Virus record (IMG/VR): IMGVR_UViG_3300008267_000006
Location: 1 to 64,000 of that record
DNA from: a virus
DNA: 64,000 nucleotides
Direction: 5' to 3' (one strand)
Part shown: positions 1 to 64,000 of the stretch, piece after piece
How positions within the stretch are numbered: the stretch's first letter is position 1
Layout of the letters: each line of letters begins with the position of its first letter
Program-made: the position numbers and the translations under genes
The notes under the pieces: model-generated
Seen by the model: the letters and a program-made list of their open reading frames with translations, nothing else
What the model was told of the DNA's origin: nothing
The model's database searches: none

Positions 1-742
1 TATTAATTCCTTTTTCTGATGTTACTGCTTTGTAAAAAGATTTAAATATTCTATCTATTGAATTTATTAAAGGAATTCTTTGTTTTTTAGCCACAAAGAT
101 TGCTTGTTGCGCGTATGTTTCAATTTCATCTTTTTGATAACGCAAATATTTATCAATAAATTCTTTTTCTTTTTTTGGTAATTCATCATATTTTAATTTT
201 CTATTTGAATAATTAAATTTATATTTTTTAGTAAATCTTAGAAAATGTATTATTTCGTGATATAAAATAGCTTTTATTCTAAAAATAATTTTTTGATAAG
301 AAATTTTAAGTTGATGAAAATTAAAAATTTTATCTTTTAATTTTAAAATAATGAATACTTGTTTTTTTGAAGGCTTATAAAACCCATAAATAGAAGAGGC
401 ATCTGCATCTTTTTTAATCATTACTTTTATTAAACTTAAATCTTTCAATGCCTCGTTATCTTTTGCAGATGGCAAGCTGCTAATCGGAATATCAAAAGAG
501 TTCTCGCTAGAAACTAACTGTGGATTGCTTTTCAAATGATTAAATATTATATTAGAAGCTTCTTTGCTAACTGTTTGAACAAAGCTCCACTTTGATACCT
601 CCTCTTCAAGATGAGATTGTAATGGTATTTCATCTGGATGAAGTTGCTTTGATGCCTCATAGGGAAAACTATATTCTTTATTTTTTCTTTGAATAATTTT
701 TTGTACTTCTCTATTAGACTCTTTTATTCTTATTTTTAACAT
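1..742 (-). CDS. Partial putative zincin metallopeptidase (runs off window start; not in ORF track)
   Basis: My translation from ATG at 742: MLKIRIKESNRE...AILYHEIIHFLRF...KDEIETYAQQA, open to base 1; HExxH plus downstream E; ACTATTTAT motif just upstream. Confidence 0.65.
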   Translation of the reverse strand, partial: MLKIRIKESNREVQKIIQRKNKEYSFPYEASKQLHPDEIPLQSHLEEEVSKWSFVQTVSKEASNIIFNHLKSNPQLVSSENSFDIPISSLPSAKDNEALKDLSLIKVMIKKDADASSIYGFYKPSKKQVFIILKLKDKIFNFHQLKISYQKIIFRIKAILYHEIIHFLRFTKKYKFNYSNRKLKYDELPKKEKEFIDKYLRYQKDEIETYAQQAIFVAKKQRIPLINSIDRIFKSFYKAVTSEKGIN

Positions 743-745
743 ACC

Positions 746-754
746 ATAAATAGT
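746..754 (-). promoter_or_regulatory. Putative late promoter ACTATTTAT
   Basis: Recurrent motif upstream of structural genes; here 3 nt before the ATG. Confidence 0.55.
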
Positions 755-761
755 TTATATA

Positions 762-791
762 AACAGAAACGGGAGGCATTTCTGCCTCCCG
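762..791 (-). terminator. Intrinsic terminator after hsp20
   Basis: CGGGAGGCA-GAAA-TGCCTCCCG followed by TTTCTGTTT. Confidence 0.8.
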
Positions 792-810
792 CTATTAATA
801 CTTTAATTTA

Positions 811-1182
811 TTAATTAACTGAAACTGAGACTGATTTTTTAGGTAGTTTAACCCTACTCAGACGAACATTAAGAATTCCATTCTCAAGTTTAGCATCTAC
901 AGAATCAAGATCTATATCTTTTGACAAGCGCCAACTTAATTTAATTGGTTTTGAAAATACTGATTTAGATTTTGGCTCAATAGCAACTGTTAAAATATTT
1001 TCTTGAATATCTACTTTAACATCTTCCTTAGTAGCACCACATGCATACACTTCATATTTTATTTCATTTTCGTTATTTGTTGATGAGTAATGCAGAGTGT
1101 TTGGAATTGATGAGTATGAATAAACTGAATCAAACATCTCGTTTAGTGCCTTGTCTAGCTCTCTAATTGTTATCATTGACAT
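811..1182 (-). CDS. Small heat shock protein (Hsp20/alpha-crystallin)
   Basis: G..KEDVKVDIQENILTV...VDAKLENGILNVRL Hsp20 signature. Confidence 0.9.
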   Translation of the reverse strand: MSMITIRELDKALNEMFDSVYSYSSIPNTLHYSSTNNENEIKYEVYACGATKEDVKVDIQENILTVAIEPKSKSVFSKPIKLSWRLSKDIDLDSVDAKLENGILNVRLSRVKLPKKSVSVSVN

Positions 1183-1223
1183 ACTTTTCTCCTTTATAAT
1201 AAGGTGGCAATCGCCACGACAAT

Positions 1224-1251
1224 ACTATAAACACTCAAAAATATATGTCAA
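1224..1251 (-). promoter_or_regulatory. Sigma70-like promoter for hsp20
   Basis: TTGACA-16 nt-TATAGT. Confidence 0.55.
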
Positions 1252-1254
1252 GAG

Positions 1255-1650
1255 TTAATTTACTTCTGTGCTTAAATTATGTACTTCATACAGTATTCTT
1301 CTTTTTTCTTCCATCATTATATAAAATTTCTGCATTGCTTTCAGTTCTTCTTCGTCAAAAAGAACATCTTTAATGTTATTTTCTGTAGTAAACTTTATTT
1401 CTTCATCTGAAGGATTGTTTATCTTTTCATCTAAAAAAATTCTATACGAGTCAACTAATACAAAAGAATCCATGAGATCTGGTAGTGGACTTTCAGACCA
1501 AGAGTCAATTGGTATTTCTTTTGTTAGATCTTTAATTCTATCTGAAAGATAGAAATGAAAAGAATTAACTTCTCCGAGCACTTCTAGATATTTTTCAAAT
1601 ACAATTGTATAATATTGTACTTTTTTCTTTTGTTGTTTTTTTGGGGCCAT
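1255..1650 (-). CDS. Hypothetical protein
   Basis: 131 aa ORF abutting upstream gene. Confidence 0.6.
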   Translation of the reverse strand: MAPKKQQKKKVQYYTIVFEKYLEVLGEVNSFHFYLSDRIKDLTKEIPIDSWSESPLPDLMDSFVLVDSYRIFLDEKINNPSDEEIKFTTENNIKDVLFDEEELKAMQKFYIMMEEKRRILYEVHNLSTEVN

Positions 1651-2193
1651 TTACATCCTTTCACCTTCACCCCAAAAATTTTCATTAGTTCTCTCGTTTG
1701 TAGCTAACTCTACAACAGCAACTTCTTCACCGTCTTTTTGTATAAACTTAATTTCATTACTTACAAGAGTTAAGAATCCATATTTTGGAGTTGGTTCTTT
1801 TTTTTGATATTTTTTACGATCTTCTGAATTGTTTAGATATTTCACACACCCTTGAATAATCTCGACATCACTTTTCTTTAGTACTCTGTGCTCGTTAAAG
1901 TTGGCTTTCAGATAAGCAAGTACAACCCATTGTTTTGTACCAAGTCCTCTTATATTTGCTGGGGAAGTAGAATATCTACCATCACGATATTCATTTGATT
2001 TAACATGAGAATACTGCGGGATTCTAATAAATGAACACTCGATTTCACCAAAATCAGGTTTTCTAACCTCTTCTTTTATGTCTGTCTCTACTACAGATTG
2101 TGGCTCAGATATAATAAATACTGTTCCAGTTGATTCTTTGTTTTTTGGTGGTCTTCCAAGTCGCTTTCCATTTTTTGATAGCTTAATGTTCAT
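1651..2193 (-). CDS. Hypothetical protein with N-terminal AT-hook-like motif
   Basis: KRLGRPPKNK; GGAGG RBS. Confidence 0.6.
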   Translation of the reverse strand: MNIKLSKNGKRLGRPPKNKESTGTVFIISEPQSVVETDIKEEVRKPDFGEIECSFIRIPQYSHVKSNEYRDGRYSTSPANIRGLGTKQWVVLAYLKANFNEHRVLKKSDVEIIQGCVKYLNNSEDRKKYQKKEPTPKYGFLTLVSNEIKFIQKDGEEVAVVELATNERTNENFWGEGERM

Positions 2194-2480
2194 TATTCCT
2201 CCAATTTTCTATATACATATTCTAATGATCCAATGATCGACATATCTTCGTTTATATTTCCACTAGAAAGTGTTATTAACGTAAATTTTTGTTCTTGTGG
2301 AAATCCTCTTGGCAGTCTACCAGAAATAAGCATTTCCAACATTTTAAGATCTTCTTTGAACTTTACTATAAAGTTCTTATTTACATAAATATCACAAATA
2401 TAAAACTCATTTTTTGGCTTCATACTGTTGTATGAGCTTGTTTGCTCCGCGATAGATACAAATTTTATTATTTTGCTCAT
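2193..2480 (-). CDS. Hypothetical protein
   Basis: Start probably MSKIIKF at 2480; stop overlaps next start (TAATG). Confidence 0.5.
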   Translation of the reverse strand: MSKIIKFVSIAEQTSSYNSMKPKNEFYICDIYVNKNFIVKFKEDLKMLEMLISGRLPRGFPQEQKFTLITLSSGNINEDMSIIGSLEYVYRKLEE

Positions 2481-2697
2481 ATTCTGCATCTCTGATATTT
2501 GAATGATGAGTATATCTAATTTTATCTTCAAATATTACTTTAGAGTAATCTTCATCAAGTTCAAGCTGCTCTAAATAAATAGCTATCAAAGATTTAGAAA
2601 TCCTATCTCTAAATATAAGATTTTTTTCTTGGAGTTCAAATAACTCCGCATCTTGGGCTAATCTTATTGTATTACCCTTGTTCATCTGTTGCGTCAT
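2407..2697 (-). CDS. Hypothetical protein
   Basis: 96 aa ORF overlapping both neighbours. Confidence 0.45.
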   Translation of the reverse strand: MTQQMNKGNTIRLAQDAELFELQEKNLIFRDRISKSLIAIYLEQLELDEDYSKVIFEDKIRYTHHSNIRDAEYEQNNKICIYRGANKLIQQYEAKK

Positions 2698-2983
2698 TTA
2701 TCTGCTTCTCTTCTTTCTTTTCCATGCTATATTGGAAGCTTATGTACCCTTTAAGAGTACTATAGCAGTCTTCGATATTTAAGTCAACAAGTGACAATTT
2801 TTGTCTAATTTCATCAAGTTTTTCGAGTTGATAAAGCAGATCATTTTTAGCCGCGACATCTCTAGAGCAATAGTCTAAATCTTCAGATAAAGAATTTAGT
2901 ACATTAGAATTTTCAGATAGGATGTCTCTAATTCTTTCTGGAATGGAATTGATTGGAACCGTGATCATCATTTTTGCGTTCAT
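2672..2983 (-). CDS. Hypothetical helical protein
   Basis: GGAGG RBS before MNAK at 2983. Confidence 0.6.
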   Translation of the reverse strand: MNAKMMITVPINSIPERIRDILSENSNVLNSLSEDLDYCSRDVAAKNDLLYQLEKLDEIRQKLSLVDLNIEDCYSTLKGYISFQYSMEKKEEKQINDATDEQG

Positions 2984-2994
2984 ATACCCTCCAA

Positions 2995-3029
2995 ATAAAA
3001 TGGGACGCATAGCGTCCCATAGTATAACA
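2995..3029 (-). promoter_or_regulatory. Extended -10 element followed by terminator-like hairpin
   Basis: TGTTATACT, then ATGGGACGC-TAT-GCGTCCCAT-TTTA. Confidence 0.45.
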
Positions 3030-3044
3030 CAGATTCTATGTGCT

Positions 3045-3371
3045 TTAATTGCTAATTAATTTATAAATTGCTTGAACTATTAAACCAGAAGTTATAGTAA
3101 CCATAGTCCATAATATTCTAGAGCTTGACTCTTGATGCCTTTTTAATAAAACTATATCTGTTAGTAAATCTTGTGGTATTTTTTGTTCAAGTATGGTAAT
3201 TCTTTTTTCTTGATTACCAAGATTATTCGTTAATGATTCAACTGTTTTTTCTAACTTTTCCATACTATCCTGTATTTGATCCATTTTATACACAATAGTT
3301 TGCGAATTAACTTTTAATTCATTTAATGAATCATTTAATTCTTTTGCGGCGTCATCTGATAGTTGAATCAT
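3045..3371 (-). CDS. Coiled-coil protein with C-terminal TM helix (XhlA/holin-like architecture)
   Basis: Heptad region then ILWTMVTITSGLIVQAIY; ACTAATTAT motif at 3398-3406. Confidence 0.5.
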   Translation of the reverse strand: MIQLSDDAAKELNDSLNELKVNSQTIVYKMDQIQDSMEKLEKTVESLTNNLGNQEKRITILEQKIPQDLLTDIVLLKRHQESSSRILWTMVTITSGLIVQAIYKLISN

Positions 3372-3407
3372 ATCCTTTTTTACCTATGCTAATATATATA
3401 ATTAGTT

Positions 3408-4976
3408 TTAATTTTCAATAATAGCATAGGAAGTAGTTAATAAAGTTGACGCTGCGGAAACTGCATTTTGCAATGCACATCTGGTGACCTTTGCGGGATC
3501 AACAATACCCTCTTCGTACATATTTACATATTTACCCGTAGCAAAATTATAGCCTTGTTCTTGTGTACAATTCACTATAATTTCGTTGATAATCATATCT
3601 GGCTTGTCTCCACAATTTTCTGACAGTTTTCTAATTGGCTCCAGACAGGCTTTTTTAATAATTTCAGCACCAAACATCTGATCTTCATTTTCAGTTTCTA
3701 CATCTAGATCTTGAACAATTCTTAGCAATCCAATTCCACCACCTGGTAGGATTCCTTCTTGCTGGGCACTTTTAACAGCTTCAAGTGCATCTTCTATGCG
3801 GTGCTTTCGCTCAATCATATCTACTTCAGTAGAGCCACCAACTCTTATGATGGCAACACCAGATGCAAGTCTGGTTATTCTCTCTTGGATTCTTTCACAT
3901 TCTGCTAAATCTTCAGTTTGTGTTATTTCAACTTTAAGTTGATCTATGTGTTTTTGAACGCTTTCGTAGTTTGAAGAACCACCAACGATAGTTGTTATGT
4001 TTTTTAGTGATTCAACTGTTTTTGCAAGACCTAGTTGATCTCTTTTTACTTGTTCAAGAGTCATACCGTTATCACGGCTAATAAAAGTTGCACCAACAGA
4101 AAGAGCTAGATCTTTTAATATATTTCTACGCTCCTCTCCATATCTTGGCGCTCTTACAGCAGCTACTTTCATGCTACCTCTAACAGCGTTAAGAATAATA
4201 GCAGCGAGCGCTTGTCCTTCAACACTATCAGCAAATATAATAAGAGGCTTATTTTCTCTAGCAACTATAGATAGGATAGGCATAATGCTATCGACAGAAC
4301 TAATGTTATGATCGGTAACAAGAACTAAGGCACCATCATGGCGCATACAATTGCGCCTGTCATCAGTAATAAACTCTGGCGAAACATAGCCGGAATCAAT
4401 CTGGAAGCCCTCGACAATATCAAGAGAAGTATCAACAGATCTACCGTTCTCAATAGTGATAGCCCCGTCTTTGCCAACTCTGTCAACGGCTGTTGCAATG
4501 AGTTTTGCAATGTTTTTATCTCCATTGGAAGATATCAAAGCAACGTGTTCAATATCTTCTAAGCTTGTAATTGGTTTAGATATCTTTTCTATCTCTCCAA
4601 CTATTTGTTCGCAAGCTTTATCCATGCCTCTTTTAAGTTCTACTGGACTTGCACCTGCAACTATATATTTCTGTGCTTGATTTACAATTGCTCTCGCTAG
4701 AACTGTTGCAGTTGTTGTACCATCTCCAGCTTGTGTTGCAGTCACAGCTGAAACTTGTTTAATAATTTGAGCACCAGCGTTCTCAAATGGATCATCTAAT
4801 TCTACAAAAGATGCAACAGTTACTCCGTCTTTAGTTACAAAAGGCGCTCGCCCTTTTGGGTGAATAATAACATTACGCCCTTTTGGACCAAGAGTTGTGC
4901 TTACAGCATCGGCTAATTTATTTACTCCATTAATAATTTTTGAATTAAGAGAATTACCGTTATCATAAACTTTCAC
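3408..4976 (-). CDS. groEL: Chaperonin GroEL (Cpn60)
   Basis: TLGPKGRNV, TKDGVTVA, AGDGTTTATVLA, IEDAL, GIVDPAKVTR; GTG start; no GGM tail. Confidence 0.97.
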   Translation of the reverse strand: MKVYDNGNSLNSKIINGVNKLADAVSTTLGPKGRNVIIHPKGRAPFVTKDGVTVASFVELDDPFENAGAQIIKQVSAVTATQAGDGTTTATVLARAIVNQAQKYIVAGASPVELKRGMDKACEQIVGEIEKISKPITSLEDIEHVALISSNGDKNIAKLIATAVDRVGKDGAITIENGRSVDTSLDIVEGFQIDSGYVSPEFITDDRRNCMRHDGALVLVTDHNISSVDSIMPILSIVARENKPLIIFADSVEGQALAAIILNAVRGSMKVAAVRAPRYGEERRNILKDLALSVGATFISRDNGMTLEQVKRDQLGLAKTVESLKNITTIVGGSSNYESVQKHIDQLKVEITQTEDLAECERIQERITRLASGVAIIRVGGSTEVDMIERKHRIEDALEAVKSAQQEGILPGGGIGLLRIVQDLDVETENEDQMFGAEIIKKACLEPIRKLSENCGDKPDMIINEIIVNCTQEQGYNFATGKYVNMYEEGIVDPAKVTRCALQNAVSAASTLLTTSYAIIEN

Positions 4977-4993
4977 GAAACCACCAAACCTTT

Positions 4994-6229
4994 CTATCTT
5001 GTTTTAATTTTTAAATCTTCACGATTGGATGATAACATATTTGAATGAAACTTTAAACCATGAATAGTTAGTTCATCCATTCCTGGAATCTCTATTATGA
5101 TTCTTGCACCGTCTGTTTTGACCAGATCTTTTTTAGATATACCAGAAAGTTTTATTTTTTGTATGTCTGGTTTTTCTTCACTTTTTTCTTCTAATCTAAT
5201 ACCATCTACATCAGAAGTTAAAACTAAAAGCTTTTCATAATTTTCTTCTTCTTTGGTTCCATTGTGAGCTTCATTCACCATCGCAACTAACTGTTTAAGT
5301 TTCATTTTACGAAGATTATCGACAAACACTTGTCGTAGTTTTGCATATACTTCTTCCATTGCTTCTTTGTAAATGTCACTTTTGCTTTCTTTTGCTTTTG
5401 TCATCCATCCAGGTGGCTCTAAATCTTCTACGGATCCATTAAAAGATCTACCCAATTTCTTAGCAAATATTTGTCTACCAATTAGCCACCAAGGTCTTCC
5501 GTTTGGACTATTAACAAGTGTGTCCTCTTGTTCATCTCCGTAGCCAAGATTTTTATTATAAGTAAATCTTACTTCTCGGCCTTTTTCTGTTACAAGCTTT
5601 ATAGAAAGTCCATATGTGTGTCCGTCGAGTGTAGTTAGAATAAGGTCAGCTTTAGAGTTACGACTACCTTCTGACCTTGCTTTTATAATTTTACCTATTT
5701 TATTATCTATAAGTTTTTTACCTTTTAGAGCAGTTAACAATACACTAGAGAAATCAGTTTTTAACTTTTGTTTAATTTGTTTAACAGATGCTTCTGGAGG
5801 AAGATCTAATCTATTTTTTAATTCTGGTGTTACTTTTTTTGTTAAGAGTAACGCCATGATGTGCTCTAGAGCCAAACCCTCTCTAGAGCCTATATCATAT
5901 TTATATACAATATATACGCGGCCAGATCCATCTTTATATTCTACAACTGTGCATTCAATAGAAGAGTCAAATTTTGGTATTAATTTATCTACAATCGTTA
6001 CTGATGAATTTTTTAAAGATGATTTAACTTTTTTTCTAGCCGATTCTATATTTTCTTTATCTTCACATCTTACAACTATTGCTCTATCTAATTTATTAGA
6101 CGGCGTTACAGAAATTATTCCGTTTTTAGATACAAGTTTAGAAGTTCTTGTTTTAACATAAGATATTAATTTATCTTCATTGTCTAGTTGTTCTTCTACT
6201 TGTTTTTTTATAAATTCTAAAATACTCAT
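4994..6229 (-). CDS. Putative PD-(D/E)xK restriction-endonuclease-like protein
   Basis: GLALEH...SKADLIL...YGLSIK resembles E...D...SxK catalytic arrangement. Confidence 0.45.
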   Translation of the reverse strand: MSILEFIKKQVEEQLDNEDKLISYVKTRTSKLVSKNGIISVTPSNKLDRAIVVRCEDKENIESARKKVKSSLKNSSVTIVDKLIPKFDSSIECTVVEYKDGSGRVYIVYKYDIGSREGLALEHIMALLLTKKVTPELKNRLDLPPEASVKQIKQKLKTDFSSVLLTALKGKKLIDNKIGKIIKARSEGSRNSKADLILTTLDGHTYGLSIKLVTEKGREVRFTYNKNLGYGDEQEDTLVNSPNGRPWWLIGRQIFAKKLGRSFNGSVEDLEPPGWMTKAKESKSDIYKEAMEEVYAKLRQVFVDNLRKMKLKQLVAMVNEAHNGTKEEENYEKLLVLTSDVDGIRLEEKSEEKPDIQKIKLSGISKKDLVKTDGARIIIEIPGMDELTIHGLKFHSNMLSSNREDLKIKTR

Positions 6230-6279
6230 TTTATATTAATTTGTTTGTCTGTTTATATCGATATATCTACTATTATAGT

Positions 6280-6939
6280 TTAAATTACCTCATCTGCAAT
6301 TCCATACTTAACAGCCTCTTCCGCTGATAAATAGATGTTAACATGCTTTTCAAGCAATTTATTCATGGTGGCTTTAGTTAATTTTGTTTCAGCAATAAGT
6401 GAATTAACGTATGTCTCTTGTGTCCAACGAATTTCACTCATTTCGTTTTCAAGGCTGTGGATTGGACCTTGATTACCGCCAATAACTGAATGGATCATAA
6501 CACGACAATTGCGACCAATCTTACGCTTACCTTTAGTACCAGCGGCAAGTAAAAGAACACCAGCGCTCATAACTTTTCCTACCCCGATTGTGCTAATTTC
6601 ACAATCTTTACGAATCATACGCATCACATCATAAATCGCAAACATATCTGAAGCTGATCCACCATGTGTACTAAGATAAAATTCGAGAGGTTCATATTCA
6701 GGTAATTTAGTACCCTTCTTAGGCTTTTTAGCTTGTTCATCGCCATGTTCAATTTTTCCATATTGTCGTAATGTAATCATACCTTGAATTACTTGTGCAG
6801 CCTTTTCTTCATCTACGTCGCCTATTAGGCCAATTGTTCTAAGAGGAGCAACTTGTGGCTCTTGAGGAAGCATAATAATTTGTGGTGATAGTTCTTCCTC
6901 TTCGTTGAGTTCTTGTGGTTTAAAATTATTCTTTCGCAT
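6280..6939 (-). CDS. clpP: ClpP-family protease subunit
   Basis: YLSTHGGS, VMSAG (Ser), RVMIH (His), YLSAEEAVKYGIADEV. Confidence 0.9.
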   Translation of the reverse strand: MRKNNFKPQELNEEEELSPQIIMLPQEPQVAPLRTIGLIGDVDEEKAAQVIQGMITLRQYGKIEHGDEQAKKPKKGTKLPEYEPLEFYLSTHGGSASDMFAIYDVMRMIRKDCEISTIGVGKVMSAGVLLLAAGTKGKRKIGRNCRVMIHSVIGGNQGPIHSLENEMSEIRWTQETYVNSLIAETKLTKATMNKLLEKHVNIYLSAEEAVKYGIADEVI

Positions 6940-7252
6940 AAGTTGTCCTTTTCTTTCTTGTTTTACAAGAATGTTGTATTACTTTCTGCTTTCCAGCTCT
7001 ATACTTGTATTCTAGCAGCTTCACTGGGCATTTTTTAGCCCATTCTTTCCATTCTTTTTCTGAATCAAACCTTTTATTTAAAATCAATAATTTTGAATCA
7101 GACTTTATATTCCAGCCATGTGAAACAATTTTCCAATCATCAAATAATTTAGAAATAACACCATTATCTCCATGTTTTATATTTGATATCTGCACTACAT
7201 AAACATATTCTTCGTGTTGGTCACTTCTCCAGGCAGATAAATTTAGATTCAT
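6926..7252 (-). CDS. Hypothetical protein
   Basis: 108 aa, overlapping operon arrangement. Confidence 0.55.
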   Translation of the reverse strand: MNLNLSAWRSDQHEEYVYVVQISNIKHGDNGVISKLFDDWKIVSHGWNIKSDSKLLILNKRFDSEKEWKEWAKKCPVKLLEYKYRAGKQKVIQHSCKTRKKRTTYAKE

Positions 7253-7485
7253 TTTTTACCTCTTGTTATCTTTACCACACCCTTCTCCCAATATAAAGTT
7301 ATTTCTGAATTTATGTGTCTTTTTACTAGGTCGAGGTAATAAGCAAGAACTTCTCTTTCCTTATAGTGTACATATGCCCAATTTAAAACGGATATTCCTA
7401 CAAAAAATCTCTCTGAAAGTATAAGATTATCTTTTACTTTTATATATTCTTCTAATAACTTTCTAATCTCTCTTTCTGGATTCAT
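7249..7485 (-). CDS. Hypothetical protein
   Basis: 78 aa, ATGA coupling to next gene. Confidence 0.55.
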   Translation of the reverse strand: MNPEREIRKLLEEYIKVKDNLILSERFFVGISVLNWAYVHYKEREVLAYYLDLVKRHINSEITLYWEKGVVKITRGKK

Positions 7486-7852
7486 GTTGTTTTTTTAGTA
7501 GATTTGCTGTTGTTTCTACTCTTTTAATTAGTTCGCTCCAAGAACTATAAGACAAACTATATCCAAGTGTTTTTGTTAAATTTTTAACCCATTCATCGCC
7601 AAAACTATTAAACTTTTCTTCTAGCTTCTCTTTGACTTGTTTATATTCTTCCATATATTTTGGATCTTCTTCGGAAGCTCTTTCATAAACTATTTCTAGC
7701 ATTTGCAACATATGATGCTTTAATTGTTCAAAGTGAATAGCACCTTCAATAAATTGAATCTCCAGATCTCTAGATTTTTTTCTAAAAATTACAGACACAA
7801 CAAAATTAAAAACAAAATAACCAACAAAAAATAGTATGACAGCTTTCAACAT
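7463..7852 (-). CDS. Hypothetical membrane-anchored protein
   Basis: N-terminal hydrophobic helix; GAGGTG RBS. Confidence 0.6.
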   Translation of the reverse strand: MLKAVILFFVGYFVFNFVVSVIFRKKSRDLEIQFIEGAIHFEQLKHHMLQMLEIVYERASEEDPKYMEEYKQVKEKLEEKFNSFGDEWVKNLTKTLGYSLSYSSWSELIKRVETTANLLKKQHESRKRD

Positions 7853-7869
7853 TCATCACCTCTGAGAGT

Positions 7870-7925
7870 ATAGTACCAAAAATAAAATTCCCCGTCAAGC
7901 GTTTTTAAATGCCTGACGGGGAATT
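7870..7925 (-). promoter_or_regulatory. Terminator hairpin overlapping a sigma70-like promoter
   Basis: AATTCCCCGTCAGGC/GCTTGACGGGGAATT stem plus T-tract; TTGACG(7893-7898)-17-TACTAT(7870-7875). Confidence 0.7.
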
Positions 7926-7942
7926 AAATTATAAGAAATTTA

Positions 7943-8209
7943 TTATTCTTCTAGAGCTTCTTTTAATACACTAGAAATCTTCTCTTCTGGAAGATTATTC
8001 ATAAATGCCTCAAAAGCAATTTTTGGAATTTTATTTTCTTCCATCACTTCAAGAAAATCAACAATTGCTTGTTTTGAAACATATTCTTCATCTTCTTCAT
8101 AAGCGGATGAATAATTTTCTAATAGAGTTTCAATTTCATCTTTCTCGCTAGCAACGTTTTCAATCTCTTCAAGAATAATTTCTTTTAGCTGCTTTTTCGT
8201 TAGTTGCAT
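7943..8209 (-). CDS. Acidic protein with LTKKQLKEIILEE leader (probable head-internal protein)
   Basis: Start MQLTKK; leader shared with 12697..13077. Confidence 0.55.
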   Translation of the reverse strand: MQLTKKQLKEIILEEIENVASEKDEIETLLENYSSAYEEDEEYVSKQAIVDFLEVMEENKIPKIAFEAFMNNLPEEKISSVLKEALEE

Positions 8210-8257
8210 TTTTTTATCTCGCTCCAAATAAGAGTTTTGCTCTTGTTAGGAGATATT

Positions 8258-9121
8258 TTATTTGTGCTTATTACCACCCATGGTTGCAAGATTTTTCTTG
8301 CCATGAGTAGTGGTGTGTTCTGTTGAAGCTGATACTTCTTCCATTTTGTCACCACGCTTTGAAGTACCTTTTTCCCAAGAGTGGTCTTTCATTTTCTCTT
8401 TAACGCCCCAATTACCTTTGGTAGCGGAACCGGCACCTTTTTTCTCACCATTTGAGTTGGTTGATTTTGGAGCGGGAGCGTTGGCTTCTTCTAGCTTTTT
8501 CTTTTTATCTTTAGCATCTTTTAGACGATCTTTTAGGGATTTTTTCTTTTTATCGTCTTTTTTCTTGTCACCTTTCTTTTTAGCTTCGGCAACAAGTCTT
8601 GCGGTAACTCTTGCAAGAACGGCTTGAACGATTTGTTCTTGTAGCTCTGCTTCGCTTTCTTCATCTTCTTCAGCTTCGCCTTCGCCTTCGCCTTCTTCTG
8701 ATTCTTCGCCTTCTTCACCACCGGCATCATCTAGTTCTATTTCTTCTTCACCGCCAGCATCGCCAGCATCTTCAGAACCCTCTCCATCGAATTGGATATC
8801 AACATCGGCAATATCTGCAATTAGATCGATTAGTTGTTTAACTTTATCTTCTTTAGAACCACCAGCAGCATCCATAGAATCTTCTTCGCCACCTAGTTCA
8901 TCGCCCATTGGTTCTTCGGCTCCCATGCTATCATCACCTCCCATCTCTGGGCCAGCTGATTGCATTGGATCTTCTTCTACTTCTTGTTGTAGTTCATATT
9001 CGCCTTCACCTTCACCAGAACCCATAGCGCCACCAACGTTTTCGTTAATTGCTGGGATGTTTGCTAGCGCCATGAAGCGACGAATTTCAGATTCTGACAG
9101 TAGCTGTTTCTTATTGCTCAT
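8258..9121 (-). CDS. Low-complexity acidic/basic protein, probable prohead core/internal protein
   Basis: ESEIRRFMALANI leader, E/D/G tracts, K-rich tail; two CTATTTAT motifs upstream. Confidence 0.55.
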   Translation of the reverse strand: MSNKKQLLSESEIRRFMALANIPAINENVGGAMGSGEGEGEYELQQEVEEDPMQSAGPEMGGDDSMGAEEPMGDELGGEEDSMDAAGGSKEDKVKQLIDLIADIADVDIQFDGEGSEDAGDAGGEEEIELDDAGGEEGEESEEGEGEGEAEEDEESEAELQEQIVQAVLARVTARLVAEAKKKGDKKKDDKKKKSLKDRLKDAKDKKKKLEEANAPAPKSTNSNGEKKGAGSATKGNWGVKEKMKDHSWEKGTSKRGDKMEEVSASTEHTTTHGKKNLATMGGNKHK

Positions 9122-9159
9122 ATTTTATCTCCTAAAAATTGGGTTTTACTAATTTAAAA

Positions 9160-9207
9160 ATAAATAGTAGTATGAATTATAAAAGGAATAATTGTACTAT
9201 AAATAGT
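9160..9207 (-). promoter_or_regulatory. Two tandem putative late promoters
   Basis: ACTATTTAT at 9160-9168 and 9199-9207. Confidence 0.55.
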
Positions 9208-9460
9208 TTTTATTTTGTATCTGACTCTTTAGTTTTTTCATTACTTCTTCTTCAATTTGCTTTACACGAACAAAACTGCACCCTAATCTAGAAGATATTT
9301 CTCGTAATGTAAGAGGACCATTTCTTTCTGCACATATTTTAGCACAATTAAGATCTTCTTCGTAATTCATCCAGTTCCTACAATCCTTGTTTGGACAAGA
9401 AACATCTAGTTTGGTGCAAGCCTCAACGCATGTTTTAAATTTAAACTGACTCATCTTCAT
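9197..9460 (-). CDS. Cys-rich protein with sigma70 region-4-like HTH
   Basis: C-rich N half, then LTLREISSRLGCSFVRVKQIEEEVMKKL. Confidence 0.7.
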   Translation of the reverse strand: MKMSQFKFKTCVEACTKLDVSCPNKDCRNWMNYEEDLNCAKICAERNGPLTLREISSRLGCSFVRVKQIEEEVMKKLKSQIQNKNYL

Positions 9461-9881
9461 AGCTCTCTTTCTCAAGATCGTGAAAAATTCCTTCAATATC
9501 GCTATCATCTAGACCAAAATCTCTTACATTCTTTTTTCTTAGTTTAATTTCTTTCTTTATTGTAACTTTTTTTCTATTTGGAAGATTTGATTGAATCTGA
9601 TCAATAAATCCTCTGATATGCTCATTATCCTCTAGATAGCCTTTAATAAATTCTTTCATTAATCGTTTTTGCGTCAAATGATCAAATCTTAATTTAGCTA
9701 AAAAATTAGCATGAGATCCATCATTGATTATAATTTTAAGATTTTTCCAGAGTTTTCCGTAATTATATTTATCTGAGGATATGCGTCCAGCTTTCGTATT
9801 GTCCTGCGCTTGTCTGTTGGACAAATCTTGCTCTTGATTGGAATTCTGAGATATTTCTTGCTCCGGTGTATGAGAAGCCAC
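9441..9881 (-). CDS. Hypothetical protein (start uncertain)
   Basis: GTG at 9881 with GGAGG 8 nt upstream; overlaps IMPDH 3' end. Confidence 0.5.
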   Translation of the reverse strand: MASHTPEQEISQNSNQEQDLSNRQAQDNTKAGRISSDKYNYGKLWKNLKIIINDGSHANFLAKLRFDHLTQKRLMKEFIKGYLEDNEHIRGFIDQIQSNLPNRKKVTIKKEIKLRKKNVRDFGLDDSDIEGIFHDLEKESYEDESV

Positions 9882-10800
9882 TTTTTATTCCTCCAATTAA
9901 ATCGGAAAATATAGATTCCAGTGTCCCTTTATATGGAATTGTAGTAGAAATACCTTCTGGTGCAGAGGATTTTCCTCTCCATTCGTTTTGAGCTTCTCTA
10001 CTTGCCATTCCTCTATAAACTTTTCTGTTACCATTAGGCGTATTAATTAGTTCTCCCGGCGATTCTTTCGTTCCAGCTAGTAAAGAACCTAGCATAACAA
10101 AATCTGCACCAACTGCAAGAGCTTTAACAATATCACCGCTATTTTTAATTCCACCGTCAGCAATAATTTTTGCTGGGTACAGCAGAGCTTGCGATGCTTT
10201 TAAACATTCCATAATAGCCGTTACACTTGGTATTCCATGACCAGTATTAATCCTTGTACTGCAAATCGAACCATTACCAATTCCAACCTTAACAGAATCG
10301 GCACCCCAATTCGATAAGTCTACATACCCTTGTGCCGTTGCAACATTACCGGCCATTATGTGCGTAGTTGTTATCTTCTGTTTTAATTTAGATAGAGCTT
10401 TCCTCATGTTAATGTGGTGACCATGAGCAACATCAACACATATAATATTAGCTCCGCAAGCAACTAATTGCTGCGCTCTTTCTAGATAATCTCCAACAAC
10501 ACCAACAGCTGCCCCAACAACTTTTGCACCGTTCTTTTTTGCGTTAACAACCATACTACACTGCTCTTCAATCGAATTATATCTATGAATAATTCCAAGA
10601 CCACCAAGTTTAGACATTTCAGTAGCCATCTCAATACCAGTTACAGTATCCATTGGACTAGATATGATAGGATATTTAAGATTAATATAGGAATCTAAAT
10701 CATTTTTAAGATTCACTTCTTCGCGTGACTCAATTTCAGAAAATTGTGGAACAAGTAATATGTCATCATATGTTATTGCAATTTTATTTTGACAGCTCAT
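9769..10800 (-). CDS. guaB: IMP dehydrogenase / GMP reductase family, CBS-less
   Basis: [38 protein letters not shown]; could be a GMP reductase. Confidence 0.85.
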
Positions 10801-11017
10801 TTTGTCTTTCCTTCTGACATTCTGGGCAATAAAGATCAACTCTTTTTAATGAGTTGAATACTTCTACATACCAAGTCTTTGCCATTTCTTTGTTGAGTTT
10901 ATCATACGGCTTTTTGCATGTCAAGCACTCATTTGCTAAACTTAGCATTAAATCGACAGTCGATGTAGCATCTTTGCCTAGTTGCTTTCCCATAGTCTTT
11001 CTCATTTTTCTGTTCAT
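10784..11017 (-). CDS. Small zinc-ribbon protein
   Basis: CLTC...CPEC. Confidence 0.6.
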   Translation of the reverse strand: MNRKMRKTMGKQLGKDATSTVDLMLSLANECLTCKKPYDKLNKEMAKTWYVEVFNSLKRVDLYCPECQKERQNELSK

Positions 11018-11025
11018 ATTTTTTC

Positions 11026-11724
11026 CTATGTTAAGTCAAAACCAGTTATTTTAACGTTTTCATCTAAAATACATAATTTCTTATATAGATGTTTATCATC
11101 TGACCACTCATATCCTTTCCACCATTCAAAACCTGGATATGACGCTTTGTAAATAGAGCACTTTTCATAACCGGCAGAAAGATACATATATTTGCACCTA
11201 TGTTTTTTTGCAAACATAGATTCCAAAAAGATACTTACGTGTCCCATTGATAATTTTGGATTTTCATAATCCCAAGCAAACTCAACACTTAAATAATTTC
11301 CAGATATTATCTTGTAAAACGAAAAAGCAATTATATCTTTACCACTCATGTAATATATACAACCGTGACTATTTGCAATCATGTCATCAACGGTGATACT
11401 ATTTCCTACATTAAATCCTTTTTTTAGCATATATTTATTATATATTTTTTGTAAAATATTTTTTTTCTCTTCTGTAAGTGTTAAGTGGGGAAAATATTTT
11501 ATATTTTTAGATAGTTTTAAAATCTTCTTTTCTGGGCTATATTTTGCTAAATCTATTCTTGTTGATCTACATTGAAACCATAGCGAATTGTTTATTGGGA
11601 TCCAACCTGTTTCAAATGCTTCATTGTATTCACTTGGTTCAAAAATAGCGGCAAAAGGAAAATACAGCATAGTTTCTTGCTGCATTTTCCCAAAGCCCAT
11701 TTCGTGATTAAAAATTAATCTCAT
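11026..11724 (-). CDS. Aminoacyl-tRNA--protein transferase, ATE/Bpt-like
   Basis: RSTRIDL; FAWDYENPKLSMG...KYMYLSAGYEKCSIYKASY matches the ATE C-terminal pattern. Confidence 0.7.
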   Translation of the reverse strand: MRLIFNHEMGFGKMQQETMLYFPFAAIFEPSEYNEAFETGWIPINNSLWFQCRSTRIDLAKYSPEKKILKLSKNIKYFPHLTLTEEKKNILQKIYNKYMLKKGFNVGNSITVDDMIANSHGCIYYMSGKDIIAFSFYKIISGNYLSVEFAWDYENPKLSMGHVSIFLESMFAKKHRCKYMYLSAGYEKCSIYKASYPGFEWWKGYEWSDDKHLYKKLCILDENVKITGFDLT

Positions 11725-11729
11725 ATACC

Positions 11730-12167
11730 CTATCCGGTACTGCCAAATCCATTACTACCACGCTTATTTCCAGTTACATTAAATTCTTCAACCTCTTTTA
11801 GTTGTGAATTATAAACTTTTTGAACTGTAAATTGTGCAATCTTATCATGGTGATTAAATTGAAGGATAGCATTTGTTGCATTGTATACAACAATACCCCA
11901 AGGACCAGTATAATATGAATCAATCAACCCAAGAATAACAAATCTACCTTTGCTATTTAGTCCACTACGTCCACGGAGATCGCATGACCAACCCTCTGGT
12001 GGCATAATAGCTAAACCTGTTGGAATAACTTTTGTCTCCCCAGGCATCATTTGAATACCGTCTGGACAATCGCAGAATAAGTCCCATGCTGCATCTTCAT
12101 GATGTGCTTTTAGTGGACCTTTAGCGGTTTTTGTTAGTTTTTTCCATTGTAGTGTTACGTCTGACAT
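11730..12167 (-). CDS. dut: Trimeric dUTPase
   Basis: AAWDL, RSGL, GLIDSYYTG, KIAQ, RGSNGFGSTG. Confidence 0.93.
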   Translation of the reverse strand: MSDVTLQWKKLTKTAKGPLKAHHEDAAWDLFCDCPDGIQMMPGETKVIPTGLAIMPPEGWSCDLRGRSGLNSKGRFVILGLIDSYYTGPWGIVVYNATNAILQFNHHDKIAQFTVQKVYNSQLKEVEEFNVTGNKRGSNGFGSTG

Positions 12168-12169
12168 TA

Positions 12170-12571
12170 TTAATCCTTTCGGCCTAGAAGCCATGATGAA
12201 CTTTGAATTTTATTACCTAAACCATCAATAATTGCAATTCCTAAATCTCTACAAATTTTTGACTCTGGTATTTCATACGTATAGCGATCACCGCCTTTTG
12301 CAAAAATATCTGGTCTTATGACCTCAAGTGATCTACAAACGGTTGGATCTCTATCCACTGCTAGTATAGCCATATCTACACACTTTAGTGATCTAACTAT
12401 CGTTAGTCTTTCTTGCTCATCCATAAATTCTTTAGAGCCTTTTATTTTTACTTGAAAATCATTATTTACAATAACAATAAGCTTGTCTCCAAGTTGTTTA
12501 GCTTTTTCAAGGTATTCTACGTGACCTTTGTGTAGTGGATTAAAATAACCACTTGCTGCTACTATTCGCAT
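12170..12571 (-). CDS. Cytidylyltransferase-like HxGH nucleotidyltransferase (TagD/RfaE/RibL family)
   Basis: SGYFNPLHKGH, ERLTIV, KGGDR, QSSSW. Confidence 0.85.
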   Translation of the reverse strand: MRIVAASGYFNPLHKGHVEYLEKAKQLGDKLIVIVNNDFQVKIKGSKEFMDEQERLTIVRSLKCVDMAILAVDRDPTVCRSLEVIRPDIFAKGGDRYTYEIPESKICRDLGIAIIDGLGNKIQSSSWLLGRKD

Positions 12572-12602
12572 ATAGTCTCCTTTGACCAAGAGGTCAGAAA
12601 TG

Positions 12603-12685
12603 ATAAAAGCGCCACTTCATGTTTTGTTCCTATTGCCCAAACATTAGGCTAAGGGAACTATATCACATGAAGTGGCGCTTGTCTA
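12603..12685 (-). promoter_or_regulatory. Long terminator-like hairpin enclosing a sigma70-like promoter
   Basis: 16-bp perfect arms 12607-12622 and 12665-12680; TAGACA(12680-12685)-17-TATAGT(12657-12662). Confidence 0.65.
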
Positions 12686-12696
12686 GCTAGCTTTAA

Positions 12697-13077
12697 TTAA
12701 AAATCTTCCTTATCTGCTCTATCTGCGGCTCTATCTGCTGCCCAATCATCCCAAGCAGCATCGCTAGCGGATTTTTTATGCGCTTGTAATCCTATTTCAA
12801 AGTTATTTATGTCATGCTTGGTCATAAACTTCATGTCTTCTTCGAAAGGAGTTTCTGCTGCAATGGCATCAATAAACTCTTTTGCATCCTGTACATTTAT
12901 ACTATTTATACGTATTTTTGAATTATCAGTGTCAGACTCTGATACGTTTACTCTAATTAAGTTACCCCTTAGTAGAGTACCTAGATCCATGTCAATCTCG
13001 AAACCATCTCGCTGCTCTTTAATGGATTTTAATTCCTCAATAATTATTTGTTTTAGACGTTTTTTTGTTATATTCAT
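12697..13077 (-). CDS. Probable late/head-internal protein with ITKKRLKQIIIEE leader
   Basis: Leader motif; ACTATTTAT at 13122-13130. Confidence 0.55.
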   Translation of the reverse strand: MNITKKRLKQIIIEELKSIKEQRDGFEIDMDLGTLLRGNLIRVNVSESDTDNSKIRINSINVQDAKEFIDAIAAETPFEEDMKFMTKHDINNFEIGLQAHKKSASDAAWDDWAADRAADRADKEDF

Positions 13078-13129
13078 TTTATTTTCTCGCATTATTCAGT
13101 CTTTAAGACTGTTTTGATATTATAAATAG

Positions 13130-13480
13130 TTACACCCTACCATAATCGTCAGAATATCTTATAATATCATCTTCACCGTAGTATACACCAATTTGCACTT
13201 CTGTAAATACTAGCGGAACTAAATCGTGATCATTTATAATTCTATGTTTTCTTCCAGCTTCAATAACGATAACAGCGCCAGGCATTACTTGTTTTTCGTG
13301 GTCATCAATAATAGCTGTTCCTGTGCCTTGTTGTACTACCCAAACTTCACTACGTTTTTCGTGTGATTGATAACTAAGTCTTTGTTTTGGGTTCACATGG
13401 ATACGTTTAACTTTTCCATAGCCTTCGTCATCTAAAATAATAAAATGTCCCCAAGGTCGTGCTTCATATTTTTCACTCAT
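13130..13480 (-). CDS. Cupin, mannose-6-phosphate isomerase (ManC C-terminal type)
   Basis: RPWG, VKRIHV, LSYQSHEKRSEVW, HRI, EVQIG, EDDIIR. Confidence 0.88.
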   Translation of the reverse strand: MSEKYEARPWGHFIILDDEGYGKVKRIHVNPKQRLSYQSHEKRSEVWVVQQGTGTAIIDDHEKQVMPGAVIVIEAGRKHRIINDHDLVPLVFTEVQIGVYYGEDDIIRYSDDYGRV

Positions 13481-13483
13481 TTT

Positions 13484-16400
13484 TTATCCTAATAATCTAA
13501 TATGATCTTTAAAGTTTTTAATAGAAAACCCAAATGAATCTTTTGCAATTTGTGCCATATATGGCCTATTCATATGAATAATATCGTTATTTCTAATACT
13601 CCAGCACTTAATTTCAGTTATTGTATTGCTTGTATCTGTTACTTGTAGAATCCAATATGGTTTACCTTTTTTTGTAGTCTTAATTTCACGTTTTCTTGGG
13701 ATAAACCAAACTAATGGAGAACAACCTTCCATATATGAACCAATAGGAGAAACCTCTTTATCTGATAATCTTTTAAGTATATCTTTAGACATAACAAGAT
13801 GAATCGGATATACACCAGAAAGAGATGTCATATTTTCAATTTTTTCTTCATCGTTGAAGTCTCCTTCTGGCTTATATTTCTCTATATTCTCTTCAAACTT
13901 CTTTTTGGTCTTTGGACGATCAACTGCAACGGCAGACCAAAAGTGCTTTACTCCAGTAAATCTACTATCCACTAATGAATTCATTGCCTCTGTTCTGATT
14001 AATACATCAAGAGCTTTCTTATTAAATTTATTATATTTAATATTTTCATTGAAAATGACATCTTCAATTGTTTTAAATGGTCTGTTAGCAATAATTTCAT
14101 TAATAGCTGCTTCTCCAAGTCCTTTAATAGACGTTAAAGGTTGAACAAGCGTATTATTACTGTCATTGTCAATATCCCATTTTACACTTGATTTATTAAT
14201 ATCAAGCTTTCTTGTATTAAATCCAATGCTTTTAACCAATGCAATTGCTTCCTCTTTACGATCCTCTGGTTCTTTATCAAGAAACGCACAACACCATTCC
14301 GCTGGATAATAATTCAATAACCAAGCACATTGGTAGGATAGAATTGAATAACAAATAGCATGTGAAAGATTAAAGCCATATCCTGAGAAGAATTCCATAG
14401 TCTTCCATAGATCATTTGCATCCTTTTCACTAATGCCTTTATCTGTACATCCACCGATAAACTTGCTAAATAGTTTATTCTTAACCTCTGCTTCCTTACC
14501 AGTTCCCTTCTTAGTAAGAACCTTGCGAAGCTCGTTTCCTTCATCTAGAGAAATATCACGTCCAAGTTTATGAGCAAGCAAACTAAGTTGTTCTTGGAAG
14601 ATAATAAATCCAAACGTATCCTTTGTGACTTCTTCGACAAGAGGATGAATATATTTAATATCCCAAGGCGCACTTTTAGCTTCTACATATTTTTTATCTA
14701 CATTAGCTGATAATGGACCGGGACGATAAATTGAAGTAATGGCAGCAATATCTACGATATTTTTAGGAGCAGCTAATTTACAGAAATTTTGTGCTCCATC
14801 GTTAGTAAACTGGAATGTACCAACGAATTTTCCTTTCTGGAAAATATTCTCATAAACATTTTTATCATCTAGGTCGATTTTTCCTGGATGGAGATTTTCA
14901 TGGTAGTATTTTTTAATATCCGTAAATGTTGGTTTTTGGATACCATAATGAATTCTTAGAATATGCTCAATACAAGTTTCAATCATACGCAATGAAGCTA
15001 ATCCAAGAATATCAAACTTAATAAAACCAAGAGGCTCTAAGTGACGAACAGTTTGTCCTTCGGTCCAAGGAGTTTGAGTTACTCCACCACTATTAATAAG
15101 CGGCATAACATTATCCAGATTATCTGCAAATAGTACACCGCCCGCATGGCGTGAAATACTACGAATCTGACCTTGTAATGTTTCAACGTGAGTTGCTACA
15201 TCTGGATACTCTCGTAGATAATCATTAAGTGATGGAGAATGTTTCTTTAACTCTTCCCAAGTAGGATTATATACACCAGCAGTAATACCATGTTCTTTCT
15301 TACAAGCAGGAATTGCTTCATTGAGCATTTTACTTGTTACTTCATTTACTTTTTGAAAGTCAACGCCATATAGCTTACTGATATCTTTTACAAGTGAACG
15401 AATTTGTAGAGTATTATAATTTGAAATAGGAACAACAGTGTTTTCACCAAACTCCTTGATCATCATATCCTTGATTTCCATTGGATCACTTACATCAAAA
15501 TCAATATCTGGATAATCTTTAGCATTACGTCGAATAAAGCGTGAAAATTGTAGCTTATACTTAATTGGATCAATTTCAGTAATATTCAAAAGATAAGAAA
15601 CTAATGAGCCAGCACCAGAACCTCGTCCAGCTCCACAGATTTGGTTATCTTTTGATCTATCAGTAATAGTTTTCATCGTTAGGAAATACTTTGAAAAACC
15701 ACGATCCTTGATCGTATGTAGTTCCTCTTTCAGGCGATCTACGTATTCACTGTTTTTATATAGACCGCTATTCTTAAGATTTGTAACAGCTAGTTTAGCA
15801 AGAGCACTATCAGCGCTTTCACCTTCTGGAACAACAAAGTCTGGAAGTTTAATACTTGTGTCTGGAGTGTAGTTTTCGACACGATTTTTTAAAATGTCAG
15901 ATGTGCGAGCAATACTTTCTTCTACCAATTTATCATCATAAATAAATCCAAGATTTGCTGAAAAGCTCTTATATGATGCATAGAGTTCATCACCATTCTT
16001 TGGATAAAGTTGGTACTCCATTTCCTCAAGCTTTGACGGCAGTATTCCAAGATTAATTTCATCTTTCCGTTTATTCATCCAGCCAAGCATCTTATAGATT
16101 TCACGATCTTTCCATAGATCTGGACTTGGAAAATGTGCATCGCAAGTGCTAATTAGTTGAAATCCATACACTTTGCTGAGTTGGATAATATATTGATTAA
16201 TGATATGTTGTTCACGATAATTAGCCCACTGGAGTTCGCCATAAAAACGATCTCCAAAGATGCTCATCATTTGTTCAATAGTTTTCTCCATAGCGTTGAG
16301 AACAGCGGTTTCACCCACATCGCGGTTACGCCAGTAATCATTACCCAAAATACCACCGATACAAGCAGAGGAGGCGATGATCCCTTCTGAGTGTCTAGAA

Positions 16401-16915
16401 AGCATAGAGTAGTCAATACGGGGGAAGCGATAAAAGTTGTCACCACGATAACTTGTAGAAACCAGCTTAAAAATGTTGTTGAGGCCAGTCTGATTAAGGG
16501 CGTTGAGTACAAGGTGACTACGTTGGTTGAGAATGCTCTTGATACCTTTTTTTGTTTCGCTTTCATCTTCAACGACCAATCCAATATCTTCATCAACTTG
16601 TTTTGCGAGTTTAGCATCTTCTTTTATTTTCTCCTTATCTATTTTCCATTGATTTAGGTCAGAGTGAACGTAAGCTTCGACTCCAAAAAAAACCTTAAAA
16701 TCGCCACGACCTTCTTCTTTCATTTTTTTTGACTTCATAAATGCATGAGAAAAAGAATTCATATTACCATGTTCCGTCATGGACATACCAGACAATCCAT
16801 TAGAGTAAGCAAAATCAAAAAATTGATCGGGATATCCTAGTCCATCGAACACAGAATATGTCGAGTGATTATGAAGTGATGCAAACGGAATAGAAACTTT
16901 CTTTTTGTCTGACAT
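13484..16915 (-). CDS. dnaE: DNA polymerase III alpha subunit (family C)
   Basis: PHP LHNHSTYS..DG, GRGSGAGSLV, PDIDFD, RHAGG, KFDILGL, YGFNLSHA; start MSDKK coupled (TAATG) to endonuclease stop. Confidence 0.96.
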   Translation of the reverse strand: MSDKKKVSIPFASLHNHSTYSVFDGLGYPDQFFDFAYSNGLSGMSMTEHGNMNSFSHAFMKSKKMKEEGRGDFKVFFGVEAYVHSDLNQWKIDKEKIKEDAKLAKQVDEDIGLVVEDESETKKGIKSILNQRSHLVLNALNQTGLNNIFKLVSTSYRGDNFYRFPRIDYSMLSRHSEGIIASSACIGGILGNDYWRNRDVGETAVLNAMEKTIEQMMSIFGDRFYGELQWANYREQHIINQYIIQLSKVYGFQLISTCDAHFPSPDLWKDREIYKMLGWMNKRKDEINLGILPSKLEEMEYQLYPKNGDELYASYKSFSANLGFIYDDKLVEESIARTSDILKNRVENYTPDTSIKLPDFVVPEGESADSALAKLAVTNLKNSGLYKNSEYVDRLKEELHTIKDRGFSKYFLTMKTITDRSKDNQICGAGRGSGAGSLVSYLLNITEIDPIKYKLQFSRFIRRNAKDYPDIDFDVSDPMEIKDMMIKEFGENTVVPISNYNTLQIRSLVKDISKLYGVDFQKVNEVTSKMLNEAIPACKKEHGITAGVYNPTWEELKKHSPSLNDYLREYPDVATHVETLQGQIRSISRHAGGVLFADNLDNVMPLINSGGVTQTPWTEGQTVRHLEPLGFIKFDILGLASLRMIETCIEHILRIHYGIQKPTFTDIKKYYHENLHPGKIDLDDKNVYENIFQKGKFVGTFQFTNDGAQNFCKLAAPKNIVDIAAITSIYRPGPLSANVDKKYVEAKSAPWDIKYIHPLVEEVTKDTFGFIIFQEQLSLLAHKLGRDISLDEGNELRKVLTKKGTGKEAEVKNKLFSKFIGGCTDKGISEKDANDLWKTMEFFSGYGFNLSHAICYSILSYQCAWLLNYYPAEWCCAFLDKEPEDRKEEAIALVKSIGFNTRKLDINKSSVKWDIDNDSNNTLVQPLTSIKGLGEAAINEIIANRPFKTIEDVIFNENIKYNKFNKKALDVLIRTEAMNSLVDSRFTGVKHFWSAVAVDRPKTKKKFEENIEKYKPEGDFNDEEKIENMTSLSGVYPIHLVMSKDILKRLSDKEVSPIGSYMEGCSPLVWFIPRKREIKTTKKGKPYWILQVTDTSNTITEIKCWSIRNNDIIHMNRPYMAQIAKDSFGFSIKNFKDHIRLLG

Positions 16916-17622
16916 TATTGCTCCTGTTTTTCTTTCCATGTTTTGTTAGTTACTATATTATGAACGGCTTTTTTACTTATGTTATAAGCTTTAGAGATTC
17001 GCTTCAAACTTCCATGTTGTTTATGTTCTTCTCTTATTTTTCTTATTTGCTCCCAAGTTAATTTTGCATTTCCGCTGTATTCTCCAGCGTTTTTTCCTCT
17101 CATTTTTTCTATTGATTCTGGTTTATGTTTTTTTCCATACCAACAACTTTTTTCACCACTATGGTCCGGTTGATTTTTACCTATTTTTGCTCTAACATCT
17201 AGAGATCTTTGCTTACCATAATTTGGTGAATCCAAGCCTTTTTTACCATACATAGGATTTAATTCTCCAGAGACATCAGCATGATTTTCTCTCATTTTTT
17301 TTCTAGTTTCTTCTGAAACAATTCTTCCCAGAGAAGATCCTGCTGTTTTACATATATTGTATTCTGGATTTTCTAAATCTATATATTTTTGTTCTAATTG
17401 AAGTAAAATCTCTTTTGTAAAACTTTCAAGCACCTCTAACACTTCAAAAATTAAATTATCTTTACCATACTTAAGATATGCTCTTTGAAGTGGTTGGTTG
17501 TGATGGTTGCTATTTTTTAATTGTCTAAAGTGCAAGTCTTTTCTTACTTCTAAATCAATCGAACTTCCAATGTATTTTTTTCCATTTACTATGTTAGTTA
17601 TTTTATATATTCCTGCCGCCAT
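16915..17622 (-). mobile_element. Free-standing GIY-YIG homing endonuclease with NUMOD3-like repeats and C-terminal HTH
   Basis: GIYKITN...KYIGSS, EQKYID, YNI, SEETRKKM, HKPESIEKM; AAGGAGG RBS. Confidence 0.88.
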
Positions 17623-17654
17623 AACTACCTCCTTTGCTAAGTAGTATGGCATAT

Positions 17655-17706
17655 ATGATTATGTACACTTATTTGGAAAAACGCTTGGCTTTTTACGTTC
17701 AGTCAT
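17655..17706 (-). pseudogene. Stranded 5' remnant of a dnaE allele
   Basis: MTERKKPSVFPN then (+1 frame) SVHNH, versus DnaE MSDKKKVSIPFASLHNH; ATG coupled to ligase stop. Confidence 0.65.
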
Positions 17707-18818
17707 TATTCATAATCCTCTCTTGAGATGTTAATAACATACGGGAATCTTGGAATTCCCGCTGGCGTTAAATTAAAATATTTCACAGTTGCTGACTTAC
17801 CAATCAGCTTATGGCGGTTTTTAAGAATGTCAACGCCTTCTTCAAAAGTGCATTTAATGTTGCTATTAAACTGCTGACCATTACGCTCAAAAACCATATA
17901 GCCAGCAGTCCCGGTACGATTACCCACACCTTCACAGATGTCCAAAATGGTGAATTCTTCATCAGTAAATGTTTTCCTCTTTAAGAGGTATTTGCTACGC
18001 TTATTTTCATATCGAGCAGATGAAATGCGTAACATTTGACCTTCATATCCATTAGCGAGATATTGTTCATATAGAACATCCATGTCGTTTTGGTTATAAA
18101 CAAGCGTTGTCTCGACTTGCTTGCAATAATCCAATCCTTGATAATCCTCAAATATATTTTGAAGATAATAATATCTATTATGATAATCCTCTCTGTAGCT
18201 TGGAACATCATAAATATGATACTGAATAATATTACGACTTTCTTCTAAGTCTTTAGTAGAAGGTTTCGTTTTACGAACGAGAGAAATGATACGATTAAAA
18301 TTATCGGCAAGAGAATCAGCATAAAGCTCGCCGTCAAGAATAAGATCGGGGTTATCATCGAATAGATTACAAATCGATTCAAAAATGTGCGGCGCAGATA
18401 GTATCTTTTTTCCATTACGGCTAAACATCCCTTCCTTGGTTACGATACAGCGTACACCATCAAGTTTTGGCTGCGAATAGACTGGGAATTTAATTTCGTC
18501 CTTACGATCATCCCAATTTTCAGCAAGCATTGGCTCAAAATACTGCTTCTGCTCAATACTATTGATATCTTCAAAATAGCCATGTTCTAGTTTTTTCTTA
18601 CGAAGAGCTTCTGCTTCTTTGATAGCTTGTTGCTCTGCTGTGGTTGCGTTTGCACGATCTATGTTTTTAGATTCACAGTAGGTAAATTCGCTTGTTTGCT
18701 TTTTACCGTCAATTTGGCCTGAAATTGTTCTATATCCATTTCCTTCAATTTGTATTGTCCACTCTTGTACTTTGTCGCCCTTAGTTTTCTTATAAATTGT
18801 AGGAAGAGTAATCATCAT
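17706..18818 (-). CDS. ATP-dependent DNA ligase
   Basis: PMLA, QPKLDGVRC, FSRNGK, LDGELY, GYEGQMLR, PRFP. Confidence 0.93.
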   Translation of the reverse strand: MMITLPTIYKKTKGDKVQEWTIQIEGNGYRTISGQIDGKKQTSEFTYCESKNIDRANATTAEQQAIKEAEALRKKKLEHGYFEDINSIEQKQYFEPMLAENWDDRKDEIKFPVYSQPKLDGVRCIVTKEGMFSRNGKKILSAPHIFESICNLFDDNPDLILDGELYADSLADNFNRIISLVRKTKPSTKDLEESRNIIQYHIYDVPSYREDYHNRYYYLQNIFEDYQGLDYCKQVETTLVYNQNDMDVLYEQYLANGYEGQMLRISSARYENKRSKYLLKRKTFTDEEFTILDICEGVGNRTGTAGYMVFERNGQQFNSNIKCTFEEGVDILKNRHKLIGKSATVKYFNLTPAGIPRFPYVINISREDYE

Positions 18819-18827
18819 TTCTCCATA

Positions 18828-18880
18828 AAATAATAGCACCCGCTAGATTGTACTCTAGCAGGCGCATAAATAACTGTCAA
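18828..18880 (-). promoter_or_regulatory. Sigma70-like promoter within hairpin
   Basis: TTGACA(18875-18880)-17-TAGAGT(18852-18857); stem GCGCCTGCTAGA/TCTAGCGGGTGC. Confidence 0.65.
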
Positions 18881-18884
18881 GCGG

Positions 18885-19190
18885 TTATTTATTTGTTGAC
18901 GGCTTATCTACCGTTCCTTTAGAAAAGTATGTATTTCTGTCTCTTACAGCTAATTCTACTAGATCGGGACTTATATGTCCAAAATCATTTTTTTTATATG
19001 GATTTTCATTAACATAAAATTTAACATACTTTCCTTGACGCGGCCAGCTTTTTAGTAAGCTTACAAAATTTTTAAATACCGATTTCCACAATATTCTATA
19101 GTATTTTCTCTGCGCTCTAAATACTTCTAATTTATTGTCTATAACAACAACTTCCTTGTAACCAAACAATTGTTTAAGAAATTTCCACAT
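18885..19190 (-). CDS. Hypothetical protein
   Basis: 101 aa ORF. Confidence 0.5.
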   Translation of the reverse strand: MWKFLKQLFGYKEVVVIDNKLEVFRAQRKYYRILWKSVFKNFVSLLKSWPRQGKYVKFYVNENPYKKNDFGHISPDLVELAVRDRNTYFSKGTVDKPSTNK

Positions 19191-19424
19191 TTAATTATCC
19201 TTTTCTAAGGCGGGTTTATTAAGCGCTTCTGCCATTCGTTCAAGATCTAACTCAAGATCCTTAAGAGTTAGCCCACATGGTGCTTCAAAATAGTATGTCT
19301 CATCGTCATCATAACGTATGATATTTCCAGCGGAACCATCTTCTTTTAGATCAACTTTAACAAAACCATAATTTCCATGTTCACTTAAAACGCGATACTG
19401 CCAATCTTTTCCATATTTACGCAT
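19191..19424 (-). CDS. Hypothetical protein
   Basis: Start probably MRKYGKDWQYRV. Confidence 0.55.
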   Translation of the reverse strand: MRKYGKDWQYRVLSEHGNYGFVKVDLKEDGSAGNIIRYDDDETYYFEAPCGLTLKDLELDLERMAEALNKPALEKDN

Positions 19425-19614
19425 CTTTTTTCGCTTTCTGGTAGCATGCTTGTGAGCAATAATTTCCTTCTTCACCACAAACAATAAATGTATTTGGTAT
19501 TACTCCAAAACATTCACCACCATTTTCAATTATGAGTTCCTCTTCAAGAAATCCACATGAGCAATTATGCCAGTCTTTCCACCAAGTACAGTTATTATTG
19601 TGTTGATTTCTCAT
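19417..19614 (-). CDS. Small Cys-rich protein
   Basis: HNCSCG, C...CG...YCSQAC. Confidence 0.5.
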   Translation of the reverse strand: MRNQHNNNCTWWKDWHNCSCGFLEEELIIENGGECFGVIPNTFIVCGEEGNYCSQACYQKAKKDA

Positions 19615-19861
19615 TGTTTTCTTCGATATTCATATCATATGGGTCACATAAATTATTTATGTTTTTATTATCAACTACCGACTTCCAGTTTTTGTACTCT
19701 TGAACGGCCCTTGTTAGCTCTCTTATCTCTTCGCCCATGAAAGGACCATTATACCCTATTTTTATAAGGCTGTCAAGCTCTTTATATACCCTTAATAGGT
19801 ATTCTCTTTCCGTTTTAATTATTTCAAGTTTATTGTATAACTCTAATTCTTCTTTATTCAT
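19595..19861 (-). CDS. Hypothetical protein
   Basis: 88 aa, coupled start. Confidence 0.5.
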   Translation of the reverse strand: MNKEELELYNKLEIIKTEREYLLRVYKELDSLIKIGYNGPFMGEEIRELTRAVQEYKNWKSVVDNKNINNLCDPYDMNIEENNEKSTQ

Positions 19862-20784
19862 TCTGAGCCTCTTCCATTATCTTGTGATATATCTTCTACT
19901 GAATCATTGTCTATAATTTTAAACGTTTTCATCTCATCGGCTGAACCAAACAATTTTCTTTTCTTTTTTAAGAAAGATCCTTTATTCTTCACAAGAAGAT
20001 TTGATTCTTCTGAACTGAGAAATGCTTTATATCTTTCCCAACTTGAAATATCGTAATGCCAAGGAAGATCTATTACTTCGTGTTCCTCAAATGATAAATT
20101 TTTAAAAATTTCTTGTAGGCTATGTCTGATCTGTTTATTGTGATCTCTAAAATCCCACTCATCTTCGTGGTTTTTGCTAAATCTTCTTTTAGCTATTTTA
20201 TAATCTTGTTCATCAAAAGTAAAGCTTATTTGCAGACCATCTTTTACAGTTTTATTATTATGTCTAAATACTGTTTTTTCAGTAGAAGATATTTTCATCC
20301 TATTTTTCCATATAGTTTTTTCTTCACTTATACCATATGGGAATGCACAATAAAACTTTTCTGGTATTATCCATTTACTTAAAAATGCCGATACTCTAAA
20401 TGCTGTATCTGCTCCATATAATATACTCCATGCAATAGAATCTTTTGTGACTTTATCACCCGGTCTGATAGGACAATATAGAATACTTATATCTTTTCTT
20501 TTAAGAGAGGGATTTAGTCCAGTTGTAAGCGAAACTGGATCTGCGATATAATCGCCAAGCCTAGTTCTTATAATCGGCTCTGCATTATAGTGTGCTACAA
20601 CCCAAATTGTTTCACAGCCAGCTAATGCACATTCGTAAACAGCTCTTTCGATAGCAACATAATTCTGTCCTACTGGCATAAGGCAGTCACTCCACGGCAT
20701 ACCAAAATCAAGTGGAGGGCAAGCAACAGGAACTATTCCTGCCATATGAATTATTCTTGTTTTATCTCTTATTTTTTTTAACAT
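19858..20784 (-). CDS. Divergent sugar-phosphate nucleotidyltransferase-like protein
   Basis: AGIVPVA, CLMPVG, AIERAVYECALAGCETIWVV, HYDISSWERY. Confidence 0.6.
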   Translation of the reverse strand: MLKKIRDKTRIIHMAGIVPVACPPLDFGMPWSDCLMPVGQNYVAIERAVYECALAGCETIWVVAHYNAEPIIRTRLGDYIADPVSLTTGLNPSLKRKDISILYCPIRPGDKVTKDSIAWSILYGADTAFRVSAFLSKWIIPEKFYCAFPYGISEEKTIWKNRMKISSTEKTVFRHNNKTVKDGLQISFTFDEQDYKIAKRRFSKNHEDEWDFRDHNKQIRHSLQEIFKNLSFEEHEVIDLPWHYDISSWERYKAFLSSEESNLLVKNKGSFLKKKRKLFGSADEMKTFKIIDNDSVEDISQDNGRGSE

Positions 20785-21494
20785 AATGTTTTTATATTTG
20801 GAGGTAAATCTGTGTAAATATTTTTTCCTAGTGGAAAAACTTTTCTTTCAACAGACTCCACAGTTATGATTTTAAAATGTTTATTTGTTTTATCCCATCT
20901 ACCTTTAAAACCATTTTGGATAAGAAGTTTTTTTAGTTTTATTTTAACAGCGGTTTGTGACCACTCAAATAGATCTAAATCTTTGTCATCAATTATTGAT
21001 GTTGAAACATGATAAATACGTGGTTTTATTTTGTGTATAAAATAAGACCTCAATAGATCATCTTTTGTTTTTAGAAATTTTGTTTTTGTTTTAGCGTGAA
21101 CAACTTTAAAATAATCGTTAACTATATTTTTTGTTGATGTTTTATCAGTTGGAGGAATCAATCCTTCTACTTTATAATCATCACTTAGAAATAATTCATT
21201 AAATTTTATTGTAACAGATAGATTGTTTTTAGTTATTGCTTTGAGTGTATTATCATCTTCAAATCTTATTGTTTTTATTAAATTTGAAAAAGGTGAAAGA
21301 TTTTTTAATATAACATTAAAAAATAAATTATTGTAATTATCTATCTGTTCTTTTCCAAACTCTATATTAAATAATAGTGGCTGTTTTGTTCTGAGGAAAA
21401 TAATAGGAATATTATTATCTAAAGAAAAACGCAGCGCACTTTCATCCGCTCCTATGATTATTTTATCATATGATAACTCTAAAGTGCGCTGCAT
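20778..21494 (-). CDS. Hypothetical protein with degenerate Rossmann-like N-terminus
   Basis: YDKIIIGADESALRFS. Confidence 0.45.
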   Translation of the reverse strand: MQRTLELSYDKIIIGADESALRFSLDNNIPIIFLRTKQPLLFNIEFGKEQIDNYNNLFFNVILKNLSPFSNLIKTIRFEDDNTLKAITKNNLSVTIKFNELFLSDDYKVEGLIPPTDKTSTKNIVNDYFKVVHAKTKTKFLKTKDDLLRSYFIHKIKPRIYHVSTSIIDDKDLDLFEWSQTAVKIKLKKLLIQNGFKGRWDKTNKHFKIITVESVERKVFPLGKNIYTDLPPNIKTLC

Positions 21495-21502
21495 TTATTT
21501 TC

Positions 21503-21817
21503 CTACTTAACTCCACCTAGCTTAAACGCCATTTGTACTGCTTCTTTTTCTGTTAGCGTTTCACCTGAAACACTCCAGGTCCACTTTGACTCTTTTTTCT
21601 TGTCATCGTGAGATAATACTAAAGTTATTCCATTTTTAAGAGTAGTATATTTTTCTCCAAATTCTTTATCTACTTCCCATTCAACAATAATAGGTTCTTG
21701 TTTTGGAGGTGGAGGAGGTTCTGGATCCTTTTTTACACTAAAACCAACAAGAACAGCAATAATGAGCGCAAAACCGCCCCACTTTAGATAAGTTGTTAGA
21801 TTAGAAATTTTAAACAT
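21503..21817 (-). CDS. Membrane-anchored protein with Pro linker
   Basis: TM helix then PEPPPPPK. Confidence 0.6.
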   Translation of the reverse strand: MFKISNLTTYLKWGGFALIIAVLVGFSVKKDPEPPPPPKQEPIIVEWEVDKEFGEKYTTLKNGITLVLSHDDKKKESKWTWSVSGETLTEKEAVQMAFKLGGVK

Positions 21818-21826
21818 GATTTCTCC

Positions 21827-22537
21827 TTATTGTAATGTTTCTAATACATTTTTAATATGGTTAGGATCTATTACATTTGTCCAAATACCATCTTTATTTA
21901 TACTTAAATCATTTACGATATCAAAATCATTTCCACCAGCTTCGCATCTATCTCCAAAAAAATGCATAGTTTCATGAATGTTTTCTCTTATCCACTTAGA
22001 AGCTTGCTTTTTATTTTTTCCTTTTGCCTGAATATCTATGCTAATCTGTCCACCAATACACGCCTCGTAATCTTTACCAAATTTATTATTTATAAAATCA
22101 GCTATAGATTTTCTTTCTAATTTTTTTAGATCCCACTTAAAATAATCTTCTCTTTGTTGATCAGTTGCGTTTCTACCAACAATAGAAAAATTTAACATTC
22201 CTGATCTATTTTCAAAATGCTTGCCTGTTTTTGTATGATACTCGCTGGCCTCAAGATATTGTTCTAACCATGAATATAGTGCTTCTGGTATTCTTAAAGA
22301 ATTTTTATATTTTAATTCTCCATTAATATATAATTCATTTGCCATAGAACAAAAAATACCATTACATCTATCTAATATTCTTTCGCTCAGTTGTTCTTTA
22401 ACTTTAGATAAGTCACTACCTGTAACAAAAAATACTTTCTTATCTTTCATCCAATTATAGAAAAATTCTTCAAAATCTACAGATATTTTTTGTCTTGGAA
22501 GAGTTAAAGTTCCATCAATATCAAATAAGTAAATCAT
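21827..22537 (-). CDS. HAD-IIB phosphomannomutase (PMM-like)
   Basis: FDIDGTLT, VTGSD, ENRSGMLNFSIVGR, IGGQISID, FFGDRC..GGND. Confidence 0.88.
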   Translation of the reverse strand: MIYLFDIDGTLTLPRQKISVDFEEFFYNWMKDKKVFFVTGSDLSKVKEQLSERILDRCNGIFCSMANELYINGELKYKNSLRIPEALYSWLEQYLEASEYHTKTGKHFENRSGMLNFSIVGRNATDQQREDYFKWDLKKLERKSIADFINNKFGKDYEACIGGQISIDIQAKGKNKKQASKWIRENIHETMHFFGDRCEAGGNDFDIVNDLSINKDGIWTNVIDPNHIKNVLETLQ

Positions 22538-22538
22538 T

Positions 22539-23267
22539 TTATCCTCTTACTTCGTAATACGCTTTAATTGTCTCGGGATATAGTCCCTCAAGGATACGTA
22601 GCATCGCTTCCGCGACGACTTGTATCTCGTATTGCGCGCCATCGTGACTCCTTAGATCAATAAACTTAAGAATATTATTTAGATTTGCACTTGCATAATA
22701 TTCTGTATATAAATTTTGTGGAAGTACACCGCGAGCTTGTTCACGACAAACGCCTGCTTCCATTAAATTATTATATAATTTGACCGAATTTTCATGCCAG
22801 TTTTTAACTACTTTTGATGCTGAAAGTAACATACCCATTGAGCCATCTCCAAAATCTAGAATGGGATCAATTTGCTCGTCGTTATTACTTGCTTGTCGGT
22901 TATTAGAATGCTGAGTTCTAAAAGTTTTAGGTTCGTAGAACTCAAGACTCTCTGCTGTATAACGGCGACTGATTTCGTTATAACTCCAGGTACGATGACG
23001 ATGATGTTGTGATCTGATAAACAGTGGCACCACACATTTAAAAGTTACGTTGCAGTGCTCTAATGTACTTGTATGTCTGTGTTTTATTAGATAACGAATT
23101 AATTTTTTATCTTTATCAGATAAAAGATCTCCACTTTCATCTTTTCCAAAGCTAACTCTTGCTGCTCGCACTATTGTAGCGTCTGAACCCATTGATTGTA
23201 CAAGTTGTACTCTTCCGATACCATCACCGTATAGATCAATACTGATATTTTTATCTTCGTGATTCAC
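22539..23267 (-). CDS. thyX: Flavin-dependent thymidylate synthase
   Basis: AARVS, HTSTLEH, RHRTWSYNEISRRY, REQARGVLP, AQYEI; GTG start. Confidence 0.96.
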   Translation of the reverse strand: MNHEDKNISIDLYGDGIGRVQLVQSMGSDATIVRAARVSFGKDESGDLLSDKDKKLIRYLIKHRHTSTLEHCNVTFKCVVPLFIRSQHHRHRTWSYNEISRRYTAESLEFYEPKTFRTQHSNNRQASNNDEQIDPILDFGDGSMGMLLSASKVVKNWHENSVKLYNNLMEAGVCREQARGVLPQNLYTEYYASANLNNILKFIDLRSHDGAQYEIQVVAEAMLRILEGLYPETIKAYYEVRG

Positions 23268-23269
23268 TT

Positions 23270-23983
23270 TTATTCCTTCCAGGTTATACCTTTAACTATT
23301 TTTCTTATTGTAGCTGTACTAACATTATATTTTTTTGATAGCTCTACGTATTTACCTCTGGTGTCATCAAAAATATTTTTAATTTCTTTTACTTGCTCTA
23401 ATGTTAGTTTAGAGCTTGGATTTTTTTCACCATTTATATCTGAATTGTTATATTTTAATCCTTTATTCCAGGCCGGCTCTCTAATAACCGTTTTTGTCTC
23501 TATTGCTTTTATTTCTGGTGTAACCCAATTTTTCATCCATTGAAGGATTTTTTCAAAATCATCTATTGATCCATTGCTTTTTAAATTATTCATTTTTCTA
23601 GAGATCCAAGAAACATTTCCTTTCGTGTATCCAAGTTCTGGATTAAATCTGTCCAGTTCGGCTACATTCTCAGAACTTCTATCTTCATGCGAAGAAGACC
23701 ATTCTAATTTTATTCCGCTTATAGGACAAAATTCTGTCCATATTTGTTCTAGATAAACCTCATCAAGATCATAAGGAATCTTTCTTTGCTTACAAGAAGC
23801 TTTCATTTTTACATGCCTGGCAAGAAATGGATTATTTTTTTTATATTTATAATAATTTTTTCTTTGATTTTTATTTTTACATTCTTTGCAAGTTTTTCTA
23901 TATTTTCCTGCATTTTTAGAATCCTTGCGGAATGAAAAATCAGCTTCTTGTTTTTCTAGTTTACATGAGTTACATCTTATCAT
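23270..23983 (-). mobile_element. Free-standing HNH/EndoVII-like homing endonuclease with Zn finger and C-terminal HTH
   Basis: CNSC..CKEC, CPISG, ELDRFNPELGYTKGNVSWISRKMNNLK, PAWNKG, KLTLEQV; own ACTATTTAT at 23998-24006. Confidence 0.75.
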
Positions 23984-24023
23984 AATTTTCTCCTATAATA
24001 AATAGTAACCCAAGCATTATTTG

Positions 24024-24101
24024 CTAATAATAATCACTTCCGACGTGATCAACAAGTTCCACTTTTCCGATTCCATCACCATAAATATCTATTTTATTCA
24101 T
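24024..24101 (-). pseudogene. Stranded 5' remnant of a thyX allele (25 aa)
   Basis: MNKIDIYGDGIGKVELVDHVGSDYY* versus ThyX SIDLYGDGIGRVQLVQSMGSD. Confidence 0.85.
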
Positions 24102-24381
24102 TTTTCACCAAAATTCCATACACAGCATTTTCTGGTACAATACAGATTTTTAAATCATTATACTCAAAACTTTCTATCATATGAACTGGAACTAATAGTA
24201 ATTTTCCGTTTTCTTCAAAAAATTGTGAATCATCGGGTGCTTTTAAAAGCTTAACTATTTTTAGAACACTATTTTTTGGATTATAATCACTTGGTAATAC
24301 AAATCCTTCTAAACTATCATTTGATTTTTTTGTTTCTAAAATCTCTACGTGCAGAAACTTATTTCTTGGAAAAAAATCCAT
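24094..24381 (-). CDS. GroES/Cpn10-like co-chaperonin
   Basis: FPRNKFLHVE, mobile-loop-like LEGFVLP, terminal IVPENAVYGIL. Confidence 0.65.
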   Translation of the reverse strand: MDFFPRNKFLHVEILETKKSNDSLEGFVLPSDYNPKNSVLKIVKLLKAPDDSQFFEENGKLLLVPVHMIESFEYNDLKICIVPENAVYGILVKNE

Positions 24382-24382
24382 A

Positions 24383-24640
24383 TTACCCACCCGTTACTTT
24401 TTTATACATACTCTCAAGTTCAGCAAAATCTGTTTCATCTTTCATAAGACGATAAGCTTTAATCACATTTTTCATTTCACTTTTTGAAAGCCAGTCATTT
24501 TCAACGTAGTTTTTCTTTAGATCTGATCTCTGTTCCTTAAATGGCTGCATCGCTTGCTCAATCGCTTGCATAGCTTTAACGAATTCACGAACTCTTTCCT
24601 CTTTTGTTTTCTTGTCTGCTTCTACTGAATGAATGATCAT
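24383..24640 (-). CDS. Small helical DNA-binding protein (T4 DsbA / GapR-like)
   Basis: VREFVKAMQAIE...KEQRSDLK...KNVIKAYR...ELESMY pattern. Confidence 0.45.
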   Translation of the reverse strand: MIIHSVEADKKTKEERVREFVKAMQAIEQAMQPFKEQRSDLKKNYVENDWLSKSEMKNVIKAYRLMKDETDFAELESMYKKVTGG

Positions 24641-24876
24641 AATATCTCCTTTATTTTCTCGGCCAGTCGAGCTAGCTCATGGTTCAATCTACCACGCTTG
24701 TCGTACTCTGTCAAGTCATAAAAATCTACTTCTATACCAGTTTCTTCTTCATCAACTAGAAATTTAGCAAATGAACTAAATTGTTCATCTATATAAAAAG
24801 ACTTTCTTTTAACGGTTATATCTTTGCCAACTAGTTTACTTAAGCGATCTTCTAAAAAACGAATATTTGAATACAT
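24637..24876 (-). CDS. Hypothetical protein
   Basis: GGAG RBS before MYSN. Confidence 0.55.
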   Translation of the reverse strand: MYSNIRFLEDRLSKLVGKDITVKRKSFYIDEQFSSFAKFLVDEEETGIEVDFYDLTEYDKRGRLNHELARLAEKIKEIL

Positions 24877-24887
24877 ATTATCTCCAC

Positions 24888-24936
24888 AAAAAAGACACCC
24901 TACGGAAAACATACCATAGGGTGTCTAGAATGTAAA
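24888..24936 (-). promoter_or_regulatory. nrdJ terminator with -10 element in its loop
   Basis: GACACCCTATGG/CCGTAGGGTGTC plus TTTTT; TTTACA(24931-24936)-17-TATGTT(24908-24913). Confidence 0.65.
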
Positions 24937-24951
24937 GAGTTTACTAATTTA

Positions 24952-26811
24952 TTAACGAACTGGACAAGCTCCTCCTTCGCACTCCATTGAGCTTTCCAAA
25001 TTTCCTTCACCAACGTCAGTATCAGCAATTGGTTTAATTTTAGCTGATAGACGCTCGTATTGCTCCTTGGTTATTGTTTCTTTTGGAGCTTGTTTGAAGC
25101 CGTGTTCACTGTGGCATAGGAATGAGATAGTCTTTAGATATTTAAGATTCTCACCTAACCATGTTTTTAACCCTTCTATATCTTCGCGTTTATAATAAAC
25201 AGTTACTGAAACAGATTGATCGGCCCAGTGTTTTTGAGCCATCTTAACAACGTCTAATTGCTTCCACGTTGTCCAGTCTTCATCTGCTACTGGCGCACCT
25301 TCTGGTGCTGCTACATAAAAATCTACAACAAGCGTGTTGTGATCTAACGAGCCATCAAATCTTACTACTGGCTCCATGTAATGACCAGCTTCCTTTAATA
25401 GAGGAATCAGCGCATCGTTTGCAGAAAAGCGTACACGTTGAATAATGTAACGAGAGTAGCCTGGATGTACTCCTTCAAAACAATCAAAAACTTTTGAAAT
25501 AGTTCCAGATGGTTTAATTACAGTAGTACGAATACTTTCTGGAATTCCTAATTCTTTAGAATATTCCCGATTTTCATCTTGAATAGCAGCATAGGCACGA
25601 TCTAGAGTTTCTGGTTTAAACAGAGGAGATTGTAGACATCCAGTAATGCCTGTTCCAATACGACGATTACGTTTAACTACAGCGTCACATTTTGGTTGGT
25701 GGTATTTCTCCATAGTTACGCGTTTACCCCAGCGATGCATAAGGCGAGCAGCTTCTATAAATTCTGCCTCGTTAGCAAGATTTGGCAAAGCAATTTCTTG
25801 TAGGTTGCAAGGTTCACCATCTTCAAGAGTAGCCTCTGCACATGGATTTACACCAACTGCACTATCGGCTTTTAGTTCTCCCATGCGTGCATATTTTTGA
25901 ATATTAGTTCGGTTAACGATACCGAATGGTTCGCCTTCTTCGTAGGTCTTCCAGAATAGTGGATGTAGATCTTCTACGTCATCCACGACAACTGAAAAAT
26001 TAGCCATCGCACGTTGAGTTGGGATATTGCCAAGATCCCAACGTTTAGCCTTTAAGTATTCTTTATCCCAAGGATCGCCAAGAATAATAATAGCTGAACG
26101 ACGCACATTACCGGCAACGACCATTTCAGCAATCGAACACAAGATATCAGCAGCGTCAAGAGGTTTAACGTGCTTTCCGCCTCTAGTATTGAGGATTCCG
26201 CATAGTTTTTCCGCAAACGCAATAAGAGGTTTTGGACCTGATGAAGTACCTCCAAAACCGCGTATAGGCTCACCAGCAGGACGAACGCATACAGTAGAAT
26301 AGCTAAAAGATTTACCAGTAACAAAATAACTCTCCAAAATACGACGAGTCAATTCGTTCCATCCTTCTCGACTATCAGATACTATAAAATCAGCATCTTT
26401 ACTGTCACGATTTACGATATGCACGTCGCGTTTGACTTTAGGAAGCTTGCTGACAAATCTGTGTTCAACAGACATACCAACACCACCACCTAACATAAGT
26501 AGGTCTTGAGCAAGAATAAAGTTGGTCCAATCGTCACTAGCAACAAACCAGCAGTTGTTTAATGCTACACCGCCAAGACGTTTATGCGATGGAGCACCAG
26601 AATACCACCAACCACGACCAGCAGGACCGGCTTTACGTTCCGTTAAATAATATTTTAGTTTATTAATTTCACCCTCAGAAACATTATGTCCTACTGTATT
26701 TCCACGAATAATTCTATCAACTGTATCTTCCCAGTTTTCTAGCAAACCAGTGTCATTACGTGCATAGGTTCGCTTATAAACAACTTTAGCTAGATTGGAC
26801 CAATTTGACAT
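24952..26811 (-). CDS. nrdJ: Class II (B12-dependent) ribonucleotide reductase
   Basis: RTYAR, PAGR, NNC, LGGGVG, DSREGW, GNVRRSA, NPCAE, CNLQE, KPSGT, C-terminal CEGGACP. Confidence 0.93.
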   Translation of the reverse strand: MSNWSNLAKVVYKRTYARNDTGLLENWEDTVDRIIRGNTVGHNVSEGEINKLKYYLTERKAGPAGRGWWYSGAPSHKRLGGVALNNCWFVASDDWTNFILAQDLLMLGGGVGMSVEHRFVSKLPKVKRDVHIVNRDSKDADFIVSDSREGWNELTRRILESYFVTGKSFSYSTVCVRPAGEPIRGFGGTSSGPKPLIAFAEKLCGILNTRGGKHVKPLDAADILCSIAEMVVAGNVRRSAIIILGDPWDKEYLKAKRWDLGNIPTQRAMANFSVVVDDVEDLHPLFWKTYEEGEPFGIVNRTNIQKYARMGELKADSAVGVNPCAEATLEDGEPCNLQEIALPNLANEAEFIEAARLMHRWGKRVTMEKYHQPKCDAVVKRNRRIGTGITGCLQSPLFKPETLDRAYAAIQDENREYSKELGIPESIRTTVIKPSGTISKVFDCFEGVHPGYSRYIIQRVRFSANDALIPLLKEAGHYMEPVVRFDGSLDHNTLVVDFYVAAPEGAPVADEDWTTWKQLDVVKMAQKHWADQSVSVTVYYKREDIEGLKTWLGENLKYLKTISFLCHSEHGFKQAPKETITKEQYERLSAKIKPIADTDVGEGNLESSMECEGGACPVR

Positions 26812-26823
26812 TTCAATATTCTC

Positions 26824-27072
26824 CTATAAAATTTCTTTTAATTGTAAAACAGTTTTACCACCAACTAATCTTTGCTTTTCTACTTCGTCTTCTAAAATTA
26901 CAAAAGTAGGAACACCAGAAATACTAAAATTAGTTGCCATAACTGGGTTTTCATCAATATCCACAACCTCAAATTGAACATTTTTAACTGTGTCTTTTAG
27001 ATCATTAAAGATTGGTTTTGCTTGACGACAAGGACCGCACCAACTAGCTGAAAACATAACGACTTTTTTCAT
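26824..27072 (-). CDS. trxA: Thioredoxin
   Basis: WCGPC, VDID, GVPT. Confidence 0.93.
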   Translation of the reverse strand: MKKVVMFSASWCGPCRQAKPIFNDLKDTVKNVQFEVVDIDENPVMATNFSISGVPTFVILEDEVEKQRLVGGKTVLQLKEIL

Positions 27073-27081
27073 TTTATTCTC

Positions 27082-28464
27082 CTAAGAAGCTCTTTGTTCT
27101 TTTCTAAATGATTTATATTTCTGTTTTAGATTCTCTTCTTGCTTTTTCATTGCACTTTCCAGTATTTCGCTAGCAGTTTCTGCACTTTGCGATAGTACTT
27201 TAATCTTTACATTGCTTGTATCCATAAATATTGGAAAAACAAGACCGTCTGGTCCATTTCTATTTTTTGCCACAAAGATTCTTCCTTCGTTAACGTTTTT
27301 ATCTTTTATTGTTCTTGATACAGTAAAAATAAGATCAGCTACGAAACATTTGTTAAAGGCTTCAGAAATACTCTCCATTGTAATAACTTCTGCGTTTAGA
27401 CCACTTCTATTTGTTTGAGAAGCTGTCCACAACGTACAGCCATACATCTGTGAAATACCTCTGAGTTCTTCATAGATGCTCTCAAGCTCATTTCGTTTCT
27501 CCTTTTGTGAGGAGATAGGCTTAAGTAGATCGCCATAGTCAACAATGACCATATCAATACGAAAATCTTTACGTTTTAATTTTTCAAGATGATTTTTTAT
27601 TGTATTTGTTGTTGCTGACTTTGTTGGATATTCTTTAACAATAAGCTTTCCTGGGATATCTTTAATCCCTTCCCAAACCATATCTTTTTGCTCTTTTACA
27701 TCTGCAAGATGAATCCCCGTTAAACAAGAATCATACCGTAGAGCAACTACTTTATCTTGTAGCTCTAGTGTATAATGAACAACATTCAAACCAGCTTGCA
27801 ATGCCATGGCTCCAAGATGAACAAGTGCCATGCTTTTACCAGCGCCAGTTGGCGCGATAACTACACCAAGTTCTCCTCTTCCTAATCCGCCTTTTGTAAT
27901 TCCATCAATCAGTTCCCAGCCGGTAGAAATTGGATTTCTTGCTTTTAATTCAAAACGTTTTTCAAAATCTAGAAAGAAGTCATATCCGTGATCATTATCG
28001 GTACCAAGTTTTAGAGCATCATTAATAATTTTGCTAATTTCATCGTATGATGAATTTTGAATAAGACCAACGCTCTTAATCATTGCCTCTTTTAGCTTCT
28101 GCTTTTTACAGAAGTCAAGAGAAACATCTTTAATATGCTGTTCGCCTTCTATTGAAAAATCATTAGATTGCACTCTTGCATAATACTCTCTTACTTGTTT
28201 TTGTAAAAGTTCACTTTCTTTATCCAGATCAGATCTAAGAATAGTCGTAATTGTATCTCTTGAAGGATGAGTTCCGTATTTTTTACGGAAATCCATTATT
28301 TTTTCAACAAATACGCGTAAATATTTTAATTCTAGAAAGTTAATATCAAATACTTCTGTTAGCTGATCGCAGAAAGTTCTGTCGTCAAGCATAATTTGCA
28401 CTAAATTTTCTTGAAACTTAGTTCCGAATTTTTCAAATGATGTTTTTTCATTTATAAATGACAT
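27082..28464 (-). CDS. Replicative DNA helicase (DnaB/T4 gp41-like)
   Basis: APTGAGKS, IVDYGDL, TASQTNR, AKNRNG. Confidence 0.92.
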   Translation of the reverse strand: MSFINEKTSFEKFGTKFQENLVQIMLDDRTFCDQLTEVFDINFLELKYLRVFVEKIMDFRKKYGTHPSRDTITTILRSDLDKESELLQKQVREYYARVQSNDFSIEGEQHIKDVSLDFCKKQKLKEAMIKSVGLIQNSSYDEISKIINDALKLGTDNDHGYDFFLDFEKRFELKARNPISTGWELIDGITKGGLGRGELGVVIAPTGAGKSMALVHLGAMALQAGLNVVHYTLELQDKVVALRYDSCLTGIHLADVKEQKDMVWEGIKDIPGKLIVKEYPTKSATTNTIKNHLEKLKRKDFRIDMVIVDYGDLLKPISSQKEKRNELESIYEELRGISQMYGCTLWTASQTNRSGLNAEVITMESISEAFNKCFVADLIFTVSRTIKDKNVNEGRIFVAKNRNGPDGLVFPIFMDTSNVKIKVLSQSAETASEILESAMKKQEENLKQKYKSFRKEQRAS

Positions 28465-28482
28465 TTATTGCTCCATTTATAC

Positions 28483-28511
28483 ATCTTACCAGCAATATTA
28501 ACAGTTTTCAA
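28483..28511 (-). promoter_or_regulatory. Sigma70-like promoter upstream of helicase
   Basis: TTGAAA-17-TAAGAT with extended TG. Confidence 0.55.
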
Positions 28512-29463
28512 GCACTATTTTATTCATCCGAATAAAAAGTTCGTCTAAGTTTAGACTTGGGAACCCATCCATTATCATCATCTTTATAAAATCAGTTTTT
28601 CTAAACGTGCATTCACTATTTTGAAGTGTATAAGCTATTTTTTGTGAATCTTGGACAGATATATTTGGTACTGCTAACTGCATTATCTTATAATTTTCTA
28701 TTACTCTATCTTGTTGTTCTAAAATTGTTTTATAAGCTTTTATGTTAGCGTCGGTTTTTTGAGAGAATTCTATAATTTCATCAATAGTGTAACATTTTTC
28801 TTCAGATAAGAAAGGAAATCTCTTAGCTACTGTTGCAAGTCCGACCCCATCAACTCCATCAATGTTATCTGATTTATCTCCAGATAAAGCTCTAGCTAAA
28901 CAGAAATTATTTGGATGAATTCCATATTGTTCAACAATTTTTTTTCTATTTAAAATCTCGTTTTGTACTGGTCTATATAAAATTGTAGAGCTATTACAGA
29001 GCTGTATAAAATCTTTGTCAGATGATACAATAACTTTATTGTAGTCAATAAGTGAATGATGATTGACAATCGCAGAAATTACATCATCTGCTTCTACGCC
29101 ATCTAATAATAGTTGGACGATAGGTAAATTATTTATATATTCAGCAAGCCTTGTCATCTGCCATATTTTATTCTCTATCTCTTCATTTGAGGAGAGGTTA
29201 TGAATGTTTCTATTTAGACGTATTGGCTTGCGTCCATCTTTATAATTTTTATTTAGAATTCTTCTCTTGGAAGAACCACCATTGCCATCCCAACATATAA
29301 CAACTTTATTTGGATTTGTTTCTCTGATCAATTTTTGTAGAATTTTTAAAAAACCAGTTATGCCACCAATAGGCTGACCATTGGTGGAGATACTTGGATC
29401 TACGATGTATGCTCTAAAATAGTTATTATTACCGTCTATTACTAATACTTTTTTTCTGTCCAC
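28498..29463 (-). CDS. 5'-3' exonuclease / flap endonuclease (T4 RNase H, PolI N-domain-like)
   Basis: IDGNN, YKDGR, EADDVI, SSDKDF, GDKSDNIDGVDGVG. Confidence 0.92.
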   Translation of the reverse strand: MDRKKVLVIDGNNNYFRAYIVDPSISTNGQPIGGITGFLKILQKLIRETNPNKVVICWDGNGGSSKRRILNKNYKDGRKPIRLNRNIHNLSSNEEIENKIWQMTRLAEYINNLPIVQLLLDGVEADDVISAIVNHHSLIDYNKVIVSSDKDFIQLCNSSTILYRPVQNEILNRKKIVEQYGIHPNNFCLARALSGDKSDNIDGVDGVGLATVAKRFPFLSEEKCYTIDEIIEFSQKTDANIKAYKTILEQQDRVIENYKIMQLAVPNISVQDSQKIAYTLQNSECTFRKTDFIKMMIMDGFPSLNLDELFIRMNKIVLENC

Positions 29464-29465
29464 AT

Positions 29466-29609
29466 TTACCTCATACACTCGTTTCGGTGTATGTCTCTTT
29501 GAAGAGTATTTTTACAAACAGCAGATTCCTTAATCTCTTCTCTTTCTTTATGATCATGAACAGTTGTAGCACATGAAAAAAGTGTAGTTAATAACATAAA
29601 TTTAAACAT
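29466..29609 (-). CDS. Small putative lipoprotein (47 aa, not in ORF track)
   Basis: MFKFMLLTTLFSC lipobox-like; fills the gap with overlapping start. Confidence 0.5.
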   Translation of the reverse strand: MFKFMLLTTLFSCATTVHDHKEREEIKESAVCKNTLQRDIHRNECMR

Positions 29610-29799
29610 CTTTATCCTCTACAACTTTCCAATATATTGGCATATCTCTAATATCTTCAGCTAATATTGCATTTTTCTCATGAGCTTCTCTATCTGCGTG
29701 TGCTTTATTTATAAATCTAAGAGGGCGCTTATCAAAGCCAACCTCCTTTTCAATTATATTCCCAGTGTATCTAGAAACTAGTACTAAATTATAAATCAT
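29602..29799 (-). CDS. Hypothetical protein
   Basis: Start MIYN after AGGAG. Confidence 0.55.
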   Translation of the reverse strand: MIYNLVLVSRYTGNIIEKEVGFDKRPLRFINKAHADREAHEKNAILAEDIRDMPIYWKVVEDKDV

Positions 29800-29812
29800 T
29801 ACTCTTTTTCTC

Positions 29813-30257
29813 CTAATTAATCTTGTAATATCCAATGCAACTATCATCAATAGTATAGTAGACCTTCTTAACCCCCTGTGCCTCAAGAACAGCATGACAC
29901 ATTGCACAAGGCTTACTCATTCTTTCTTCACCGCTTCCCTTAGCTGCACGGGCTACATAAATAGTCGCGCCACGGGTAACGTGTCGAGGGAGATTCAAGA
30001 GAGAAGCTATCTCCGCATGATATGTGCTATGTCCCTTGCTGTCGGGACGGTACTTTGCACCAACAGAACAATACTTTTCATTATTCACGCCAAGCCCAAG
30101 AATAGAACTTCCGCCACCAACCAAAACGGCTCCGTGGCGGAAGTTACCATAAGTAGAAGAAAGTGCAAGCTTCTTAGCTAACTGAAAGATACCTCCGAAT
30201 CTTCTTAGAAATATCGTTCTTAGAAAGAATCATATCCTGCGGGCCATCGTTATCCAT
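29813..30257 (-). CDS. Zn-dependent cytidine/dCMP deaminase family protein, interrupted by a +1 frameshift near 30185
   Basis: AGGAG-ATG at 30257, 0-frame stop at 30174; +1 frame gives QLAKKLA..RHGAVLV..HAE..PCAMC. Confidence 0.8.
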
Positions 30258-30269
30258 AGTTTTCTCCTG

Positions 30270-30782
30270 TTATGGTGCTACTGTAACATCCTTCATTTTC
30301 ACAGTCAAGCGATTTTTTGCCTCTTCCTCTAGTTTCTTATATTTTTCATTTTTTTGATTTCTACATTCAGGACAAAGAGTTGTAACCCAGCCATCACCAT
30401 TTGGTGAACCATTATTGCTACAGTTCTCACAAATGCTATATGACATAGCCTCTGCCATAGAGATTAAACCATCAATATATTCATCACTATTGTCAACATA
30501 AAATCTTAGACCACCGTATTTTTCTTTTACTTGTGTTGCCTCTAGTTGAGGGTATCGTGGAGTATCTTTTGGAAGATCACCACGATCTATTTTAAACTTA
30601 ATAGAATTATTTTTATTGTTTATATATGACTGTATTTGTTCACATAATTTATAAATAAGATCATACCAGCCATCTCCGCAATCAAACCCCCAACACATAC
30701 ACGTATGAGTCATTGGTAGACTTCTTTGTGCAAAGATTTCTGGGAAATGTAGATATAGTTTTTCTTGAAGTTCTTCACGCAT
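30270..30782 (-). CDS. Phage hypothetical protein with Zn ribbon
   Basis: CGDGW, QVKEKYGGLRFY, CENC..CPEC. Confidence 0.7.
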   Translation of the reverse strand: MREELQEKLYLHFPEIFAQRSLPMTHTCMCWGFDCGDGWYDLIYKLCEQIQSYINNKNNSIKFKIDRGDLPKDTPRYPQLEATQVKEKYGGLRFYVDNSDEYIDGLISMAEAMSYSICENCSNNGSPNGDGWVTTLCPECRNQKNEKYKKLEEEAKNRLTVKMKDVTVAP

Positions 30783-31098
30783 TCTTTTTCCTTTCAGAAA
30801 GAATTTTAATTACTGCAATTAATATGTGTCCAATATCAGACATGCCATTCTTTTTTAGTTTATTTCGTTTATTTTCTTTAAAGCATTTATTGCATGGAAC
30901 ATAATTCCATTTTTGCAATTTTTTTTGATCGCTTTCATCTAGACTATTGAGGACACTTGCGTATGTCCGTCCAGAAATATAACCATCTATACAACAAAAT
31001 GGAATATTTGAATATTCTCCTTCAATTCTATCAATCGCTTCTTGAATAGATTCTATTGCATAATATAGATTTTCTTTTTTTTCTTTAGACTTCGACAT
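30775..31098 (-). CDS. Hypothetical Cys-containing protein
   Basis: IPFCC..YVPCNKC. Confidence 0.55.
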   Translation of the reverse strand: MSKSKEKKENLYYAIESIQEAIDRIEGEYSNIPFCCIDGYISGRTYASVLNSLDESDQKKLQKWNYVPCNKCFKENKRNKLKKNGMSDIGHILIAVIKILSERKKNA

Positions 31099-32014
31099 TA
31101 AACTCCTCTCTTAACTTTAAGACAGCAAGATTTTTAGCTTTTGCTTCAATATCTACATCAACAGAATCATCTTTTATTACAGACAATTGTTGATGTGGAA
31201 TTTGATGAATATATTGTGAGTGTGCTCTACGTTGTGTATAGGAAGCGTTCTCTAAACCAATCTCTGTGTTCGATAGATGCTGTAGTGGTTTAATGTCTCC
31301 CCATGTTTTTATCGATTCCACCATCGCTTGATCCAATCCCATATCACTAGAATCAAAAGACCAATGATGGGTATCGAGCACAAGAGGGCATTTGGTGGCT
31401 CTGCATACACTGAGGAGGGTTGCAACATTATAGCATTTCTCGTCGTTTTCGAGAGTTAATCTTGATTTGACGTTTTCTGGTAAAGTATTTATTACATTAA
31501 TTAGTTGTTCTGATCTGTTTCCTTTTCCTCCATGAATATTGATTGCATAATAAGGCGTATGATCAAAGCCCATTTGGTCAAAAATCCACGCATGATATTC
31601 CAATTCTTTTATAGAATTATTTACAACTGATTGTTTGTCGCTTGAGAGTACTGTGAATTGCCCTGGATGCGTTGTAACCCGAATATCATTGTTTTTAAAC
31701 ATGTCTCCCAAGTCTCTGAGTCGTTTTTTAAGTTCTTGATCGTTTCTTGCATCATCTCCACAGAACTCATAAAGCGGGAGTAAGCTGCTTGACAATCGGA
31801 AAGACTTGATGCGTGCTTTAACGAGGTAAGGTAGAATTCGCACATGTTCTTCGACATTGTTTCGATACGTTTCAATAATTCTTTCTCTTGAGTACTTACC
31901 ATTTTTATATGCCCCTAGTTGAAGTGACCTCTCATCAATAATGTTTTCTAGCACAATTTCGCCATTTTGTTTAGTTCGTGGATTTAACCACTGGCAACAT
32001 ACACCTAAACTCAT
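31085..32014 (-). CDS. uvsE: UV-damage endonuclease
   Basis: FRLSS, THPGQFTVLSS, ELEYH, NIHGG, RLTLENDE, DTHH, HLS, AHS, IEAKAK. Confidence 0.92.
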   Translation of the reverse strand: MSLGVCCQWLNPRTKQNGEIVLENIIDERSLQLGAYKNGKYSRERIIETYRNNVEEHVRILPYLVKARIKSFRLSSSLLPLYEFCGDDARNDQELKKRLRDLGDMFKNNDIRVTTHPGQFTVLSSDKQSVVNNSIKELEYHAWIFDQMGFDHTPYYAINIHGGKGNRSEQLINVINTLPENVKSRLTLENDEKCYNVATLLSVCRATKCPLVLDTHHWSFDSSDMGLDQAMVESIKTWGDIKPLQHLSNTEIGLENASYTQRRAHSQYIHQIPHQQLSVIKDDSVDVDIEAKAKNLAVLKLREEFNVEV

Positions 32015-32029
32015 ATTTAATCCTTGTTA

Positions 32030-32079
32030 AATAAAACTCCCACTCTGGTTAGAGTACCAGAGTGGGATAAATCTGTCAA
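32030..32079 (-). promoter_or_regulatory. Sigma70-like promoter with -10 in a hairpin loop
   Basis: TTGACA(32074-32079)-17-TACTCT(32051-32056); TCCCACTCTGG/CCAGAGTGGGA then GTTTTATTT. Confidence 0.7.
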
Positions 32080-32097
32080 GAGGCTTATATTTTGGAA

Positions 32098-32265
32098 TTA
32101 TTTACTAGCTTTTTTTTCTTTTATTTTTGATTTTATTTTTTGTACTTTTTCTCTTGTTTTTTTCTTACTAAACTCTTCTGCTATTTTTTTAGATTCATAG
32201 CGATTATACAGATATAAACCAGCTATAGCAACAATTGAACTAATAGCTAACAAAAATATTTTCAT
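32098..32265 (-). CDS. Small membrane protein with Lys-rich tail (55 aa, not in ORF track)
   Basis: MKIFLLAISSIVAIAGLYLYNRY...KKASK; GGAG RBS; ACTATTTAT at 32289-32297. Confidence 0.6.
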   Translation of the reverse strand: MKIFLLAISSIVAIAGLYLYNRYESKKIAEEFSKKKTREKVQKIKSKIKEKKASK

Positions 32266-32328
32266 TATTTTATCTCCATTAAAATATTATAAATAGTTAT
32301 AAAATAATTTTTTTGTTATTATGTAATA

Positions 32329-32625
32329 TTAGGCATTGTTTACTTTTTGTAGCAGTGAGCCGTTAAATATACCAAGTTGTGCCATCAAACTAATATATTT
32401 CTCTTGAAATGCATTCATCTCTTCTGATGTCTTTCCTTCTTTTTGCACCATCTCAAAAGATCTATAAATCATAGATTCCATAACTGATGCAATTAGATAT
32501 TTTTCTGAATTGGTGGTCGCTTCTTGAAACATACCTGTTTCTTCCCATTTCTTGATTAGACCATTATTGTCTAGATACTCTTGAACTTTTTCTTCTGTCA
32601 TTTGTTCTTGTACTTCATTATCCAT
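32329..32625 (-). CDS. Protein resembling the major capsid protein N-terminal propeptide
   Basis: LIKKWEETGMF..EK..IA.VME aligns without gaps to MCP LVSKWEKSGLL..QK..MS.LLE. Confidence 0.55.
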   Translation of the reverse strand: MDNEVQEQMTEEKVQEYLDNNGLIKKWEETGMFQEATTNSEKYLIASVMESMIYRSFEMVQKEGKTSEEMNAFQEKYISLMAQLGIFNGSLLQKVNNA

Positions 32626-33772
32626 TTTGTTCTCCCGGGACCATTTGGTCCTCTAGTAATTCACCTTCTAAATTGTAGTAATTTTTTGCATCGCCTTGTC
32701 GTGTATCAAATTTAACAATTACTTCTTCTTCCATTAATTTAAGGACTGCTTTCTTAAATTCTTCTTCTTTCATTAGTTCATTCCAACTTGGACTTTGGAA
32801 TTTTCTTGGTTTTCCAGCCACATCAATTTCGTACCAAGCTCCCATTTGTTTTATAAATGGTTTAATTGAAAGAAAAATACTTTCTTCATCCATAATACCA
32901 ACTTCTGGTGCTCCCCAAAGAATCTTAAAGAAACATTCACGACCTTGAGTTCCAAATCGTGATTTTTCTAGGCGTGCTTTAACTTCTGAGCCAATTCTAT
33001 ATCCACGTTCATCATTTATATAGCTATCATTTTTTCTAACACCAGTCAACCAAATGCGTAGACTATAAGAATATGCAAGTGCTTTTCCGCCTGGAGTTGT
33101 GTATCTTTCTGAATCTGTTAGATACTTGATATTACCTTGTGGGTTAAGGTTTGTTTTAAGTTGGTTTAGGACCAGTAAGGTTGCTTGCTTATTTGCAATA
33201 GGTTGAATTAGCTTTGATAAACCTTTTGATAAAATTCTTGGCTTTACTGCCATAGAAGAGTTTGGATCAAAATCTCCCTCAAGATCATTTTTACTTGGCG
33301 TTAAGGCAACCGAATCCCAAACAAACAAAAACTTATCATCCGTACTCTTTAATAGATCTTCAATAGTTTCAAGAACAAACTCTACGGAGTCAGCTTGAAG
33401 ATAAAGCAAATTTTGTACATCACATCCAGCTTTTTGTAGGAAGTCTGGATCTATGGCACTTTCACTGTCAAAATAAACAACTGATATGCCCATTTTTTGG
33501 GCATTAGCAGCTATTTGCGCTGCCATATAGCTTTTTCCGCTTGCTGTTTCGCCAGCAAGTTCACAAATTTTACCAACAGGAATACCAGCTAGTTTTCCTC
33601 TACAAATAATAGAATCAAGCCAGCGAGAACCAGTAGGAATCCATTCAGTTACTTCTGTTGGATTTGTTTCTTCAAGATCAAAAGCAACTTCTCTTCCTGC
33701 TTTTTTATTAATCAATGCTCTCATGTCGGAGATAGATATTTTTCCAACAGGTGCTACATTTTTTTTAGCCAT
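32618..33772 (-). CDS. recA: RecA/UvsX recombinase
   Basis: IPTGS, GETASGKS, FDSE, WDSVA, LNQL, TPGGKAL. Confidence 0.92.
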   Translation of the reverse strand: MAKKNVAPVGKISISDMRALINKKAGREVAFDLEETNPTEVTEWIPTGSRWLDSIICRGKLAGIPVGKICELAGETASGKSYMAAQIAANAQKMGISVVYFDSESAIDPDFLQKAGCDVQNLLYLQADSVEFVLETIEDLLKSTDDKFLFVWDSVALTPSKNDLEGDFDPNSSMAVKPRILSKGLSKLIQPIANKQATLLVLNQLKTNLNPQGNIKYLTDSERYTTPGGKALAYSYSLRIWLTGVRKNDSYINDERGYRIGSEVKARLEKSRFGTQGRECFFKILWGAPEVGIMDEESIFLSIKPFIKQMGAWYEIDVAGKPRKFQSPSWNELMKEEEFKKAVLKLMEEEVIVKFDTRQGDAKNYYNLEGELLEDQMVPGEQNG

Positions 33773-33784
33773 TATTACTCCTAT

Positions 33785-33824
33785 AAAAAACTGGAAACAA
33801 GCAATGTTCAGCTTGTTTCCAGTT
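33785..33824 (-). terminator. Intrinsic terminator after ssb
   Basis: AACTGGAAACAAGC/GCTTGTTTCCAGTT then T-run; possible TTAACA-17-TATAAC promoter overlaps the 5' arm. Confidence 0.75.
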
Positions 33825-33846
33825 ATACTATACTGGTGTCTAGTTG

Positions 33847-34629
33847 TTAAGAGTCAAGTCCAAGTTCTGCAAACGCATCATCTACTGGATTTGATTTCTT
33901 TGAAGATTTCTCTGCTGGTTTTGCACCAAACTTAACAGTCTCTTCTGAGACTGTCTCTACTTCTTCATCCGTATGATCACCAGCTAGGTATTCGTCTAGA
34001 ATAGACATAACTTCTTGACTGGTCTTGCGTGTATGAACCGTGTTTAGATCTGGTACAGAATCCATGATTTCTTTGCATTGCTGTTCGGAATCACATAGTT
34101 TTGTACTTTTAACGCGTGGGGTGATCTTTGGAACAGCATAAGTTTGACCTTTAGCTTTATTTGCCACAATAGTTAGATCACGACCACCAGAGGCATCAGT
34201 AATATCTTCGTAATCTGGGTTTAGCACATAACCAATTAGATCTTGGTATGCGTTCTTTCCATACCCCCAAACTTTTGCTCCTTCGCCTTCTTCTCCACGA
34301 ACAACAATTGCAGAAAAGAAGCGTTGGCGTGGATTAAACTTTTTAGCCATTTTGGCGCTTTCTTCAGTTTTTTCCTTGTAAAGCTTGCTAGCAAAATCAC
34401 AAGCCGCGCATTGCTCACCAAAGTTCTTCTTTGGGCAAAGGAATCCGCCTTGCTTACTTAGTTCATAGTGAAACCAAAATTCCTTAAATGGATCACCATC
34501 TGGTGATGGTAGAACACGGATATTATGGGTAATTCCCTCTTTAGGACTCCAGAATACAGTAGCCTTCTTAGAAGTTTTCTCAGTTAGAGCTTTTAGTTTT
34601 GCTTGCATTTTTGATACGTCGATAGCCAT
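33847..34629 (-). CDS. Single-stranded DNA-binding protein (gp32-like)
   Basis: IRVLP..DPF..FH, H..C..C..C Zn site, KVWGYG, DIT..GRDL, acidic tail. Confidence 0.85.
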   Translation of the reverse strand: MAIDVSKMQAKLKALTEKTSKKATVFWSPKEGITHNIRVLPSPDGDPFKEFWFHYELSKQGGFLCPKKNFGEQCAACDFASKLYKEKTEESAKMAKKFNPRQRFFSAIVVRGEEGEGAKVWGYGKNAYQDLIGYVLNPDYEDITDASGGRDLTIVANKAKGQTYAVPKITPRVKSTKLCDSEQQCKEIMDSVPDLNTVHTRKTSQEVMSILDEYLAGDHTDEEVETVSEETVKFGAKPAEKSSKKSNPVDDAFAELGLDS

Positions 34630-34675
34630 TTTATTTTCTCCTTGTTGAACGAGAGCCGCTCGTCAACTGTTGTTA

Positions 34676-34706
34676 GACTTCTACCACGGTGTGTAGCAGA
34701 AGTAAA
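34676..34706 (-). promoter_or_regulatory. Sigma70-like promoter overlapping hairpin upstream of ssb
   Basis: TTTACT-17-TAGAAG; stem ACTTCTGCTAC/GTGGTAGAAGT with G-U pairs. Confidence 0.45.
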
Positions 34707-34714
34707 GTGCAAAA

Positions 34715-35539
34715 TTATTCCTGAACTACTTTTGTGTGTGCGACAACATAACAATAATTGTGTTCAGATGTTGTGCCAAATATTTTATACGATACTTTTG
34801 TATTAGAGTTAAGTTTTTCTTTCATTTTTTCTTTTATAGTTTTAAAAATCTTGCCATCTGTTTTTAAGATATTTTCATTTATTACAAAATAATAACACTT
34901 ATCGTCTATATGATTAAAGTCGTAGAACATCTTTTCTGAGTCTTCGTTTATTTCATAAATACCATAAGTAATAATTCTACTAACATCTTTTGGAGGAGTT
35001 GAGTTATCTATTATTGGTTTTTTATTTTTTAAAAAGTCTATGCTTGTATACGTAGAATAAATTAATTTATTTAATGTTTCATAATAACTTAATATTGGAA
35101 TATCGCCAACAATATTTTCTAAATTTTCATTAGAAATAATACAAACATCCTTAAAGACACCTGACCGAGCATATTGCTGAAAAACATTAAATGTGAGCCT
35201 ATCTTGCATTTCTGCAATATTGCTTAATAAGTCTTTTTCTGGTCTTATGTATAATATGGAAATTTGTGTATCTCTATAGTGTTGTAGAATTTTTAAACTT
35301 GCTCCACTTATTTTACCAGATCCACCAATGATAAAAAGAGTTTCTTTTTCGTCACTATATAAGAAGCTTGATAAGTCAGGTAGCTTATTTTCATAATCTT
35401 CTGGGTTAGAATAAACTGGTAGTGAATAGCAATTTTCTCCCTCAATATTGCTATCAATTAGTTTTACTTTACAGTTTTCAACGCCTTCAAACATTTCCGC
35501 TATATTACAACCAGCAGATCCTAACCCAATTATATTCAT
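34715..35539 (-). CDS. Divergent tubulin/FtsZ-family protein
   Basis: IIGLGSAGCNIA; T4-loop-like GGSGKISGAS; IISNE; YETLN. Confidence 0.7.
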   Translation of the reverse strand: MNIIGLGSAGCNIAEMFEGVENCKVKLIDSNIEGENCYSLPVYSNPEDYENKLPDLSSFLYSDEKETLFIIGGSGKISGASLKILQHYRDTQISILYIRPEKDLLSNIAEMQDRLTFNVFQQYARSGVFKDVCIISNENLENIVGDIPILSYYETLNKLIYSTYTSIDFLKNKKPIIDNSTPPKDVSRIITYGIYEINEDSEKMFYDFNHIDDKCYYFVINENILKTDGKIFKTIKEKMKEKLNSNTKVSYKIFGTTSEHNYCYVVAHTKVVQE

Positions 35540-35540
35540 A

Positions 35541-36749
35541 TCATACCTTTAGTTTCAATTTTTTCATATTACCAAAATCTTTTCCAGCTTTTACATTAAC
35601 TAAAAATTTACCATATTGTGTATCTTGAAGAATATTAATTATATCTATAATATCTTTTTTTTCACTATCTTTTACATCAAGCACAAACTCATCATGTAAC
35701 AAAAATGATACAAAAGAATTTTTATTTTTTAAATATTCTTTCACTTTTAACACTTGTCTATGAAAAAGATCAATAAAAGTACTTTGATTTAAATGAGAAA
35801 TTGCATTATGTGAATCGCTTTCTATCTTTCTATGGAAAGGAGTATATACGTACTGTCCATCCCAATATTTGTTTAATAGTTTTTCTTTCTCAAATAATTT
35901 ATTTAATTCATTTTTATATAGCAGAGCTTTTGGATTATTTGAATTATACAGCCAAGAAGTAACTATTGCCTTTGTTTCGCTTCTCGACAACGAAGAAGAA
36001 AAAACATCACGCCTTATTTTTTCATGCAAATCTTCATCCGCTTGCAAATTTCCATTTAAAGCAAGAGATGTTCTCAACTCTGCTGCATTCATATCGAACG
36101 ATACAAACCAATCATTTGTTGGTTTTAGCATGTCTCTAAAAACTCTAGGAAACGTCTGTATTGGAAAACTATTTTTTTCTGTTGTAAGTCTGCCAGTAAC
36201 TGATCCGAACATATTATAATCAATACTCTTTTTAAGTTTTAAAAGTTTTCTATAGTATTCTAAAGCTCTTGGTTCACCAAATTTAAGCTTTAAACGTTCC
36301 ATATCTAGATTTAATTCTTGTTCGCTTATATCTCCCAGCAACTCAATAAAGTTTTTATAAAAGTCATATTCTTTTGGTTTTTCAAAATTTTGGAAAACAT
36401 GTTCCGAGATTTTGTTTTTTAAATCATAATATCTACAAAGAAAAGTTTGTGGTGTTAAATCAAAAAAACAATTTTCTTCAAGAGAAACTTTTGATTCAAT
36501 GAAAGACGAAACAAAAGCTTTCATTTTTTTATTAATATGACTCCAATCACTCTTTAAATAATCAGGACAAACTTCTTCTAATGATTTTCCATTACAGTAA
36601 ATCTCTGCATATTCAATATTTTTATCTTTTAAGTGGGCTGAATAAGACCATGTTTTTGTTAAATTAACTGGTATATTCGCAAAATAGAGCTTTCCATCTG
36701 CAAAGATACCAGCGCAATCTTTTTTGGAATCTAATGTCTGGAATAGCAT
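35541..36749 (-). CDS. Compact family A DNA polymerase-like protein
   Basis: TGRL, FDMNAAELR (A), RSETK..WLY (B), LHDEF (C). Confidence 0.78.
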   Translation of the reverse strand: MLFQTLDSKKDCAGIFADGKLYFANIPVNLTKTWSYSAHLKDKNIEYAEIYCNGKSLEEVCPDYLKSDWSHINKKMKAFVSSFIESKVSLEENCFFDLTPQTFLCRYYDLKNKISEHVFQNFEKPKEYDFYKNFIELLGDISEQELNLDMERLKLKFGEPRALEYYRKLLKLKKSIDYNMFGSVTGRLTTEKNSFPIQTFPRVFRDMLKPTNDWFVSFDMNAAELRTSLALNGNLQADEDLHEKIRRDVFSSSLSRSETKAIVTSWLYNSNNPKALLYKNELNKLFEKEKLLNKYWDGQYVYTPFHRKIESDSHNAISHLNQSTFIDLFHRQVLKVKEYLKNKNSFVSFLLHDEFVLDVKDSEKKDIIDIINILQDTQYGKFLVNVKAGKDFGNMKKLKLKV

Positions 36750-38096
36750 TTAGCCTCTAAAAATTAGTGAATTGGTTGGCTTGATAAGATTTTCTTGTTG
36801 CTCTAGTGGTAGCTCATCAAACACCGCAGTCTGTTGTACAGCGGCCATATTTGTTTGTAAAGCATCAATTTGTTTGTTAATTAAAAAGTGATTAAATAAT
36901 TCATTTAAATATTTTAATAACAGATCTTTTCTATTCATTGCAAAATAAGATAAAACTCTTTTAATTAAAACATCATAATTTACTTGCGATAAGTTATAGC
37001 CAGTTTCAAAATTTTTTAAATAGATATATAAAGAATACCAAAATGGCTCTTTAAATTTGGATAAAAAAACTTCTAACGTGGGACTTTCTCTTGTTTTATA
37101 TTTTTGTTGTCGTGCGTCAGATATGCACATATTATGTACATGATCTTGGTATAGTGTATTATTTTCTAAAAATGTTTTGTAGCTAATAAAGAAAAATTTT
37201 TTTAACTCTTCAATATCTTCTACATAAACTTTTTTATATTTTTTATTAAATAAATCCTTAACGTCTTTAATATCATTTTTTTGAAAAACTGGCTTCATCG
37301 CTGGAGAACCAAGATCTGCAAAAATGAACTGTGGGTTGGTTTTATCTATTGCAAATCCAAATTTCATACAAGCGTCACAGAAAGTCAAGAATGAATTATC
37401 TAGAAATATTTTCTCAAAATTCTTCTCGTCGTCACCTGTTTTTTCTGTGGATATCGAAAATGTTAATCCATTAAGAAAATATTTAGAATTTAAAAATAAA
37501 GCCATTGAAGATTTTGTTACTGGTGAGAAATCTATATTTCTAACAAGATAATAAATATAATTTTCAATAAATGTTTTTTCATCAATTATTTTAGAATCAA
37601 GTTCTTTATTATTTAAAGCAAGTTTTTTAAATTTTTGTGCTGTATTTTCTGCAAAATATCCATAAAATGTATCAAGACCGACAAATCCAGACGTTATATC
37701 AACATTATAGAAGAAAGAATTTTTATTAATCTTATTTTTAAACTCTAGATCTTTTAAATAAGACTTCATATTTTTAAAAGAATCAGCAACAAATTTTTGA
37801 ATTTTTATATTATATCCTTTTCTATCTTTTTTTATTGTAGTAAAATTATCAGAATTCTCTATTGGACAAACAATATCTCCATCAATATCTATGATTCCAT
37901 ATAAATAATTTTTTCCCTTTAAATCTCCAAAAGGAATTTTGTATGTTTGAAAATCTGGGAAAGGTATATTTAAAAATTCGTTTCTTATAACATAATCTAT
38001 TGTTTGCTGTTGATAAAATTTTCTAGCCTCAAAGATAGATAATGAAGACTCGTTGCTATTTTTACTATAATAAGGATAAAAAAGTTTACTGCTCAT
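36750..38096 (-). CDS. Hypothetical protein, possibly baseplate-associated
   Basis: Position at end of tail operon. Confidence 0.5.
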   Translation of the reverse strand: MSSKLFYPYYSKNSNESSLSIFEARKFYQQQTIDYVIRNEFLNIPFPDFQTYKIPFGDLKGKNYLYGIIDIDGDIVCPIENSDNFTTIKKDRKGYNIKIQKFVADSFKNMKSYLKDLEFKNKINKNSFFYNVDITSGFVGLDTFYGYFAENTAQKFKKLALNNKELDSKIIDEKTFIENYIYYLVRNIDFSPVTKSSMALFLNSKYFLNGLTFSISTEKTGDDEKNFEKIFLDNSFLTFCDACMKFGFAIDKTNPQFIFADLGSPAMKPVFQKNDIKDVKDLFNKKYKKVYVEDIEELKKFFFISYKTFLENNTLYQDHVHNMCISDARQQKYKTRESPTLEVFLSKFKEPFWYSLYIYLKNFETGYNLSQVNYDVLIKRVLSYFAMNRKDLLLKYLNELFNHFLINKQIDALQTNMAAVQQTAVFDELPLEQQENLIKPTNSLIFRG

Positions 38097-38098
38097 TG

Positions 38099-40609
38099 TT
38101 ATTTACCTTTACTTCCGTCGTTTCGAATTAATTCTTTATTTTCATCTACGTACGCATATAATACAGCGGAAAGAGATGTATCATATGTATTTTCATTAAA
38201 TTTAGTATATACATCTATAATTTGATAATATCCACCAAGTCCTAATTTTAACTGTAGATTAACAGCAGTATCTCCAGTAAAAAATAATGGCTCTATATAT
38301 ATGTAATCGCCTGGTCTATATATATTATTTCCAAACATAGATATATCTGCGTCGTATACTTCTCTTAATCTTAAGAGGCTTTGGTTTCCATTAGAACCTT
38401 GAGCTTTCGCTTCTTTATAAAAAGGAGTATCTGTTTTTTTAAATGTAATTTTTTTTATTAATCCCCTATCTGATCCTATACAAAAATGATAAATACCATC
38501 TTCTTTATCTTTTTCTATATTTCCTCCGTTATCAGATATTAAATTAGGTAATTGATTAGAGCAATAAAATATACAATAGTTTCCAAAAGGCTCTGTATCT
38601 GAAATAGATTTTGCTGATGCCAGTTTATCCGTTAATTTTTCTATTGTGCCACCAAAATTTTCTGTAATATTTTTTTCAGTAAATGCATCTTTTTCTGTTT
38701 GAAATGGAACAGAAACTGTCGTAGAAGACATTCTTATTTTTTTATTTAAAACAGATTTTGCTCCAAATACAGATGGAGATAAAGCTGGTCCGACAACATC
38801 TGATAGAATATCATACATAAAAGCTAATAATGGATATGTATCTTTTCTTGGTTTTACTATTTTTTCAATAAAAAAATTATGCAACATATCAACTGTGATC
38901 GGTATGTCAGCTAAGTTCATAGAAACTCTTTCAAACTGAACATTATCTTGATTTTTTGGATCAATACTGTTTGGAATTTCAATATCAAAAGGAGTTAAAA
39001 TTAATCTTGGTCTATCTATTGGATTTAAAACTTCTTTTTTTATTACACTAGAAAAAATATCAAAAATATCTCCAAGAAACACAAATTTTATTAAATAACC
39101 ACCTGCTGCTGATACAGCTTCAGTTCTTACATTTTCAGCTGCCGCTTCAGCCGCTGCATTTTTTGCTTTATCTGCTTGGTTACCTCCACCAACTCCTATA
39201 GCATTTTTAAGTGAGTCATAAGTACTGCGTTCCTTATCTGTTTGTGTCGCAGTATCAAGTGCTGATTTTGAAGGTGTATCAACTTTATATTTTTCAAGTT
39301 TTTTGGCTTTTAAAATTGCATCTAACCTTTTTTTGTGATCTGACGAGTCATCCGTACTGATTTCACCATCACCGTTTAATCCTATTGCTTCACCAGTGAC
39401 TATAGCACTATAAATTTTTCTTCCATTATTATCTAAGCCAATAAGTTGTCTCCACACCTCAGAATATAGTCTATTTCTTGCATTCTCTATAATTACCTGA
39501 TTTGGATCTTCATTATATTTTTTATCAAGTTCATCTTTAAGTTTTTGTTTTTCTTCATTATTTTTACTTGAGTCATCTTCAATTTCTTTTTTTTTATTTT
39601 TCAACTCTTCTTGTTTATCTTCTTGAGTTTTTTTTAATTTTTCTAGATCATTTTTGATTGCATCGCTTGCTATAGACAAAATATCTAAAGAAGCTAGTAT
39701 GGAAGCAGTTGATGCAATATATTTTATATTTATAGTTACTGCTCCGCTTTCTTCAAATGTTATATCATGATTATGTGGAGTCAAATAAAAAATTACTTTT
39801 GAAGTTGATATAGCTTCAATTATATCGTCAGCTTCTTCATCAGAAAAATTTCCTACATTTTTAATAAATTCTTTTTCAATTTTAGAATAACCTGCAATAA
39901 TTTTTATTCTAAAATATTCTTTATTCCAATTTCCATCTTTATCTTTTCTGGTTGAATCAGCAACTAAATCCGCATAAGAAAAATTAAATTTAGAACCAGC
40001 GTTCCCTTCAAAATTAGTATCATTTTCTGCAACGTTTATTTCTTTGACTAAATCTCTAACATCTTGAAAATATAATGATAGATCAGCCGAAATATTTGTA
40101 TTAACTTCTGCTGGGTTTGTGCCTTCATATTTATATGAAAAAGATTTTATTCCAACAGCGTGCATCCTTCCAGTACCAGCTATCAGTTCATCTAAAGAAC
40201 TGTTTACAAATTGAGAAGTTTTTGTATAATTTGATTCAAATTTAAAATTAGAATCATCAAAAGGTATTCTCCATTGGATTCCCTTTGATTCTTTGGTTGG
40301 AAATATAACTTTGTATATTTTAATTGATGGTTGAAGAATGCTTAAAATACTACTTGGAAGCTTATTTGAAAGATATTCAATATTATCATTTCTAAATAAA
40401 GCTTTAGTTAACGCTATATGACCACCAGATGCACTATCTTTTATATTAGTTGTTGTTCTAAAAATAGCAAAATTTTGATATGTTTTTACATTTCTAGCCT
40501 CTTTTTCTGGTTCTGGTTGTTTTGTAAGTAATTCTTGGATATTTAACATTAGCGCGGCTTGCTCGCCTAATCTAAGTTTACTTGCTTTTATATCTTTATC
40601 TTCAGCCAT
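38099..40609 (-). CDS. Putative baseplate hub protein
   Basis: Follows TMP/LysM genes; C-terminal ISMFGNNIYRPGDYIYI...GYYQI hub-like pattern. Confidence 0.5.
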   Translation of the reverse strand: MAEDKDIKASKLRLGEQAALMLNIQELLTKQPEPEKEARNVKTYQNFAIFRTTTNIKDSASGGHIALTKALFRNDNIEYLSNKLPSSILSILQPSIKIYKVIFPTKESKGIQWRIPFDDSNFKFESNYTKTSQFVNSSLDELIAGTGRMHAVGIKSFSYKYEGTNPAEVNTNISADLSLYFQDVRDLVKEINVAENDTNFEGNAGSKFNFSYADLVADSTRKDKDGNWNKEYFRIKIIAGYSKIEKEFIKNVGNFSDEEADDIIEAISTSKVIFYLTPHNHDITFEESGAVTINIKYIASTASILASLDILSIASDAIKNDLEKLKKTQEDKQEELKNKKKEIEDDSSKNNEEKQKLKDELDKKYNEDPNQVIIENARNRLYSEVWRQLIGLDNNGRKIYSAIVTGEAIGLNGDGEISTDDSSDHKKRLDAILKAKKLEKYKVDTPSKSALDTATQTDKERSTYDSLKNAIGVGGGNQADKAKNAAAEAAAENVRTEAVSAAGGYLIKFVFLGDIFDIFSSVIKKEVLNPIDRPRLILTPFDIEIPNSIDPKNQDNVQFERVSMNLADIPITVDMLHNFFIEKIVKPRKDTYPLLAFMYDILSDVVGPALSPSVFGAKSVLNKKIRMSSTTVSVPFQTEKDAFTEKNITENFGGTIEKLTDKLASAKSISDTEPFGNYCIFYCSNQLPNLISDNGGNIEKDKEDGIYHFCIGSDRGLIKKITFKKTDTPFYKEAKAQGSNGNQSLLRLREVYDADISMFGNNIYRPGDYIYIEPLFFTGDTAVNLQLKLGLGGYYQIIDVYTKFNENTYDTSLSAVLYAYVDENKELIRNDGSKGK

Positions 40610-40614
40610 AATTT

Positions 40615-40953
40615 CTAGCCTTTCGTTGTATTAAGAAATTGTTGTATGTTTTTTGGTATTAAAATAACTTCTCCAAGACTTACATGAGATTCTGTTGGTT
40701 TATTATTAAATTTTGCTATTATCCACCAATCCCTAACATCACCATAATATTTTTGTGCTAGCTTATAGAATCTATCACCAAGAGTCCAAACGTGTTCATC
40801 ATAATCTATATTTTCCATCTGTTCACCGGTTGGATATTTAAAATATGGAGTCGAATAATAATCTATATGTTTAAGATTTTTTTCTTTCAAAATGTATTCA
40901 TATAAACTTGAATTTAATTTATATACTGATCTATAGTCATACCTATTTATCAT
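40615..40953 (-). CDS. LysM/gp53-like baseplate protein
   Basis: GDRFYKLAQKYYGD..DWWIIAKFN..GEVILIP. Confidence 0.75.
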   Translation of the reverse strand: MINRYDYRSVYKLNSSLYEYILKEKNLKHIDYYSTPYFKYPTGEQMENIDYDEHVWTLGDRFYKLAQKYYGDVRDWWIIAKFNNKPTESHVSLGEVILIPKNIQQFLNTTKG

Positions 40954-41654
40954 TATTTTGTTCCTGTACTAGACGGCACATTTCCATTTCTAGTGTTAGC
41001 AGATGTTTGCGGAGTTGTATTTTGTGTATTTTGAGTAACCGGAGCAGCTGGCTCTCCTAATCCATAAGGAAAACCAGTGATCCCGTGTCTTTGTACTCGA
41101 TTACCATCTACTTTTTCTGCTTTCCAACCAAGTGGATGATCATGTATAACATTAAAATTAAAACTAACTTTAAATAATTTTGGATAAATATTTTCATCAT
41201 CAGCAAAAAAACCTTTTTCAATATCTGGCTTGTATGAGTATCCGTCTATCCAACCTAATAAAGAAGCTTGGTTTGTAATACTTTTTATTAAATTTTTAAA
41301 CTTAATTTTAAAAAGAGGAGGAGAGGAGATGACCGCTCCACCAGCAGCACCTGGGTGTTCTTGATACATCGGATATAATCCCCTTATCAAGGAACTTATA
41401 CTTGCTACATTTGATTTTGCAGATTCAAGGTTTCCAGCTGGAACATCAAAACCAAGACTTATTTTTCGAATTGTATTTTTATATGTATATACTGGGTCCA
41501 TTCTACCATAAATTTCTTGAGTATTCCAATTACTTTTATATTCATCAGAAAAATCTGTTATAAACGCACCAAAAATAATATTAGCACCAGAAGTTAATGA
41601 GGTAATTGTAATTATATTTTTTCCATAATCTTCACAAGTTTTGGTATCAGCCAT
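40953..41654 (-). CDS. Tail tube initiator / baseplate tube-like protein
   Basis: AFITDFSD..W..YGRMDP..Y..T.RKISLGF; immediately after TMP. Confidence 0.55.
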   Translation of the reverse strand: MADTKTCEDYGKNIITITSLTSGANIIFGAFITDFSDEYKSNWNTQEIYGRMDPVYTYKNTIRKISLGFDVPAGNLESAKSNVASISSLIRGLYPMYQEHPGAAGGAVISSPPLFKIKFKNLIKSITNQASLLGWIDGYSYKPDIEKGFFADDENIYPKLFKVSFNFNVIHDHPLGWKAEKVDGNRVQRHGITGFPYGLGEPAAPVTQNTQNTTPQTSANTRNGNVPSSTGTK

Positions 41655-41655
41655 A

Positions 41656-44600
41656 TTACATCGCTCCCATCGTCATCTTTGCATCAACAAGTGTATCGCC
41701 TGTCTTTAATGCTCTAGCTAACTCATTTCCAGTTATAATTAGTTTAACTTTCTGTTCTGCCTTTGCTGCTTGTGAGCTTGTCATTGCTTGCCTTAATGCT
41801 GCAACAAGAGCATCTTTTTCTATATCTTTTGATCTTGATTGCGCTTCATAATAATCTTTAACAGCGACAACAAATTTCTTTGTTGGTTGTATATCCTCTT
41901 CAGTAAGTGACTTAACAGTTGTTAATGTTTCATTTAATGCTGTAAGTGTAACTGCTTTGTTTTCTGGTATTGAATTTATTGCTGCACCTAGAGCCGTTAT
42001 CGCAAGAACCATCATCGATATACCAGCAGCAATAGCAATAAATCCTAAACCTCCACCTAAAAGCCCAACAACACCCATTGTCATAAAAGAGAACATAAGA
42101 TCTGAAATACCCGTGGCTAATTCAGAAAAAATAGCTCCAGATCCTTTTAATTTACCTATGTTTTCTGCTATTAATTTAATACCCTCTCCTAGCATTTTTG
42201 CACCCATGCCGACAATACTAGTAGAAATAGCTATGGAAAGAAGAGGCCCAGAAACTAATCCAAAAAGAAATACATTTCTAGCTAATGTTATTAAATTTTT
42301 AGTAAAATTTGAAATACCACTTGACACTTCTTCACTGGCTAAAGAAGAGAATCCATCAGACATCGCAGTAATCTTTTCACCTAGACCAGTAAGTGAAATA
42401 TTTATTAAACCAAACGCAACGCCTAATCCAATAAGAGTTGGTATAGCAAAAGAAAATATAGTTAATGGATATACTAAAATTAGTAATGCTGCTGCTAATT
42501 TTAAAGCACCAGTTATTGTGTCTGAATTAGATAGTTTATTCAAACCATCTGCAACTAAACCTAGGGAATCTCCTATTATTTTTATAGAGGTTGATGCAAT
42601 AGCAGTTGCTATTCCTAGCATTATAAACGCTCCAGCAACAAGCAATAAACCAGGCCCGGCAAGAGCTAATAAGTATAACATAGGAGCTGCAATAAGTAAT
42701 GCAGAGGATAACATTAACAGACCTATTGATAATTTATAAATACCGTCTGAAGTCTCTTCAGATGCAAGAAGAGGCAGACCTTCAGATAGCAACTTAACCC
42801 CAGCTCCTGCAAGAGTCAACCCAGTGCCGAGTAATAAAAACGCTAAACCAACACCAATTAGAGGTATAGAAAATAAGCTAAGAGCAAACAATACAGGGGT
42901 TAATAAATATAAACCAGCAGCTAAAGAAGCAATACCAAGGAAAATTTTTGGATCAGTTAACGAAGTCATTGACTTAACAATCAATGAAAGGCCAAGACCA
43001 GCTAATGCAACTCCAGCACCTAAAAATAAAAATGCAATACCAAGAAATATTAATCCTGGTGAAAGAGGAGCAGTTGACGTAACTAGAAACCAAACAGCAG
43101 CCGCAAAGCCACCAAGAAGTAATATAACGACTGCAAGTGCAGCTGCCATTTGTGGCCCAGTTAAGTCCTTAAAAGAACCAACAAGTAATGCTAGACCGCC
43201 AGCAGCTACTCCAACACCAATTCCTATCATTAAAACAGCCTTTCCAAGTGCTTCAAGTCCTTCTTCGGCCTGTTCTGCTGCTTCTCCTATTGCTATTATA
43301 ATAAATGGTAACATTATTAACGCAAGATAGAGAATTGGTGAGTGTGGAACCATTAATACATCGTGCAACATCTGAAATGCACTAACTAACATCATTATGA
43401 TCGATATCCAGCCAAATATTCCAACACCAGCAAAAGCTGCTTTTAGTGAATTCATAACTCCTGTTGTCGTCATTGCTTTTAATGATAATGCAGATAAATC
43501 AATTCCGACCATCTTTAATGCACCAGAGAACAAAAAACTAGCCTTTGAACCAAAAGCTATAGCGCCAGCTAATAGCCAGATTGTTCCACCTAATCCACCA
43601 AACCAATCATTTATATTAGCAATAACAGTTGTAAAAAAAACAAAAAGTTCAACAAGTGGTTTTATAATAATCATTAATTGATTAAACATTTGCGATAATC
43701 GTTCAGTTACCTTTGCTGCTTCACGCTGAACTTTCTCCAACTCCTCTTGTTTTGCAGCTTGCTTTTCCATGTCAGCGGTCAAATCACCAGTTGAGTTACC
43801 AAATAATCTGCTTGCTTCATCTAAATCTTTAATACCAAGAGTTGCTGCGATTGCTTTTTTCTCGTATTTACCAAGAGAATCGAAATTTTTTCCAGACTCA
43901 TCAAAAGATTTTTTTAATAAAACAATTCTTTCGGACTCAGTTGCATTTAACATTTCTACTGAGTTGAGGTAGTTTCCTCCTAACACCGCATTCAACTTTC
44001 CAGCAGCCCTAGCAGAACCCTCAAATGTATCAAATTGATCACCAATTATAGCAGTTAATTGTTGCACTTGTAATCCAAGACTTTTTGCTTGCTTTTCTAA
44101 AGCAACAAATACATCTATACCTTGTTTACCATATGCAGATAATTTACCCATATTTTGAGCAAATTCTCCAACCATTTTTGAAGGTGCAATACCAGCGCCT
44201 ATAGCAGCTCTCGCAATTTCTTCATTTGTTCGTTTTGCCTCAGTCGCTGACATTCTTAAATTTTTAGTTAATAGGTCATAATTTTTTGCAGACGTAGCAG
44301 CAGATATACCTAAGTTTTCAAGTTTAGCAGTAGATTCTGCTAGGTCTTTTTGAATATCTTTATTTAGAGCAGAATATGCTGACATGTCTGTAAATAATGT
44401 AGCATTTGCTTTACTTAATTTCTCAAATCCTATACCATAATTTGAAAGACCAGCACCAAACATAAGTGAATTATTGGCAATTTGTCCAGTTGCCGCAGCG
44501 AATTCAGAGTTTGCATCAGCAATTTTTGCAAAAGATTGCGCTGCAAATACAACTGCTTCTGAAAATGCTACTTTCCATATACCGGCCATACCAGCACCAG

Positions 44601-45081
44601 CAGCAAATTGAGAAGTTAATTTTTGAGTAATATTGCTAAGTCCTAGAGAATTTGCAAGGGTTTCTGTTGCTTCTTTTGCTGTATCTTTTGATAGATTTTT
44701 AGCTTTTTGTAAATGCTCTAAATGTTGATCTTCAAGTTTTTTTCTATCTTTTAGATCTTTTAATTCTTGTTCCCTTTTTTTTCTTTCTTCTCCGGTTAGT
44801 TTTCCTTGTGCAATTAATAAGTCTCGTTCAGCAATTAAATTTTTTATCTGTGCGTCTGTAACATCCGCTGCTGTTTCGGCAGTTTTTAATCTTTTTTCTT
44901 CTAAGTCTGCAATTTGCTCACTCAATGCACGGCTTTGTTTAGCTGATTCTAAATTTTCTTTTGCAATGTTTGCTCGTCTTTGCAGTTTTTGTAAAGAATC
45001 ATCTTCTAAACTATTTAATAATTCGCGTTGTTTTATTTCTTGTTCTAAATTATCATTAGGTTTTTCTTTTTTATCGGCCAT
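41656..45081 (-). CDS. Tape measure protein
   Basis: 1141 aa, coiled-coil N-terminus, Ala/Gly hydrophobic repeats; follows chaperones; CTAATTAT at 45109-45116. Confidence 0.85.
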   Translation of the reverse strand: MADKKEKPNDNLEQEIKQRELLNSLEDDSLQKLQRRANIAKENLESAKQSRALSEQIADLEEKRLKTAETAADVTDAQIKNLIAERDLLIAQGKLTGEERKKREQELKDLKDRKKLEDQHLEHLQKAKNLSKDTAKEATETLANSLGLSNITQKLTSQFAAGAGMAGIWKVAFSEAVVFAAQSFAKIADANSEFAAATGQIANNSLMFGAGLSNYGIGFEKLSKANATLFTDMSAYSALNKDIQKDLAESTAKLENLGISAATSAKNYDLLTKNLRMSATEAKRTNEEIARAAIGAGIAPSKMVGEFAQNMGKLSAYGKQGIDVFVALEKQAKSLGLQVQQLTAIIGDQFDTFEGSARAAGKLNAVLGGNYLNSVEMLNATESERIVLLKKSFDESGKNFDSLGKYEKKAIAATLGIKDLDEASRLFGNSTGDLTADMEKQAAKQEELEKVQREAAKVTERLSQMFNQLMIIIKPLVELFVFFTTVIANINDWFGGLGGTIWLLAGAIAFGSKASFLFSGALKMVGIDLSALSLKAMTTTGVMNSLKAAFAGVGIFGWISIIMMLVSAFQMLHDVLMVPHSPILYLALIMLPFIIIAIGEAAEQAEEGLEALGKAVLMIGIGVGVAAGGLALLVGSFKDLTGPQMAAALAVVILLLGGFAAAVWFLVTSTAPLSPGLIFLGIAFLFLGAGVALAGLGLSLIVKSMTSLTDPKIFLGIASLAAGLYLLTPVLFALSLFSIPLIGVGLAFLLLGTGLTLAGAGVKLLSEGLPLLASEETSDGIYKLSIGLLMLSSALLIAAPMLYLLALAGPGLLLVAGAFIMLGIATAIASTSIKIIGDSLGLVADGLNKLSNSDTITGALKLAAALLILVYPLTIFSFAIPTLIGLGVAFGLINISLTGLGEKITAMSDGFSSLASEEVSSGISNFTKNLITLARNVFLFGLVSGPLLSIAISTSIVGMGAKMLGEGIKLIAENIGKLKGSGAIFSELATGISDLMFSFMTMGVVGLLGGGLGFIAIAAGISMMVLAITALGAAINSIPENKAVTLTALNETLTTVKSLTEEDIQPTKKFVVAVKDYYEAQSRSKDIEKDALVAALRQAMTSSQAAKAEQKVKLIITGNELARALKTGDTLVDAKMTMGAM

Positions 45082-45123
45082 CTATTTTTACCTATTTTTA
45101 CTATACAAATAATTAGATGAACA

Positions 45124-45155
45124 ATAAAAAAAGTGGGCCGTTTTAGCAGCCCACC
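45124..45155 (-). terminator. Intrinsic terminator
   Basis: GTGGGCTG-CTAAAA-CGGCCCAC-TTTTTTT. Confidence 0.75.
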
Positions 45156-45160
45156 TTTGT

Positions 45161-45350
45161 TTATTTGCCTGATGCTTTTTTCATTGCATCACTTTCTTGC
45201 TTTAATTGATCTGTTAACTTCTCTATAAACCATTTTCTTAATTGAACTGGTAGATTGTAGCTTTCAAAAAGCGAGAACCCGCCATAATATTTTAGATAAA
45301 AGAATTGTTCATAGACGTTTTGCTGATAGGTATCACTTAAACCAAAAAAA
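45161..45350 (-). CDS. Frameshift extension of tail assembly chaperone (gpT-like)
   Basis: No convincing own start; reached by +1/-2 shift at the T7 run 45344-45350. Confidence 0.6.
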
Positions 45351-46190
45351 GTCCGCAGTAATCGGAACCTCCATTTCAGCTTCGGAGTCACATGAACTAC
45401 AAACGAAATTCTGTCTTAAATCTATTGATTTAACAGTTTGTTGATATTTTTTTCTAATATATCTAGAGTCTGCTGCTGGTAGCATGACCACCGCTTTTTC
45501 AATAGCTGTTCTGTCGACAACATCTTGAATTTTAACAATTGTTAGTTTTAATTGATCAATAAGAGTTGAATCATTAGTTGATTTTTTCTTCATTTCCGAG
45601 ATTCTTAAAAGAGTCTTCTCGTCGCTTCCAAATAGCGCTCTGCAATGTACTCTCCATTTAGTTACAGGCAGTAGAATTGAAAAAGTTCCATCAGATGAAA
45701 CTTGTGCAGCTTCATCGTTTTCTTCTTCATCAGCTTTTGGTAATTTTTCTATTAAGTTAAAAGAATATTTAGATTTAGTGGAGCATGAAGGACAGACAAC
45801 AGTTGTTGTATATTCTGGTCCATATCCGCTAATTCTTGCTTGAACAACAATTGCGTTTCTATCTTCACTAGTAAGAGTCTCAGCATTAATGCTTTTATCA
45901 ACAATAAGAGATTGAATTAACTTATCAAGAGCTACACCTTTTTTCAATAAACTTTTTGATGTAAGAATATCCTCCTCTTTTGCTGTCATTTGGCGTATTT
46001 CAATTACTTCTTTGCCATTTAATGGATGACCATCTGTATAAAATTTACCTTTTGATGGAAGTTCTACAAATTCTGTTGGGATAACAAAATTTAAATTTAA
46101 ACCTCCTCCCTGTTGTTCTAATACTTGTGGTGGTATACTTGAGTCGTGTAGTTCTTGTTCTGATCCTAATCTTTCTTCATTGTTCCTCAT
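45333..46190 (-). CDS. Tail assembly chaperone / T4 gp26-like hub assembly protein
   Basis: VELPSKGKFY, MTAKEEDIL, ARISGYG, CPSC, CSSC, terminal FFW. Confidence 0.75.
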   Translation of the reverse strand: MRNNEERLGSEQELHDSSIPPQVLEQQGGGLNLNFVIPTEFVELPSKGKFYTDGHPLNGKEVIEIRQMTAKEEDILTSKSLLKKGVALDKLIQSLIVDKSINAETLTSEDRNAIVVQARISGYGPEYTTTVVCPSCSTKSKYSFNLIEKLPKADEEENDEAAQVSSDGTFSILLPVTKWRVHCRALFGSDEKTLLRISEMKKKSTNDSTLIDQLKLTIVKIQDVVDRTAIEKAVVMLPAADSRYIRKKYQQTVKSIDLRQNFVCSSCDSEAEMEVPITADFFWFK

Positions 46191-46201
46191 TTGTTACCTT
46201 T

Positions 46202-46768
46202 CTATATTGGAAATCCTGGTGATACATCTTTTGTTCTACTTGTCGATTCTTTTACCAACTCCGCCCAGTCATATTGAATAGTAAGCGATACATCAACAAA
46301 GCCTTCATTTTCATAACTTAAAGTTCCATAATTAACATTTGTAATCATTGGATTATTTACTTTCCAAGTTTCTAATGTTTGACCATTTTCATCTATTTGT
46401 TTTAAATCAAAGCTTTTTCCACAATCTTTTTGTATTTGTTGTAGTTTTCCATCTTTTGGTGGTTGATAGCCAAGTTGTAGAATATATTGATGAATTAAAT
46501 TTGGTAAATAATTACCCTTATCATCAGCAGCAGAAACAAATTTTATATCAATAGGTTTCCACTTTAAATTACCTGGAAATTTTATTGGCTGACCTAATAA
46601 CTTATATTCATTAACATCTATATCATAGCTTGGTTTTGAACATTCTTTAAGCGCATAAACAAAAGAATCGGCGTTTTGGACAGATGAACTTAAATAAGTT
46701 CCAAAATCAATAAACCATCTATTTTGTCTTAATGGTTCTTTTAATATTTTTTCTGTCCAAAACGCCAT
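46202..46768 (-). CDS. Tail tube protein paralogue 2 (gp19-like)
   Basis: EPLRQNRW, KFPGNLKW, ETWKV, YGTLSY, QYDWA. Confidence 0.8.
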   Translation of the reverse strand: MAFWTEKILKEPLRQNRWFIDFGTYLSSSVQNADSFVYALKECSKPSYDIDVNEYKLLGQPIKFPGNLKWKPIDIKFVSAADDKGNYLPNLIHQYILQLGYQPPKDGKLQQIQKDCGKSFDLKQIDENGQTLETWKVNNPMITNVNYGTLSYENEGFVDVSLTIQYDWAELVKESTSRTKDVSPGFPI

Positions 46769-46780
46769 TTAAAAGCCTTA

Positions 46781-47347
46781 TTATTTTTCAGGGAAACCTG
46801 GACTATCACCAGGTACTAGATCAATGGATTCATCAAAATCGTTCAATTTAGCCCAATCATATTTTAATGTACAAGTAATTTCAACTATTTCTTCACTACC
46901 ATAATCAAGAGCACCAAATTGAACTGATGTAAATAATGGTTTATAAATTTGCCATTTTTCTCTGGTATTGCCGTCTGGATCTATTTGAATAAGATCAATT
47001 GTACCTATTGCACTATTCATCTTATTTTTTCCAATGGTTGATTTATCAGTTTCAGTATTTTTGCCAGATGGAACTCCATAACCAGATTTGGTTAAAATAT
47101 CAAAAAGTATTTTTGAGCCATTTGGTTCTGCTACTGCTGCGAATGTAACGTTTATATCTTCCCACTCAAGACGACCTGGATAATTAAAATAATGATTTAT
47201 ATATTTATGTTGAATTGTAGATATTTTTGCTTTTGGCTTATCAGCTTTTTTTAATGCATATGATATTTTTCCTAAATCTGTAGAAAAATTCATATACCAT
47301 CTAAACTGCCTTAAAGGCTCTTCTGTTTGTACGCTCCAAAATGACAT
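46781..47347 (-). CDS. Tail tube protein paralogue 1 (gp19-like)
   Basis: EPLRQFRW, YPGRLEW, EKWQI, FGALDY, KYDWA. Confidence 0.85.
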   Translation of the reverse strand: MSFWSVQTEEPLRQFRWYMNFSTDLGKISYALKKADKPKAKISTIQHKYINHYFNYPGRLEWEDINVTFAAVAEPNGSKILFDILTKSGYGVPSGKNTETDKSTIGKNKMNSAIGTIDLIQIDPDGNTREKWQIYKPLFTSVQFGALDYGSEEIVEITCTLKYDWAKLNDFDESIDLVPGDSPGFPEK

Positions 47348-47382
47348 TCTATTTTCTCCTATAATTACTTATAATATTTAGT

Positions 47383-50163
47383 TTAATCTTCAAAAGATGC
47401 ACCACTATTTGTGATAACAAAGTCTAGACCTATAAATTCTATTGCTCTAGTTGGCTTTAGTAGAATCTTAGCATAAACGATGTTACGATCAACAAGATCT
47501 GGTGTTGTAGTGGTTTTATCTAAAATTACTTTAAAATCATCTAATCCAAATCTTGATTTAACACTTGCAAGGAATGGATTAGCAAGATCTGTAAATCTTT
47601 TCCAAGTAATTTCAACATTTGGATCAAATAGAACAGTCGAAGCCATACGGCTGATTTCTTTCTTAACGTAGATCATTAGACGACGAACGTTAATTCTATC
47701 AAGAGCACTTGGTGTTGCTTGTAGAGTCTTTTGACCAAATACAACAATTCCTTCGCTTGGGAAAGTTGCAATTGGGTTTACGTTTGCTGCATAGAGTAGA
47801 TCTCTATCTTTTGATGTTAATCTAGTGGCGGTTTGAACAACTGGTAGACCAGCAGCACCGTCGCTTAATCCACCACGATTAAATCCAGCTGGAGCAAACC
47901 ATAATTCAGTCTTGGCTTGTGAGCTAGAGAAAGTACCTAAAGCAGCAATAGATGGTGGTAACCATACTAGAGCACCATTTGAAGCATCTCTTGCTTGAAC
48001 CCATGGGAAAAATGCACATCCGTAGCTTGTATTTAATGAACGAAGTTTTAGTTTATTTAATACATTGCTAATATTTGGTTTACGGACAGAGGCATCTTCT
48101 GTATTTGAAGCTTTTGCTTCTTCTGGTACATAATCACCAACTAGATCAACAATTGCTAGAGCATCTCCTCTTTGTTCACAAATATCTAACATAGTAGAAG
48201 TTAGTGATTCGTTTTCAATACTTGGAACAGCTAAAATATTCATTTCAAGTGATTCTGGATCTGATACTGATTGAAGCGCCACTTTAACACTGTTAAAAGC
48301 AACATTGTTAAATTCAGTTTTTCCATCTAATAAATTTTTGCTAAAAGGAGTTCTTACAGTAATATCAAGACCGTCAAAGCCACCTTCTAATGGAAGAGTA
48401 AACTTATTAAAGTTTGCTAATAGTATTGATCTACCATCAGATGAAGTTACGTTTGCAGCAGTTAAAGATTTACCAGCTGCTCTGTTTCCAGCGGCCCAAG
48501 TTGGAGTAACAGATTGAACAATTGATCCGCTTGAATATGAAGCAGAAACATCATCTAGAGAGAAGAAAACTGAAGCAGTGGTTGCAGTATTATATTTTGA
48601 TTCAACTCTTACTAAATCTAATATATCTTGATTAAATCTTTTTGTTTGAGAAACGTTTGTTTGTAGACCAAAATAGACTGATTGTAGATTTGAGCCATAA
48701 GAGTTTGCTGCTGAAGTTAGCATAGGTAATTGTGGATATGCAAAGCTAGCAGTATATACTTGATTACCAGTTATTGCAGTGCCGTTAACAAATGGTAAAG
48801 TTGCTGCTGGTATATTTCCGTTGGTTGCATTAACAGTTTGTGGAGCGTATCTGTTTGCAGTATAAAAACCAAATGGTAATAATGTTGCATCAGTAATACC
48901 TAAATCAACATCTTGATTCATTTTTACTCTGATGTATTTTGAATTATTTGGATTGTTTCCATATTCAATAAATTGCTTTTTTGTATAATCCCACTTTGAA
49001 TATTTGTCACCAATAATTTTTGCAATATAATTTGGTGAAGTTGGATCAAGAGTTAAGTTTGCAAAGACTTCAAGGTATTGTGGTGCTACATCCGAATCAT
49101 TCATTGCTCTAACTGCAACGGTAAAAGTTCCGTATCTAACGTTAACATTGTTTGATTCATTGATATCTTGAATAGAAATTTTAATATTTGAGTTAGTCCA
49201 AGAATTTTCTGTTAGTCCATAAAATTTAAATAATTTTTGTACTGGATATTCGCCATTTGTAGCAACGAAGGAGCCGGTATCTAAGTTGGTGTGTTGAGAA
49301 ACAACCCAGCCAGATTCTGCATCTTGGGCTTGTAGTTCAAAATTTGATAATGCACCCTGTGTTGAAGCTAGAGGAACAAGAACCGCAGCAAAATTAGTTC
49401 CATTTACGCTATTTTTATCTAGCCAAGTTTTAAATGTTGGTCCAAGGAAATATTTCTCTGTTCTATCAGAATAATTTGAATTTGATGTTAATACTGGGCT
49501 GGTATTTAAAACTGTGCGAATATATTTTTTGCTTCCATCGTCAAAATTAACAATTTTTGTTTTTCCATCTAATACAATTTTAAATTCTGGTGAAGTGCTA
49601 CCGGCAACGTTACGAACAAAAGCCCCAGTTGCAGCTGATCCTTCTGTGGATCCACTTAGTGGTTTTCCTATTAAACCAACAGTGCCGATTCCAGAATCAG
49701 TATATATAACAGCTGCAAGAGATGCGGTTGCACCACCGGCTGCTGTTGTATACACATCAGTTGAGCTTGCCGAGATTGGCATAACAAAAAGTCCGTATGC
49801 CTTATCTTTAGACCATCCTGGTGTTCCAGAAGAAGCATTTTCATTTAGATAACCAGCTAACTTTATAAAGGTTAGTGGACCAGAATTTTTTAAGTATGCT
49901 TGTGCAGCATAAGCACCATATGTTGGAGCGGTTGGCATACCACTTCTCCAAACATCTCCATTAACAATACCAGGTGATGGTTGTCCAAAGATTTGAACGA
50001 ATTCTTCATAATCTCGTACTTTTACAGCTCTCATGGATGGACCACGAACTGATGTACCAACAACAACTGGTCCAATTCCTTCTGGTTGTTTGCGTACTCC
50101 TGATTCGTCTACTTCATTGGTGAAAACACCGGGACTTACAAACTTAAATTTATCAACTGACAT
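47383..50163 (-). CDS. Tail sheath protein (gp18-like)
   Basis: FVSPGVFTNEVD, WFAPAGFNRG, VFGQKTLQ..SALDRINVRRL, KPTRAIEFI. Confidence 0.95.
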   Translation of the reverse strand: MSVDKFKFVSPGVFTNEVDESGVRKQPEGIGPVVVGTSVRGPSMRAVKVRDYEEFVQIFGQPSPGIVNGDVWRSGMPTAPTYGAYAAQAYLKNSGPLTFIKLAGYLNENASSGTPGWSKDKAYGLFVMPISASSTDVYTTAAGGATASLAAVIYTDSGIGTVGLIGKPLSGSTEGSAATGAFVRNVAGSTSPEFKIVLDGKTKIVNFDDGSKKYIRTVLNTSPVLTSNSNYSDRTEKYFLGPTFKTWLDKNSVNGTNFAAVLVPLASTQGALSNFELQAQDAESGWVVSQHTNLDTGSFVATNGEYPVQKLFKFYGLTENSWTNSNIKISIQDINESNNVNVRYGTFTVAVRAMNDSDVAPQYLEVFANLTLDPTSPNYIAKIIGDKYSKWDYTKKQFIEYGNNPNNSKYIRVKMNQDVDLGITDATLLPFGFYTANRYAPQTVNATNGNIPAATLPFVNGTAITGNQVYTASFAYPQLPMLTSAANSYGSNLQSVYFGLQTNVSQTKRFNQDILDLVRVESKYNTATTASVFFSLDDVSASYSSGSIVQSVTPTWAAGNRAAGKSLTAANVTSSDGRSILLANFNKFTLPLEGGFDGLDITVRTPFSKNLLDGKTEFNNVAFNSVKVALQSVSDPESLEMNILAVPSIENESLTSTMLDICEQRGDALAIVDLVGDYVPEEAKASNTEDASVRKPNISNVLNKLKLRSLNTSYGCAFFPWVQARDASNGALVWLPPSIAALGTFSSSQAKTELWFAPAGFNRGGLSDGAAGLPVVQTATRLTSKDRDLLYAANVNPIATFPSEGIVVFGQKTLQATPSALDRINVRRLMIYVKKEISRMASTVLFDPNVEITWKRFTDLANPFLASVKSRFGLDDFKVILDKTTTTPDLVDRNIVYAKILLKPTRAIEFIGLDFVITNSGASFED

Positions 50164-50205
50164 TATTATGTCTCCTTAATTTCATGGGAATTACTTTTAT
50201 TTATT

Positions 50206-50214
50206 ATAAATAGT
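50206..50214 (-). promoter_or_regulatory. Putative late promoter of tail operon
   Basis: ACTATTTAT upstream of sheath RBS. Confidence 0.6.
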
Positions 50215-50237
50215 AGACTAGTGCTACAAAGTTCTTT

Positions 50238-50744
50238 TTACTTTGAATTAAATACACTTTCTCTTGCTTTAATACATTTGGCTAAAATTTCAAATTTATG
50301 ATCTATTTGCCCAAATAATCTTTTTGATTCATTTAAGGATACTATTTCATAAAACGTATCACCATACAAAACATAATCACCCTCTCTTACATATAATTCT
50401 TGATCTTCGATTAATCTACGTCTATGAAATTTAACAACTATAGAGGTTAAACGATCTATTCCATATGCTTCTGCTGTTGTTTTGCTTCCTTCCCATTCAA
50501 TAAGAGCATTTATTTTTATTGGGGAAAGAAATGTTTTTTTAACTGCCTCTCCATATATTGGATGATAATTTGTATGTTCTCTGCTAATTGGATAATATAT
50601 AACAGTTTGTCCAATCACTCTTTCTATTAATTCATCATTTACTTGCTTAACAAGATTTCTCTCCTTTTCTCCAAGAAAAAGAGGAGGTGGAGGTGATTCT
50701 TGTGGAATCTCTGCTATATTTTCTGTTTTCTTTTTTCTTGCCAT
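50238..50744 (-). CDS. Neck/head-closure protein (gp14-like)
   Basis: IGQTVIYY, YGEA, EGDYV..YEI; position. Confidence 0.65.
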   Translation of the reverse strand: MARKKKTENIAEIPQESPPPPLFLGEKERNLVKQVNDELIERVIGQTVIYYPISREHTNYHPIYGEAVKKTFLSPIKINALIEWEGSKTTAEAYGIDRLTSIVVKFHRRRLIEDQELYVREGDYVLYGDTFYEIVSLNESKRLFGQIDHKFEILAKCIKARESVFNSK

Positions 50745-50748
50745 AATA

Positions 50749-52020
50749 TTATCCAACAAATATCAAGTTAGGAATAAAGCTTTGAGCTTTTGATGCTTCT
50801 TCCATCATTTTAGCACTTGTCTCGCTTACCTTAGAATAAGTCATCTCTTCTAGCTGAGTCTTTAATTCTTCTCTTAGATCTTTTTGTTCTTCCTTACCTT
50901 CAGAAATAAGTTTATCACCGTTAAGTGTAACTTGTTCTCCTGGAATAGGTATATTTGCAAATTTACTTCTTACTTGCCCAAGCATTTCTTTGCAAATTGC
51001 TAATGCAAATCTACGAATCCATTGTTTACCTATTGAATTAATTTTATCATATGGTAAATTTTGGAATGGCATAGTATTCATATTATTTATTCCATTTATA
51101 GTTGATTTAACTGTTGGATCTGAATTTTTCCAAGCATCAGATGGAATAGAGTATTCAAAAAAGAATTTAGTTGGAGTAGCTGCATTTGGAACAGGAAATA
51201 TTCTTAAAATATTATTTCTTAATTGAAACGACCAATCAGAAACTCTTGTTTTAATAGCATCTTCGTATGCCATTGCTTGTAGTTTATTTTGCCATGTCGG
51301 AACAATTTCAAATGTACTATCATCAGCATATTGTCCATATGTACTTAAATTTCCAACAACATTTAGACCACCAAAATAACCATAAAAATTCCAGCTTGCA
51401 CCAATTGTTTTATAAAATACTTTTTTAATTAATACTTTTTTATTATCAAGAGCAATATTATTAGCAGCGGCTGAAGAACTGACAGCTTTTTGTAAATCAT
51501 AATCTTGTTGTCCAACAACAGTATCTATAGATGCTGAATATGTTGGCTCGTTACCATTTAAAGATACCTCGTCATTAACTGAATTTGCTATGCCTTTTAT
51601 ATATGTAAAACTCATTTTAGGAAATGCAAGATTTGCATTTATATTATCTAATGATCCAGTTATTTGTCCGTCACTGTTAAAAGAACTTGTTGATTGACCA
51701 AGAACAAATGGTAGTGCATTTTTTGATTGATGTAGGTTTATTAAATAGGAATATTCAAGACATGCTTCTTCGTATGCTGCGTGTACTTGATTTTCAACTA
51801 ATTCAATATCTAGTACATCTCCACCAAGTTTTTTATATACATACGAAACTTGCTCTACTGAGCCTGTTTTATATTCATTGATTTGTTCATTTGTCCAATA
51901 ACTTTCATTAACATATACACCAAAAGGTAAATTAAAATTATTTACATTTATTATGTTCCCTGTTATTGGTAAAATAACTTTGCTCATTTGTGATAATGGT
52001 GAAAGTACTGGTAGGGACAT
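50749..52020 (-). CDS. Neck/adaptor protein (gp13-like)
   Basis: KLGGDVLDIEL, WIRRFALAICKEMLGQVRSKF..IPG..LNG. Confidence 0.8.
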   Translation of the reverse strand: MSLPVLSPLSQMSKVILPITGNIINVNNFNLPFGVYVNESYWTNEQINEYKTGSVEQVSYVYKKLGGDVLDIELVENQVHAAYEEACLEYSYLINLHQSKNALPFVLGQSTSSFNSDGQITGSLDNINANLAFPKMSFTYIKGIANSVNDEVSLNGNEPTYSASIDTVVGQQDYDLQKAVSSSAAANNIALDNKKVLIKKVFYKTIGASWNFYGYFGGLNVVGNLSTYGQYADDSTFEIVPTWQNKLQAMAYEDAIKTRVSDWSFQLRNNILRIFPVPNAATPTKFFFEYSIPSDAWKNSDPTVKSTINGINNMNTMPFQNLPYDKINSIGKQWIRRFALAICKEMLGQVRSKFANIPIPGEQVTLNGDKLISEGKEEQKDLREELKTQLEEMTYSKVSETSAKMMEEASKAQSFIPNLIFVG

Positions 52021-52047
52021 TATTTTTCCTCAAATAAAATATCATAA

Positions 52048-52114
52048 ATAAATAGTTTTTATAATCTTTTAAAGCAATAAAACATTCCTTAACTTTATAA
52101 AGCTTCTATTTATA
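52048..52114. promoter_or_regulatory. Divergent pair of putative late promoters
   Basis: ACTATTTAT on minus (52048-52056) and CTATTTATA on plus (52106-52114). Confidence 0.6.
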
Positions 52115-52119
52115 GTACC

Positions 52120-52677
52120 ATGAAAATAAAAATAAATGAAAAAAAGAAATCAGCAGGTAGAGAAAAATTCTGCAAAAGTAAAGCAACAAGAGAATATGGT
52201 AAAAAAACAAGCCTATATCGCTCAATGGCGCTTTCAAAATGTAGAAAAGGCAAGATCTGGAAAGAAGCCATAGAAGCTGGTGTTCAAAGTTCAATTCTAG
52301 AAGAACAATTATTATTTGAACTAGAATCTATTAAAGATTTAGGCGACGACACAGCAACTCTTGATGATGGCACACATGTTTGCGAGGCGTGTCTATATGA
52401 GACTTTAACTACTCTTGATGAGAATGTATTAGAGGAAGCTGAATATCATGGTCGCAAGGTTACACTAAATAAACCAATGCGTGGCGATGTTAAAAAGTTC
52501 AAAGTGTTCGTCAAGGATCCCAAAACAGGTAATGTTAAAAAAGTTAATTTTGGTGATCCTAATATGCGTATAAAGAAAAGCAATCCAAAACGTCGTAAAT
52601 CATTTCGTGCTCGTCATCATTGTGAAAACCCTGGTCCTAAAACAAAAAGTAGGTACTGGAGCTGTCGCAAGTGGTAG
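52120..52677 (+). CDS. Only plus-strand gene; acidic middle, basic C-terminal domain; probable virion-internal protein
   Basis: KKVNFGD..RRKSFRARH.C..YWSCRKW; LEE motifs; own promoter motif and terminator. Confidence 0.75.
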   Translation: MKIKINEKKKSAGREKFCKSKATREYGKKTSLYRSMALSKCRKGKIWKEAIEAGVQSSILEEQLLFELESIKDLGDDTATLDDGTHVCEACLYETLTTLDENVLEEAEYHGRKVTLNKPMRGDVKKFKVFVKDPKTGNVKKVNFGDPNMRIKKSNPKRRKSFRARHHCENPGPKTKSRYWSCRKW

Positions 52678-52718
52678 TAGTATTATAATTTAAACACACT
52701 ACATATAGTAGATAAAAG

Positions 52719-52760
52719 AAACCCGCCTGACTCGATAAAGAGGGGCGGGTTTATTATTTG
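52719..52760 (+). terminator. Terminator of plus-strand gene
   Basis: AAACCCGCC/GGCGGGTTT then ATTATTT. Confidence 0.65.
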
Positions 52761-52807
52761 TAAAGGGTGTTATGACACATTTTCTTCTTGGCAGTTCTTA
52801 TTTAGAA

Positions 52808-52841
52808 CAAAAAAGAACCCCCGGCATTTCTGCCGGGGGCC
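52808..52841 (-). terminator. Terminator after major capsid gene
   Basis: CCCCCGGCA-GAAA-TGCCGGGGG-TTCTTTTTT. Confidence 0.85.
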
Positions 52842-52872
52842 TTTATTAGCAAACCGCTTGTTTTAAGCTAGT

Positions 52873-54648
52873 TTAGCCTAGTAGATCTTGAATTACTACA
52901 AGACCATACATATCTGGGCGAACCATCGTCTTACCATAACGAGTCATTACAGCCTTACGTGGAACGAAGGTGTTAGGATCGAAAATGGTTGGGGTGCTTT
53001 GTAGTGGTACGTATGGGGCATATACGTAACCGCTTTCTAGGAAGCTACCACCTTTACGACCTACTAGGATTACGTTACGTAGGAAGTATGGGTGAACAAT
53101 GATATCCCATTTCTTGTTTAGATCACCAACACGAACAGCACCTACTGAACCTTTTTCATCGGTTGCAGTTACTGATGCGCGGAAACCGCTGGTGAATTCA
53201 AGAATGTTAGCAACTTCTGGACCACATACAAGGAAGTTAGCTCCACCGCGTAGAGTTTTACGATGGATTAGAGCTGAACAATCATTGATGGTTTCAACTA
53301 GGGTTTCATACCACATTTGAACGTTACCAGTGAAATCTGGAGGAGCAGCATAACCACCTGATAGGGTTGAACCTAGATCAGCGCCAGTATCGCGGTTAAC
53401 AAATTTACCTGGACGACGTGACCAGTATTTGACACCGGCAGTTGCGCCCTTGACTAGATCGTTCATGATTTCTTGATCAATTTCTAGACCAATTTGTTCT
53501 GATAACATTGAAGTTAGTTCTACTTCAGCATCTAGATTGTGATAAGCATTTAGATCTTGACCTAGTTCTGGAGTCCATGAAGCTTTTAGCTTACGTGAAC
53601 GAGCAGTGATTGAGTATGAATCGACTTTTAGTTCGATTTCTGGAATTGCTGAAGAACCTTCCATTGTCCATGGGGTTGCACCAACAACAGCACCTAATGC
53701 GCTATCACCAACAGCAACAACATTGTCCTTGACTGGGTATGATAGTAATACGTGTGAAGCGGTTACAACTGCGGCTAGAGCAGCATCACCCTTAGCAGCA
53801 ACTACAACTTCTAGTGATTTCGCACCAGTTGAAGGATCAACAAATACTCTTGATAGACGACGAACTAGTTTAGCACTATTTGCTAGTGAAGAACCAGCAG
53901 CATCTTGTTCACCAGCGGCTACCGCACCAGCATTTTGTGCAAATGATACTGAGAATACGTCATTTTCAGCTAGTAGTTGGCTGTTTGCAATATTAGCAAA
54001 TGGTACGCGTAGTACTGAAGCTGAAACGTAGTTTGAATCAGTTAGTAGATCTGCATCCCAACGTACTGCTTTTTTATCAGCATCAGAAGCGGTTGCTAGA
54101 CCAAACTTGGCTACTTCAACAACGTTTGAAGCAGTGGTTGAAGAGTGATAGCGAGCGGTGTGATAACCGTTTGCCATGTTGTAGAAACCTTTTTCAGCAT
54201 TATCTACACCTTCGATACGAACACCGCCGGTGATTTGTACACCTAGACGATCACCGAAGAATGATTCACCTTTGTTGAATACCTTGTCACCAGTGTTACC
54301 GATATCGCTTCCACGGCGGAAATCCATGAAGAATACTAGACCTGATGGTAGGCTCATTGGTTGTACTGATACTAGATCGTTAGCGATTAGACCAGCGAAT
54401 ACACGACGAACGATTGGGAACGCTACTGAGGCAAAGCCTTGTACGTCACCATTTGACATAGTGTTGGTTTCTTTTAGTAGTTCTTTTGCTTGATTCTCTA
54501 GTAGAATGGACATGGTGCTTTTTTGACGAGCATCCTTTAGACCTTCTAGTAGACCGCTCTTTTCCCATTTAGAAACTAGAGCAGCAGTTTCTTTGAGAGT
54601 ATTACGTTCAACGATACCCTCGGTTAATTTTTCTAATACGTTACCCAT
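52873..54648 (-). CDS. Major capsid protein (T4 gp23-like)
   Basis: KWE..GLL, LLENQ, VRRVF, VQPMSLPSGLVF, SRKLKA.WT.EL.QDL, YAPYVPL, MTRYG. Confidence 0.96.
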   Translation of the reverse strand: MGNVLEKLTEGIVERNTLKETAALVSKWEKSGLLEGLKDARQKSTMSILLENQAKELLKETNTMSNGDVQGFASVAFPIVRRVFAGLIANDLVSVQPMSLPSGLVFFMDFRRGSDIGNTGDKVFNKGESFFGDRLGVQITGGVRIEGVDNAEKGFYNMANGYHTARYHSSTTASNVVEVAKFGLATASDADKKAVRWDADLLTDSNYVSASVLRVPFANIANSQLLAENDVFSVSFAQNAGAVAAGEQDAAGSSLANSAKLVRRLSRVFVDPSTGAKSLEVVVAAKGDAALAAVVTASHVLLSYPVKDNVVAVGDSALGAVVGATPWTMEGSSAIPEIELKVDSYSITARSRKLKASWTPELGQDLNAYHNLDAEVELTSMLSEQIGLEIDQEIMNDLVKGATAGVKYWSRRPGKFVNRDTGADLGSTLSGGYAAPPDFTGNVQMWYETLVETINDCSALIHRKTLRGGANFLVCGPEVANILEFTSGFRASVTATDEKGSVGAVRVGDLNKKWDIIVHPYFLRNVILVGRKGGSFLESGYVYAPYVPLQSTPTIFDPNTFVPRKAVMTRYGKTMVRPDMYGLVVIQDLLG

Positions 54649-54671
54649 TTTATTCTCCTGTAGAATATTTG

Positions 54672-55913
54672 TTATTTTATACCTGCTAAAATTTTCATAC
54701 GTTCTGATTCATATGCATCTACCGATACATTTTTTGGTCTAGAGATAAAGCCAGAACTACCACGATTTAATGCTTCGCTTAGTGATTCTTTTGGTTTCTT
54801 ATTAGAAATACCTTGCACTGCGCTTTGAAGAGTACCGTAAATTGTTTTTGCTTCTAGAACCGTTTTTGCATTGGAAATGTTTTCAACAATATTTTCTTTT
54901 TGTCGCTCATTCAGGGAGTTATTTCCAAATACTTTATTAATATATAGTAATTTAGCGTTTGAAAGACTTAATTTTTCTGTATGTTCTTTAAGAGTTATTA
55001 AATTATCTTTTAATTCTTCTACGAGAACAGACATTCTTTTATTATCTTTTATTGATTCTTCTAGTTTACATTCTAGATCTTTTACTTTTTCTTCTTCCTC
55101 TTTACGTCTTTTTTCTTCTTCTTCATCTCTAGCAGCAGCAAATTCAACATTTCTATCAATTTCTTTTTCTGCGCTAGTTTGACCTTTCCAGCCTCTTAAT
55201 TGGTGTTTTGGATTTAGGTCAACTTTTAGTTCTTCTTCTAGTTCGTTAATTTCTTCTTCAGATAATTCGAACTCTTCCTCTAAGCTAGCTGCATCATCTT
55301 TTAATTCAGATACAGCATCTGGAGAGACAGTTTCTTCTACTGGGTCTGTTGTTTCGTCTAGTTCAAATTCCATTTCTTCATCAAGCTCTTCTTGCTCTTC
55401 AGTTTCTTCTTGGGAGCAATCACTTTCTTCCATTTCCTCTTTTTCTTCAAAAAGTTCTTCATCAAGCTCTAGTTCTTCTGCGATTGGAGCAGCTGGAGCT
55501 AATTCTGGAGCGGCTTGTTGTTGTTCTGGGGATGAAAGGATAGGAGAACCACCAATTTCACTAGAAAGTTGCTTTTTTAATTTATCAAAGTCTATAGTTA
55601 TTAATTCATCATCGTCACCATCAAGAAATGATGATGGTACATCTTCAAATGCCTCATCTTCTTCTGGCTGTTGTGTTTGAGCAGCTGCATCAGGTACTGG
55701 TGGTGCAGCTTGTGCATCTGGAACAGCAGCAGCGGCATCTTCTGGAGTTGTTTCTGGTGTATCTGATGATTGTGGTTCATCTTGCTCTAATAATTTTAGA
55801 GTTTGAGTAAACTCATCCTTATATTTCTCTATTAAGGCTGCTTCTGCGCTTTTTAGTGCTGTTTCTCTGAGTGCAGTTGCATCTGCAATGGCTTCTTCTA
55901 GCAAATTTGACAT
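54672..55913 (-). CDS. Prohead scaffold/core protein (gp22-like)
   Basis: Acidic, coiled coil, LSNAKLLY, terminal ERMKILAGIK; directly upstream of MCP; ACTATTTAT at 55954-55962. Confidence 0.75.
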   Translation of the reverse strand: MSNLLEEAIADATALRETALKSAEAALIEKYKDEFTQTLKLLEQDEPQSSDTPETTPEDAAAAVPDAQAAPPVPDAAAQTQQPEEDEAFEDVPSSFLDGDDDELITIDFDKLKKQLSSEIGGSPILSSPEQQQAAPELAPAAPIAEELELDEELFEEKEEMEESDCSQEETEEQEELDEEMEFELDETTDPVEETVSPDAVSELKDDAASLEEEFELSEEEINELEEELKVDLNPKHQLRGWKGQTSAEKEIDRNVEFAAARDEEEEKRRKEEEEKVKDLECKLEESIKDNKRMSVLVEELKDNLITLKEHTEKLSLSNAKLLYINKVFGNNSLNERQKENIVENISNAKTVLEAKTIYGTLQSAVQGISNKKPKESLSEALNRGSSGFISRPKNVSVDAYESERMKILAGIK

Positions 55914-55993
55914 TAATTAGTCTCCTATCAACGACTAAAAACAGTTTTTTTATATAAATAGTGCTTTAATACATCAATTGACTATTATAATAG

Positions 55994-56296
55994 CTATTGA
56001 CGATTATTTATATTTTTATTTATTGTTTTTTTCTTCTTTTTTGATTTTTCTTCTACTTCTGACATTAAATCTTTGTTATGTTTTTGAGCGTTTCTCTTAT
56101 ATCTCTCTCTTTTTTCACGCTCTTTGACACTTTTCTTCACAAATCTTCTATTCCAAGCACAATTATCATATAAATATTGAACTAAAGACTCTTTGCTACA
56201 AGCTTTAATAAATTTCTTAATTAACTGATCTGTGCTTTCTTCAGTTGGTCTTACATGATCTGGAAGTTTTACTTCTAAATGTACTGCTCTACCCAT
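55994..56296 (-). CDS. rpsU: Ribosomal protein bS21-like protein
   Basis: ESTDQLIKKFIKAC.KE...RRFVKKSVKEREKR resembles the bS21 pattern. Confidence 0.6.
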   Translation of the reverse strand: MGRAVHLEVKLPDHVRPTEESTDQLIKKFIKACSKESLVQYLYDNCAWNRRFVKKSVKEREKRERYKRNAQKHNKDLMSEVEEKSKKKKKTINKNINNRQ

Positions 56297-56302
56297 ATTG
56301 TC

Positions 56303-56752
56303 CTATTCTTTCTTGCTATTTCCCATAGCACTGTTTAATAAATTCCAAGATTGTTTATTTACATTCATTAATCTGGATATATCCACACCAGATCCTTGAA
56401 TTCCTTCATAAATTTTATTTTTATCTGTTTCTTCGTGCATTTCTGCTGATTCTTGTTCTTCGGCAGTTAAATCAACACCAGAAAACGGATCAAATCCAGG
56501 CATACGAATTTCTTCTAAAAGTTTATTTTTTCTTTCTTGAATAGAAATTTGCGGAGTTGGCGTGTTTTTTTGAATAAATTGACGCTCTTTTAATTCATAA
56601 TTTTGTTTTGCTGGAGATGTATCTCTAATTGGCGCGGTATTTTGTACGTTTTCCTGTACGATCCTCATCAAACCTTCTTCATATAGAATTTCTTTTATAC
56701 ATTCTTTAATGATTGGTTTCATAACTTTTTTTAATTCTTGTACTTTTGACAT
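56303..56752 (-). CDS. Hypothetical late protein
   Basis: ELKKVMKPIIKECIKEIL leader; ACTATTTAA at 56770-56778. Confidence 0.6.
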   Translation of the reverse strand: MSKVQELKKVMKPIIKECIKEILYEEGLMRIVQENVQNTAPIRDTSPAKQNYELKERQFIQKNTPTPQISIQERKNKLLEEIRMPGFDPFSGVDLTAEEQESAEMHEETDKNKIYEGIQGSGVDISRLMNVNKQSWNLLNSAMGNSKKE

Positions 56753-56798
56753 CTTAACCTCGTTTTGTTTTAAATAGTTTTATATTATACAATATCCT

Positions 56799-57194
56799 TT
56801 AATATGCAGTAAAATAATAACCATATAAAGTTAATTCAAATACAAGATTTGTAGAATCAGTTGAAGCAGTTGTATTTTTCATATAGATACTTGTACCGCG
56901 AGAAACAATAAGACTATCAGAACATTCATCTCTTCCATATCCATTTACTGTAGTTGGATATGTAATAGAAGCAATATTATTATACGTATTAGCAACTGTT
57001 CCAAGTGTCATAATTAAACCGGTGGATATAGTGCCTGATATATGTTTTAATGTAGCATAATAAGGCATAAATGCTGATATTCCGGTAGACGGAGGTGTAT
57101 AAAATATTTCTGATCTATTTAGAGTTGACATAGTGGTTACTATTCTTGAATAGCTAAATAAATTTTTATGAGTTAGACCTGCTAAATAAGCCAT
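56799..57194 (-). CDS. Small Ser/Thr-rich beta protein (fibre accessory?)
   Basis: Coupled to upstream gene; composition. Confidence 0.5.
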   Translation of the reverse strand: MAYLAGLTHKNLFSYSRIVTTMSTLNRSEIFYTPPSTGISAFMPYYATLKHISGTISTGLIMTLGTVANTYNNIASITYPTTVNGYGRDECSDSLIVSRGTSIYMKNTTASTDSTNLVFELTLYGYYFTAY

Positions 57195-57631
57195 TATAAA
57201 TCCTCAAAAAATCCATGAATAATAAACGAACCAGTAATTTTACTAGTTCCTATAGTAAATAGAGAAATTATTAAATCTGTATTATTTGGAAGAGCAGAAT
57301 TAGTTATAAATGTAGTAAAATTTTCTATTATATTTGTTTTAACACCCGTACTACCATTTTGTGTTAAACTACCAGATGAAATATATGCATTTAGATTACC
57401 AGCATATCCTAGATGGAATCTTGGTGCAGTAGCTGCTGTACCATCAGCTGTATTATAATGAAAAGTTGTTTTTGTTGGTATAAAATTTCCAAAATCATCA
57501 CTACCAGAAAATATAGTATAAGTTCCAGCAGTAGAATTATTAATAATCTGTGACTTTAAATAAGCAAGTCTTGGTGGCGCAAAAGATGATGTTAGCGAGC
57601 CAGAAATAAAAATAGAATTATTATTATACAT
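57194..57631 (-). CDS. Small Ser/Thr-rich beta protein (fibre accessory?)
   Basis: FIPT motif shared with 57640..58089. Confidence 0.5.
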   Translation of the reverse strand: MYNNNSIFISGSLTSSFAPPRLAYLKSQIINNSTAGTYTIFSGSDDFGNFIPTKTTFHYNTADGTAATAPRFHLGYAGNLNAYISSGSLTQNGSTGVKTNIIENFTTFITNSALPNNTDLIISLFTIGTSKITGSFIIHGFFEDL

Positions 57632-57639
57632 TCATTGTC

Positions 57640-58089
57640 CTATACATATATTCCAAACATCCATGTTCTAACCGATACTGTGTTTGTAGTAGATCCTATA
57701 GAATAATCTAAACCAATAGATGCTCCAGCTGAAATACTTGATGTGCCAGCGGCTGTTATTAAAGTAGCCATAACATAAGAACCTGGCAAAATAGTAGTGC
57801 TGCTTATTACAACAGAAGAATTAGATATTGTTGAATCTACTGCTATGCTTGGAGTAGTAGTATATAATCCAACATTTGTTATATTTGCTGTTGCTGTAGT
57901 TGTTGCAGATAATAAACAATGAACTACTCTTGTTGGTATGAATCTTCCGCGATCACTTTTTAAATTAAATAAAAATATTGGATATATTGAAGAAGCATTT
58001 GTTGTTTTTGTCCAATCAGCTACATAGCAATCAAATGTACTTTCTAATAAGGATAAATATTTTGCGCTTATTATGGATGAATTTATCAT
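57640..58089 (-). CDS. Small Ser/Thr-rich beta protein (fibre accessory?)
   Basis: Coupled (TAATG) to giant fibre gene. Confidence 0.5.
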   Translation of the reverse strand: MINSSIISAKYLSLLESTFDCYVADWTKTTNASSIYPIFLFNLKSDRGRFIPTRVVHCLLSATTTATANITNVGLYTTTPSIAVDSTISNSSVVISSTTILPGSYVMATLITAAGTSSISAGASIGLDYSIGSTTNTVSVRTWMFGIYV

Positions 58090-61000
58090 TAAAATACCAA
58101 CCAGTTAGTTCCATCAGATATAAAATTATATGATGTATATTGAGTATAGATTGTTAAACCGGTAGCTTGACCATCAATTGTCGCAGCTGAAGATGTAACA
58201 AATAAAGAAGAAGTATGTAAATTTTTGATAACAAACGCGCTTCCTTGAATACCAGCTGCGTTAGGCAATGTTCCAGTCAACGAGCTACCACTAAATGCTA
58301 TAATATAATCAGTAGAAGCTGTTAAGTTATAATTAGAAGTTTTTGTTGATATTGCTAACTTAACTCCACCGCCAACTTGTAATCCATCTGATGTAATTAG
58401 ACTTCCAGAAACAACAACGCTTCCAGTGTATACTTCTAATATGTTGCTTCTTGCAGCATTTGAAGTTCCATTACCAACAAGCATAAGTGCTGTTGAGCTT
58501 GTCGCATTATATTTACCTTCAACATGTTGATAAGAAGCAGAAGCAATTGTCCATAAACCTTCTGCATGTGAATAATCACCAGAAGCTGTTACCCATTGAC
58601 CTTCTGCGTGCGATCCAATACCAGATGCTAAAGTTCCACTGCCCTCCGAATGCGCATAAGCGCCAGAAGTTACTGTTGAAATTCCTTCTGCGTGTGATCC
58701 TCTGTTGTTTGCAACGTTGCTGTTTCCATGAACAAGTATATATGCTTCAAGTGCTTTATTAGCATTTCCTAATGCAACAGAAGAGTTTCCACCTTGCGCC
58801 ATATTGTTAGAACCAACAATTAATGAATAGGTGCTGCTGATTGAATTACCGCCGGTTATCGAACCAATAACAACTCTACCATCAGCAAAAATAGCTTGTC
58901 CCGTTCCTCTTTGTGTTATTTTTAATGCTTGCGTAGAATTATTGACTTCTATACTTGATGTAGCAGAACCTGTAATATTTAAGGATCCACTGATGTTAAC
59001 TGACGCGGAAATATTTTGATTAGATGTAAATGTATTTATTGCAGCTAATCTAGCGAATGAAGAGGTAACATCAGCAGATTTAGCATAATCAGTTAAATCT
59101 ACAGTACCAGCAGATGCTGTTATAATACCTGTGTTATAATCTATTGAAATATTTTGTCCTGCAATAAATTGATTTCTTGCGTCTGTCGTAAAATTATCTA
59201 TATTTGAAGCAGTAATATTTGTTATGTTTGTTCCAATACCATTAAATGAACCAGTTACGCCACCACTAGAAGAAATATTAGAAGTAACTGTTAAAGAGCC
59301 TGTTATTATTTGATTGGCAGTAAAAGAGTTTTCATTTGATAATTTTGCATAAGGTTGTAGCGCGCTAGTTATTGCTCCAGATACTTGAACTGGGGTCGAA
59401 AACGAAGAAGAAACTCCGTCTAATGTTGCATAATTAGATAATATTAATCCACTTCCATCTCCATAGAATCCACCAGAAGATGAAATAGCGGCGGATGACG
59501 TTAAACTACCAGAAACTTTTAATCCTGGAAATATTTCTATATAATCTGTTACAAGATCGATTGGCGCATTGCCTTTTCTATACACTATATGAGCTACAGA
59601 GTTTTGTTCGCCAGTTGTAATATCAGTACTTCCACTTCCATATAATAACCCTGCTCCATCTAAGAGTTCATGAGTATTACTTCCACTCATTATGGTTATA
59701 TACTTATCACCAACAATTAATGATTGTTGATTTAATGTATTCAATAAAGCTATACTAGCAGTACCATTTACGATTATATCATTGCTGAATATGTTAGTTT
59801 GAGCAGCAAATGTATTAGCAGATCCTAATCTTGCATACGATGCAGTCAAATCTGTTTTTAGCCCAAAAGAACTGGAAACATCAGAAGACTTAGCATATGG
59901 GTTAAGAGCACCAGTTATAGCGCCAGATACTTCAGATCTAATTGGAAAATCATTTATCGCTGATGTTATTGCGCTTGAAACTTGTGTTGGGATAACAAAT
60001 GATGCAGAAACACCAGCTAATGTTGCGTAAGTTGTATTTGCTGTTGAAATTTCTAAATATGGAGTTAAAGCACCAGTTATTGCACCCGATACTTCACTTC
60101 TATTTGGTAAATTATTGATAGAGCTATTTATTGCACCAGTTACGCTTGCAGTTGTTGCATAAATTAATAATCTTTCATCAATAGCGCCAGTAACTTCTGA
60201 TCTGATTGGATATTGCACTAATGAATCATTTATAGCTCCAGTTACACTAGATGTTGTTGCGTAAGGAACAAGAGCGTCATTAATTGCTCCAGTTACTTCA
60301 GATCTAATTGGAAAAGCAACTTGAGAAGCAGTTATAGCACCAGAAACTTGCATTTCAGTTGTAAATGAAGCAGAAACACCAACTAATGTAGCGTATGTAG
60401 ACTGTGCATTAGTTATCGTTAAATATGGAGTTAGCGCTCCAGTTATTGCCCCAGATACTTCGGTTCTTACTGTATAATTTTCTAATGAAGCTGTTATGGC
60501 CCCAGAAACTTGAACCGGTGTTGTGAAAGATGCAGAAACATTATCTGATATTGCATACGAATATAAACTTGATGTTATCGCTCCAGAAATTTCACTTCTT
60601 ACTGCATAATTTTCCAGTGAAGCGGTTATAGCCCCAGAAGTTTGAGTGTGGGTTGTAAACGATGAAGATAGATCGGTCTTTGTAACATAATTAATTAATG
60701 AATCATTTATTGCACCAGTTACGCTAGATGTAAGAGCATACGGAATAAGTGATTCGCTAATAGCACCAGTAATTTCTGTTCTAAGCTGATTATTAGAAGA
60801 CGTAATCGTTGCACTTATTTGAGTAGGTGTTGTATAGGTTGTTTGTGCGTTTGATATAGTTAGATAAGGAGTTAAAGCACCAGTTATTGCTCCAGATACT
60901 TCAGATCTATTTGAAAAATCTCCAATAGCGGATGTTATTGCGCTAGAGACTTGGGTTGGAATAACGAACGAAGATGAAACTCCGTCTAAAGTTGCGTAAA

Positions 61001-63959
61001 TTATTTGTGCATTATTTATAGTTAAATATGGTGTTAATGCACCCGTTATAGCACCGGATACCTCTAATCTATTTCCAAACGAAGAAGATATTTCATCTCT
61101 TGTTGCAAAATTTATTATTGCAAAGTTTATCGCCCCAGTTACACTAGATGTTGTTGCATAAGGTACTAATGCATCGTTTATAGCTCCAGTTGTTTCTATT
61201 CTGGTTGGGAAATTACTAATTGCTGAGTTTATGGCTCCAGTAACGCTTGATGTTGTTGCATATGGAGATAAATCAATATTATAATAAGACGCAGTAAGAG
61301 CAAAACTTGAAGTTCCGGCAAAACTACTTACTGTGCTTGATGTGTATTCATTAAAACTTGAAGTTAATAAGTAATTTGTTTTTTCAAATCCTTCTAGATT
61401 TGAAGAAGTAAGAGAATTCGTTGCAAAGCTTGAAGTAAGCGGATATCCATTAACCCATTTTGTTCCATTATATACTAATGCTTCACCTGGTTGTTGTGAT
61501 TGTAAAAGAACGTCGGTTAGGCTACCTAAATTTGTAATTAATGGTGTGCCAGATGAACCTCCACCGGCTCCAGAAGCTCCTCTAAATAAACCAGCTTGAT
61601 AAATTCTAGCTATTGTATTATTTGTGAAGTTAGCAGCATTTCCTCTCATAACTGCATATCCAACTAATATGGCGCTGGTTGCAGTATTAGCTCCTTCTGT
61701 AAATTTTTCTGTATTTATGCTTGCTATCGCATCATCTAAGCTTGCATATTTTGCTTGACCATAATATGCAAATAAAGCACCATTTACAGCTCTTGGGAAC
61801 CAATAAATTCTTTGAACTGTATATTCGCTATTACCTACAGAGGATAATACAGATCCGTTTTGATATTGAGTTGGATCAAGTGAAGTATATCCAGCATTTA
61901 AAACTCCAGTATCTATTTTTGGAGTTGAGCCGCTCATATATTGACGGTAAATCTTAGATACAGTTACCGCTTGATCATTTTCAGATGTAATTATGTTAGG
62001 AATATTTGGATTATTTGAATAATTTCTTCCTTCAACATATGAATCGCCATTTGTTTTTGTAAGAGATAAACTGGTTGATCCGCTTGCTTCTAATACGTGA
62101 CCACTAATTTTTAATGGACCAAATGCTCTTATAAAATCAAGAGTATTAGAGCCTATTCCATAAGCACTTGGTGAAGTATTAAAAGCGCCATTTGTAATAG
62201 AACCGCTTTGATGTAAAACTCTTCCTAAATAAATTCTATCTTTAAATTCAGTAAAAGAAGGAGGATTAGTTGATTGTATTATTCCACCATTAGAGCCAAT
62301 GGATACATATGTTATTTCATCCGTTAAAATGTGATCAAGAGATACACCAGTTGATGTAGGCCAAGAAACAAAATTAACAGTAGGATAAGGATCGGATGAA
62401 GTTGATGCATTAAAAGAAACAATTAATCCAGAACCAGATAAAACATTAAACGTAGTGCTTCCATTTGTTGTAGATAGGATACCACCATGTAATAGTCCTG
62501 TATTAAGTAAACCTTCTAGCCACCTCAATCTAATTGTATTTGTATATGGACCCTGGTATTGAGTAAAATATACATCGTTTGTTGAACCCGATGTATAAAT
62601 ATATGAAGCTGTTGTATTAGTCGGTATGCTTGTTACTGTTACTGGTAGTAACTGTAAGTACGTATTTATTGATGCTTTATCTGTTGCAAAGAATGTTGAA
62701 GCGGTTAAGTTTGTAAAATTTCCAGTCGTGCCGCTAATAGTTGTTGCGATAACTGATGATAAAGAAATGTTATCTTTTAATCCAATTGGATCAGATAATT
62801 TGCCGCTTCCGGTTATATTTCCATTTGTTGCAGCACCAGTTATATAATTTGTTAAAGCTCCAGTAATAGCTCCAGAAACTTGTTGAGGCACAACAAAGGT
62901 TCCAGAAACTCCGGTTAAAGTAGCAAAAGAAGAGGAGACATTATCAGATATTGCATATGGATGTAGAGCAGCTGTTATAGCACCAGATACTTGAAAGCGA
63001 TCTGCAAATGAAGCAGATAGATTTTCTATAGTTACAAAAGTTCCAGATACACCACTTAGTGTAGCATATGAAGCAGTGACGCCATTTAGTGTAGCAAAAG
63101 TGCCAGAAACTCCAGATAATGTTGCATATGTTGATTGTGCGTTTGTTATCAATAAATATGGAGTTAATGCTCCAGTTATTGCTCCAGATACTTCGGTTCT
63201 TACTGTATAATTTTCTAATGATGAAGTTATCGCCCCAGATACTTCTACTCTCTCAGCAAAATTAATTGTTGATGAAGTTATTGCACCGGAAACTTGATTT
63301 GGTGTAGCAAAAGAGCTTGAGATATTATCTGAAATTGCATAAATTTGTAATGCACCAGTTATCGCACCACTTACTTCTGATCTACTTGAAAAATTAATTA
63401 TAGAAGCAGTTATAGCACCAGAAACTTGAACTGGGGTTGTGAATGAACTTGAAACATTATCTGAAACAGCATAAATCTGCAAGCTTGAAGTTATTGCACC
63501 GGAAACTTCATTTCTCGTTGAAAAATCTTGTATTGAAGAAGTAATAGCACCAGAAACACTTGATGGAATAACAAAAGTACCAGATACGCCTGTTAAAGTA
63601 GCATAATTAACTAAATTATTTACAGCTGATTCTGGAATATTATATAATCCAGCGCCATCTCCAACAAAAGATGCGGAAACACCAGAAGCACTTATATTTG
63701 TGGATACGCTTAATGTTCCATTTATTTGTGCAGCCGATGCAGTTAATTTTTGAATACTTATATCGTCTAATAATGTAACAGGATTTCCAGAAGTTCCGCT
63801 TCCGGTTATATTTCCTGATGTTTTTACTGTTATTGAACCACCAGCACCAACATCTCCAGCAATCCATGATTGTTTTGGTTCGGACCAAACAAGAGCTTGA
63901 CCATCAGAACCAGTTACATAGGGTATACCATATACTGAAAATCCGTCATTAAAAGACAT
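58089..63959 (-). CDS. Giant repeat-rich virion fibre/adhesin-like protein (1956 aa)
   Basis: Many VSGAIT/VTGAIN and YATLxGVS repeats; SHAEG YadA-head-like repeats; C-terminal ISDGTNW module. Confidence 0.75.
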   Translation of the reverse strand: MSFNDGFSVYGIPYVTGSDGQALVWSEPKQSWIAGDVGAGGSITVKTSGNITGSGTSGNPVTLLDDISIQKLTASAAQINGTLSVSTNISASGVSASFVGDGAGLYNIPESAVNNLVNYATLTGVSGTFVIPSSVSGAITSSIQDFSTRNEVSGAITSSLQIYAVSDNVSSSFTTPVQVSGAITASIINFSSRSEVSGAITGALQIYAISDNISSSFATPNQVSGAITSSTINFAERVEVSGAITSSLENYTVRTEVSGAITGALTPYLLITNAQSTYATLSGVSGTFATLNGVTASYATLSGVSGTFVTIENLSASFADRFQVSGAITAALHPYAISDNVSSSFATLTGVSGTFVVPQQVSGAITGALTNYITGAATNGNITGSGKLSDPIGLKDNISLSSVIATTISGTTGNFTNLTASTFFATDKASINTYLQLLPVTVTSIPTNTTASYIYTSGSTNDVYFTQYQGPYTNTIRLRWLEGLLNTGLLHGGILSTTNGSTTFNVLSGSGLIVSFNASTSSDPYPTVNFVSWPTSTGVSLDHILTDEITYVSIGSNGGIIQSTNPPSFTEFKDRIYLGRVLHQSGSITNGAFNTSPSAYGIGSNTLDFIRAFGPLKISGHVLEASGSTSLSLTKTNGDSYVEGRNYSNNPNIPNIITSENDQAVTVSKIYRQYMSGSTPKIDTGVLNAGYTSLDPTQYQNGSVLSSVGNSEYTVQRIYWFPRAVNGALFAYYGQAKYASLDDAIASINTEKFTEGANTATSAILVGYAVMRGNAANFTNNTIARIYQAGLFRGASGAGGGSSGTPLITNLGSLTDVLLQSQQPGEALVYNGTKWVNGYPLTSSFATNSLTSSNLEGFEKTNYLLTSSFNEYTSSTVSSFAGTSSFALTASYYNIDLSPYATTSSVTGAINSAISNFPTRIETTGAINDALVPYATTSSVTGAINFAIINFATRDEISSSFGNRLEVSGAITGALTPYLTINNAQIIYATLDGVSSSFVIPTQVSSAITSAIGDFSNRSEVSGAITGALTPYLTISNAQTTYTTPTQISATITSSNNQLRTEITGAISESLIPYALTSSVTGAINDSLINYVTKTDLSSSFTTHTQTSGAITASLENYAVRSEISGAITSSLYSYAISDNVSASFTTPVQVSGAITASLENYTVRTEVSGAITGALTPYLTITNAQSTYATLVGVSASFTTEMQVSGAITASQVAFPIRSEVTGAINDALVPYATTSSVTGAINDSLVQYPIRSEVTGAIDERLLIYATTASVTGAINSSINNLPNRSEVSGAITGALTPYLEISTANTTYATLAGVSASFVIPTQVSSAITSAINDFPIRSEVSGAITGALNPYAKSSDVSSSFGLKTDLTASYARLGSANTFAAQTNIFSNDIIVNGTASIALLNTLNQQSLIVGDKYITIMSGSNTHELLDGAGLLYGSGSTDITTGEQNSVAHIVYRKGNAPIDLVTDYIEIFPGLKVSGSLTSSAAISSSGGFYGDGSGLILSNYATLDGVSSSFSTPVQVSGAITSALQPYAKLSNENSFTANQIITGSLTVTSNISSSGGVTGSFNGIGTNITNITASNIDNFTTDARNQFIAGQNISIDYNTGIITASAGTVDLTDYAKSADVTSSFARLAAINTFTSNQNISASVNISGSLNITGSATSSIEVNNSTQALKITQRGTGQAIFADGRVVIGSITGGNSISSTYSLIVGSNNMAQGGNSSVALGNANKALEAYILVHGNSNVANNRGSHAEGISTVTSGAYAHSEGSGTLASGIGSHAEGQWVTASGDYSHAEGLWTIASASYQHVEGKYNATSSTALMLVGNGTSNAARSNILEVYTGSVVVSGSLITSDGLQVGGGVKLAISTKTSNYNLTASTDYIIAFSGSSLTGTLPNAAGIQGSAFVIKNLHTSSLFVTSSAATIDGQATGLTIYTQYTSYNFISDGTNWLVF
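59350..63610 (-). repeat. Degenerate coding tandem repeats in fibre gene
   Basis: Two main repeat blocks; identical 38-nt stretch at 60451-60488 and 63184-63221. Confidence 0.8.
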
Positions 63960-64000
63960 TCTTTATTTTTCCTTGTATTAACCAACTCCAGCAGAGCCAG

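Follow-up and report, generated by a model that had tools for sequence, protein, structure and literature searches.

A probable homing endonuclease cassette that replaces the 5' end of a phage thyX gene

In the stretch of viral DNA analysed here, 64,000 nucleotides from a metagenome-assembled viral contig of 111 kb (IMG/VR record IMGVR_UViG_3300008267_000006, positions 1 to 64,000; called the window in the following), a complete thyX gene is preceded by a free-standing endonuclease gene, and this in turn by a short ORF resembling the start of thyX, which we call the stub. The arrangement of stub, endonuclease gene and thyX is probably an "end-replacement" homing cassette which entered thyX without the help of an intron. 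This reading builds on the architecture of the locus, the relationships among thyX alleles, the mosaic composition of the resident gene, a junction common to unrelated flanks, a deletion derivative and recurrence at other loci, all of which were observed in metagenomic contigs, the source of all data used. The coordinates of the features are collected in Table 1.

Table 1. Features of the thyX and dnaE regions (positions in the window)
Feature	Position	Strand	Remarks
Upstream 98-aa ORF	24390-24094	minus	stop overlaps the ATG of the stub
thyX 5' stub, 25 codons	24101-24024	minus	native codons 1-23, then 2 foreign codons and stop
Left junction and endonuclease upstream region	24032-23984	minus	promoter-like motif, then ribosome-binding site
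HNH-like endonuclease gene, 237 aa, free-standing	23983-23270	minus	assigned by PHROG, homologues and fold
Complete thyX	23267-22539	minus	GTG start, own ribosome-binding site; Pfam Thy1 E 8e-50
5' part of thyX, apparently cassette-borne	23267-22936	minus	groups with L001; recoded target region
Remaining thyX	22935-22539	minus	variable middle; last ~57 codons closest to L013
Degenerate dnaE 5' stub	~17706-17654	minus	ATG in TAATG overlap with stop of upstream ORF
GIY-YIG / NUMOD3 homing endonuclease gene	17652-16915	minus	phrog_314 E 2e-29; Pfam PF01541, PF07460
Intact dnaE	16915-13484	minus	probable start 16915-16913, TAATG overlap with endonuclease stop

Judged by its sequence, the stub is the displaced original start of thyX. 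Fourteen of 20 residues are identical to residues 10-29 of the resident protein, and the likeness ends exactly past the codons for GSD, at 24033, in agreement with the original prediction, which had been made from the window alone. The predicted overlap of the stub with the stop of the upstream ORF was likewise found; it comprises 8 nt, covers the last codons and the stop of the 98-aa ORF, which had been labelled groES-like and had no match in Pfam or PHROG, and apparently preserves the ancestral translational coupling to thyX. When 45 residues from either end of each ORF of at least 80 aa were searched against the whole window, stub and thyX proved to be the sole end-duplication not derived from full paralogues (E 4.5e-6), and a flank-to-flank tblastx comparison at thyX yielded 39 bits as against a maximum of 36 bits in 80 controls with mismatched flanks. 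A ribosome-binding site and an endonuclease gene had been placed between the stub and the intact thyX, and both are present there, the 237-aa ORF matching PHROG endonuclease families. Upstream of this ORF lies a promoter-like 12-nt motif (24006-23995), which has nine copies in the window, all on the coding strand, where 3.85 are expected, and which is also kept upstream of homologous endonuclease genes elsewhere. The SD sequence of the resident thyX is embedded in the final codons of the endonuclease gene.

A blastn search of the region against 50,697 phage records gave no match, and tblastn with thyX found only relatives with less than 60% identity in these records, so the phage group is absent from the isolate collection. 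Among the metagenomic relatives the endonuclease gene is present at this locus in some and absent in others. In L013/15/31, L014/17 and L027 a homologue of the 98-aa ORF is followed directly by an intact thyX with a KVELVD-type start, and L001 has secondarily lost the endonuclease gene by deletion, with the stub and the full thyX kept. Twenty loci carry the KVELVD-type motif, 19 of them in a full-length or contig-truncated thyX and only one, L025, in a stub. The expectation that the stub should match the thyX start of empty-site relatives was borne out, as its codons 10-23 are identical in 40-41 of 42 nt to the intact, endonuclease-free thyX of L013, compared to only 25 of 42 nt in the target-equivalent part of the resident gene. 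The stubs of L001 and L124 agree with it in 39-41 of 42 nt, other full-length thyX alleles in 27-35 of 42. At the protein level the stub shares 18-19 of 23 amino acids with the start of full-length thyX in relatives.

The window, L001 and L124, which are three independent contigs from different samples, have the same junction sequence at the end of the stub, and in addition the endonuclease gene or its last ~45 bp, while their upstream genes are unrelated at the DNA level (38% at the amino acid level). The block of identity begins within the stub, with 93-98% in codons 10-23 as against 59-81% in codons 1-9 and about 60% in the upstream gene. The 3' 42 nt of the stub are conserved to 93-98% at the nucleotide level, as opposed to 75% at the amino acid level for the adjacent endonuclease gene in the comparison of the window with L124. 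By analogy, these 42 nt may be retained as half a recognition site and as an operator for autorepression. Autorepression through an operator is known from I-TevI. The last ~24 nt before the ATG of the endonuclease gene are kept in the stub-less loci L125, L126 and L032 (18-22 of 24 nt). In two of these, L032 and L125, a homologous endonuclease gene (44% and 68% identical, respectively) is followed by a thyX with the same unusual MN(H/Y)ED start as in the window, and on this pattern the foreign thyX N-terminus evidently travels with the endonuclease gene. A weak candidate for a stub upstream of the endonuclease gene of L032 was rejected, as it is a terminator-like hairpin with a score not above that of shuffled sequences (28 of 500).

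The resident thyX is a mosaic. Up to about nt 332 of the gene, the window goes with L001 and not with L013 at 100 of 105 informative sites, and beyond this position the ratio of L001 to L013 sites changes from 100:5 to 48:65 (Fisher p 2e-18). Accordingly graded values are found for the protein, where residues 1-90 are 98-100% identical between the window and L001, and residues 186-242 of the window are 88% identical to L013 and 77% to L001. The first ~330-450 nt of thyX are about 90-95% identical between the window and L001, compared to only 81% for nrdJ DNA. Flanking target-gene sequence has thus been co-converted with a breakpoint near thyX nt 332; the imported 5' part is, on these affinities, the apparent co-conversion tract of at least ~110 codons, and the 3' part looks like resident backbone. 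The phylogenetic discordance anticipated for the resident 5' part was therefore recovered, the first ~330 nt tracking L001 and the 3' end tracking L013. From the proposal that the insertion carried a replacement thyX N-terminus the structure could be retained, but not the size, which had been put at about 25 codons where at least ~110 were found.

The 237-aa protein consists of an N-terminal cysteine-rich region, an HNH/beta-beta-alpha-Me-like core and a C-terminal helix-turn-helix. It matches phrog_3322 (E 1e-26) and phrog_1035, annotated "endonuclease VII" (E 8e-21), and two further PHROG families which are T4 Srd-like and not nucleases; no Pfam nuclease match was obtained. A scan of viral contigs with the single protein gave no match, and 19 homologues were obtained by protein search and an alignment-based scan, the closest being P0001 (92%), P0006 and P0011. 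An AlphaFold model with a pLDDT of 85 had HNH nucleases as its best fold matches, all of moderate score (McrA Z 6.3, PacI Z 6.0, Gme HNH Z 5.3), and residues 177-237 matched the fold of a homeodomain-like helix-turn-helix. Foldseek with this model found nothing at E <=0.001 (best E 0.017), and a sequence search of the PDB with the endonuclease profile yielded nothing meaningful. The catalytic D-H of HNH and Endo VII enzymes is replaced by ELDR in the family (alignment A1), and the position of the catalytic histidine is an arginine in 19 of 19 homologues. Due to this replacement, the moderate fold matches and the Srd-like PHROG matches, catalytic competence of the protein, as far as sequence and model allow a judgement, is not assured.

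A related endonuclease gene lies directly 5' of thyX in 12 viral loci, four of which (L033-L036) also have a stub, and the metagenome locus L127 is a fifth further stub-bearing thyX locus. In eight of the 12, and also in L002, L125 and L126, the stub is absent; as most endonuclease-thyX loci are without it, the stub is not required for persistence of the element. The stubs of L033-L036 and L127 end between about five codons before and two codons after GSD, and in eight loci the stub ends cluster at the GSD codons. The upstream flanks of these five loci are mutually unrelated. L033, L034 and L127 have the cassette allele in common and differ in their stubs; in L035 the stub closely resembles the resident start (17 of 22 aa). 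Mirror layouts occur as well, in L050 and L052 in the order thyX, endonuclease gene, ORF and thyX 3' stub, and in L142, L143, L146 and L147 as a membrane-protein gene followed by a GIY-YIG gene and a 3' stub.

A second case in the window is found at dnaE, where the first eight codons of a short stub equal the dnaE start of L120, are followed by a 1-nt frameshift, and continue to the conserved HNH-type PHP motif; this empty-site comparison is one of dnaE start sequences only. At the DNA level the stub is weak, as its score is reached by 7-11 of 300 shuffles. The endonuclease gene between this stub and the intact dnaE belongs to the GIY-YIG enzymes, with a GIY-YIG catalytic domain and NUMOD3/helix-turn-helix modules, and its C-terminal helix-turn-helix is shared with the thyX-linked endonuclease (38% identity over 53 aa). 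The layout claimed for dnaE thus exists, with a stub that is short, frameshifted and degenerate. The clearer parallel is locus L138, where a dnaE stub of 20 aa precedes a GIY-YIG gene with 40% identity, whose GIY-YIG membership was confirmed directly, and an intact dnaE. No ligase-like ORF adjoining dnaE or a GIY-YIG gene upstream of dnaE was found among the compared dnaE loci. The original prediction had taken the two cases in the window as pointing to a wider strategy and had proposed a survey for triplets of stub, endonuclease gene and target gene. The layout does recur, at thyX, dnaE and another gene, and coding stubs were found at 6 of 80 and 5 of 74 endonuclease loci in two surveys.

The course of events that would account for the thyX locus begins with an L013-like phage genome in which thyX lay directly after the 98-aa ORF. 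The endonuclease gene would have entered this genome after the resident thyX had been broken within or close to codons 23-27, in the conserved GSD / LT(I/V)VN region. On the right side, homologous recombination inside thyX would have copied at least ~330 nt of the donor thyX 5' part as the co-conversion tract. On the left side, donor DNA would have been joined at the break itself, and therefore the first 23 codons of the resident gene would have been left as a stub still coupled to the upstream ORF. The present thyX is complete, with an SD sequence and GTG of its own for translation, so that splicing is unneeded, and the recoding of its target-equivalent region is expected to protect it from cutting. 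With the stub to its left and the thyX body to its right, the unit would possess two homology arms for homing into an intact thyX of the L013 type, and the endonuclease gene would be losable once selection ceases, as appears to have happened in L001. We infer from the arrangement of the sequences that cutting took place where the stub ends, that the resident allele resists it, that repair followed this course and that the unit is mobile today.

The stub could also be an incidental scar of one-sided illegitimate repair or recombination, left as a pair of endonuclease gene and thyX entered a non-syntenic genome and later spread by descent and general recombination, with no role as a homology arm and no cassette strategy behind it. 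Such an origin would fit the single junction of the window, L001 and L124, which implies that the stub arose once in this clade, as well as the prevalence of endonuclease-thyX loci without stubs and the unrelated upstream flanks of the stub-bearing loci, a setting where repair from one side would be expected; for T4, illegitimate repair of this one-sided kind is on record in homing (PMC2988022). Yet the identity block starting inside the stub is the pattern expected from crossovers within the stub, and stubs recur at the same position of thyX with different endonuclease alleles and in different backgrounds. The origin step is common to this explanation and to the end-replacement cassette, which differ only with regard to later mobility, and for the spread among the window, L001 and L124 ordinary recombination and true homing cannot be told apart. 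An incidental scar is considered unlikely. A tandem duplication of the thyX 5' end, with the endonuclease gene inserted between the copies and divergence in place, would also produce direct repeats around an insert, and the close pair in L035 is suggestive of it. It is nevertheless very improbable for the window, because divergence in place cannot yield the observed pattern of alleles, in which the stub matches the intact thyX of another genome in 40 of 42 nt and the resident gene so much less, and the resident 5' part groups with the L001, L032 and L125 alleles that accompany endonuclease genes.

That the stub might be exon 1 of a split thyX, with the endonuclease gene lying in a self-splicing intron or taken out of the RNA in some other way, is suggested by the frequent occurrence of homing endonuclease genes in group I introns of phage nucleotide-metabolism genes (PMC2988022). 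A search of positions 21500-25500 against Rfam with E up to 1, however, found no intron, only one below-threshold small-RNA match, and neither ribozyme flanks nor exons in need of joining, as expected for a group I intron, are present at thyX. The conserved N-terminus is already encoded in full by the downstream ORF, behind an SD sequence and start of its own, joining the stub to it would duplicate residues, and L001 keeps both stub and full thyX after loss of the endonuclease gene. The absence of splicing that had been assumed at the outset agrees with these results, and a split gene is scarcely tenable. The window is a metagenome-assembled contig, and related alleles co-occur in such samples, so an assembly chimera of two thyX alleles from co-occurring phages had to be considered as a further objection. 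The same arrangement of stub, junction and endonuclease gene or its remnant is found in contigs from independent samples (L001/L025, L124), and analogous arrangements in at least ten further contigs; with three independent contigs sharing the junction, a chimera was excluded for practical purposes.

If the end-replacement cassette is accepted for thyX, the question arises how far it extends. It is conceivable, though we would put it at somewhat below even chances, that end-replacement homing is a general self-propagating strategy of free-standing phage endonucleases, found in two or more nuclease superfamilies and working at either end of a gene, in which the recoded end acts as immunity allele and repair arm and the stub as the other arm. 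Were this true, an endonuclease element could invade conserved coding sequence in phages which have nothing else in common with the donor. For the thyX locus the cassette would mean that a homing endonuclease can colonise an essential conserved coding sequence by supplying a new gene end, with no intron, intein or splitting of the gene. Stub ends would mark the probable site of break and insertion to within a few codons, GSD / LT(I/V)VN in ThyX and the first PHP motif in DnaE, and the targets of uncharacterised endonucleases should therefore be predictable from sequence alone. An L013-type thyX offers an intact natural target for an assay. The insertions would make thyX and dnaE chimeric, which matters for phylogenies and marker-gene studies using these genes, and triplets of stub, endonuclease gene and target gene may serve as an easily searched sign that sequence has passed horizontally between phages with no other relationship.

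Several known systems resemble the thyX locus in part. Intronless homing by free-standing T4 endonucleases such as SegF, SegG, MobE and others (PMC2988022) has in common with it a free-standing gene which adjoins its target, is present or absent among relatives, is embedded in the host operon for transcription and translation, and co-converts its flanks. In the T4 cases the genes on both sides are intact and the target leaves no fragment behind, whereas in the window the insertion is inside coding sequence and the start of the gene remains. Insertions that split genes are known as mobE in nrdA of Aeh1, mobA with the bypass element of T4 gene 60, and seg in gene 43 (PMC2988022). There, too, an endonuclease gene sits inside an essential coding region with neither intron nor intein, gene function is preserved and the target site is disrupted. 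Those genes give two polypeptides that reassemble or depend on ribosomal bypassing, in contrast to the thyX of the window, which remains undivided, its entire 5' part being provided anew by the cassette. The DHHRN (Endo VII-motif) homing endonucleases of cyanophages, exemplified by F-CphI (PMC6083498), are also free-standing phage enzymes with a beta-beta-alpha-Me-type core which adjoin their target gene, and the PHROG "endonuclease VII" match points in this direction. Their family motif, CX2-4C ... DHDH ... R ... CX2C-N, is not found in the thyX-linked endonuclease, which has the invariant ELDR and no CX2C before the conserved asparagine (alignment A1).

For the stub itself the most likely origin, by analogy, would be one-sided homing with illegitimate double-strand-break repair, as described for the td intron in the laboratory by Parker, Belisle and Belfort in 1999 (cited in PMC2988022). 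In such homing, homology is needed on one side only, microhomology serves to form the other junction close to or at the break, and ectopic or non-syntenic sites are opened to the element; the product in the window differs from this laboratory result in being natural, recurrent and apparently transmissible.

The closest counterpart is found in fungal mitochondria, where "mobile ORFs" (mORFs) were described in atp6 of Allomyces macrogynus and in atp6, atp9, cox2 and nad3 of Glomus, with partial duplications of atp6 and cob in Endoconidiophora as a case of the same type (PMC3630166; PMC6279837). In both systems an endonuclease ORF is accompanied by a foreign gene end continuing in frame into the resident gene, and an intron is absent. 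The native end that was displaced stays beside the ORF, in the mORF as an unexpressed duplicate, and resembles close relatives more than the discordant inserted end does. mORF elements replace 3' (C-terminal) ends in mitochondria by means of LAGLIDADG or GIY-YIG enzymes often fused in frame to the host gene, which is not what is found at thyX; there the 5' end of a phage gene is affected, the HNH-like gene is separate and upstream, and the replacement has its own translation start. The suggestion that the system was undescribed therefore does not hold for the principle, which is known from the fungal 3' mORFs, but stands for the 5' or phage form, as the literature searched, the coverage of which was incomplete, yielded no account of the stub architecture at a 5' end or in any phage. 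Versions at the 3' end exist in phages too (L050, L052, L142-147). The thyX element works like an mORF without being a member of that group, and it would extend to 5' ends and to phages a mechanism that has until now been reported for the 3' ends of fungal mitochondrial genes.

The window covers the first 64 kb of a contig of 111 kb from an uncultured virus (IMG/VR; about 59% complete by CheckV) for which blastn returned no close isolate phage, all thyX matches being below 60% identity. The minus strand is the coding strand for all genes of the thyX region, and a DnaE-type polymerase gene is also found nearby. The original prediction, an endonuclease cassette replacing the 5' end of thyX, named a stub homologous to the thyX start up to GSD, an endonuclease and an intact thyX, and all of these were present as stated. 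The ORF of 98 aa that precedes the stub gave no family match and may be the co-chaperonin of the Cpn60/GroEL homologue. Resident thyX begins two nucleotides past the stop of the 237-aa endonuclease-like ORF, with its Shine-Dalgarno-like GGAAGGA within the last codons of that ORF. The stub is identical to residues 10-29 of resident thyX at 14 of 20 positions, similarity stopping exactly past GSD. This is the sole non-paralogous gene-end duplication in the window (E 4.5e-6), and its flank score exceeded all 80 mismatched-flank controls. Two neighbouring paralogues of 188 aa, with about 40% identity at each end, are a tandem duplication unrelated to the thyX finding. The 12-nt motif ACTATTTATWAT occurs nine times in the window with at most one mismatch (3.85 expected), always on the coding strand, and the copies inspected by eye are a few tens of nucleotides 5' of ORF starts; it is probably a phage promoter element.

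Coordinates of features in the window and in related loci
Feature	Sequence	Position	Strand	Remark
Class II-like ribonucleotide reductase (nrdJ)	window	26811-24952	minus	near thyX region
thyX stub, 25-codon ORF	window	24101-24024	minus	ATG overlaps end of 98-aa ORF
Endonuclease-like 237-aa ORF	window	23983-23270	minus	next after stub
Resident thyX	window	23267-22539	minus	GTG start; Pfam Thy1 E 8e-50
Phosphomannomutase-like gene	window	22537-21827
Cpn60/GroEL homologue	window	4976-3408	minus	Pfam E 5e-65
188-aa paralogues	window	46202-46768, 46781-47347	minus
12-nt motif, examples	window	13130-13119, 24006-23995, 32297-32286, 50214-50203	coding
nrdJ insertion	L001	1009-2269		~1.26 kb
56-aa ORF	L001	4753-4923		directly downstream of thyX
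Divergent thyX-like N-terminus	L124	1072-1194		contig stops after 41 codons
Divergent thyX-like N-terminus	L118	516-635
dnaE 5' stub to intact dnaE	L138	2120-3900
thyX 3' stub locus	L050	1-1300
thyX 3' stub locus	L052	1-1370
Membrane-protein locus	L146	2171-3471

A degenerate search with the stub peptide motif yielded 20 viral loci, 19 of which are full-length or contig-truncated thyX genes that extend beyond GSD to the conserved LT(I/V)VNSARVSF region; the remaining one, L025, holds a stub and lies on the same contig as the related locus L001. Empty sites, in which homologues of the 98-aa ORF are directly followed by thyX without an endonuclease gene, were found in L013/15/31, L014/17 and L027. 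Over its last 42 nt the stub agrees with the intact thyX of L013 at 40 positions and with resident thyX at 25, twelve full-length alleles agreeing with one another at a mean of 31.5. The stub is thus the original beginning of a thyX of the L013 type, as had been proposed for comparison with empty-site relatives, and the L013 gene gives a picture of the uninterrupted target.

Resident thyX itself is a chimera. Its residues 1-90 share 98-100% identity with L001 and the remainder 77%; its last 57 residues share 88% with L013. Informative sites (L001-like to L013-like) stand at 100:5 up to about nt 332 and at 48:65 beyond it (Fisher p 2e-18), which bears out the expected discordance of the replacement 5' end with the rest of the gene. 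Its unusual MN(H/Y)ED N-terminus recurs in L032 and L125, where endonuclease genes 44% and 68% identical to that of the window precede thyX without a stub, and therefore travels with the endonuclease gene.

Two loci from other samples, L001 and L124, share the stub type and the post-GSD junction sequence with the window. Among the three, identity is about 60% at the 3' end of the upstream gene, 59-81% in stub codons 1-9 and 93-98% in codons 10-23; between window and L001 the upstream proteins are 38% identical, and DNA identity is 81% in nrdJ and about 90-95% in the first ~330-450 nt of thyX. The higher identity of the later stub codons and the 5' part of thyX than of the flanks means that a block from mid-stub to mid-thyX was shared more recently than its surroundings, a gene-conversion footprint around an endonuclease gene. 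In L001 this gene is deleted down to its last ~45 bp, which contain the thyX Shine-Dalgarno sequence, in agreement with the gain-decay-loss cycle through which homing endonuclease genes pass. The endonuclease gene of L124 is followed by a far more divergent thyX-like allele, also found in L118; this strongly divergent N-terminus, with GSDLT kept, may represent a second class of thyX among these phages. The nrdJ of L001, unlike that of the window, carries an insertion, which is an intein, as Pfam places an intein splicing domain (E 7e-11) ahead of the RNR barrel domain in the ORF across the 3' end of the insertion. A 56-aa ORF of L001, for which Pfam gives only weak matches of HTH type (E about 1e-3), may be what is left of another endonuclease's DNA-binding domain; the phosphomannomutase-like gene occupies its counterpart position in the window.

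The claim of the same layout at dnaE held for the order of stub, GIY-YIG gene and dnaE, less well for the stub itself, which is degenerate, frameshifted and weak at the DNA level. The mini-ORF starts by a TAATG overlap at the stop of an ORF with a KLDGVR ligase-type motif, read from the sequence; its first eight residues are those with which dnaE begins in L120, and past a 1-nt frameshift it is collinear to the first PHP motif, with an 8-nt identity at matching offset. The GIY-YIG/NUMOD3 gene and, after a second TAATG overlap, dnaE follow. L138, from a survey of 74 GIY-YIG loci, is a clearer parallel, with a 20-aa dnaE 5' stub, a ~95-aa ORF whose family is repeated locally, a GIY-YIG/NUMOD3 gene and intact dnaE, and from this parallel and its position the window stub is probably real.

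Of 80 viral loci that carry a related endonuclease gene, 12 have it immediately before thyX and five immediately after. A thyX 5' stub lies upstream of the endonuclease in four of the 12 (L033-L036) and in the metagenome locus L127 (shuffle z-scores 14.8, 4.3, 4.3 and 2.3); the L034 stub matches the full-length thyX start of L053 at 13 of 14 positions. In every one of these loci the end of the stub falls somewhere from 5 codons ahead of GSD to 2 codons beyond it. L033, L034 and L127 have the cassette-borne allele in common, their stubs differ and all upstream flanks are unrelated. Two of the five loci with the reverse order (L050, L052) show a mirror layout of thyX, a short related endonuclease gene (121-124 aa), one unrelated ORF and a thyX 3' stub beginning at the conserved SGSLDAF region (85 and 68 bits; control maximum 36). 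The survey of 74 GIY-YIG loci also gave L142, L143, L146 and L147, in which a membrane-protein gene (~100 aa in L146; no Pfam match) is followed by an endonuclease gene and a 3' fragment of itself (65 aa in L146; 44-57% amino acid identity), a layout pointing to 3' end replacement at a third kind of gene. Short non-coding direct repeats with stop codons (26-32 bits) flank GIY-YIG genes in L208/L209 and L211; duplication of regulatory or RNA-gene sequence may account for them, in which case they would be a non-coding analogue of the stubs.

In PHROG the 237-aa protein has its matches among endonuclease families (E 1e-26 and 8e-21) and, more weakly, among T4 Srd-like 'anti-sigma / sigma70 decoy' families. 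A protein search gave 19 homologues (44-92% identity) and a pattern scan at least 474 relatives in viral contigs. In its AlphaFold model (pLDDT 85) residues 42-155 best match HNH / beta-beta-alpha-Me nucleases (McrA, Z 6.3; PacI, 6.0; Gme HNH, 5.3), and the C-terminus matches homeodomain-like HTH folds. Alignment A1 of the protein with its homologues has an invariant arginine (ELDR) at the catalytic histidine position, where HNH / Endo VII enzymes have Asp-His, and the 'DHHRN' signature of F-CphI (PMC6083498) is absent from the family; nuclease activity is therefore predicted, from homology and genomic behaviour. Just two endonuclease-like genes, linked to thyX and dnaE, were detected in the window, each with a stub.

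From sequence data, with metagenomic contigs as the only relatives, the best-supported origin of the layout would be double-strand-break repair with one-sided homology. A break within conserved thyX sequence would be repaired at its right end by recombination inside thyX, producing a co-conversion tract, and at its left end donor DNA would be joined at the break because the donor upstream flank is not homologous. One-sided illegitimate repair of this kind is known from T4 intron homing (PMC2988022). Once formed, the stub would offer ~70 bp of left homology toward any intact L013-like thyX, and the identity step inside it is what crossovers within the stub would produce. That stubs are mere scars, spread later by ordinary recombination, is a less likely alternative. 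An in-place duplication of the thyX 5' end is disfavoured, the stub siding with L013 and not with the resident gene; likewise disfavoured are an assembly error, with the same junction recurring in other samples, and splicing of the stub to a thyX that has its own start.

The original prediction of an undescribed system may hold for the 5' stub and for phages, as a literature search of incomplete coverage met with neither 5'-end replacement that keeps a stub nor end-replacement elements in phages; the principle is known. The ways described in which phages accommodate an endonuclease in coding DNA comprise introns, inteins, placement between genes, splitting of the gene and the mobA/gene 60 element (PMC2988022). 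The closest precedent is the fungal mitochondrial mORF, known initially from atp6 of Allomyces and subsequently from atp6, atp9, cox2 and nad3 of Glomus, in which the endonuclease ORF brings a foreign C-terminal portion that fuses with the resident gene, whose native C-terminus remains downstream (PMC3630166); in Endoconidiophora, endonuclease ORFs are reported to flank partial duplications of C-terminal ends (PMC6279837). Whereas the fungal elements replace the C-terminal end, the window shows replacement of the 5' end of thyX in a phage contig.

Follow-up and report, generated by a model that had tools for sequence, protein, structure and literature searches.

The stretch of DNA analysed here (the window) comprises positions 1–64,000, that is, the first 64 kb, of the 111-kb IMG/VR contig IMGVR_UViG_3300008267_000006. 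The contig comes from an uncultured freshwater phage, has a GC content of 33% and is 59% complete as assessed by CheckV. A deaminase gene is located on the minus strand within a block of genes for nucleotide metabolism and replication (ribonucleotide reductase (RNR), a DnaB-type helicase, a flap endonuclease (FEN) and UvdE), and a gene for a UvsX-like recombinase is also among its neighbours. The genes 5′ of the deaminase (30270–30782 and 30775–31098, both on the minus strand) encode Cys-rich proteins of 170 and 107 amino acids, for which a family search returned only a PHROG of unknown function; the end of the 170-amino-acid gene is syntenic in several relatives. The deaminase gene itself (29813–30257) has a GC content of 44%, compared with 33% for the genome, and uses codons such as CGG, GGC and CCG, which are rare in the phage. 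This higher GC content and codon choice suggest a mobile gene that was transferred between phages, or unusual codon constraints.

The deaminase is encoded in two frames. The first open reading frame (ORF0) extends on the minus strand from an ATG (30257–30255) to a TAA (30176–30174), encodes 27 amino acids and ends with CGG AGG TAT CTT TCA GTT AGC TAA, with the stop three codons past CTT. The +1 frame is open from around 30232 to a TAG (29815–29813). When U 30185 is skipped, 24 codons of the first frame and 123 of the second are joined into a protein of 147 amino acids with the junction RRYL/QLAKK. The features of the locus are as follows.

30264–30268, minus strand: Shine–Dalgarno (SD) sequence AGGAG of the leader ORF, 6 nucleotides (nt) upstream of the ATG, read directly.
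30186–30257, minus strand: frame-0 leader of 24 codons, from the ATG to CUU, homologous to the N termini of in-frame homologues.
30192–30196, minus strand: internal SD-like GGAGG, within the Arg-Arg pair CGG AGG (30197–30192); the presumed stimulator, which would pair with the 16S anti-SD.
30189–30191, minus strand: 3-nt spacer UAU, the E-site codon, fixed in length and variable in sequence among relatives.
30186–30188, minus strand: shift codon CUU (Leu), in the P site; CU is invariant in 51 of 51 distinct split sequences.
30185, minus strand: skipped base U, the first base of the 0-frame A-site codon UCA (30185–30183); in-frame homologues have one base fewer.
30182–30184, minus strand: first +1-frame codon, CAG (Gln); CAG in 45 and AAG in 6 of the 51.
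30174–30176, minus strand: frame-0 stop TAA, which ends the 27-amino-acid non-shifted product, read directly.
29813–30184, minus strand: +1-frame deaminase body of 123 codons plus TAG, with HAE at 30019–30011 and PCxxC at 29911–29897.

The original prediction had described this ribosome-binding-site-led ORF and a complete 147-amino-acid deaminase restored by skipping one T. Reading of the minus strand bears out every detail of the ORF, and the 24 + 123 codons yield the complete protein, with a Pfam match in the body. Of the Arg codons in the window, CGG and AGG account for just 1% and 5%, respectively. A search of both strands of the 111-kb contig finds the pattern GGAGG-N3-CTYY a single time, at the deaminase site, and among the pattern matches in this genome and five relatives none lies at a frame transition except that in the deaminase gene.

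The body matches the Pfam family dCMP_cyt_deam_1 (PF00383) with 44.9 bits (cut-off of 25) and a dCMP deaminase PHROG with an E value of 1e-13, and H56, A57, E58, P92, C93 and C96 are invariant in an alignment of 26 sequences. An AF2 model of the deaminase has a pLDDT of 92.1; its top Foldseek matches are mouse, human and Bacillus cytidine deaminases and human dCMP deaminase, with E values of about 1e-5. When the family profile is compared with the PDB, dCMP deaminases rank first and the best match is the dCMP deaminase of cyanophage S-TIM5 (4p9c; E value of 2.4e-6). Both are small (138 amino acids in S-TIM5), come from phages and carry the zinc motifs HAE and PCxxC, although the similarity is remote and the family of the window enzyme has an insertion before PCxxC. 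The profile alignment with S-TIM5 runs in one continuous stretch through the junction, helix 1 included, which indicates that the leader, encoding the N terminus of the deaminase, supplies the first half of helix 1. Matches to the NCBIfam family ComEB reach 18–22 bits (cut-off of 219), and those to cytidine deaminases are also below threshold. The TadA-type tRNA adenosine deaminase, a name given by JGI to some relatives, was found neither in the NCBIfam scan nor among the listed Foldseek and profile matches. The profile and model place the protein among the zinc deaminases of the CDA fold. The enzyme had been described as potentially mutagenic, and this description is not supported: the profile and fold are those of pyrimidine deaminases acting on free nucleotides or nucleosides, the neighbourhood is one of nucleotide metabolism, and the enzyme looks like a pyrimidine deaminase of the nucleotide pool rather than a DNA mutator. 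The simplest reading, given the nearby RNR, is a predicted role in converting dCMP to dUMP in an AT-rich phage.

The same split was sought in homologues, as had been suggested with the original prediction, and was found. Scans of viral and metagenome contigs yielded 115 related loci, of which 69 are broken at the same place, representing 51 distinct 109-nt segments (the window included). The split relatives share 57–88% protein identity with the window and are from more than 25 separate metagenome assemblies. The proposed prfB architecture with identical spacing (GGAGG, 3 nt and, in the window, CUU_U) is conserved in 51 of 51. GGAGG is invariant, preceded by C in 50 segments and by A in one (AGG AGG, still Arg-Arg), and the spacer is always exactly 3 nt in length, with UAU, UUA, UUU, CUU, CUA, ACU and GCG as variants. 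The P-site codon is CUU in 47 and CUC in 4 of the 51, and never belongs to another Leu codon family. The skipped base is U in 24 and C in 27 and never a purine, so that three shift-site types are found: CUU_U (24), CUU_C (23) and CUC_C (4). The 0-frame A-site codon is UCA (24), CCA (21) or CAA (6), and never a stop. The first +1-frame codon always ends in G (CAG or AAG) despite the preference of the phage for CAA (87%) and AAA (81%); in the same genes, six different codons are used for the invariant Arg of the FRHG motif.

Each of the 51 distinct split sequences has an ATG in frame 0 that is preceded by an SD. Leaders in the relatives are 18–35 codons long and 0-frame tails are 2–7 codons long, and the position of the frame-0 stop is not strictly conserved. 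Pairwise differences at the three codon positions are distributed 1119:1117:2048 in the leader, a third-position excess in frame 0, and 4523:2867:12625 in the first 22 codons of the body, again with a third-position excess. Judging from these distributions, both halves of the gene are under purifying selection, each in its own frame.

The window is part of a metagenome-assembled contig and has a single extra base in TTT, features that might come from an indel introduced into the T run by sequencing or assembly, or from a decaying pseudogene. We regard such an origin as scarcely credible. Many assemblies, with 51 distinct sequences between them, share the break, and in 27 of these sequences the extra base is a C that lies outside a T run; this disposes of the earlier caveat of a one-base indel or sequencing error in TTT. 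For the locus itself, the public sequencing runs listed were all of DNA, with no RNA run among them; their contigs were fragmentary, none extended across the gene, and they showed no indel. Neither artefact nor pseudogene agrees with the purifying selection on both halves, and the 68 complete bodies contain no further frame breaks.

Several other observations concern the surroundings of the cassette and its relatives. Positions 30171–30210 of the window are the sole part of a 700-nt stretch with a match of at least 90% in lake metagenome contigs of other phages, in which the flanks are dissimilar. Two relatives (L008 and L012, positions 2956–3000 in each) have a second GGAGG, followed by UAUC or CAUC, 21 nt upstream of the cassette. 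Among cultured phages, a DNA search produced no match and a protein search found only homologues of at most 36% identity, annotated as deoxycytidylate deaminase; no real relative of the deaminase was found in the bacterial genomes searched. Gene callers do not treat the gene consistently. Of 89 protein clusters, at least 38 begin with spurious residues read from the +1 frame (..GG-x-x-Q-LAKK), and many others start at internal Met codons.

Relatives in which the gene is in frame show what the joined product should look like. At least 17 in-frame protein clusters of the same clade read RRYL-Q/S/K/E-LAKK with identical spacing, and the RRYL-Q-LAKK of in-frame clusters is the peptide expected of a +1 slip after the Leu codon; the junction peptide YLQLAK that had been predicted from the window is thus the sequence of in-frame homologues. 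Three close in-frame relatives were compared at the DNA level. L053 reads CGG AGA UAU CUU CAG, in which the skipped base is absent and GGAGG is destroyed synonymously. L028 reads CGA AGG UAU CUU UCG UUA, in which the A of UCAG has been lost and GGAGG is again destroyed synonymously, and L061 reads CUA CGU UAU CUU GAA, in which the first Arg has become Leu and GGAGG is absent. The frame has therefore been restored in at least two different ways, by loss of the skipped pyrimidine or by loss of the A of UCAG (L028). GGAGG is present in 51 of 51 split sequences and in none of these three, a contrast that is not a clean statistic because the sequences share a phylogeny. It is also absent from the site in around 40 marine in-frame relatives (46–53% identity).

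In-frame homologues also help to locate the slip. Read in frame 0, the two codons before the skipped base encode Tyr-Leu, Leu-Leu or Phe-Leu, in agreement with the Tyr-Leu, Tyr-Phe or Phe-Phe of in-frame relatives; read in the +1 frame, they would encode Ile-Phe, Tyr-Ser or Phe-Phe. Slippage at AGG_U or after the next codon would introduce residues (Ser, Pro) that fit in-frame homologues worse, and if the slip came one codon later, many relatives would have a Pro midway along helix 1. In-frame homologues have no counterpart of the extra residue that a −2 shift would insert.

GGAGG is also a perfect SD, and could serve an internal, non-canonical start of the body, with the 27-codon ORF as a separate leader peptide. 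Such a split gene also predicts the loss of GGAGG where the upstream ATG is in frame, and around 15 of the 51 sequences have UUG or CUG as the Leu codon 10 nt downstream. Mostly, however, that Leu is UUA or CUA, no start codon is conserved at a workable distance, and an AUC 1 nt past the SD is not conserved. The +1 frame of the window has no ATG, GTG or TTG before body residue 21, and 22 of the 51 sequences have none of these codons in the +1 frame upstream of the junction. Furthermore, the leader is homologous to the in-frame N terminus and first half of the helix and is selected in frame 0, and an internal start leaves the conservation of CUY-Y unexplained. We therefore consider internal initiation very improbable.

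The break, the conserved cassette, the homology across the junction and the loss of the SD where the frame is restored are seen directly in the comparison of sequences. They probably reflect a programmed +1 ribosomal frameshift of the prfB (RF2) type, stimulated by an SD and with a sense codon in the A site. Ribosomes would initiate at the SD-led ATG at 30257 and translate 24 codons in frame 0. With CUU (30188–30186) in the P site, the 16S anti-SD would pair with GGAGG 3 nt upstream, a spacing known to promote slippage in the forward direction, and the peptidyl-tRNA-Leu would re-pair from CUU to UUU (UUC in many relatives). Non-slipping ribosomes would terminate three codons on to give the 27-amino-acid peptide. 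As the frames are arranged, the enzyme is split, and its full-length product should be obtainable only through the +1 slip. It is reasonable to suppose that the frameshift limits or conditions expression, as had been proposed; slippage would be likely to cap, and could possibly condition, the yield of deaminase. With a sense codon in the A site, there would be no release-factor feedback.

The sequence of the shift site is consistent with this mechanism in several respects. That the skipped base is only ever U or C is consistent with a G34 tRNA-Leu re-pairing on UUU or UUC; at the CUC_C of 4 of the 51 sequences, +1 re-pairing would carry a central mismatch. By analogy with Ty1 (PMC5009743), the fixed G of the first +1-frame codon may mean that fast decoding in the +1 frame matters. 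Of the phage genes, 53% are SD-led compared with a background of 6%, which indicates that the anti-SD is in use in the host of the phage. The A-site codons are common in the phage (UCA is 31% of Ser, CCA 67% of Pro and CAA 87% of Gln codons); there is thus no obvious slow step and the efficiency of shifting could be low. Curran and Yarus reportedly used the RF2 site with sense A-site codons as an in vivo assay, which makes measurable shifting in the absence of a stop codon plausible. A stimulatory SD is located 3 nt from the shift site for +1 and 9–14 nt for −1 frameshifting, and the conserved RF2 shift site is CUU_U (PMC5009743). As for a stimulator in the form of RNA structure, RNAalifold (26 sequences) returned only a mini-hairpin of 4 bp between GGAG and CUUY (−2 kcal/mol), with no compensatory changes, and we discounted this hairpin as the stimulator.

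The +1 reading could also be achieved by a tRNA of phage or host origin that decodes a quadruplet (CUUY), or at the RNA level by polymerase slippage or editing. The restriction of the skipped base to pyrimidines would suit such routes, and near-complete relatives encode 10–26 tRNAs. These are mostly U34 readers, however, including Ser(UGA), Pro(UGG) and Gln(UUG); in the four relatives analysed with ARAGORN all anticodons are ordinary, with no reader of CUU or CUC except possibly Leu(UAG), and no tRNA genes were found in this contig (59% complete). The same findings led us to reject phage tRNAs as the frameshifting agent. For polymerase slippage, the run of U is just 2–3 bases long, and the CUCC of some relatives is too short. 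Neither route explains an invariant GGAGG at 3 nt, and we consider both to be very unlikely.

The original prediction had further proposed a response to the supply of Ser-tRNA(UGA). A sensor specific to this tRNA is not supported, given the variation of the A site (UCA in 24, CCA in 21 and CAA in 6), in which all codons are common; the accompanying caveat that TCA is a common codon was apt (31% of Ser codons in the window). A broader version of a regulatory sensor can be formulated, in which the yield would be set by a race between tRNAs for the 0-frame (UCA, CCA or CAA) and +1-frame (CAG or AAG) codons, together with the availability of the anti-SD. Shifting would then be high early and fall as phage tRNAs accumulate, which would make the cassette a translational timer for an enzyme of the dNTP pool. 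We put this forward only tentatively and think it rather doubtful. As nearly all of the phage tRNAs are U34 readers, their agreement with the A-site codons does not exceed expectation. If the timer is real, the cassette would be a naturally occurring site of the prfB type that responds to the supply of tRNA rather than to a release factor.

In two relatives (G002 and G005, the contigs of loci L026 and L023), tRNA arrays are located about 2.5–7 kb from the deaminase, with 26 tRNA genes. These arrays include the A34 tRNAs tRNA-Ser(AGA) and tRNA-Arg(ACG), both of which would depend on A-to-I editing; bacteria do not usually have tRNA-Ser(AGA), and the deaminase described here is unlike TadA. With regard to the host, the major capsid protein (window positions 52873–54648, minus strand) is closest, at 45–50% identity, to those of Flavobacterium phage ‘immuto’, Microcystis phage Mel-JY01 and uncultured huge phages, and the nearest capsid from a cultured phage is that of the Flavobacterium phage (45% identity). 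An SD core is found at 3% of the gene starts of the Flavobacterium phage, in contrast to 53% here. This argues against a Bacteroidia host, and the host is probably not a member of the Bacteroidia. An ORF of 100 amino acids at 55994–56296 (minus strand) had no match to Pfam Ribosomal_S21 even at E values of up to 10; a real bS21 at this position would bear on the availability of the anti-SD and hence on the frameshift.

We used FastTree to relate the deaminase bodies of 79 split and 19 in-frame distinct sequences. The freshwater clade is well supported and the in-frame forms are scattered among the split forms; parsimony requires 14 changes between the split and in-frame states, at least 5 of which are forced by well-supported branches. 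The cassette is identical across the clade and the two frame restorations differ, a pattern that argues for a single gain followed by repeated losses. In-frame forms have thus arisen repeatedly, which means that the frameshift is dispensable. The break is nevertheless kept in around 80% of distinct sequences, across a clade with 35–40% protein divergence.

These patterns bear on whether the frameshift has a role at all. By the same mechanism but with no regulatory function, a one-base insertion into a context already prone to slipping could have been tolerated as a ‘saviour’ frameshift, with the cassette then kept, as in a neutral ratchet, only because the gene had come to depend on it. The repeated emergence and persistence of in-frame forms, an A-site codon that is not conserved and the lack of an evident link between the enzyme and decoding are in keeping with this possibility. 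Yet a one-base deletion anywhere in the two-frame overlap of around 50 nt restores the frame, and around 80% of distinct sequences (79 versus 19) remain split. We see a neutral origin and maintenance as possible, although unlikely. Retention of the break in the great majority, when one deletion suffices to restore the frame and has done so several times, suggests that the split state is favoured over the in-frame state.

The SD-stimulated +1 shift to which we attribute the split is best compared with that of prfB. Both begin with a frame-0 leader of around 25 codons and encode the main product in the +1 frame (PMC5009743; PMC12421855); they share an internal SD-like element exactly 3 nt before the shift codon, and CUU then U; the spacer in the window, UAU, is even the same as that of Escherichia coli prfB (AGGGGG TAT CTT TGA C). 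The window therefore shows the internal GGAGG, the 3-nt spacing, CUU_U and the short leader of prfB-type sites, and differs in the A site, where the UGA stop followed by C is replaced by UCA followed by G. UCA, CCA or CAA in place of UGA means no sensing of RF2 and no evident product feedback. The cassette is prfB-like in its working and is outside the autoregulatory prfB class, because an A-site stop is absent from the window and from its relatives. It also differs from prfB in that the gene encodes a phage enzyme of nucleotide metabolism, C is also found as the fourth base, and some sites read CUC_C. In RECODE, every +1 entry of the CUU-stop type is a prfB gene (PMC10885494).

Other recoded genes share some of these elements. 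In yeast Ty1 and ABP140 (CUU_AGG_C), peptidyl-tRNA-Leu likewise slips by +1 on CUU while a sense codon occupies the A site, and the outcome depends on competition between 0-frame and +1-frame A-site decoding; these systems are eukaryotic, have no SD stimulator and use a rare ‘hungry’ AGG, whereas the A-site codons of the phage cassette are common (PMC5009743). Listeria phage PSA is a precedent for programmed +1 shifts in phages (CCC_UGA, and CCC_UCC with a pseudoknot), one of them with a sense A-site codon. Those shifts occur on a Pro codon near the 3′ end of capsid and tail genes and give a second, longer product, and the stimulator is a stop codon or pseudoknot and not an SD (PMC5009743). 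The deaminase cassette, by comparison, has no conserved RNA structure, and its shift would be obligatory for the only functional product. Bacillus subtilis cdd is likewise a gene for a CDA-fold deaminase with frameshifting; there, the shift is −1, at CGA_AAG at the 3′ end, and is described as incidental; it yields an extended protein, and production of the enzyme does not require it (PMC5009743). Full-text searches of the literature returned no description of a phage deaminase frameshifted in this manner.

In bacteria and phages, the SD-stimulated CUU_U +1 shift is known essentially from prfB, and here the same hardware is found on an unrelated gene. The cassette has persisted in deeply divergent relatives, and the SD has disappeared where the frame is restored; this is evidence from nature that useful +1 recoding can be supported by an SD, a 3-nt spacer and CUU_Y even when no stop codon is present. 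The cassette is compact and would be suited to in vivo tests of A-site competition. For annotation, the consequence is that gene callers systematically mis-annotate the deaminase. For the phages themselves, the finding points to a predicted translational control of a pyrimidine deaminase that would feed dTMP synthesis in an AT-rich phage.
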